A DNA stretch of 27,705 nt from a virus (taxonomy: Duplodnaviria; Caudoviricetes). The notes under the pieces are model-generated. The model made no database searches and had not been told where the DNA came from. It saw nothing but the letters and a program-made list of their open reading frames with translations. The first letter of the stretch is position 1. Every line of letters starts with the position of its first letter. Positions 1 through 27,705 of this stretch are shown here, in pieces. The stretch lies in IMG/VR virus record IMGVR_UViG_3300044701_002366, positions 1-27,705 of that record. One strand, written 5' to 3'. A program made the position numbers and the translations under genes.

Positions 1-1792
1 TAATAGTAATAGTTCCAGACATAGAAGAATGGAATTGGCAAATATAATAATAAGTTCCTGGTTTTACTCCATATGTATTCCATATTACTGTATCAGACTC
101 ACTACCATTTCCAGTTATTGTTCCAGTAGTAACTGCACTTGAAGTTCCAGTAACTTGTGCTGTTTTAATCCAGAAAGGATGTCCTGCAGCATTTACATTA
201 AATACTAGGACTGATCCTTCTTGAGCAGTTATAGAGATATCATTTCCAGAGCTATATCCAGAAAACACATAATCACTAGATCCATTATTGGTTACATCCC
301 AAGTAAATGTACTTCTTCCAGTCTCAGTAATTTGATTTGATTTTGCATAGTATTCTATATACTCAACTGCATCAGACTGCTTCATTCTTGGATATTGTTC
401 TAGTGCAGATGCAAGCACTCCACATACTTGTGGTGATGCCATACTAGTACCATCATATTTTCCTAATTTATATGCAGAATCTCTAGGATCATTTACTACA
501 GTAATAGACCCACCAGAAACTACTCCATTGTGAAGACAAGAAATAATATTATCCCCAGGAGAATATACATTAACTCTTGGGCCACAATTACTAAATGTTG
601 CCTTTGATTCATTAACTAGTGCACTTACTGCTCCAACAGATATTGCATTTCCTGAGGATGATACATAATCTCCTCTGCTATAATTTCTAGTAACTCCAGA
701 CCAAGTTATAGTATTATTATAATCAGCCCCACCAGGAATATCTATTTTTGTTGATTCATTTCCAGAAGCTCCAACAAATAAAACTCCATCTGCTATAGCA
801 TCTTCTATATCTACGGTTAAAGCAGTTGTCCAAGCTGGAATATACAAATAAGTTGCATCATAACTTCTAAGTCCTACAGAATCAAATAATAAATCTGTAA
901 ATGATGAGGTGTAACTAGTTCCTCTCCAGTTAATATTTGTTATGGTTGATCTAGTTATTTGATAAAATGCTCCCCAACTGTTATTGCAAATTGTTGGATT
1001 TTTTATTCCTAATGCTGAATTTATTGGTTTGGTATTATGAAATGCTCTAATATAATCAAAGATATAAGTTGAAGCTAAAGTATTTAAACTTGAAGAATAT
1101 GGATTTATATTGTAAATATTTACATCTCTTGCCCATCCTTGAGTATTTCCAGCTACAGATCCTCCAACATGCATCCCATGATTATTATCTGCAGTTAATG
1201 CTTCATCCCCAGCATCAGTATATGGAGTGTAGACATAAGTACCATTTACACCTCCAGTAACTAAAGAAGTTAATGAATACCAATTAAACTGATTGACTCT
1301 AGTTCCACCACTTCCATCTGAATTTTTGGCGAACTCTGGATGATTTGGATTTATGTGTCCATCAACTAAAATAAAATCTACATTCCTTCCAGAACTAGTT
1401 AAATTAATTGTTCCTGATACTTGAGAAGTTCCATTACTTCCCCAATTACTTCTTTGAGACCCCTCTACACATCTTAAAAGAGACCAGTTTTTTTGATTAG
1501 TTCCTGCAGTAGAACTTTTGTTCCACTCAGTAGATGTTTGAGTATATAAAGGTTTTCTAACAATATCTGTTAATGCAGATGCTGGACATATATCAAGAAC
1601 TCTATCATCTTCTTTTAATTTTTTTACTTCTTTTTCACTAAGAGTGTAATGAGTATTTCTGCTAATTGGTCTTCTTAATGAACACTTAACTTCTCTTTCT
1701 GGAACAAATTCTGTTCCCCCTGGAGTTTCCATATCATCATAAAATTGCTCCAACTCTTCATGAGATGCTAGAGATACAATATATTCTTTCAT
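1..1792 (-). CDS. S8 (subtilisin-like) serine protease with I9-like propeptide and C-terminal cupredoxin (type-1 copper) domain; 3'-truncated by window edge
   Basis: Absent from the ORF track. Hand translation from ATG 1792-1790 stays open to position 2 (597 codons). N-terminus MKEYIVSL...YTLSEKEVKKLKEDDRVLDI resembles an I9 prodomain. Catalytic motifs: VDFILVDG (Asp144, 1361-1363), NHGMHVGGSVAG (His205, 1178-1180), NNSWG, GASGN (oxyanion Asn345, 758-760), GTSMASPQVCG (Ser450, 443-445). C-terminal AGHPFWI...GTYYYICQFHSSMSGTITI. Confidence 0.9.
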   Translation of the reverse strand, partial: MKEYIVSLASHEELEQFYDDMETPGGTEFVPEREVKCSLRRPISRNTHYTLSEKEVKKLKEDDRVLDICPASALTDIVRKPLYTQTSTEWNKSSTAGTNQKNWSLLRCVEGSQRSNWGSNGTSQVSGTINLTSSGRNVDFILVDGHINPNHPEFAKNSDGSGGTRVNQFNWYSLTSLVTGGVNGTYVYTPYTDAGDEALTADNNHGMHVGGSVAGNTQGWARDVNIYNINPYSSSLNTLASTYIFDYIRAFHNTKPINSALGIKNPTICNNSWGAFYQITRSTITNINWRGTSYTSSFTDLLFDSVGLRSYDATYLYIPAWTTALTVDIEDAIADGVLFVGASGNESTKIDIPGGADYNNTITWSGVTRNYSRGDYVSSSGNAISVGAVSALVNESKATFSNCGPRVNVYSPGDNIISCLHNGVVSGGSITVVNDPRDSAYKLGKYDGTSMASPQVCGVLASALEQYPRMKQSDAVEYIEYYAKSNQITETGRSTFTWDVTNNGSSDYVFSGYSSGNDISITAQEGSVLVFNVNAAGHPFWIKTAQVTGTSSAVTTGTITGNGSESDTVIWNTYGVKPGTYYYICQFHSSMSGTITI

Positions 1793-1793
1793 T

Positions 1794-2492
1794 TTAGTTC
1801 TCTAATTGAAGTAGAGTTAAAGTAACTGTTATTGCTTGTTGAGAACCACTCTTATTATAAATTTTTGCATAAATGTTTCCAGATACAGAAACATCATTAT
1901 TAAACCCTAAAGCTCCTGGACTTATTAATTGAGTGGATGCTCCTGTAGTTATTACTTCAGCAACAACTCCAGATCCTGGCAATGGGTCTGTCCCCTCAGT
2001 CCTACTAGAATCTAAATCTCTTGATGTTGTATCAGTGTAGAGTGTAACCCATGCAGCAGCAGAAGTTTGAATTTTTAATAGTAAATATGATTTAAATCCA
2101 GATATTACTACATTAGCAGAAGAATTGACATTTAATGTTGGAGTAGTGCTTGAAACAGTAGTTCTAGATTGTAAACTACTTCCACCCCCTCCACCTCCAG
2201 AAGGTCCTTGTGGACCTATTGCACCAGATGTTCCCTGTGAACCTTGTGGTCCAACAATACTAGATCCCTGAATACCTTGTGGACCTATTGCTCCAGAAGA
2301 CCCTTGAGGTCCTCTTGCTCCAACAGAACCTTGAGGACCTTGTGCTCCTGCAGAAGCATTTAAAGTAGTCCCATCTCCAAATGTTGTATAGATCTCACTA
2401 AAGTTGCTATTAATTTTGGTTGCACCTTGCAGTAAACTGTCTCCAGTTCCATCATTAGGTGTAAACCCAGTAGATATTGTTTGCCTAGACAT
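1794..2492 (-). CDS. Short collagen-containing virion fibre protein with T4 gp9/gp10-like N-terminal attachment motif
   Basis: N-terminus RQTISTGFTPNDGTGDSLLQGATKINSNFSEIY matches the gp9/gp10-type motif (NDGTGDxLRxxxxKINxNFxELY). It is followed by 16 Gly-X-Y triplets, a Gly6 linker and a beta-rich C-terminal domain. Confidence 0.8.
   Translation of the reverse strand: MSRQTISTGFTPNDGTGDSLLQGATKINSNFSEIYTTFGDGTTLNASAGAQGPQGSVGARGPQGSSGAIGPQGIQGSSIVGPQGSQGTSGAIGPQGPSGGGGGGSSLQSRTTVSSTTPTLNVNSSANVVISGFKSYLLLKIQTSAAAWVTLYTDTTSRDLDSSRTEGTDPLPGSGVVAEVITTGASTQLISPGALGFNNDVSVSGNIYAKIYNKSGSQQAITVTLTLLQLEN
2199..2348 (-). repeat. Collagen-like Gly-X-Y repeat (10 + 6 triplets, 2-residue interruption)
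   Basis: GAQ GPQ GSV GAR GPQ GSS GAI GPQ GIQ GSS IV GPQ GSQ GTS GAI GPQ GPS. Exact 17-nt DNA direct repeat ccttgtggacctattgc at 2206-2222 and 2275-2291. Confidence 0.95.
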
Positions 2493-2511
2493 TATGTTGA
2501 CAGTTTATTTT

Positions 2512-2518
2512 TATTTAG
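2512..2518 (-). promoter_or_regulatory. T4-type late promoter core (CTAAATA) upstream of fibre + protease pair
   Basis: TAAATA core in the 26-nt gap right after the gp14 stop, 19 nt before the ATG. T4 late consensus is TATAAATA. Confidence 0.65.
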
Positions 2519-3895
2519 TTAAACTTCCCCAAATGGGTTTATTTCACTAAAGTCTATTATAGAATCTGCTTCTGATTCTATAACATCTCTATTATCATAT
2601 GTAGATTGTAATTCATATGTTTGGTACAATCTTAAGAAATATCTTGCACTTGATGCTGCACCAACAATTACATCTCCAACAGAAAAATCTGTTGCCATAC
2701 CGGATACTTTTAATATTTTGGTATCAGAATTCCAATCTTTGACAAAACCTATAGCACCAGAAATAGATCCAGAAACTTGCTCCCCAAATATAAAATTTCC
2801 GGAAGAAATAGTAGATCCTGCAGATATAGTTATAGTTGGTGTAGTAGTATATCCAAAACCTGCATTTACTATTCTAATAGTAGAGATTCCTCCAGAAGAA
2901 TTTAAAAATGCCTCTGCAATAGCAGTTGTTCCTCCAGATACTGGAGAAGAGAAAGTGACTGATGGTGGTTGCACATATCCAGTTCCTGAATATGTTACTG
3001 TAACTACACCAATGCTTCCAGTTGTAGATATACTAACTCTTGCACTAGCTCCATATCCACCTCCTCCAAATAATGATAATGATGGAGGATTTGATGCTGA
3101 ATAACCAAGTCCTGCATTTTGAATATAAATTTTCCTTAAACTCTTTCCTCCAGTTAATCCCCTAGATTCTGACATTACTCCAACAGCAGAAGCTCTAATG
3201 CCAGAATATGGTTCTCCAATTACAACTGTTGGGGATGATGTATATCTATATCCTCCACTAATAACATCTATTTTTTGTACTGCTCCATTGACTATTCCAG
3301 TATATGCAGTTGCAGTAATTCCCAACCCAGAAAGAGTTAATTCTGCACCATATCCAATTGGTTTCAACATTTGATCTACATTTTGAATTCCAGTAGATAC
3401 TTCATCATCTTCAAATTCATATAATTCACACTTTAATTCATACACATAATTTTTTTGAAGTTGATAGAATGGTTTTCTATTTTCCACATATTTAATTTCC
3501 ATTAAACTATCAGAAAGAGGAATATAAATTAAATCTCCCTCATTAGGTCTTAATGGATTTTTTACATTAACTATAGACTTCATTAATTCGCCAACATAAG
3601 TATCAAATCTTTCTTTTGATACTATGAGACTCATTTCGTCAGTAATCTTAACTCCAAATTTAGACATTAAAATGCTGTTAGAGTCAAACCCTTCATAACT
3701 CATTAAGTATGCTTCTATAGGAAAAGCATTTTTAAATTTTGAGAATAAAACATCTTTTATCACCTTTCCTTGAGAAAAGATTTGCCTTGGCATGTAATAG
3801 ACTTCTATGCCATACATTTTCAATTGTTCATTTACAAGATCTTGCAATAGACCTTGTTCTGTATTTGTGCCTTGAATGAAAAATGGATTTAACAT
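2519..3895 (-). CDS. gp14: Neck protein gp14 (head closure), extended form with inserted GxGY repeats
   Basis: EQGLLQDLVNEQLKMYGIEVYYMPR, RPNEGDLIYIP, EIKYVE..PFYQL.KNYVYELKCELYEF, C-terminal IIDFSEINPFG. Directly follows gp13. Confidence 0.92.
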   Translation of the reverse strand: MLNPFFIQGTNTEQGLLQDLVNEQLKMYGIEVYYMPRQIFSQGKVIKDVLFSKFKNAFPIEAYLMSYEGFDSNSILMSKFGVKITDEMSLIVSKERFDTYVGELMKSIVNVKNPLRPNEGDLIYIPLSDSLMEIKYVENRKPFYQLQKNYVYELKCELYEFEDDEVSTGIQNVDQMLKPIGYGAELTLSGLGITATAYTGIVNGAVQKIDVISGGYRYTSSPTVVIGEPYSGIRASAVGVMSESRGLTGGKSLRKIYIQNAGLGYSASNPPSLSLFGGGGYGASARVSISTTGSIGVVTVTYSGTGYVQPPSVTFSSPVSGGTTAIAEAFLNSSGGISTIRIVNAGFGYTTTPTITISAGSTISSGNFIFGEQVSGSISGAIGFVKDWNSDTKILKVSGMATDFSVGDVIVGAASSARYFLRLYQTYELQSTYDNRDVIESEADSIIDFSEINPFGEV

Positions 3896-3896
3896 A

Positions 3897-4727
3897 TTAT
3901 CCTATTAGATCCATAGGTGGTTCTTCATACTCTAGCATCATCCTATCTTTAATATCTTGCAATTCTCTTACTGCATCATCATATATTTGCCTTCCATTAA
4001 GTTCCACTCCTCCTGGAAGTTTTACTCCTTGGAATTTAATTAAATTTTGTCCCCACTGCTTTTTGATCAGTGAAGTCAAATATTTTTTTAAGAAAGAATC
4101 ATTCCATACATTAGTAGATTCTGATGGATCTAAAATTCTATAGCATTCTATAAGCAGATATTGGTCTTCTTTAACTGCATCCCAACTCATATCAATGTAA
4201 AGTCTATTTTGTCTTTTATTAAATCTCAATTGCCTTTGTGGATTGACAATCCAATCAATGTCTTCAAGATATCTTTTGGTTACATAGTAATTCAACATTT
4301 CAGTTGAACTAAACCAATATATGTCATTTAAAAATAATTGATAATTTACATTAAACAAATTAGATGCAATTGTTCTGTTATCTATTTTGAATACTTTTTC
4401 TATGCCAATTACAGAGTCTGGAACTGGAATATAATTACTATTCTCTTCCCATCCAAAAGTCCCTATTCCAGTAGTTACATTAGTAGTTACTATTCCTACA
4501 TTAAAATCTCCTCCCTTTGATCTTCCTCTTTGTATATCTTCTTCAGTTAATTTATACTTAAGAAACATTTTTTGAACGCCATCAAAATGCCTTTCTTGAA
4601 AATACTGAAGGGCTTCATCCACTCTATCATCTAATTGTTCTTCGGCAACATTTATTTCAAGAACTGGGGCACCAAGTTGCCTTAGGCAATAATCAATCAA
4701 TTGTTGTCTTGATGCTGGTTTTGCCAT
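3897..4727 (-). CDS. gp13: Neck protein gp13 (head-tail adaptor)
   Basis: MAKPASRQQLIDYCLRQLGAPVLEINV..EQLDDRVDEALQYFQERHFDG and IKKQWGQNLIKFQGVKLPGGVELNG are typical T4-like gp13 motifs. Confidence 0.95.
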   Translation of the reverse strand: MAKPASRQQLIDYCLRQLGAPVLEINVAEEQLDDRVDEALQYFQERHFDGVQKMFLKYKLTEEDIQRGRSKGGDFNVGIVTTNVTTGIGTFGWEENSNYIPVPDSVIGIEKVFKIDNRTIASNLFNVNYQLFLNDIYWFSSTEMLNYYVTKRYLEDIDWIVNPQRQLRFNKRQNRLYIDMSWDAVKEDQYLLIECYRILDPSESTNVWNDSFLKKYLTSLIKKQWGQNLIKFQGVKLPGGVELNGRQIYDDAVRELQDIKDRMMLEYEEPPMDLIG

Positions 4728-4742
4728 TATTCCAATACTTTT

Positions 4743-4937
4743 TTAACTATTTAGATCTGGGAAAGCATTAGCAATTGAAACTAAAGATTCTTGTTGTTTC
4801 AAATATAATTTAACATAGCATTTACAAATGTTCCTCATAAAATCTATATTTGTGCAAGTATCAATCTCTCTTGAAATCTTTTCAAATTCAAATAGTTTAT
4901 TAATACTTTCAAGTTTTAATTCTTCATGATCCATCAA
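4743..4937 (-). CDS. Small hypothetical protein (helical)
   Basis: 64-aa ORF co-oriented with the operon. Overlaps the upstream ORF by 14 nt and fills the gap before gp13. Confidence 0.7.
   Translation of the reverse strand: MMDHEELKLESINKLFEFEKISREIDTCTNIDFMRNICKCYVKLYLKQQESLVSIANAFPDLNS
4748..4754 (-). promoter_or_regulatory. T4-type late promoter core (CTAAATA) upstream of gp13
   Basis: TAAATA core 20 nt before the gp13 ATG, same spacing as at other late genes here. Confidence 0.65.
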
Positions 4938-5163
4938 TTAAATCCTTTAGTAAACATTTTATTTCATTAATAGAAGATTTTAACTCACCTAATTCATTTT
5001 CAAGGTTATCTATTCTAGACTTTTCTAAAATCTTTCTATTTTTCAACATAGTATAATGTCCAGATGAAATAGAATCTGTATTAATAATTGCATTAGTTGA
5101 AAGATCTCTCAATAAATTTGGATATCCTTCAACTTTTGCATATTTTATATCATCATTTGTCAT
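4924..5163 (-). CDS. Small hypothetical protein with C-terminal coiled coil
   Basis: KVEGYPNLLRDLSTNAIIN followed by heptad-like RIDNLENELGELKSSINEIKCLLKDLI. Start overlaps the upstream stop (ATGA), indicating translational coupling. Confidence 0.8.
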   Translation of the reverse strand: MTNDDIKYAKVEGYPNLLRDLSTNAIINTDSISSGHYTMLKNRKILEKSRIDNLENELGELKSSINEIKCLLKDLIDGS

Positions 5164-8100
5164 TTTAGTGCAATTGCTCTTAGATCTTTAATTATTGGAG
5201 TAGTTGCTTGTGATTTACTACTTCCAACAATTTTAATTTGAAATCCAGTAAATGTTGGAAGATTATCTGCAGTGAATGAATAATCTCTATACTCTCCTAA
5301 TCTACTTGATGGAACATTTGAATCAGGTCTTCCATCATTATCATCTTCATCTATAACTCTGGCATTTACATCTAAGTTTAAATATCCTGGGAATAATTGC
5401 CATACTTGATCTTCATCTGCAACATCATTTCTGAAAATTTTATATAAAACTCTGAAGTCTGAGTCAGAATCTCTTATTGCAGCACAAAGAACTTTCAATG
5501 AATTTGCACTTTCTTGAAGATCTATTCTAGTTGATACATGAACGAATGCATGAGGATCATTTAAATTAGAGTTTACTCTAGAGTCTGTTGAGTATGAGCT
5601 AATACCTACTGGTTGATTAATCCTATTAATTTCTGTAGACACATAAATCTGTTCTAAGTCAATTAATGGAGACACTTTAGAATCTTGAGTACTTAAAGTT
5701 AATTCTAAAGTAAATGATTTTGATCCAGGGAATTCTGTAGGATTGACAAAATCAGTTTCATTTTCTTTTGATGCAACCATTCTAACTGTTGGGAACACAG
5801 TAGTTTCATTTACATCAATATCTTCAAATCCTTGATCCACATAAGATGATTCTTGACCATCAACACTAGTGGATGAAATAGTTCTAATTCTTCCAGAAAC
5901 AGAAGTCTGATTAAATGAGGTTACAAAAACTTCATTAATTGAAAGTGTATTAAACTGCTGATTTTTTGAAGCATACACATCAGAACCTCCTCCAGATTTT
6001 ATATCAGTAAATGTGCTTCCTGCAGAAACTTGAACATAATAACTATCTAATGTTGGTTTGGGTGAAGAAACTACTGTATGTGTAGCATTAATTTTAGTTA
6101 ATGGAACCCCATTAAATTCATACTTATATACTAGAGAATTTATATCATGTGGCAAACTTATAGTACTAAATTGTGATCTAGTAATGTTAAGTAGTTGATT
6201 AGTAGTAACTGCCTCATATCTAATAATTTCATCATCAATTTTTATATACCCTGGATTTGTAGAGTTGACTATAGATCCATTGTAAGTGCCAAATATTGAT
6301 GTATTTCCTATACTAATTGCTCCAGTATCGGTAATTCCATAACCAACTGTTAGTTTTTCAGGAAGACTGTCACTTTGTACACCTATAATTTCAACTTTAC
6401 TTCCTACTGCATGTAATCCATGATTTTGATGGAATACTAATATATGCCTTCCATCATTTACAGGAGATTCTCCTAAAGTTGAAATTGCAACTATAGGATT
6501 ATTTTGTAAATTTCTTTCTTGAGCTCTAGTTGATATTTTTGCATTATAGAATCTTGCAGTTGCTGAGTTTGAAATAAACTCTGCTCTTTTTAGTATAAAT
6601 TTAAGATCATCTTCTGGACTTGGAACCCATGTGGCACCATTTTGAGACTTGAATAAAGTTCCAAGAGATGGTTGCTTATTGATGATAATCTTATCAAGTT
6701 CATTTTGATTTGCAGTACTAATTTCATTTTCCCCTATTCTAGAATGCCATACAGTATAAGCATCAGAATCTGATAGCAATACTATTGCATATTCTTTTCC
6801 ACCTTCAAGTCTTACTAAAGTATCAAAAGTAAATGTAGTTGCAGTTAAACTATTAGTACTAGTATTAACTTCGCTTGGCATTAGAACTTTTTCAAGTCCC
6901 CCAAGTCCACCCACTATGCTATTTGATCCCCCTGGATACCCATTTACGGTTTCTCTTATTTGTAAAGTTACAGGAACACTGAAATCTTTCTGTGCAAAAA
7001 ATACATCTACTGATGTTGGGATAATCCCATTTTCCTCATCAACTACAAATGTTTGAGCAAGTGGATCATAGAAAATGTTTCTAACTGTTGTAACTAAAGT
7101 TCCTGCAGTAAAGTAAGAAGTTTCTGCTGAACTTGGAAATTCTCCTGGAACACCTAATAATGGTCTAGAAGTTTCTAACTTAGCTGTAACTGATCCACTT
7201 GTTATTGCATTAGGTGGAATCCAAACTGATCCTTGAACAGTTCCATTAGTGTCAGTAACTAATCTATTATCTGCTATTATAGCAGTTGCCTTACTTGTTA
7301 ATCCATATACTCTAGCACCATTTTTAATATTTCCCCAATATTGAGATGGGAAAGGCTGAGATAAAGTTTCAATATCTATGTTTAGGAAAGAAGATTGTGG
7401 ACCATATAAAGTAGAAATTCCTACAGTTGGGGAATATGGATTAACTGTATATTTTGTAGTGGGATTATCTATTGGACCTTGTTTGTGATTTGGTGCGCAT
7501 AATCTACAAACACAAGTATCAACGCCATTAGTAACATAAATTGTTTCTCCAACTTGAAAAGATCCAGAAACACTAGTTATTTCTACTAATTTTGAAAATA
7601 CTGAAGTAGATCCTTCTGACAGATTTAATCCAGCAAATACAAAATTAAATCTAGTTGTTGGTTTTAATCTAGTGGCAGTGAACTTAATGTTTCTTGCCCT
7701 CATGTATGGAATTCTAGTAAAAAGAACTGCAGCTACTTCAATTTCACCACGCCTCCACCAATTTGGAATCCACCTATCTTCGTTTACAAAAACTGCCCAG
7801 TGATCATATGGTGGATTTAATTTAAGGTTTCCAATCCAAGTAGTAATATTATATGGGTTTACACTAACAGTTCTACTTGCAAAAGGTTGTTCAAAATATT
7901 TTACTTCACTATAATTTAATGATAATGTAGTTCCAGTTCTTTTAATATTGTTTGATGGTGTATCATTTATATTAATAGTTTCTATGGAATACTCACTATC
8001 AGATGGCAATAATGATAGATCTATTCTATTTCCTTCTTTTTGAGGCTTTAAAGTTTCATTTGAAATATCTGCACTATAAGATGGATCTTGAGTATCTGAT

Positions 8101-11100
8101 GCTGAATAATTGGTAAAATTATCTACAAAAAATCCAGATTTAAATCTATTAAATCCATTTTCATCTTCAATCAATAAATTTTGAGTGGATGTTTCTAATA
8201 AAGATAATGTTGTGTAAAATTCTAATTCAGTAACTCTATTTTCAATGCCTCTCAAATCTGACATTGTATATCTTTTGTTATCTTTAAGAACTACTACAAC
8301 TTCATTCCCAGTGTTTATGTCATAGACATATGGGGAACTAATTATAGTAGCTACTTCTAAAGTTTCTGAAGATACTGCTGGTGGAATTGGAGTTTCACTT
8401 GGATCTCCAAAAACAACAGAAAAATTTCCTTCCCTATCTAAAATTAATTTGTCAGTTCTAGGCAAGTAGAAATCATAATCAAAAATAATACTCTCTCCTG
8501 ATGCCAGTATTTGAGATGAATTATTGCCACTAGAATTAAATGATCTTGATGTAAAATCAAAAGGACTTAATTTAGTTTCAATAATATAACTACCAACTCT
8601 AGGTCTGATATCTATAGTATCAGTATTTCTTACACCATTATATGTTGGAATAGACTTTCCATAAATGAAGTTTGGATAGCTATTGACTGAAATTAGATCT
8701 CCAGAATCACTTGGTTCAAAGCTAAAGTAATCAAAATAAACTTTTAATCTACCAAATGGTTCTTTTGAAGATAATTTTCTTACTATTCTGGAATAATCAT
8801 AATATTGCTTTCTTTGTCCATTATCTAAGGTAAATTCATCTAATATATTTTTATCTCCAAACTCTACTATTCCAATAACTGCACTAACCCCGCTTTCTTT
8901 AAATCTTACTGTTTCAGATACTTGGAATGTTTGTTGGGTTTTATAAATTAAATAGATTTGAGTTGATCCCCTTTGTTCTGCATATACTGCTACTGCTCCA
9001 CTAGTTTCACCTACAACTAATTCACCTACTATTAAATCTGATGTTGTGCTACTTGGACTCTCAATTCCAGTTAAAGCTATCCAAGGTATAGTTGGAGATG
9101 AAGTATTAGATGATTCATATATTGCTTGAATTTGAATTACATCAGGAACATTTAAACTAATTTGAGTATCTTCTACTCTTACACCATAGATGCTAGTATA
9201 TCCTAATCCAACATTTTTGGGGGTCGAATATTTTGTCCTATCTATTGTTATTGTAGAACATCTATTTAACTTCTTCTGCTTTGCAGTAACATTAGATTTA
9301 ATTTGAGTAGTTATTACTTTACATGGACCAGATACTGCACTCAAATTAGTAAATTCAGCATTTTTACCACCATTAGATATAGTAAAAGTTGAATTTGATA
9401 AATTTTCAAGTGTGCTATTTGCATTTATTACAATATATCTTTCCTCGTCAAATCCAGAATAAACATAGTCAGTTCCAGAAAGAGATGGTAAAGTTAAAGT
9501 TGTTCCAGATTTAGTAAGACCACTATATTCTTTCTTTACATAAACACTGGAATTTAAAAAGTTTACATTAGAAATATTCGAATTATTTAATTGAGAATAT
9601 AAAGAAGATTCTCCAGCATTAAATATTTGAGGTCTCTTTAAATTTAAAGTTTGTAAGGTATAATTTCCAACTCCAATATTTCCATCACAAACATTAGTTA
9701 CTGTAGAAACTCCAGTTACTGTAATTTTATTTTTTGTGGCAGCAATGGAAACTATCTTGGTAAAAATAGAGTTTGTTGATCCAGAAGTATCATATGAAAT
9801 AATATCCCCAATCTTTAAAATTCCTGCAAATGTATCTCCATTGTTTTTTGTAATAGTTGCTATTCCAGTTGGAGAATAAACTGCAACATCAAAGGGACCA
9901 ATTAATGAAGTATTTTCAGTTAAAATAGTATCACATACAAATCCATTAGAATCTGAGATTGATTTAACATCATTAATAGAATAATCAGTTACAGTTCCAA
10001 TTGAGTTGCTGCTAGTTATTCCATCAAATATTAAAGTTTCATTTTTAGAAAATTTGCCAGATACTTGATATAAAGATAACTGATTGCCAGAAACTGACTT
10101 TACAAATCCAGATGCGCTAGTATTTGCCCCTTCTACATAAGTACCAACTAAAATTGCAGATCCAATTCCAGTTGTTGATACTATATTAGTATAGGTTTGA
10201 ATATCAAAAAGTCTTAGATTAAATTGACTGGATGGATTTTCATAAGATGTATTATTGGATTCAAAATCATAAACTCTAGCAACTCCAATTGTAGTTCCAG
10301 TAGATACTTGATTTTCTAACCTAGAATCATATAATGTTATTATCCCAGTTGTTGTTAAACCTATTCTAGGAGAATTTACTACGTTATTGACTTTTAAAAC
10401 ATCTCCAGCAAAAAAAGTGGTGGATGAAGATTCTACTGACTTTGTAGTTCTTGGCTTTGGATAATCTACAATAGTTTCTACAGTACCTACTTCATACCCT
10501 TTAACATATGATTTCCCTGGAGAAACTCTTAATACTGCAAGATCATCTGATGGAACTGACCCACTGGATGTTTTTTGTCCATCAGAATAAATTCCATTAT
10601 TTCCATATCCATTATTTAAAGATTCTAAAGCATTGACAAAATATCCAGTAATTGAATAGTTACCAGATTCATCAAATGTTCTTCTTGCTAAAACATCAGT
10701 GATAAAGGTTTCTTTAGTGTCTGCTTTAATTTTTCTTACTATTCCATTCTCTACTCTAAACAGCTCTACAAAATTATCATCATTGTAATCATCTACAGAT
10801 TTTTTAGATAATGATAATTTAATAGAAAATCTATCTGCTCCTGGAGCTGCAAAATTAGAAAATCCTTGAGCATTATCATTTAATGATGCATCATCATTAG
10901 AATCATTTATAATTTCAGAAATACTTAATCCCACTCTATAAGTAGGAATATTGGTATATTGGTCTAGTATAATAGTTTCTTTTTCTACACTTACAAAGTA
11001 TCCTCTAATAAAAAATACTCCATCTTCTATTGATGCAGCAGATCCAATTGAGGTTGCAGTTCTTCCAATAGGATCTGCTACACTTGCAACCGATTCACCA

Positions 11101-11594
11101 GCAAAAATAAATCCAGCACCTAGTATTATATCTTCTGTTGTTGTAAGTTCTTCTCCATTTTCAAATATCTCAGTCTGAAAATTATCAGGAGATGAGGTTT
11201 GATATTTTACATATAATGTGCTATTTTCTCTACTAGACTCTGATCTAGACAATACCTTAACTACTTTAGCAGTTACACCTGTAGTAGATCCTCTTATTGT
11301 TTTACCAACTAGTTGATTAAAATATTCCTCTACATCAAGTCCTTTGAATGTATTATTTAATTCTATTGAATTAAATGCAGAATCATAAGAAACTGCTCCA
11401 GGAACTACAACACCACCATTACTAAAAAATTTACTTCCAAATCTTTCAATTTGATTTTGTAAAATTGATTGTAAAGTAGTTAATTCCCTTGTCTGTACTG
11501 TAACACCTGGCTTAAAAAGAACTTTATAATAGTTCTTTGATGCATTGAAGTCGTCATAATATGGACTTCTATTTAAATTTGTACTTTGGGGCAT
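5160..11594 (-). CDS. Large virion structural protein, VrlC-like / DUF4815 family
   Basis: MPQSTNLNRSPYYDDF..KNYYKVLFKPG..VQTRELTTLQSILQNQIE, APGADR, LARRTFDESGNY, RFKSGFFVDNF, DPLAQTF, GTLFKSQNGATW, C-terminal PIIKDLRAIAL. Lies directly after gp8. Confidence 0.85.
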   Translation of the reverse strand: MPQSTNLNRSPYYDDFNASKNYYKVLFKPGVTVQTRELTTLQSILQNQIERFGSKFFSNGGVVVPGAVSYDSAFNSIELNNTFKGLDVEEYFNQLVGKTIRGSTTGVTAKVVKVLSRSESSRENSTLYVKYQTSSPDNFQTEIFENGEELTTTEDIILGAGFIFAGESVASVADPIGRTATSIGSAASIEDGVFFIRGYFVSVEKETIILDQYTNIPTYRVGLSISEIINDSNDDASLNDNAQGFSNFAAPGADRFSIKLSLSKKSVDDYNDDNFVELFRVENGIVRKIKADTKETFITDVLARRTFDESGNYSITGYFVNALESLNNGYGNNGIYSDGQKTSSGSVPSDDLAVLRVSPGKSYVKGYEVGTVETIVDYPKPRTTKSVESSSTTFFAGDVLKVNNVVNSPRIGLTTTGIITLYDSRLENQVSTGTTIGVARVYDFESNNTSYENPSSQFNLRLFDIQTYTNIVSTTGIGSAILVGTYVEGANTSASGFVKSVSGNQLSLYQVSGKFSKNETLIFDGITSSNSIGTVTDYSINDVKSISDSNGFVCDTILTENTSLIGPFDVAVYSPTGIATITKNNGDTFAGILKIGDIISYDTSGSTNSIFTKIVSIAATKNKITVTGVSTVTNVCDGNIGVGNYTLQTLNLKRPQIFNAGESSLYSQLNNSNISNVNFLNSSVYVKKEYSGLTKSGTTLTLPSLSGTDYVYSGFDEERYIVINANSTLENLSNSTFTISNGGKNAEFTNLSAVSGPCKVITTQIKSNVTAKQKKLNRCSTITIDRTKYSTPKNVGLGYTSIYGVRVEDTQISLNVPDVIQIQAIYESSNTSSPTIPWIALTGIESPSSTTSDLIVGELVVGETSGAVAVYAEQRGSTQIYLIYKTQQTFQVSETVRFKESGVSAVIGIVEFGDKNILDEFTLDNGQRKQYYDYSRIVRKLSSKEPFGRLKVYFDYFSFEPSDSGDLISVNSYPNFIYGKSIPTYNGVRNTDTIDIRPRVGSYIIETKLSPFDFTSRSFNSSGNNSSQILASGESIIFDYDFYLPRTDKLILDREGNFSVVFGDPSETPIPPAVSSETLEVATIISSPYVYDINTGNEVVVVLKDNKRYTMSDLRGIENRVTELEFYTTLSLLETSTQNLLIEDENGFNRFKSGFFVDNFTNYSASDTQDPSYSADISNETLKPQKEGNRIDLSLLPSDSEYSIETININDTPSNNIKRTGTTLSLNYSEVKYFEQPFASRTVSVNPYNITTWIGNLKLNPPYDHWAVFVNEDRWIPNWWRRGEIEVAAVLFTRIPYMRARNIKFTATRLKPTTRFNFVFAGLNLSEGSTSVFSKLVEITSVSGSFQVGETIYVTNGVDTCVCRLCAPNHKQGPIDNPTTKYTVNPYSPTVGISTLYGPQSSFLNIDIETLSQPFPSQYWGNIKNGARVYGLTSKATAIIADNRLVTDTNGTVQGSVWIPPNAITSGSVTAKLETSRPLLGVPGEFPSSAETSYFTAGTLVTTVRNIFYDPLAQTFVVDEENGIIPTSVDVFFAQKDFSVPVTLQIRETVNGYPGGSNSIVGGLGGLEKVLMPSEVNTSTNSLTATTFTFDTLVRLEGGKEYAIVLLSDSDAYTVWHSRIGENEISTANQNELDKIIINKQPSLGTLFKSQNGATWVPSPEDDLKFILKRAEFISNSATARFYNAKISTRAQERNLQNNPIVAISTLGESPVNDGRHILVFHQNHGLHAVGSKVEIIGVQSDSLPEKLTVGYGITDTGAISIGNTSIFGTYNGSIVNSTNPGYIKIDDEIIRYEAVTTNQLLNITRSQFSTISLPHDINSLVYKYEFNGVPLTKINATHTVVSSPKPTLDSYYVQVSAGSTFTDIKSGGGSDVYASKNQQFNTLSINEVFVTSFNQTSVSGRIRTISSTSVDGQESSYVDQGFEDIDVNETTVFPTVRMVASKENETDFVNPTEFPGSKSFTLELTLSTQDSKVSPLIDLEQIYVSTEINRINQPVGISSYSTDSRVNSNLNDPHAFVHVSTRIDLQESANSLKVLCAAIRDSDSDFRVLYKIFRNDVADEDQVWQLFPGYLNLDVNARVIDEDDNDGRPDSNVPSSRLGEYRDYSFTADNLPTFTGFQIKIVGSSKSQATTPIIKDLRAIALK

Positions 11595-11598
11595 TTTC

Positions 11599-13140
11599 TT
11601 AGAATTCTAAAACAATTTTAATGTCTTCTCTTTGCTGTGATGCTCTAGTTACTGAAGATCTATTGTCAACATAGATAATCTCACCACTCTTTATATTTAT
11701 GTCTGGGCCAGATAGACCTGATCCAAAACTTTGTCCAAGATAATATGTAACTGATCCAATAGTTACAGAACTTCCAGTAAATGAAGTATCTATTGTATAT
11801 AAATTACTTCCTATTTGAATTGGAGTTGAATTATCAAATTGATTTTGATCATATGTAGTAGAAGATTGAATTCCACTTACACTCTTAGCATAATTATAAT
11901 CTATTGTAACTACATTCCCAGTAACATATGTGTCCATATAGTTAGTTCTTGGTTGAATGTATCTCAGAACTTTTGTTGTTGAATCAAAACTAACTAGATT
12001 TCCTTGAGCACTTGTTGATGCCTGGGTCATTTTAGAGTCTAAAGATTCAGTAACAGTAGATGTATTCAGTTTTGCAGCATATACACCAGATCCAGTACCA
12101 TCAGTAAAATTAGAATTAGATCCAAAAGTTTTGACATTTTTAATTATGCCAACTCTTGAAAATTGATTTCCTATTATAAAATCTGGATTAGTTGAATCAT
12201 TCTCAATTCTACTATAAATTAAAACTCTATTTGATCCCAATTCATTATAAACATCTTTTCCATGTCCTCCAGTTGGAGGAATTATAACATTGAAAATTGC
12301 CTTTTCTCCACTTAAAGGTGGAATTACGGAGTCTAAATCCAATGTTGCATAAGTATAATCAAATCCACCATTGGTAACTTCAACTGCAACAGGTTTAGAT
12401 TCTTCATCGAAGGTTACACTAGCTTCCCCACCAAATCCATCTCCTTTGATTGGAACTCCAGTTAAAGTTCCAAAGAAATTATACTGAGCCTGTTTTTCTA
12501 TTAAAATAGTTTCTATTTTTCCATTAAATGAATTGTCTCTAATTCTAGATATTTCTGCATTAGTGCTAGTTGTCCAATCATTTGGGACACTAATGTAATC
12601 TGTAGAATCAAATTTTAAAACATCTGCAGGATTTAATGTATACAAATATTTCCAAACATATCCATCGCTCTCTTTTCTTGGGGAAACATCTGTGTGAATA
12701 GGTTCCTCAGTAGAAATTACTCCTTTGTTTTCATTGGATGGAGCAGAACCATTATTAATACAAATATATACTCTAAACTCACTATTAATAATAAAATACA
12801 AAGCATCATATAATCTAGTAGCTGAAGTTACTGGAGATGTATTATAAACACTATAGTCGTGTCTATACATATCATACTTTCTTCCACCTATCCATTCATT
12901 TTTTGGAATTACTCTAATTATATCAGAAGCAGTAATCTTTTTAACTCCAAGTATAGTATCTCTATAAGAATTTAAATATAGACCACTATCAATAGGATCA
13001 GGTGGGACATTATCCCAGTTAGAGTCTAGTGAAGAAGCATTAGGAAGACCTAAAAATATGTAATAATTACCACTTTTTACATCATTTATGAAATTAGTGC
13101 AGTTCAGTAATCTTAGATTATCAGTTATAATTGCTGACAT
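11599..13140 (-). CDS. gp8: Baseplate wedge subunit gp8
   Basis: MSAIITDNLR.., RKYDMYRHDYS, FRVYICINNG, DGYVWKYLYT, GEIIYVDNRSSVTRASQQREDIKIVLEF. Confidence 0.92.
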   Translation of the reverse strand: MSAIITDNLRLLNCTNFINDVKSGNYYIFLGLPNASSLDSNWDNVPPDPIDSGLYLNSYRDTILGVKKITASDIIRVIPKNEWIGGRKYDMYRHDYSVYNTSPVTSATRLYDALYFIINSEFRVYICINNGSAPSNENKGVISTEEPIHTDVSPRKESDGYVWKYLYTLNPADVLKFDSTDYISVPNDWTTSTNAEISRIRDNSFNGKIETILIEKQAQYNFFGTLTGVPIKGDGFGGEASVTFDEESKPVAVEVTNGGFDYTYATLDLDSVIPPLSGEKAIFNVIIPPTGGHGKDVYNELGSNRVLIYSRIENDSTNPDFIIGNQFSRVGIIKNVKTFGSNSNFTDGTGSGVYAAKLNTSTVTESLDSKMTQASTSAQGNLVSFDSTTKVLRYIQPRTNYMDTYVTGNVVTIDYNYAKSVSGIQSSTTYDQNQFDNSTPIQIGSNLYTIDTSFTGSSVTIGSVTYYLGQSFGSGLSGPDINIKSGEIIYVDNRSSVTRASQQREDIKIVLEF

Positions 13141-13160
13141 TTGACATTATACTTTATTGT

Positions 13161-13167
13161 TATTTAT
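13161..13167 (-). promoter_or_regulatory. T4-type late promoter core (ATAAATA) upstream of gp8
   Basis: Intergenic ATAAATA 20 nt before the ATG. Confidence 0.7.
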
Positions 13168-16100
13168 TAGTTGATTCTATAAAAAGTTAAAGGAATTGTA
13201 TTGACTCCTGAAGGAGAGCTTGAATATGATGTGCTGCCTTGATAACTACTAGAAATTCCTAGAGGTCCTGGAGATCCTATATTAATATTGCTAGACCCTA
13301 TTGATACAATAGTTATGCCAACTCCAATGTAAGAACCTTCTACATAATCTCCAACCTTAACCAAACTACCAATCCCAGCATTAGTATTAATTCCAATTAT
13401 ATTTGTACCTATTCCATTAAATGTTCCTGGAGTTGTACTAATAGCTACTGTAACTATTCCAACAGTAGTGTTTATGAATAATTTTGATATGCTAGTAATT
13501 CCAGATGTCCATTCTGGTCTGGACTTACTTACTATTTCACCATTAATAATTTTATCTGCAATTTGAGGAGTCCAAGAAATAGATCTAAATTGAGAAGATT
13601 CTTCAGACAATCCAAGGTTGGAATATACTTCTGTTCTTAATGTATCAGAACTTACTACTCTCTTTGCAGTTCTTTCTAATTGTTCAAATGGAGGAGCTTC
13701 AAAAATATCTCTCTGAATTCTTAATTTGTCCCCTTCTTTAACATCAGTTTGACTTTGGAATAAAGTTGCATCCCCAAAATATCCAAAATAAAAATAAACT
13801 TTTACTGTACTTCCTTTTGCTGGTGCTTCAGCAAATATAACTTGAGATCCTCCTGGAAATGTATATGACTTATTAGGTGTCTGTAGAATATCATTCACAA
13901 AAATTAGAAGATTATATGTTAAATCTATTTCAGAACCAGGATCTGACTCTAAACTAGTTCTTCTAATTTGTCCATCTATAGTTTCAGTAAGCACAAATAC
14001 TTTTCTTTTTCCATTTACTCTGTCTGTAAGATCATTTAATTTGTATAGTTGTCCAACATTCCAAGCAGCAAAATCATCTTTAGCTACTTCATTTATAGTA
14101 ATTTTTACCTTATCATCTTGAGTTTGTGTTCCAACTCCAATAGTGCCAGATGGGAATAATACATCCTCTGATTTATAATTATATCCACGATTAGTGAATA
14201 TTAAATCTTTTATTCTTCCTTCTGGATCAATGTCAAATGTAACTGATGCTCCTATTCCAGTAGAAGAACCAGATAATGGCACATTTTCGTATGGAGAAGG
14301 AGCATCAAATTTAGCAAAGTAGAAGAACTCAAATTTTTCTACAGATGCTCCAGAGTTATGAACTGCTCCAACAGTATCAAATTGTCCTCTTACGGTTCCT
14401 GTTAATTGACTGGTTGAGTTATTAATTCCAGTATATTGAATTACTTCATTATCAATTTTGACAAATCCAGGATTTAACAAGTTTACTGGAGATCCCCTAA
14501 ATGATCCAAATATTGATGTTGTTCCAACTCCTATTGGAGTTCCATTTGGGTCTAATTCATTAATTGTAGCAGTTAAAGATGTTGAAAGTCCATTATATTT
14601 GTATCCAGAACCTCCAGTTAAAATGCCAACACTAGAGATTAATCCATCTGGATTTGGAGTTGCAACAGCTAAGGCCCCACTTCCATAACCCTCCCCATCC
14701 TCAAACTCAACATAATAAGTTGTAATTCCAGATCTATAACCAGATCCTGGACTTCCTATAATTACTGATGTTATAGTTCCAGCTGCAGATACTACAGCTA
14801 TTCCTGATGCAGGACGTAGTGGTGAGTAATTCAATCCACTAGAGACTGCATACCCAACTATGATTCCTCCTCTAGGAAGTCCTTTTACATTAACATCATA
14901 AGTTTTAGATGCTGCTGATCCTTTAAAATCTATAAAAGTTTGAGTGGGAGTGCTTCCAATACCAACTTCTCTATAATCAAATGCTTCACTAGATTCTGGA
15001 TATTGAAATACATTGTTAATTAAAACTATTCCATTATCACTTGAAATTCCAACTGTACTTATCCCAGAAACTTTTAATTCAAATGAACTTGATATCCCAG
15101 TAAATTGCTCAGATATATCATCAAATACATAATTTGAATCATAATTTGATCTTAAAAATATTCTTCCTTGAAAACTACTATTCTCTCTTGGAAGAACTAA
15201 GAAAAGTTGAAAATCTTGAACAACAAATTCATTTCCAGTATTAGTAGAAAATTCTATGAAAACACCATTAAATGCATTAACTAAACTTTCTGCAAATTGG
15301 AAAGTATTATTTGCAGATCTAATCAAATAATATATTCCTCCATTTGTAAGTTCTACTGGCGGGTTTTCTGAATAAAATACACATTGAGATCCTGTAATAA
15401 TTTCATCACTAAAATATGAAAATGAATCAGTTTCAAAATCTATACTTCCAACAGGAACAACTATATTAATTCTTCTTCCTTCCAATGGAGCATCTGCAAA
15501 ATAAATAATATCTTTTACTATGTTATAATTTCCAGATAAAACACTTACGTATTCATTTTTTATAGAATCATTAAAAGTAATTTGAGGTGTTCCCATCACA
15601 CCAGTTCCCCTGGAAATGGATACATTATATCCTGGATATGTTCCAGTCTGCAGTTGATAATCAATAGCAGAAATTTTTACTATTTCTGATTTTATTTTTA
15701 AAAATGATCCTAATCTAACATTTTTTAATTTATCTATTCTTAAAGATGTATTAGTATAAGTTGATATTGCTACAGTAGATCCAGTTGAAAGTGGAGATTG
15801 AATTATATTATCTATTGATATTAGAGATTTAGAATTTTGCTTTTCTGCTAATAAAGTATGAACTGTTCCAATTCCTAAGTTATTAATATCTACATAATCT
15901 CCACTTAATGCTAAACTTGCAGCTAATGCAACTCTAATATTATCTTTATCTAAAACTATTGGATAGACAACTGTTGGAAGAAAAGTTCCTATTCCACTAG
16001 ACCAACCTGGACTTAAAGTGCTTATCCCAATAGAAGTTCCAGTTCCACAATTGTATACTAACTTTTCACCAGTTTTAAAAAAGTGATTTATTACTTTTAT

Positions 16101-16244
16101 TCTATCAGAAGATATACCTACGATGCGAAAATCTGACCCATCAAATGTTTTATAAAATATAGGATCTCCCTCATGCCTCAACGGAAAAGAAGTTCTCCCA
16201 TAAATTGAAGGAGTGTAAATGGCACCAATGTCGTTAGCTGGCAT
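13167..16244 (-). CDS. Large virion structural (baseplate-associated) protein
   Basis: 1025-aa G/S/T-rich beta protein between gp7 and gp8. Has repeated modules (DDISEQFTG / NDLTDRVNG..VLINNVFQYP / IFVNDILQTP..FAEAP) and GxGY repeats. Confidence 0.8.
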   Translation of the reverse strand: MPANDIGAIYTPSIYGRTSFPLRHEGDPIFYKTFDGSDFRIVGISSDRIKVINHFFKTGEKLVYNCGTGTSIGISTLSPGWSSGIGTFLPTVVYPIVLDKDNIRVALAASLALSGDYVDINNLGIGTVHTLLAEKQNSKSLISIDNIIQSPLSTGSTVAISTYTNTSLRIDKLKNVRLGSFLKIKSEIVKISAIDYQLQTGTYPGYNVSISRGTGVMGTPQITFNDSIKNEYVSVLSGNYNIVKDIIYFADAPLEGRRINIVVPVGSIDFETDSFSYFSDEIITGSQCVFYSENPPVELTNGGIYYLIRSANNTFQFAESLVNAFNGVFIEFSTNTGNEFVVQDFQLFLVLPRENSSFQGRIFLRSNYDSNYVFDDISEQFTGISSSFELKVSGISTVGISSDNGIVLINNVFQYPESSEAFDYREVGIGSTPTQTFIDFKGSAASKTYDVNVKGLPRGGIIVGYAVSSGLNYSPLRPASGIAVVSAAGTITSVIIGSPGSGYRSGITTYYVEFEDGEGYGSGALAVATPNPDGLISSVGILTGGSGYKYNGLSTSLTATINELDPNGTPIGVGTTSIFGSFRGSPVNLLNPGFVKIDNEVIQYTGINNSTSQLTGTVRGQFDTVGAVHNSGASVEKFEFFYFAKFDAPSPYENVPLSGSSTGIGASVTFDIDPEGRIKDLIFTNRGYNYKSEDVLFPSGTIGVGTQTQDDKVKITINEVAKDDFAAWNVGQLYKLNDLTDRVNGKRKVFVLTETIDGQIRRTSLESDPGSEIDLTYNLLIFVNDILQTPNKSYTFPGGSQVIFAEAPAKGSTVKVYFYFGYFGDATLFQSQTDVKEGDKLRIQRDIFEAPPFEQLERTAKRVVSSDTLRTEVYSNLGLSEESSQFRSISWTPQIADKIINGEIVSKSRPEWTSGITSISKLFINTTVGIVTVAISTTPGTFNGIGTNIIGINTNAGIGSLVKVGDYVEGSYIGVGITIVSIGSSNINIGSPGPLGISSSYQGSTSYSSSPSGVNTIPLTFYRIN

Positions 16245-16253
16245 TTTTAGAAA

Positions 16254-16260
16254 TATTTAT
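16254..16260 (-). promoter_or_regulatory. T4-type late promoter core (ATAAATA)
   Basis: Intergenic ATAAATA 9 nt upstream of the 1025-aa gene start. Confidence 0.6.
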
Positions 16261-16267
16261 TAGGTAA

Positions 16268-19200
16268 TTAAGTATTTGGATTTAGAACGCTCTTTTCAAG
16301 ATATCTAAATCTATAAGTAGCAGAAACAGTGGGATTAAAGGTTAATACATACTCACTAGTTGAGGGATTTAATATTGTTTCAAAATCCAACTCATCTTGT
16401 GGAAAGTCTCCAATTATTCCATAGGTTGTATTATTAGTATATCCTTGGAAATGAAGTGAATTTATTTGAATTAAAGACTTTTGAGTACTTAATCCTACAG
16501 TTTTGGTAGCTTCAATTATGTATTTTGTTGCTGCATATGCAGAACTGACTGTAGAGATTGATACAGGACTTACTCCAGTATATATTACTTGATTACTTCT
16601 AACTCTACTCAGTTCTTTACTTATTTCATTTGGAACATCATAAGTATTAGTTATAAAGTTAAAATTAGTAAATAAAGTCACTCCAATTCCAATTGGTGGG
16701 GTGAATGTAAATTGCACATTTCCAGCACTAGTTGTTATGCCAAATACTCCAAGTTCTTTATATTTTTGTTCTGCAAAAATATTATAATCTATAATATTAT
16801 TTTGATTTTTGACAAAACTTATTTCAAATGCATTTTCAACTTTTTTAGGAGCTGAAGATATGCCTAAAAATACAGACCCAGCAACACAGTTTGATAGAGG
16901 AATGCTGTAAAATACACTAGTAGATGGAGATGGAGTGGATGTATAAATTCCAGTAGACTCTACATTCTTAATATATCCAAAAGAAGTTGTGGCAATACCA
17001 ACAGAAACATTAGCAGTTTCTTTAACTGCTCTAATAGCATAACTATTAAATATATTTCTTGGAATAAAATTAATGATTATTTCATCTCCATTGGTAGGAC
17101 TAAGTGCTCCTTGAATATTTCCTAAAGGAAGAGCAGCTGCCCCACTTGATGTGAAGAAATCATAGTAGTATGCATAAGAAGATAGATTTATAGTATCATT
17201 ATTTCTAGTCACAAATAAATCTAGAACCTGAGGTTTTACAAATTCTCCAAAGAATGAAGCAGTAGTTCCAACAAAGAAGAAATACTTTAATACAATGTTT
17301 TCAGTAGTATCTACTTCATCAACAATAACCTCAACAAATGGAGCATTATCAGTATCAAATAAAGTTGAAATATCATCAATAGGAAGAACTCTATTTTGAG
17401 TTGATAAAATATAATCTGATAATTTTCTAGTTCTAAATTTAATAAATTCAGAATATGCTCCTCCACTTTCATCAATATCTTCTTCAACAACTAAATCAAA
17501 GTTTGAAATAGTATTTACTTGAGAATATGATGTTAATACAACATTAACTGAGGATGTAAAATCAGATTTAACTCTTAGATCATTATTAGTGCTTCCAATT
17601 CCTACTATTTGATTTGACTCAATGCTAAGGTCTGCAAATTTTTTGTAACCTGTAACATGAGATACATCTGAAACTATAGAGTTCCAATCAGTATATGGAA
17701 TTTTGCTCTTGAGAGAATATGAAAACTTTTGATAATAATCATTATCTGGTAATTTTTGAAGAATGCTTGATAAATTACCTCTAAAGTCTTTCCACCCAAT
17801 TGTTTCTGGAACACTAGAATCTATTGTAAATAATGCAGGAAAATCACTTATATCTGATATAGTTCCCTTTGATTTTGACGATACCCCAGTAACAGAATCT
17901 CCAACAGATAAACCTGCAGACTTATGGAGCTTCAGTATCCTAGTAATTTTATCATTATCTGGATTATCAATAATTTCAACTTCATCAGTTAAAAATTCTG
18001 AATTATAAAATTGACTTTCCTCTAAAATGGGAGTAATTTTGGTAACATCTGAATACTTTATAACTGATGCATTAAATGTAAGATCTTCATTAAAGATTCC
18101 TGGGAATTCATTTACTTCATACCTAACCAAAGCAGCATCTTGAGAATTAAATGCTTGATCTACAAATACTACCTTAAATGGAACATACTTAAAATCTTTG
18201 CTATTAAATCCTACTCCAGAAGTGCTAACTATATTTTCAACTAATATTTCATCACCAACTTCTATTGGCAGTGGAGATTCAGTTGTAAATCCTACTAAGG
18301 GAGTTTCTAATGTTAATGTTACTTGGTATGGATCTATTCCAGCAACAGAAGCTGATAATATTCTAATACCATTGCTATTATCTAATACTAAAATTTCATC
18401 ATCAGTAGATTTTAAATTTGATCCTGAATTTAATATTTTAACTTCATTTATTGAAGTATTTTTTAGTACAGCAATTGCAGTAAATTCTTCTTTAATTAAA
18501 TCTTCTGTTCTGTTGTATAATTTTAAAGTTGGAGCAGTTAAATATTTTGAACCAGGAGATGTTACTATACAGTCAATAACTTCATAGTTATTTGTTAATT
18601 TTATTGTAGAAAATACATTTGAAACTGGTCTTAGTGTAGTATCTGATGGAAAAATAGATTGTGTATTTGTAACTTTAGCATTTTTAAGTTTTCCTATAGT
18701 ATTGCTAAATGCAAATAAATTAGCACCAGATCCTTCCTTTGTTATTATTTGCTTAATTAATGGAAGTTTTTTATAATTAGACCCATTAAATAGGACTTTT
18801 ACTTTTGCTATTGGACCTTTTATATTTGGTGATTTTACATTATACTTTAATGTTGATAATGTATTTGTATATTTTTGTCTTTCTGGTTGAATTGCAACAT
18901 CATATTCAAATGTATAATCAGTAGTAGTAATTACAGAAGAATCTGTATTGAATAGACTATTATTTACTATTATTTTATTATAGTCCTTTAGAGATATATC
19001 TGGATAAATTTCATCATCAGAGGTAATATTTTTTAAATTATAGTAAAGAATTTTTGGAGTAAATTCACTAATGTTCAGTCTAAGTTCTGAAGCAGTTTTA
19101 ATAACTTCTAATCCATTTTCTTCATTACCAAAATATTCATTATTAAATGAATTATTTGTGTAAATTCCAAATTCTTTTCCACTTAAACTTAATGACGAAA

Positions 19201-22200
19201 CATCAAAAACCACAGTATCATTAGCATATACATTAACTGGAACACTTCCTTGAGAATTAATTAGTACTCTTTTGGTTACAGTTGAATATCCTACTGTATA
19301 ATTAGTGACTATTCCAGAAATAACACTAACTTTTATATTATCATTAGATGATAATCCATGAGTTTCTCCAGTAGATACTTTTACTTTATTTTGAATTGCT
19401 GTACAAGTAGTAACATTTCTTACTGTCTTTAACTTGTGTAATATACCAGTTCCAACTGATGTATACTGTATTATAGATGCTGCATCATTAATTTTATTCT
19501 TTTCATTAACTAATCCAACTATATCTGAAGATAATTTAATTACAAAAAGATTTGGTATAGACTCAAGATTTCCTAAATTAGTTACTATACTTGATGCATT
19601 TGATTCGTATACTACTTTATCTCCAGTCTTAAACTTGTTATTTGGTAGATATAATCCTCCATATTGAACATATTTTGTTATAGATGTTCCTACTCCTAAT
19701 GGATATATTGCTAAAGTATTTCCAAATCCTACAGAAGTTCCCAATCCAATTGATACTGACTGGACAGGATTAAAATAATATGTTTCATCTAATTGAGTTA
19801 ATGGTTTATCTAATCCTTTATATTCAAATGTAAATCTATTCTGTAAAGGTATAACAGTTGATCCAATTCCATATCCAGGCGATGCTGGTTCTCTTAAAAC
19901 ATTTAATAAGTTATTGGTAAAATCTACACCTACTACCTTAAAAGTTTCGCTTTCAATTTTAAATTGATCATCTATATTATATGAGAATAAAGGTTCTTTA
20001 ACAGATAGACCAGTAATAATTCCAGTAGTAGTTGAATCTGAAAGTGTGCTGGCGATAGAAGTAATAGGATATTCTACATTAATTCTAATTTTTCTAGTAC
20101 CTTCAATTTCAGAATAATCTGTTGTTGAAATCCCAGTAATTGTAATAAAACTTTGATCTGCAAAATTGTGAGGTACTGTAGTTATACCTAAGATTCCAGT
20201 GTTTATACTTAATAGTTTAACATTTGGAAAAGTATTTGTTGAATACTGTATAGTAGTTATACCTACACCTTCAACTTCTACAACTTCTCCATAAGCACCT
20301 ACTCCACCAAGATTGTCAGTATCGAATACTATTTTATCCCCAATCTCATAATTAAGACCAGAATCAATAATCTCTATAGAGTCTACATTTCCAGAAGATG
20401 AGGATGTAATTATTGCATCACTTCCTAAAGAATTGGATTCAAATTTAAAATACTCATAATAATTACTTTTATCTTCTATTCTGTATGGTTTGGTATATTT
20501 TACAATGTTTAATTTATTAAAATTTAAATTTTGATTAAATTTTAAATCAAAATTTTCTTGTTGTGGAGTGTATTCGTAGTTGTTTCCTATAATGTATGGA
20601 AACGCAGGTACATTATTATCATCCAGAGTGCAAAAATAAGCATATATTCCATCTGGATATTCTGGAGTAATGCAAAATCTTCCATTGTTTCTATCTAAAG
20701 TTCCAGAATTTGTAAAAATATAGTCTTCTATGCAATCTAAATTGGAAGGCGGGCTAATCTTTGATCTGGAATATCCACTCTTCATTCTAATTACACTACC
20801 AGTTCCATCAGTATTAGCAAATGCATATGGACCATAAATTGGACACCCATCATAAGCCCATCCAACTATTGGAGAGTGTTTTATTGGAGTATTTGGAATG
20901 TTAAAAGATGATCTAAGATTTTGATCTAAAAAGAAAGTTCCAAAAATGTTTCCAAATAAAGAATATTTTTTTCCAAAAATAGTTCCATTATTTAAATTTG
21001 AAATTCCTAATTTAGTAACTTCATTTATTGTCCAAGAAGTTAAATTAGCAGATACCTTTAAATTTTCTCCTTTAGAAACTACTTGAATAGTTGTATTTGT
21101 AGATGCATATCCAACTCCAGGATTTGCTACAATAACATCTATGATTTGTCCATAACTTACTTGCTCATTATAGATTTCACCATTACTTAATACTGGTTGT
21201 AATACTGCACCATATCCATTTCCAGAAACTTTAAGTTCAAAATTGTTAAAATAATTTTCTCCAGCATTTTTGACTATAACATCAATAATTTTTCCATCTT
21301 CTATTACAGTAGCAAAAGATGCATCCTTTCCTTCTAAAACAGTAATTACAGGACGCTTATGGTAGTTTATTACATTATTAGATCCTAAGAGTTGTTTAGC
21401 AGGTTTGGCAAGACCTTTTTGAACTCTAACAGAAGTAACTGACCCTTCAACTACAGGAATAATTGTAGCACCATATCCAATTACTGCAGATGCAGTTTTT
21501 TTAATTTTTCCAAAAACATTAGCAGTAATTGGAGGATATTGTACAAAATAAGTAGTAGCAAAATCTGTACTAATGATGTTTAATACATTTTTTCCTTCTA
21601 TATCAGTAGTTAACTGGAACCTATCATTGTCTAATTTTAAAATATAATAAATTTGATTTGGTGTTGCTCCATCTAAGTAAGTTCCTTCTGATGTAATTAC
21701 TACTTTATCTCTAGTATTGAATTGGTGATCTATACATGTAAAAATATTATCATATACATTAATATCTTCTGGACCAAAGGATAATTTCTTATATTCAAAA
21801 TTAATATTTTGACCTAAAACATTTACTTTGTCTATTACTTGGATTTTATTCAAAGATTTAAATCTTTGAATGCCGCCACCAGTAGTTCTTATATTAATTA
21901 AATTTCTTTCTGCAATAGCATCTTCTTGATTTAATGCTAATTTAATTGAAGTTCCTGCTCCAATATTTACAGCATAATAAATTGAGTTATTTAATAAAGT
22001 TCCATCTGAAACTATAGACCCAATTCCTATTGGAATAGTATTAAAAGTTTCATATACAATAGGCTCACCAGTTATAAACCCATGGTTTCTTCCAAATCTC
22101 AATTCATTATTTACAGTGTTTACTACAGTATCTCTAGTTGTTGCATTAAATTCAACAAGTTTATCTATGCTCTTCATTTTAACTTGAGCAGATAATTCAT

Positions 22201-24622
22201 CATTGTTTCCGCCAGTTATAGTAACTATTGGAACATCTTCATAGTCATATCCAGGGTTTACTACCACTAGATCTTTTAAAATTCCTTTCATCTGAGGAAT
22301 TAAAAATGTAGTTTGATCTTTCTCGCTGCCATTAAAAATTTCAAAAGATGGTGGATTAATCAAACTATAATTAGTACCACCATTTAAAACATCTACAGTT
22401 TCAATTTGTCCATAATAAATTTTATCATAAGATTTATAATTTTGAATTTCTACTCCATTAACAAAAATTCCAATTGGACCAGCAGCGGTTTCAATTTTGT
22501 TATTAGAAAACTCTAAATCTTTTGGTATTTTTTTAAATAACTTAGAGGATGTGAAATTATTTCCATATAAAGGAGAACTTATAAGAACTATTTCATCTAC
22601 GGTTCCAGATAAATTGCCTACATTATCATACTCAAAGAAATTTACTGATGTTTTGCCTACATTGTCTCTGTTTTCAGTTAATCCTAAAGTATTAGGACTT
22701 AATCTAGTAACATAGTAAGTTATTCCAGTATCAATCCCAACTTTATTAGTATAATTTGTAGAGGTTTTATATGAAACTACCTTTACTGCTTCTCCATCAT
22801 AAAAATTGTGTGCTCCTATTAATGTAGATACATTAATAGTAAAAGAAAACTCTCTAATATATGGATTTAGTTCATAATCAGGAAGTCCATTAGATGTTAT
22901 ATAATAATAATTATCATCTACGTAACAATCTTGAATATTAGAAGTAAATTTATTTTGAATATTGTCATAAAGTTTACTGAATGGAGTTGCCTTTGTTTTT
23001 TTTAAATTTCTTCTAAATAAAACATTTTTTCCTAAAATACTAGTGTTTGATATTTGCTGAACACTAAATTCTTTAGAAAGACTGGTGTTTACTGAAAGTC
23101 CTGATGATATTAAATCATACCCTTCGGCAGACTTAACAAAAAGATTAACAGTATCTCCTAACTTTAAATTGTGGTCATATTTAGATAAAGCTAATCCATT
23201 TACAATAGAAAATCCTTCTTTAAAATAATTTCTTGTTGTATTAGTTATCTGTGTTGTAGCTATTCCAGATGGTATTGTTAATGGATGATTATAGTATAAA
23301 GATTTTGTAAATACAGTAGATACTGTATTTCCTATATTTTCAACCCTGATAGGATCATTATCTAATGCATATAAGGTTTCTGATGATTTTATTCCAGATA
23401 GAACATTATTTACTTTTAATCTAACTTGAGCTGAAATATCTCCATCTTCGTATGAATATACAAAATTAGATCCATAGATCTCAGATCTTCTTCCAATAAC
23501 AGTGGTGGAGGTTATTCCAGTTACACCAATAAATTGATTATTAGTTTTATCTGAATATGTATATTCTTCTCCATTAATATTCAATATTCCACTCTGAGGA
23601 AATCCTACAGTTGAGTCTACAAATATTGTAGTAGAATCAACATCTACATTTTCTACTGCATATGTTTTTGGAGTGGATACAAAAACTCCAGTAATAGATC
23701 CTTTAGGACTTATATTATTAGAATACCCAGCAAATATTTTTATTTTATATAATACTTTGTCATCTAATTTAAATGACTCTACTTCATAGATTGATCCAGT
23801 AGCTTCCAGAACATTTGAATTGTATGGATCACTATCTTGATATAATGTCTGACCTTTTATTTTTAATGGATCTCCAGATATTAAATCGCATACAAAAGTT
23901 TCTGTTACTACCCACTTATCATCAGAAGGAGTAAAGCAAAATTCTCTTGGCTTTATAATCTTTACATCCTGATCATAAAGTACTTTAAATAAAATCTTAA
24001 AAGCTTCGTCTGTTCCTTTGCTCTGATAAAATGATTTTGCTTTTGAAATGAAATTTTGAGGATTAATTTTAGAATTTAATTCTACTTCTTCAAATCCTGG
24101 AGTAAACTGATATTTAATTTTATTGAAAAATTCTACTAAAAATAGATTGCTAAGATTAATTACTGAGTCTCCCTCAGAATGAAAATCTGCCTCAGTCTTT
24201 GAAAATGCAAGTACTTCTGAATTATCTTCACTAGAAAGAGATTCTATACCACTAAACCCTCTAATACACCCTAAAAATGAATTAGTTGTTATGCCAGTAT
24301 AGGTTATGATCTCGTTATTAATTTTAAATAGACCATAAGAATTAGGCCACCCATTAGTAGACTCTACATAAATCTCAGAATCAATAAAACTTACATCTGA
24401 AGTTAAAGTAGTACTTTTTATCAGATTAACTTTATCAAATGATTCTACATTTTTGTAGTCAGTTAAATTTTCAGATAAATCTACAGGACCACCAGTGTAT
24501 TCTTGAGAGATATAATATTGAGTTAAGAATTCCGAAAAGTTTGGATTTTCTTCTGAAATAAATTCGGGAAGTTGATTTCTAACAACATCTGAAATTTTAA
24601 TTACTTTCTTTTCGTTATTCAT
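16268..24622 (-). CDS. gp7: Giant baseplate wedge initiator (gp7-like), modular
   Basis: Follows gp6 with a 1-nt gap. N-terminal VVRNQLPEFI..FLTQYY..FYQSKGTDEAFKILFKVLY and internal DNDYYQKFSYSLKSKIPY..W...V....HVTGYKKF are gp7-type motifs. Many inserted repeats. Confidence 0.78.
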   Translation of the reverse strand: MNNEKKVIKISDVVRNQLPEFISEENPNFSEFLTQYYISQEYTGGPVDLSENLTDYKNVESFDKVNLIKSTTLTSDVSFIDSEIYVESTNGWPNSYGLFKINNEIITYTGITTNSFLGCIRGFSGIESLSSEDNSEVLAFSKTEADFHSEGDSVINLSNLFLVEFFNKIKYQFTPGFEEVELNSKINPQNFISKAKSFYQSKGTDEAFKILFKVLYDQDVKIIKPREFCFTPSDDKWVVTETFVCDLISGDPLKIKGQTLYQDSDPYNSNVLEATGSIYEVESFKLDDKVLYKIKIFAGYSNNISPKGSITGVFVSTPKTYAVENVDVDSTTIFVDSTVGFPQSGILNINGEEYTYSDKTNNQFIGVTGITSTTVIGRRSEIYGSNFVYSYEDGDISAQVRLKVNNVLSGIKSSETLYALDNDPIRVENIGNTVSTVFTKSLYYNHPLTIPSGIATTQITNTTRNYFKEGFSIVNGLALSKYDHNLKLGDTVNLFVKSAEGYDLISSGLSVNTSLSKEFSVQQISNTSILGKNVLFRRNLKKTKATPFSKLYDNIQNKFTSNIQDCYVDDNYYYITSNGLPDYELNPYIREFSFTINVSTLIGAHNFYDGEAVKVVSYKTSTNYTNKVGIDTGITYYVTRLSPNTLGLTENRDNVGKTSVNFFEYDNVGNLSGTVDEIVLISSPLYGNNFTSSKLFKKIPKDLEFSNNKIETAAGPIGIFVNGVEIQNYKSYDKIYYGQIETVDVLNGGTNYSLINPPSFEIFNGSEKDQTTFLIPQMKGILKDLVVVNPGYDYEDVPIVTITGGNNDELSAQVKMKSIDKLVEFNATTRDTVVNTVNNELRFGRNHGFITGEPIVYETFNTIPIGIGSIVSDGTLLNNSIYYAVNIGAGTSIKLALNQEDAIAERNLINIRTTGGGIQRFKSLNKIQVIDKVNVLGQNINFEYKKLSFGPEDINVYDNIFTCIDHQFNTRDKVVITSEGTYLDGATPNQIYYILKLDNDRFQLTTDIEGKNVLNIISTDFATTYFVQYPPITANVFGKIKKTASAVIGYGATIIPVVEGSVTSVRVQKGLAKPAKQLLGSNNVINYHKRPVITVLEGKDASFATVIEDGKIIDVIVKNAGENYFNNFELKVSGNGYGAVLQPVLSNGEIYNEQVSYGQIIDVIVANPGVGYASTNTTIQVVSKGENLKVSANLTSWTINEVTKLGISNLNNGTIFGKKYSLFGNIFGTFFLDQNLRSSFNIPNTPIKHSPIVGWAYDGCPIYGPYAFANTDGTGSVIRMKSGYSRSKISPPSNLDCIEDYIFTNSGTLDRNNGRFCITPEYPDGIYAYFCTLDDNNVPAFPYIIGNNYEYTPQQENFDLKFNQNLNFNKLNIVKYTKPYRIEDKSNYYEYFKFESNSLGSDAIITSSSSGNVDSIEIIDSGLNYEIGDKIVFDTDNLGGVGAYGEVVEVEGVGITTIQYSTNTFPNVKLLSINTGILGITTVPHNFADQSFITITGISTTDYSEIEGTRKIRINVEYPITSIASTLSDSTTTGIITGLSVKEPLFSYNIDDQFKIESETFKVVGVDFTNNLLNVLREPASPGYGIGSTVIPLQNRFTFEYKGLDKPLTQLDETYYFNPVQSVSIGLGTSVGFGNTLAIYPLGVGTSITKYVQYGGLYLPNNKFKTGDKVVYESNASSIVTNLGNLESIPNLFVIKLSSDIVGLVNEKNKINDAASIIQYTSVGTGILHKLKTVRNVTTCTAIQNKVKVSTGETHGLSSNDNIKVSVISGIVTNYTVGYSTVTKRVLINSQGSVPVNVYANDTVVFDVSSLSLSGKEFGIYTNNSFNNEYFGNEENGLEVIKTASELRLNISEFTPKILYYNLKNITSDDEIYPDISLKDYNKIIVNNSLFNTDSSVITTTDYTFEYDVAIQPERQKYTNTLSTLKYNVKSPNIKGPIAKVKVLFNGSNYKKLPLIKQIITKEGSGANLFAFSNTIGKLKNAKVTNTQSIFPSDTTLRPVSNVFSTIKLTNNYEVIDCIVTSPGSKYLTAPTLKLYNRTEDLIKEEFTAIAVLKNTSINEVKILNSGSNLKSTDDEILVLDNSNGIRILSASVAGIDPYQVTLTLETPLVGFTTESPLPIEVGDEILVENIVSTSGVGFNSKDFKYVPFKVVFVDQAFNSQDAALVRYEVNEFPGIFNEDLTFNASVIKYSDVTKITPILEESQFYNSEFLTDEVEIIDNPDNDKITRILKLHKSAGLSVGDSVTGVSSKSKGTISDISDFPALFTIDSSVPETIGWKDFRGNLSSILQKLPDNDYYQKFSYSLKSKIPYTDWNSIVSDVSHVTGYKKFADLSIESNQIVGIGSTNNDLRVKSDFTSSVNVVLTSYSQVNTISNFDLVVEEDIDESGGAYSEFIKFRTRKLSDYILSTQNRVLPIDDISTLFDTDNAPFVEVIVDEVDTTENIVLKYFFFVGTTASFFGEFVKPQVLDLFVTRNNDTINLSSYAYYYDFFTSSGAAALPLGNIQGALSPTNGDEIIINFIPRNIFNSYAIRAVKETANVSVGIATTSFGYIKNVESTGIYTSTPSPSTSVFYSIPLSNCVAGSVFLGISSAPKKVENAFEISFVKNQNNIIDYNIFAEQKYKELGVFGITTSAGNVQFTFTPPIGIGVTLFTNFNFITNTYDVPNEISKELSRVRSNQVIYTGVSPVSISTVSSAYAATKYIIEATKTVGLSTQKSLIQINSLHFQGYTNNTTYGIIGDFPQDELDFETILNPSTSEYVLTFNPTVSATYRFRYLEKSVLNPNT

Positions 24623-24623
24623 C

Positions 24624-26504
24624 TTATACTCTTATTATGTTTCTTGTTGAAAAACTTTGCTCTGGTGTAAACACACTTCCAGAGGCATTTTCCCCAGAAG
24701 CTATTAGATCTTTAACTAAATTTATTTTACTTTTTCCAATATCAAGTTTCAAATATATAGATTTCTTTGCAATGATATCATTAGATAATGGAGTTGCCTC
24801 AATTTCTATAATGTTATTTGGCAAGACAGTAGAAGATACATTTATATTATCTATATTAATTTCTCCAGTGATATAATTAACTCTTCCTACATTTTGCTGT
24901 CTGGTGATTAATTCATCACCTTCTAATGAAAATAAGAAAAGAGTGCCCTCTGAGAAATTTTTAACTGCATCTCCAAGATATACTATAGAGTCTATACCAT
25001 TAACTCTAAACCCAGTGCTTCTTATATTATTTTGTCTTGGCCAAACTGCAAATGAATTTTCAAAACATACTTTATATTGAGTGGGTCTATCTATAATTAC
25101 TCCAACATCTCTTCTAATTTTAACTTTAGTAATGTTGGATGTTATAGCATTGTTGGTAGCATCTATAACCCTTAAGCACTTACTGTATTTAAATCTCCCT
25201 CCAAACTTATTCAGATCAGTAGATTGTGAATACTTTTGCAAAGAGCTAGTTACTTTTGTGTCTAAATCACTAACTGACCCCACAAAATTAGAATTATAAT
25301 ATACAACAGAATCTAATTCTACATGAACTACATTTACATCTACAAAATTAACTTCAATTCCAGCAACTGTATATTTTTTTAATGATTGAATTATACTTTC
25401 TTTAGTACTTTGAGATAAAAATTCTGCATTTTTTGGTTTTGCTGCTACAAAAACTTTACCATAATCTGGTGGATTGTTCTCTTCTCCACCATATGCAGTA
25501 ACTGATTCTATATTTGGGTAAATAGATGGCAGTAATGCCTCATAATCTGATGCAGTTACTGCTCTATATTGAGTAGAATACAATCTAGGAGCATAATATT
25601 TGATAGAATCTATTGATTGAATATCATCTCCATTAGATGCAACCTCATCTGTAATCAAAACCCCAACATTTGGACTAACATCTACTCCAGTATCTGTTAA
25701 AATTACCCCAGAAAAATCAAAACCAGATGCTCCATTTCCAGATTTGCCATTTGTGGTGATGTATGTTGCAGAAATTTGATTATTATTACTTAATTTCTTT
25801 CCAAAAATTCCATCTCCAAAAAATAATTCATATTTTTCATCTGCGATCTCTTGAATTAAAAAGATTTGAGAGTTCTTGTTTATGCCAACAATATTATCTA
25901 CTGCAAGATATTCTTCTGTTGTAGTAGATTGTGAGGTTTCTTTTACTGATACTCTAATTGAAGATGTGTCTATGTAAGGGTTTGGAAGAATGTATTTTTG
26001 ATTTGGTTGAGAATTATCTACAATAAATGTTTTTGAAAGTAAAGTTCCCTCATAAATTTCAATCTGAGAGAATACAGCTTCATTATTTGAAATTCCTACA
26101 GTAATATCTTCTGGGACTGAAAAAATATAACTTGTATTGTCTAAGCTACCAGTACAGACAATTCCCTTTTTTAAGGTTACTGTTTTGTAATTTACATTCA
26201 ATCCAGAAACACTAAAGGATATTTTTGCTCTTGCTGATCTTCTTGATAGTGGAACATACCCAATATTTCTAACTAGTGATACAACATTCTCTCTAATGGT
26301 GGCACTGTCAAGGAAAGACTCATTGACAACCATATTTGTGTTGTAGGCAGTCAAATAAGTATTGTAGGCAAGAACATCAATTAATACTGAGAAATTAGAT
26401 CCCTCAAAATCAAAGTCAGTAAATGTAGAATTTGCTCTTAGGTAATCCTTAATTGATGTTCTTACCTGATCAAAGTCCAGGTTTGTGAATTGAGTGAATG
26501 TCAT
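24624..26504 (-). CDS. gp6: Baseplate wedge subunit gp6
   Basis: LDFDQVRTSIKDYL..FTDFDFEGSNFSVLIDVLAYNT..NESFLDSATIRENVVSL..IGYVP, YELFFGDG, QYRAVTASDY. Confidence 0.95.
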   Translation of the reverse strand: MTFTQFTNLDFDQVRTSIKDYLRANSTFTDFDFEGSNFSVLIDVLAYNTYLTAYNTNMVVNESFLDSATIRENVVSLVRNIGYVPLSRRSARAKISFSVSGLNVNYKTVTLKKGIVCTGSLDNTSYIFSVPEDITVGISNNEAVFSQIEIYEGTLLSKTFIVDNSQPNQKYILPNPYIDTSSIRVSVKETSQSTTTEEYLAVDNIVGINKNSQIFLIQEIADEKYELFFGDGIFGKKLSNNNQISATYITTNGKSGNGASGFDFSGVILTDTGVDVSPNVGVLITDEVASNGDDIQSIDSIKYYAPRLYSTQYRAVTASDYEALLPSIYPNIESVTAYGGEENNPPDYGKVFVAAKPKNAEFLSQSTKESIIQSLKKYTVAGIEVNFVDVNVVHVELDSVVYYNSNFVGSVSDLDTKVTSSLQKYSQSTDLNKFGGRFKYSKCLRVIDATNNAITSNITKVKIRRDVGVIIDRPTQYKVCFENSFAVWPRQNNIRSTGFRVNGIDSIVYLGDAVKNFSEGTLFLFSLEGDELITRQQNVGRVNYITGEINIDNINVSSTVLPNNIIEIEATPLSNDIIAKKSIYLKLDIGKSKINLVKDLIASGENASGSVFTPEQSFSTRNIIRV

Positions 26505-26908
26505 TAGTATCTTGTAGGTTGTAATATGAAGCTAATATTCTGGGTTGGTAAACTTAAACCAATGATGTCATAGACTATTACAACATTCAACTCATTTTCA
26601 TCGAAATATAATTCAACATCAACTCTTCTTAATGAAACTCTTGGTTCAAAATTTCTTATGACATTTTTTATTTCATCTTGTAATGGTGTTATTATCCCAC
26701 TATCAGCCATCTCAAAGTAATAATTTTCTACATTAGAACCTAATAGAGAATTAAAAAACCTTTCTCCAACCTTAGTTCTGACTAAGTTAATGACTGATTT
26801 TTTAATGGCATCCTCATTTTTTAATGATATAACATCATTAGTAACAGGATGCCTGTTAAAAGACAAACTAATATCTTTAAATCCTCTGGAAATAGATTCT
26901 AAAGGCAC
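26504..26908 (-). CDS. gp25: Baseplate wedge subunit gp25 (sheath initiator)
   Basis: FKDISLSF..HPVTND....NEDAIKKSVINLVRT..GERFF, NFEPRV. GTG start; stop overlaps the gp6 ATG (TAATG). Confidence 0.93.
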   Translation of the reverse strand: MPLESISRGFKDISLSFNRHPVTNDVISLKNEDAIKKSVINLVRTKVGERFFNSLLGSNVENYYFEMADSGIITPLQDEIKNVIRNFEPRVSLRRVDVELYFDENELNVVIVYDIIGLSLPTQNISFILQPTRY

Positions 26909-26913
26909 TTTTT

Positions 26914-26937
26914 TATTTAATATTTATCTTTATTTAT
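26914..26937 (-). promoter_or_regulatory. Triple T4-type late promoter cores upstream of gp25
   Basis: Minus strand reads ATAAATA AAG ATAAATA TTAAATA: three TAAATA cores in 24 nt. Confidence 0.7.
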
Positions 26938-27179
26938 TGGGGTTTACCATATACAGGCTCAGTTCCATACTCCCAATCATCATAATCTTCATCATTTCTG
27001 ATTTTTTCATGAATATCTGCCTGTTCCTTTAAAAAATGCTTACTTTTTGGAATATCATCATGCATAATTTCTTGAATTGTCTTTACATTTGTGGGTTTAG
27101 TGTAATCAGTGACTAATTTTGTAGTCCCCCACATCTGATACATGTAATTTTGATCCCTATCAGTAGGTAAATTTGACAT
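26934..27179 (-). CDS. Hypothetical protein with acidic/aromatic C-terminus
   Basis: 81-aa ORF with SD AGGAG (27189-27185) 5 nt before the ATG. Ends DEDYDDWEYGTEPVYGKPQ. Confidence 0.85.
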   Translation of the reverse strand: MSNLPTDRDQNYMYQMWGTTKLVTDYTKPTNVKTIQEIMHDDIPKSKHFLKEQADIHEKIRNDEDYDDWEYGTEPVYGKPQ

Positions 27180-27184
27180 AGTTG

Positions 27185-27230
27185 CTCCTAATTCTAGTGA
27201 ATTAGAACTTTTTACGGGGTTCCTATCCCG
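27185..27230 (-). promoter_or_regulatory. Candidate cis-regulatory RNA: H-type pseudoknot competing with an SD-sequestering hairpin
   Basis: mRNA CGGG AUA GGAAC CCCG UAAAAA GUUCU AAUUC ACUA GAAUU AGGAG. S1 is CGGG/CCCG and S2 is GGAAC/GUUCU. The alternative 9-bp stem UUCUAAUUC/GAAUUAGGA covers the SD. Confidence 0.55.
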
Positions 27231-27430
27231 AAATCTGCAATTTTGTCTCTATGTAAAGTATAATTTTTTTGTACTCTAATGTCTGAGTTTTTAAAAGTCC
27301 AACAATACCCTCCATTATCTAGGAACACAACCCACTCAAGGTCATGTTCCTGTGATCTATCAATCAAAAAAAATGCCCAGCCTGATCCTTTAGGAGTCAG
27401 AACTGGGATTTGTGGATCAAGTTGAAGCAT
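27212..27430 (-). CDS. Small hypothetical phage protein (beta-rich)
   Basis: 72-aa ORF whose ATG abuts the upstream TAA. MLQLDPQIPVLTPKGSGWAFFLID..EHDLEWVVFLDNGGYCWTF looks like a natural protein. Confidence 0.8.
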   Translation of the reverse strand: MLQLDPQIPVLTPKGSGWAFFLIDRSQEHDLEWVVFLDNGGYCWTFKNSDIRVQKNYTLHRDKIADFGIGTP

Positions 27431-27574
27431 TTATTTGCCTTGTCCTCTATATTTCTTTTTTGCACCATTACGAGAGGTAGAAGACAGCTTAGTATGTTGG
27501 GACATACCTTGACGAGTCTTCTTTGGTTTGCTCTCAATGATGACTTTATTGGTCAGTGAAGGACGCTTTGCCAT
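27431..27574 (-). CDS. Small, highly basic protein (47 aa)
   Basis: Absent from the ORF track (short). MAKRPSLTNKVIIESKPKKTRQGMSQHTKLSSTSRNGAKKKYRGQGK. SD AAGGAG at 27588-27583, 8 nt before the ATG; stop abuts the next ATG. Confidence 0.85.
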   Translation of the reverse strand: MAKRPSLTNKVIIESKPKKTRQGMSQHTKLSSTSRNGAKKKYRGQGK

Positions 27575-27586
27575 AATCTTATCTCC

Positions 27587-27705
27587 TTAGGTTCTTAGAC
27601 ATTCTACCACAAGATCATCAGGTTTGGGAACCCCTGTCTCATAATATTGTTGAGACAGTTCGTCCATCACCTCAAACATGTCTTCTTCTGAAAGATTGTT
27701 ATAAA
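27587..27705 (-). CDS. Small acidic hypothetical protein, 5'-truncated by window edge
   Basis: Open frame ...YNNLSEEDMFEVMDELSQQYYETGVPKPDDLVVECLRT-stop. The TAA overlaps the SD of the next gene. Confidence 0.7.
   Translation of the reverse strand, partial: YNNLSEEDMFEVMDELSQQYYETGVPKPDDLVVECLRT

Follow-up and report, generated by a model that had tools for sequence, protein, structure and literature searches.

A conserved leader element with a predicted pseudoknot and competing hairpin precedes a small gene in Kyanoviridae cyanophages

The 27,705-nt stretch of viral DNA analyzed here (hereafter the window; IMG/VR record IMGVR_UViG_3300044701_002366, a linear viral contig of 27.7 kb, 14% complete) represents the late part of the genome of a T4-like cyanophage, and raises the question of whether the short leader of one of its small genes acts as an RNA switch. 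A first-pass annotation had proposed that this leader alternates between a compact H-type pseudoknot and a hairpin that hides the ribosome-binding site. In minus-strand order, the region encodes a basic protein of PHROG 516, a 72-aa insert, the element itself, an 81-aa protein, and gp25-like and gp6-like baseplate proteins. The positions originally assigned to P1, the loops, the hairpin, the Shine-Dalgarno (SD) sequence, the AUG and the upstream stop codon all match the minus strand, and the features of the locus are as follows:

27431..27574, minus strand: 47-aa basic protein, PHROG 516 (PHROG match); candidate RNA-binding partner
27212..27430, minus strand: 72-aa upstream ORF, lineage-specific insert (ORF list; comparison of orthologs)
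27227..27230, minus strand: stem 1 (P1) 5' strand, CGGG (sequence read-out; compensatory changes in two of four pairs)
27219..27226, minus strand: 8-nt loop, AUAGGAAC (loop tally, 185 leaders)
27215..27218, minus strand: stem 1 3' strand, CCCG (sequence read-out; covariation)
27209..27214, minus strand: A-rich loop 3, UAAAAA (sequence read-out)
27203..27208, minus strand: GUUCUA, putative switching strand; stem-2 3' strand in the knot, 5' arm of the blocking hairpin otherwise
27207-27199 with 27194-27186, minus strand: blocking hairpin of 9 bp with one U·G (predicted fold; covariation in orthologs)
27185..27189, minus strand: SD sequence AGGAG, 5 nt ahead of the AUG
27179-27177, minus strand: AUG of the 81-aa gene (sequence read-out)
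26934..27179, minus strand: 81-aa gene, PHROG 1414 family (weak PHROG match)
26938-26931 and 26928-26921, minus strand: two NATAAATA late-promoter matches between the small gene and gp25 (consensus from PMC2984593)
26504..26908, minus strand: gp25-like baseplate wedge gene, fixed downstream neighbor (PHROG and Pfam)

The loop AUAGGAAC consists of a one-base loop 1 (A) followed by the stem-2 5' strand UAG-N-AAC, whose bulged base is variable, and the blocking hairpin is predicted to bury most of the SD. The 72-aa ORF, which has no match in PHROG or Pfam, ends with a UAA at 27214-27212, within loop 3. Further along the strand, downstream of gp6, lie ORFs of 2,784 and 2,144 aa (window positions 16268-24622 and 5160-11594, minus strand); in S-SRM01 the annotation at the place following gp6 is baseplate wedge initiator.

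For a 71-nt stretch of the window, the predicted fold has an energy of -14.7 kcal/mol (z -1.86) and includes P1 together with the 9-bp hairpin. This energy, matched by 7 of 200 shuffles, is weakly above chance on folding alone. Since the fold of the window by itself is modestly unusual, it is conservation that argues for a real element. The element pattern matched once in the window against 0.00 matches expected from 100 shuffles. When leaders were reached through the protein alone, leaving the DNA motif unused (80 loci, one of them lacking upstream DNA), the predicted two-state leader of the 81-aa gene proved conserved, the element being found in 79/79 leaders (53 distinct) whose upstream genes differ widely. 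Conversely, 116 of 117 distinct pattern matches, from 120 loci, precede a PHROG 1414-type gene. A pattern scan puts the number of IMG/VR stretches with the element at an estimated ~3,500; cultured carriers are Syn9, with the element near 58,105, S-CREM1, S-SRM01 and S-WAM2, with the element near 58,513, and relatives among cultured phages are Kyanoviridae infecting Synechococcus and Prochlorococcus (P-RSM1). By these sequence comparisons the leader element is a conserved family in the Kyanoviridae, and a one-off is excluded. Larger tallies given below refer to 185 distinct leaders, a mostly motif-selected set in which the search itself partly dictates the invariant positions and which includes one chance match (L306).

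Of 37 pattern matches in bacterial genomes, 12 are true copies preceding the same phage gene; inspection of the other 25 found both the full P1 and the gene to be absent. The true copies sit in bacterial or archaeal assemblies (L292, L294, L296, L299, L301, L302, L304, L305, L308, L315, L317 and L319) and probably represent cyanophage contigs binned into them. In a close relative (L099), in which the element occupies 601-627, contigs from three RNA libraries cover the sequence from 607, 612 and 642 onward; such contigs reveal no transcript start, strand or level, and were given no weight. We also note a degenerate copy (L451, 290-330, minus strand) in which both junction bases have changed to A and across which the upstream ORF extends, perhaps an intermediate on the way to losing the element, and a look-alike at 301-327 of L452, L453 and L455, with a U-A junction pair and an unrelated phage gene downstream, that probably arose by chance in coding sequence.

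Stem 1 covaries strongly in these sequence comparisons. The standard-length class comprises 83 of 114 cores, all distinct and 30 nt long, and in it two of the four pairs show changes on both sides, in 31 and 18 cores. One of these pairs is G-C in 65, A-U in 15, U-A in two and C-G in one; the other is A-U in 44, C-G in 20, G-C in 10, U-A in one and unpaired in eight. The covariation score of 0.214 compares with 0.098 after shuffling and was reached by none of 500 shuffles, while slid registers scored at most 0.063. On a FastTree phylogeny of gp25 (124 loci), the two varying pairs underwent at least 13 and at least 15 changes among paired states, counts that are rough given that gp25 is a short protein and the region recombines.

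Stem 2 presents a different picture. The first-pass annotation had offered two registers, of which the bulged one, UAG-N-AAC with GUU-CUR, is paired in 98.8% of cells over the 83 cores; the unbulged one, GGAAC/GUUCU, does not hold in 66 of these cores and was rejected as a general feature. The orthologous leaders that had been suggested as a covariation test show covariation in stem 1 and the anti-SD hairpin; in stem 2, none of six pairs shows a two-sided compensatory change in the 83 cores, and two columns change on one side only. Five scans in which non-consensus bases were imposed likewise yielded no stem-2 compensation. Excluding A at position 6 gave no viral match and 14 metagenome matches, none preceding the gene family; excluding A at position 7 gave two matches, both bulge deletions; excluding G at position 4 gave six, of which four are bulge shifts from one lineage, where the bulge has moved by one base with the pairs kept, and two break the pair; excluding C at position 8 gave five, namely one degenerate family copy, one unrelated match and three look-alikes that were left uncounted for their U-A junction and unrelated gene context. 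Leaving the tail G and the middle of the loop free gave a sample of 120, all of which were canonical or carried A3 to G. This last substitution, which retains a G·U pair, occurs in 5 of 185 leaders with an 8-nt loop and in one more that has lost the bulge. The identity of the bulged base is unconstrained, and three of the 185 lack this base altogether (L277, L322, L323). A purine follows GUUCU in 179 of 185 leaders (G in 144, A in 35), either being able to partner U2, whereas the blocking hairpin alone would tolerate any pair at this base. The junction C is complementary to the RNA's own tail G in 83/83 cores. Exceptions are L327 and L329, where the stem-2 G-C pair is broken, and L451 with its A·A junction. 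Sequence variants of stem 2 (a G·U wobble, loss or displacement of the bulge, an end restricted to purines) thus mostly preserve the bulged register, and its pairing in the pseudoknot state is probable. The absence of covariation is likely due to GUUCU having to pair both with the loop and with the arm of the hairpin, usually the SD.

The proposed competition for the GUUCU strand is supported by predicted folds. GUUCU is captured downstream (pairing probability >0.5) in 170 of 172 distinct leaders, compared with 52% of composition-matched shuffled tails; for capture of the start region, only 25 of 172 real tails beat all 20 of their own shuffles. The capturing partners vary, and may be the SD, a CAGA beside or overlapping the AUG, or arms within SD-less leaders. 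Where the SD is AGGA (n=111), the hairpin arm covaries, with 75 G-C against 14 A-U at one pair and 49 A-U against 44 U-A at another. Median SD pairing falls from 0.79 in the knot-free ensemble to 0.27 when the knot bases are blocked (the 159 leaders, of 180, that have an SD, the other 21 having no clear one), in agreement with the ON logic suggested earlier, although for 36 of the 159 the SD remains more than half paired despite the blocked knot and the copy in the window drops only from 0.77 to 0.50. The energy gap between the states has a median of -2.4 kcal/mol toward the hairpin, before any loop penalty or tertiary terms, a crude value given that ViennaRNA cannot fold pseudoknots.

In 16 of 179 leaders a longer hairpin takes up the P1 3' strand and the A-run and so breaks P1, which is conserved there too. 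Among these 16 fall all seven leaders (of 179) with long hairpins of -16 to -23 kcal/mol followed by five or more U, a terminator-like arrangement exemplified among cultured phages by S-WAM2; L113, whose stem is interrupted, went unflagged by a simple terminator scan. Transcription attenuation would be the corresponding mode of control in the U-run lineages. A conserved domain overlapping a variable expression platform, as computed here, is a general trait of riboswitches. Because a conserved core is combined with varied platforms that all compete for it, we consider a two-state switch of one kind or another quite likely.

Which gene this switch would serve is indicated by linkage and promoter position. 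The basic protein anchors 70 distinct loci (80, minus six duplicates and four without gp25), of which 31 have the element and the small gene, 24 the gene alone, 15 neither and none the element alone. The element is therefore present at 31 of 55 loci with the gene and at 0 of 15 without it, two of the latter carrying a diverged gene, and its scores are sharply bimodal. Its absence before many orthologs indicates that it is dispensable. Element-less small genes (L280, L283 and others) either have an ordinary SD downstream of a late promoter or directly adjoin the upstream ORF, which at the level of sequence suggests constitutive or coupled expression in place of a switch.

NATAAATA is the late promoter consensus of cyanophages (PMC2984593). 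In 93 of 185 leaders the closing G lies 8-12 nt beyond the end of a TAAATA or TAGATA, whereas other distances within 40 nt occur in five. If the consensus acts as a late promoter at this place, the transcript would start at P1, and late transcripts would begin there in about half of the phages. Since gp25 has promoter matches of its own, the target appears to be the small gene rather than the operon; the original assignment to the 81-aa gene thus holds, and control of the baseplate operon, to which the two NATAAATA matches before gp25 speak, is doubtful. The stop codon in loop 3, from which a terminating ribosome had been envisaged as one possible gate, is specific to certain lineages: by a crude frame rule, 13 of 168 loci have a longest upstream frame that terminates within the 3' half of the knot, and at 87 of 168 it stops before P1. 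A terminating ribosome may help in lineages with a stop in loop 3, but as a conserved trigger it is set aside since such stops are confined to them.

The product of the small gene offers few clues. The family spans 44-98 aa and is a mosaic of an N-terminal LITD module, an acidic DDWEYG module and a cysteine-bearing RPCGG module, gained and lost independently of one another. Most members combine the N-terminal module with one of two C-terminal modules; none of the modules occurs in every one of the 177 element-bearing proteins, about nine lacking the N-terminal one and 26 both C-terminal ones. Autoregulation as a general feature is disfavored, as the element-bearing proteins share no module. 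The protein has no Pfam match, a similarity search returned hypothetical look-alikes only, and its 179 profile matches come from a library without family names; its structural model is of low confidence (pLDDT 61, pTM 0.26) and predicted to be largely unstructured. The PHROG 516 protein upstream is 45-51 aa long and very basic, with invariant PK..RQG and YRGQG motifs and no known family; it is a fixed neighbor upstream of gp25, found in an estimated ~10,000 IMG/VR stretches, and persists at loci without the element. It is plausibly an RNA binder. Between its gene and the element lies an insertion hot spot (e.g. L082 2109-2435, L001, L006, L010) whose cargo is a S-adenosylmethionine (SAM) decarboxylase gene in S-SRM01, with similar 113-aa ORFs in related loci, and in other lineages unrelated genes of 72-226 aa that often end inside the element. 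Sensing of SAM, which the decarboxylase gene might evoke, was dropped because that gene is upstream and lineage-specific.

Taken as sequence evidence, the core, the covariation of stem 1, the competing hairpin and the strict linkage to the gene are established by these comparisons; from them we infer stem 2, the switching and the ON logic. The best reading, which we put forward tentatively and at somewhat less than even chance, is a two-state ON switch gated by a protein. A compact H-type pseudoknot would hold GUUCU and leave the ribosome-binding site open, this state being set when a protein binds, likely ribosomal protein S1 or the 30S subunit, or a late protein of the phage; without the protein, the downstream hairpin would capture GUUCU and the gene would be off. 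A protein is favored over a metabolite since none of the 37 bacterial-genome matches places a copy before a bacterial metabolic gene, and since every conserved base has a role in pairing or as an A-minor base, the A-minor roles of loop 3 being presumed from pseudoknots in general. The C at the position that would read a ligand faces the RNA's own G, suggestive of a filled pocket, which together with the missing host copies ranks a protein effector first. The identity of this effector is the least certain part of the reading. Working models for such gating may be found in tisB, whose 5' pseudoknot is required for binding of S1 and 30S (PMC7708055), as well as in timP and T4 gene 32.

Somewhat unlikely, though next in order, is that no effector takes part and the leader works as a folding timer, in which the knot would fold first on the nascent late transcript, with the start region briefly open, and the hairpin would later invade and silence the mRNA, or terminate it in the U-run lineages, to give a small fixed dose of protein. 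The whole knot does precede its competitor, and in many leaders (the 93 of 185 above) sits where the transcript is predicted to begin, the predicted energies of the two states are similar, and a junction C paired with the RNA's own G makes an empty pocket unnecessary. timP provides a precedent for mutually exclusive folds with a translation-competent pseudoknot (PMC11228461), although its knot forms late. Such a timer, however, does not obviously require a near-invariant loop and tail across thousands of phages, and a weak SD would presumably be a cheaper route to low output.

An orphan riboswitch for a small molecule or ion, with a preQ1-I-shaped aptamer of altered specificity whose ligand turns the gene on, is unlikely. 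It would account for a near-invariant 24-nt core on interchangeable platforms, both anti-SD and terminator-like, and for traits shared with preQ1-I riboswitches of types II and III, namely an AC before the P1 3' strand, a closing G and an A-rich loop 3 (PMC11625349); cyanophages are also known to contain glnA, manA and wcaG RNAs (PMC9964418). Against it, a search of the whole window with Rfam gave no match at gathering thresholds, and among seven matches at E up to 10 in 26850-27705 none was to preQ1 or any other riboswitch model; A replaces U after P1, the C that would set specificity is matched by a complementary G within the RNA itself, host genomes hold no copy ahead of a metabolic gene (37 matches), and the regulated gene carries no metabolic clue. 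It is equally unlikely that the element is a riboswitch class born in phages, with a retuned preQ1-I-shaped core among the smallest known, that senses a metabolite or ion reporting the state of the infected cyanobacterium; if it were, it would be wired to translation initiation or to transcription attenuation according to the Kyanoviridae lineage, and be absent from the hosts.

Alternatively, there may be no pseudoknot, the P1 hairpin (with its conserved loop, a protein-binding or 5'-protective structure) and the anti-SD hairpin coexisting in a static leader that dampens translation, and the complementarity of loop and tail being incidental. We regard this as improbable. This is the nested minimum-energy fold predicted in most leaders, stem 2 is without a compensatory pair, and static SD-hiding hairpins are used by T4 e, soc, 49 and I-TevI (PMC3014915); yet the loop variants follow pairing with the tail, P1 is conserved even in the 16 of 179 leaders where the hairpin breaks it, and T4 late RNA is freed of the 5' arm by the position of the promoter, whereas here the promoter is upstream of the entire element. 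Finally, a trans-acting decoy or DNA-level site, such as a type III antitoxin mimic located before the gene by chance, is very improbable. H-type pseudoknots of about this size do serve as type III antitoxins, and a pseudo-ToxI has evolved in phage TE (PMC5086642). These antitoxins, however, form tandem repeats before a ToxN-like RNase gene, whereas the element is single-copy, without a repeat array, ahead of a gene with no Pfam match; it never occurs without that gene (0 of 70 loci), the distance from GUUCU to the AUG is held at 21-30 nt in 177 of 185 leaders, and the G·U pairs of the element suit the mRNA strand alone.

In comparison with known systems, the predicted switch resembles pseudoknot-gated leaders while belonging to none tested. 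One of these systems is preQ1-I, whose types II and III (PMC11625349) are likewise tiny H-type pseudoknots with a closing G-C of P1, in addition to the AC, for which UC also occurs in preQ1-I, and the loop 3 already mentioned, and which works on SD and terminator platforms alike, as the element is predicted to do. preQ1-I, however, has U or UU right after the P1 5' strand (PMC11625349) where the element has A in 79/79 leaders, and sits before queuosine genes rather than the PHROG 1414-type gene found after 116 of 117 distinct matches; in the element, moreover, the SD is outside the knot, the predicted logic is ON and the C is complementary to its own G. Membership of preQ1-I was rejected on the Rfam model, the U after P1 and the queuosine-gene context, in line with the doubt on this point, and the recommendation of an Rfam search, in the first-pass annotation. 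tisB (PMC7708055) and timP (PMC11228461) similarly need a pseudoknot to translate a small gene with a sequestered SD, but do so in long leaders of enterobacterial toxins with antisense RNAs and a distant standby site, whereas ~55 nt hold everything here, the knot and the blocking hairpin would be in direct competition, and neither an antisense RNA nor a toxin-like product was found.

Among phage systems, the gene 32 operator of T4 and T2 likewise places an H-type knot of two stems in a T4-like phage leader, where it serves protein-mediated control of translation; gp32, however, is a repressor of its own gene and acts via an unstructured A+U tract (PMC3014915), whereas the element has a competing hairpin and a predicted ON logic. 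The hairpins of T4 e, soc, 49 and I-TevI hide the SD or AUG of a late gene as well (PMC3014915), and are relieved by promoter choice; the late promoter of the element precedes all of it, so that relief would have to come from refolding. The orphan motifs wcaG, manA and PhotoRC-II (PMC2864571) are conserved structured leaders of T4-like cyanophages whose triggers are also unknown, but they are in Rfam, which gave no match to the element, and precede metabolic or photosynthesis genes.

A full-text literature search returned no description of the element, with the model sets of Fremin 2023 (PMC10690425; 8,495 unnamed models from IMG/VR) and Weinberg 2017 (PMC5737381) outside the comparison; it may be present in these as an unnamed candidate. 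Of the four Rfam RNAs listed in the S-CREM1 paper, none is at its position. The sequence evidence describes a widespread, probably undescribed, predicted leader switch of cyanophages. A 2010 review of T4 stated that no riboswitch had yet been characterized in this phage and that the gene 32 knot was perhaps the sole viral pseudoknot in translational autoregulation (PMC3014915).

With the element, a major group of aquatic phages would carry a regulatory RNA that is both abundant and uncatalogued. As a device of ~55 nt found in cultured Syn9, S-CREM1 and S-SRM01, and in its U-run type in S-WAM2, it is readily testable, with natural variants and natural element-less controls at hand. Its trigger, once found, would reveal either a new class of riboswitch or a protein that controls late genes, and would hint at the role of a widespread gene of unknown function.
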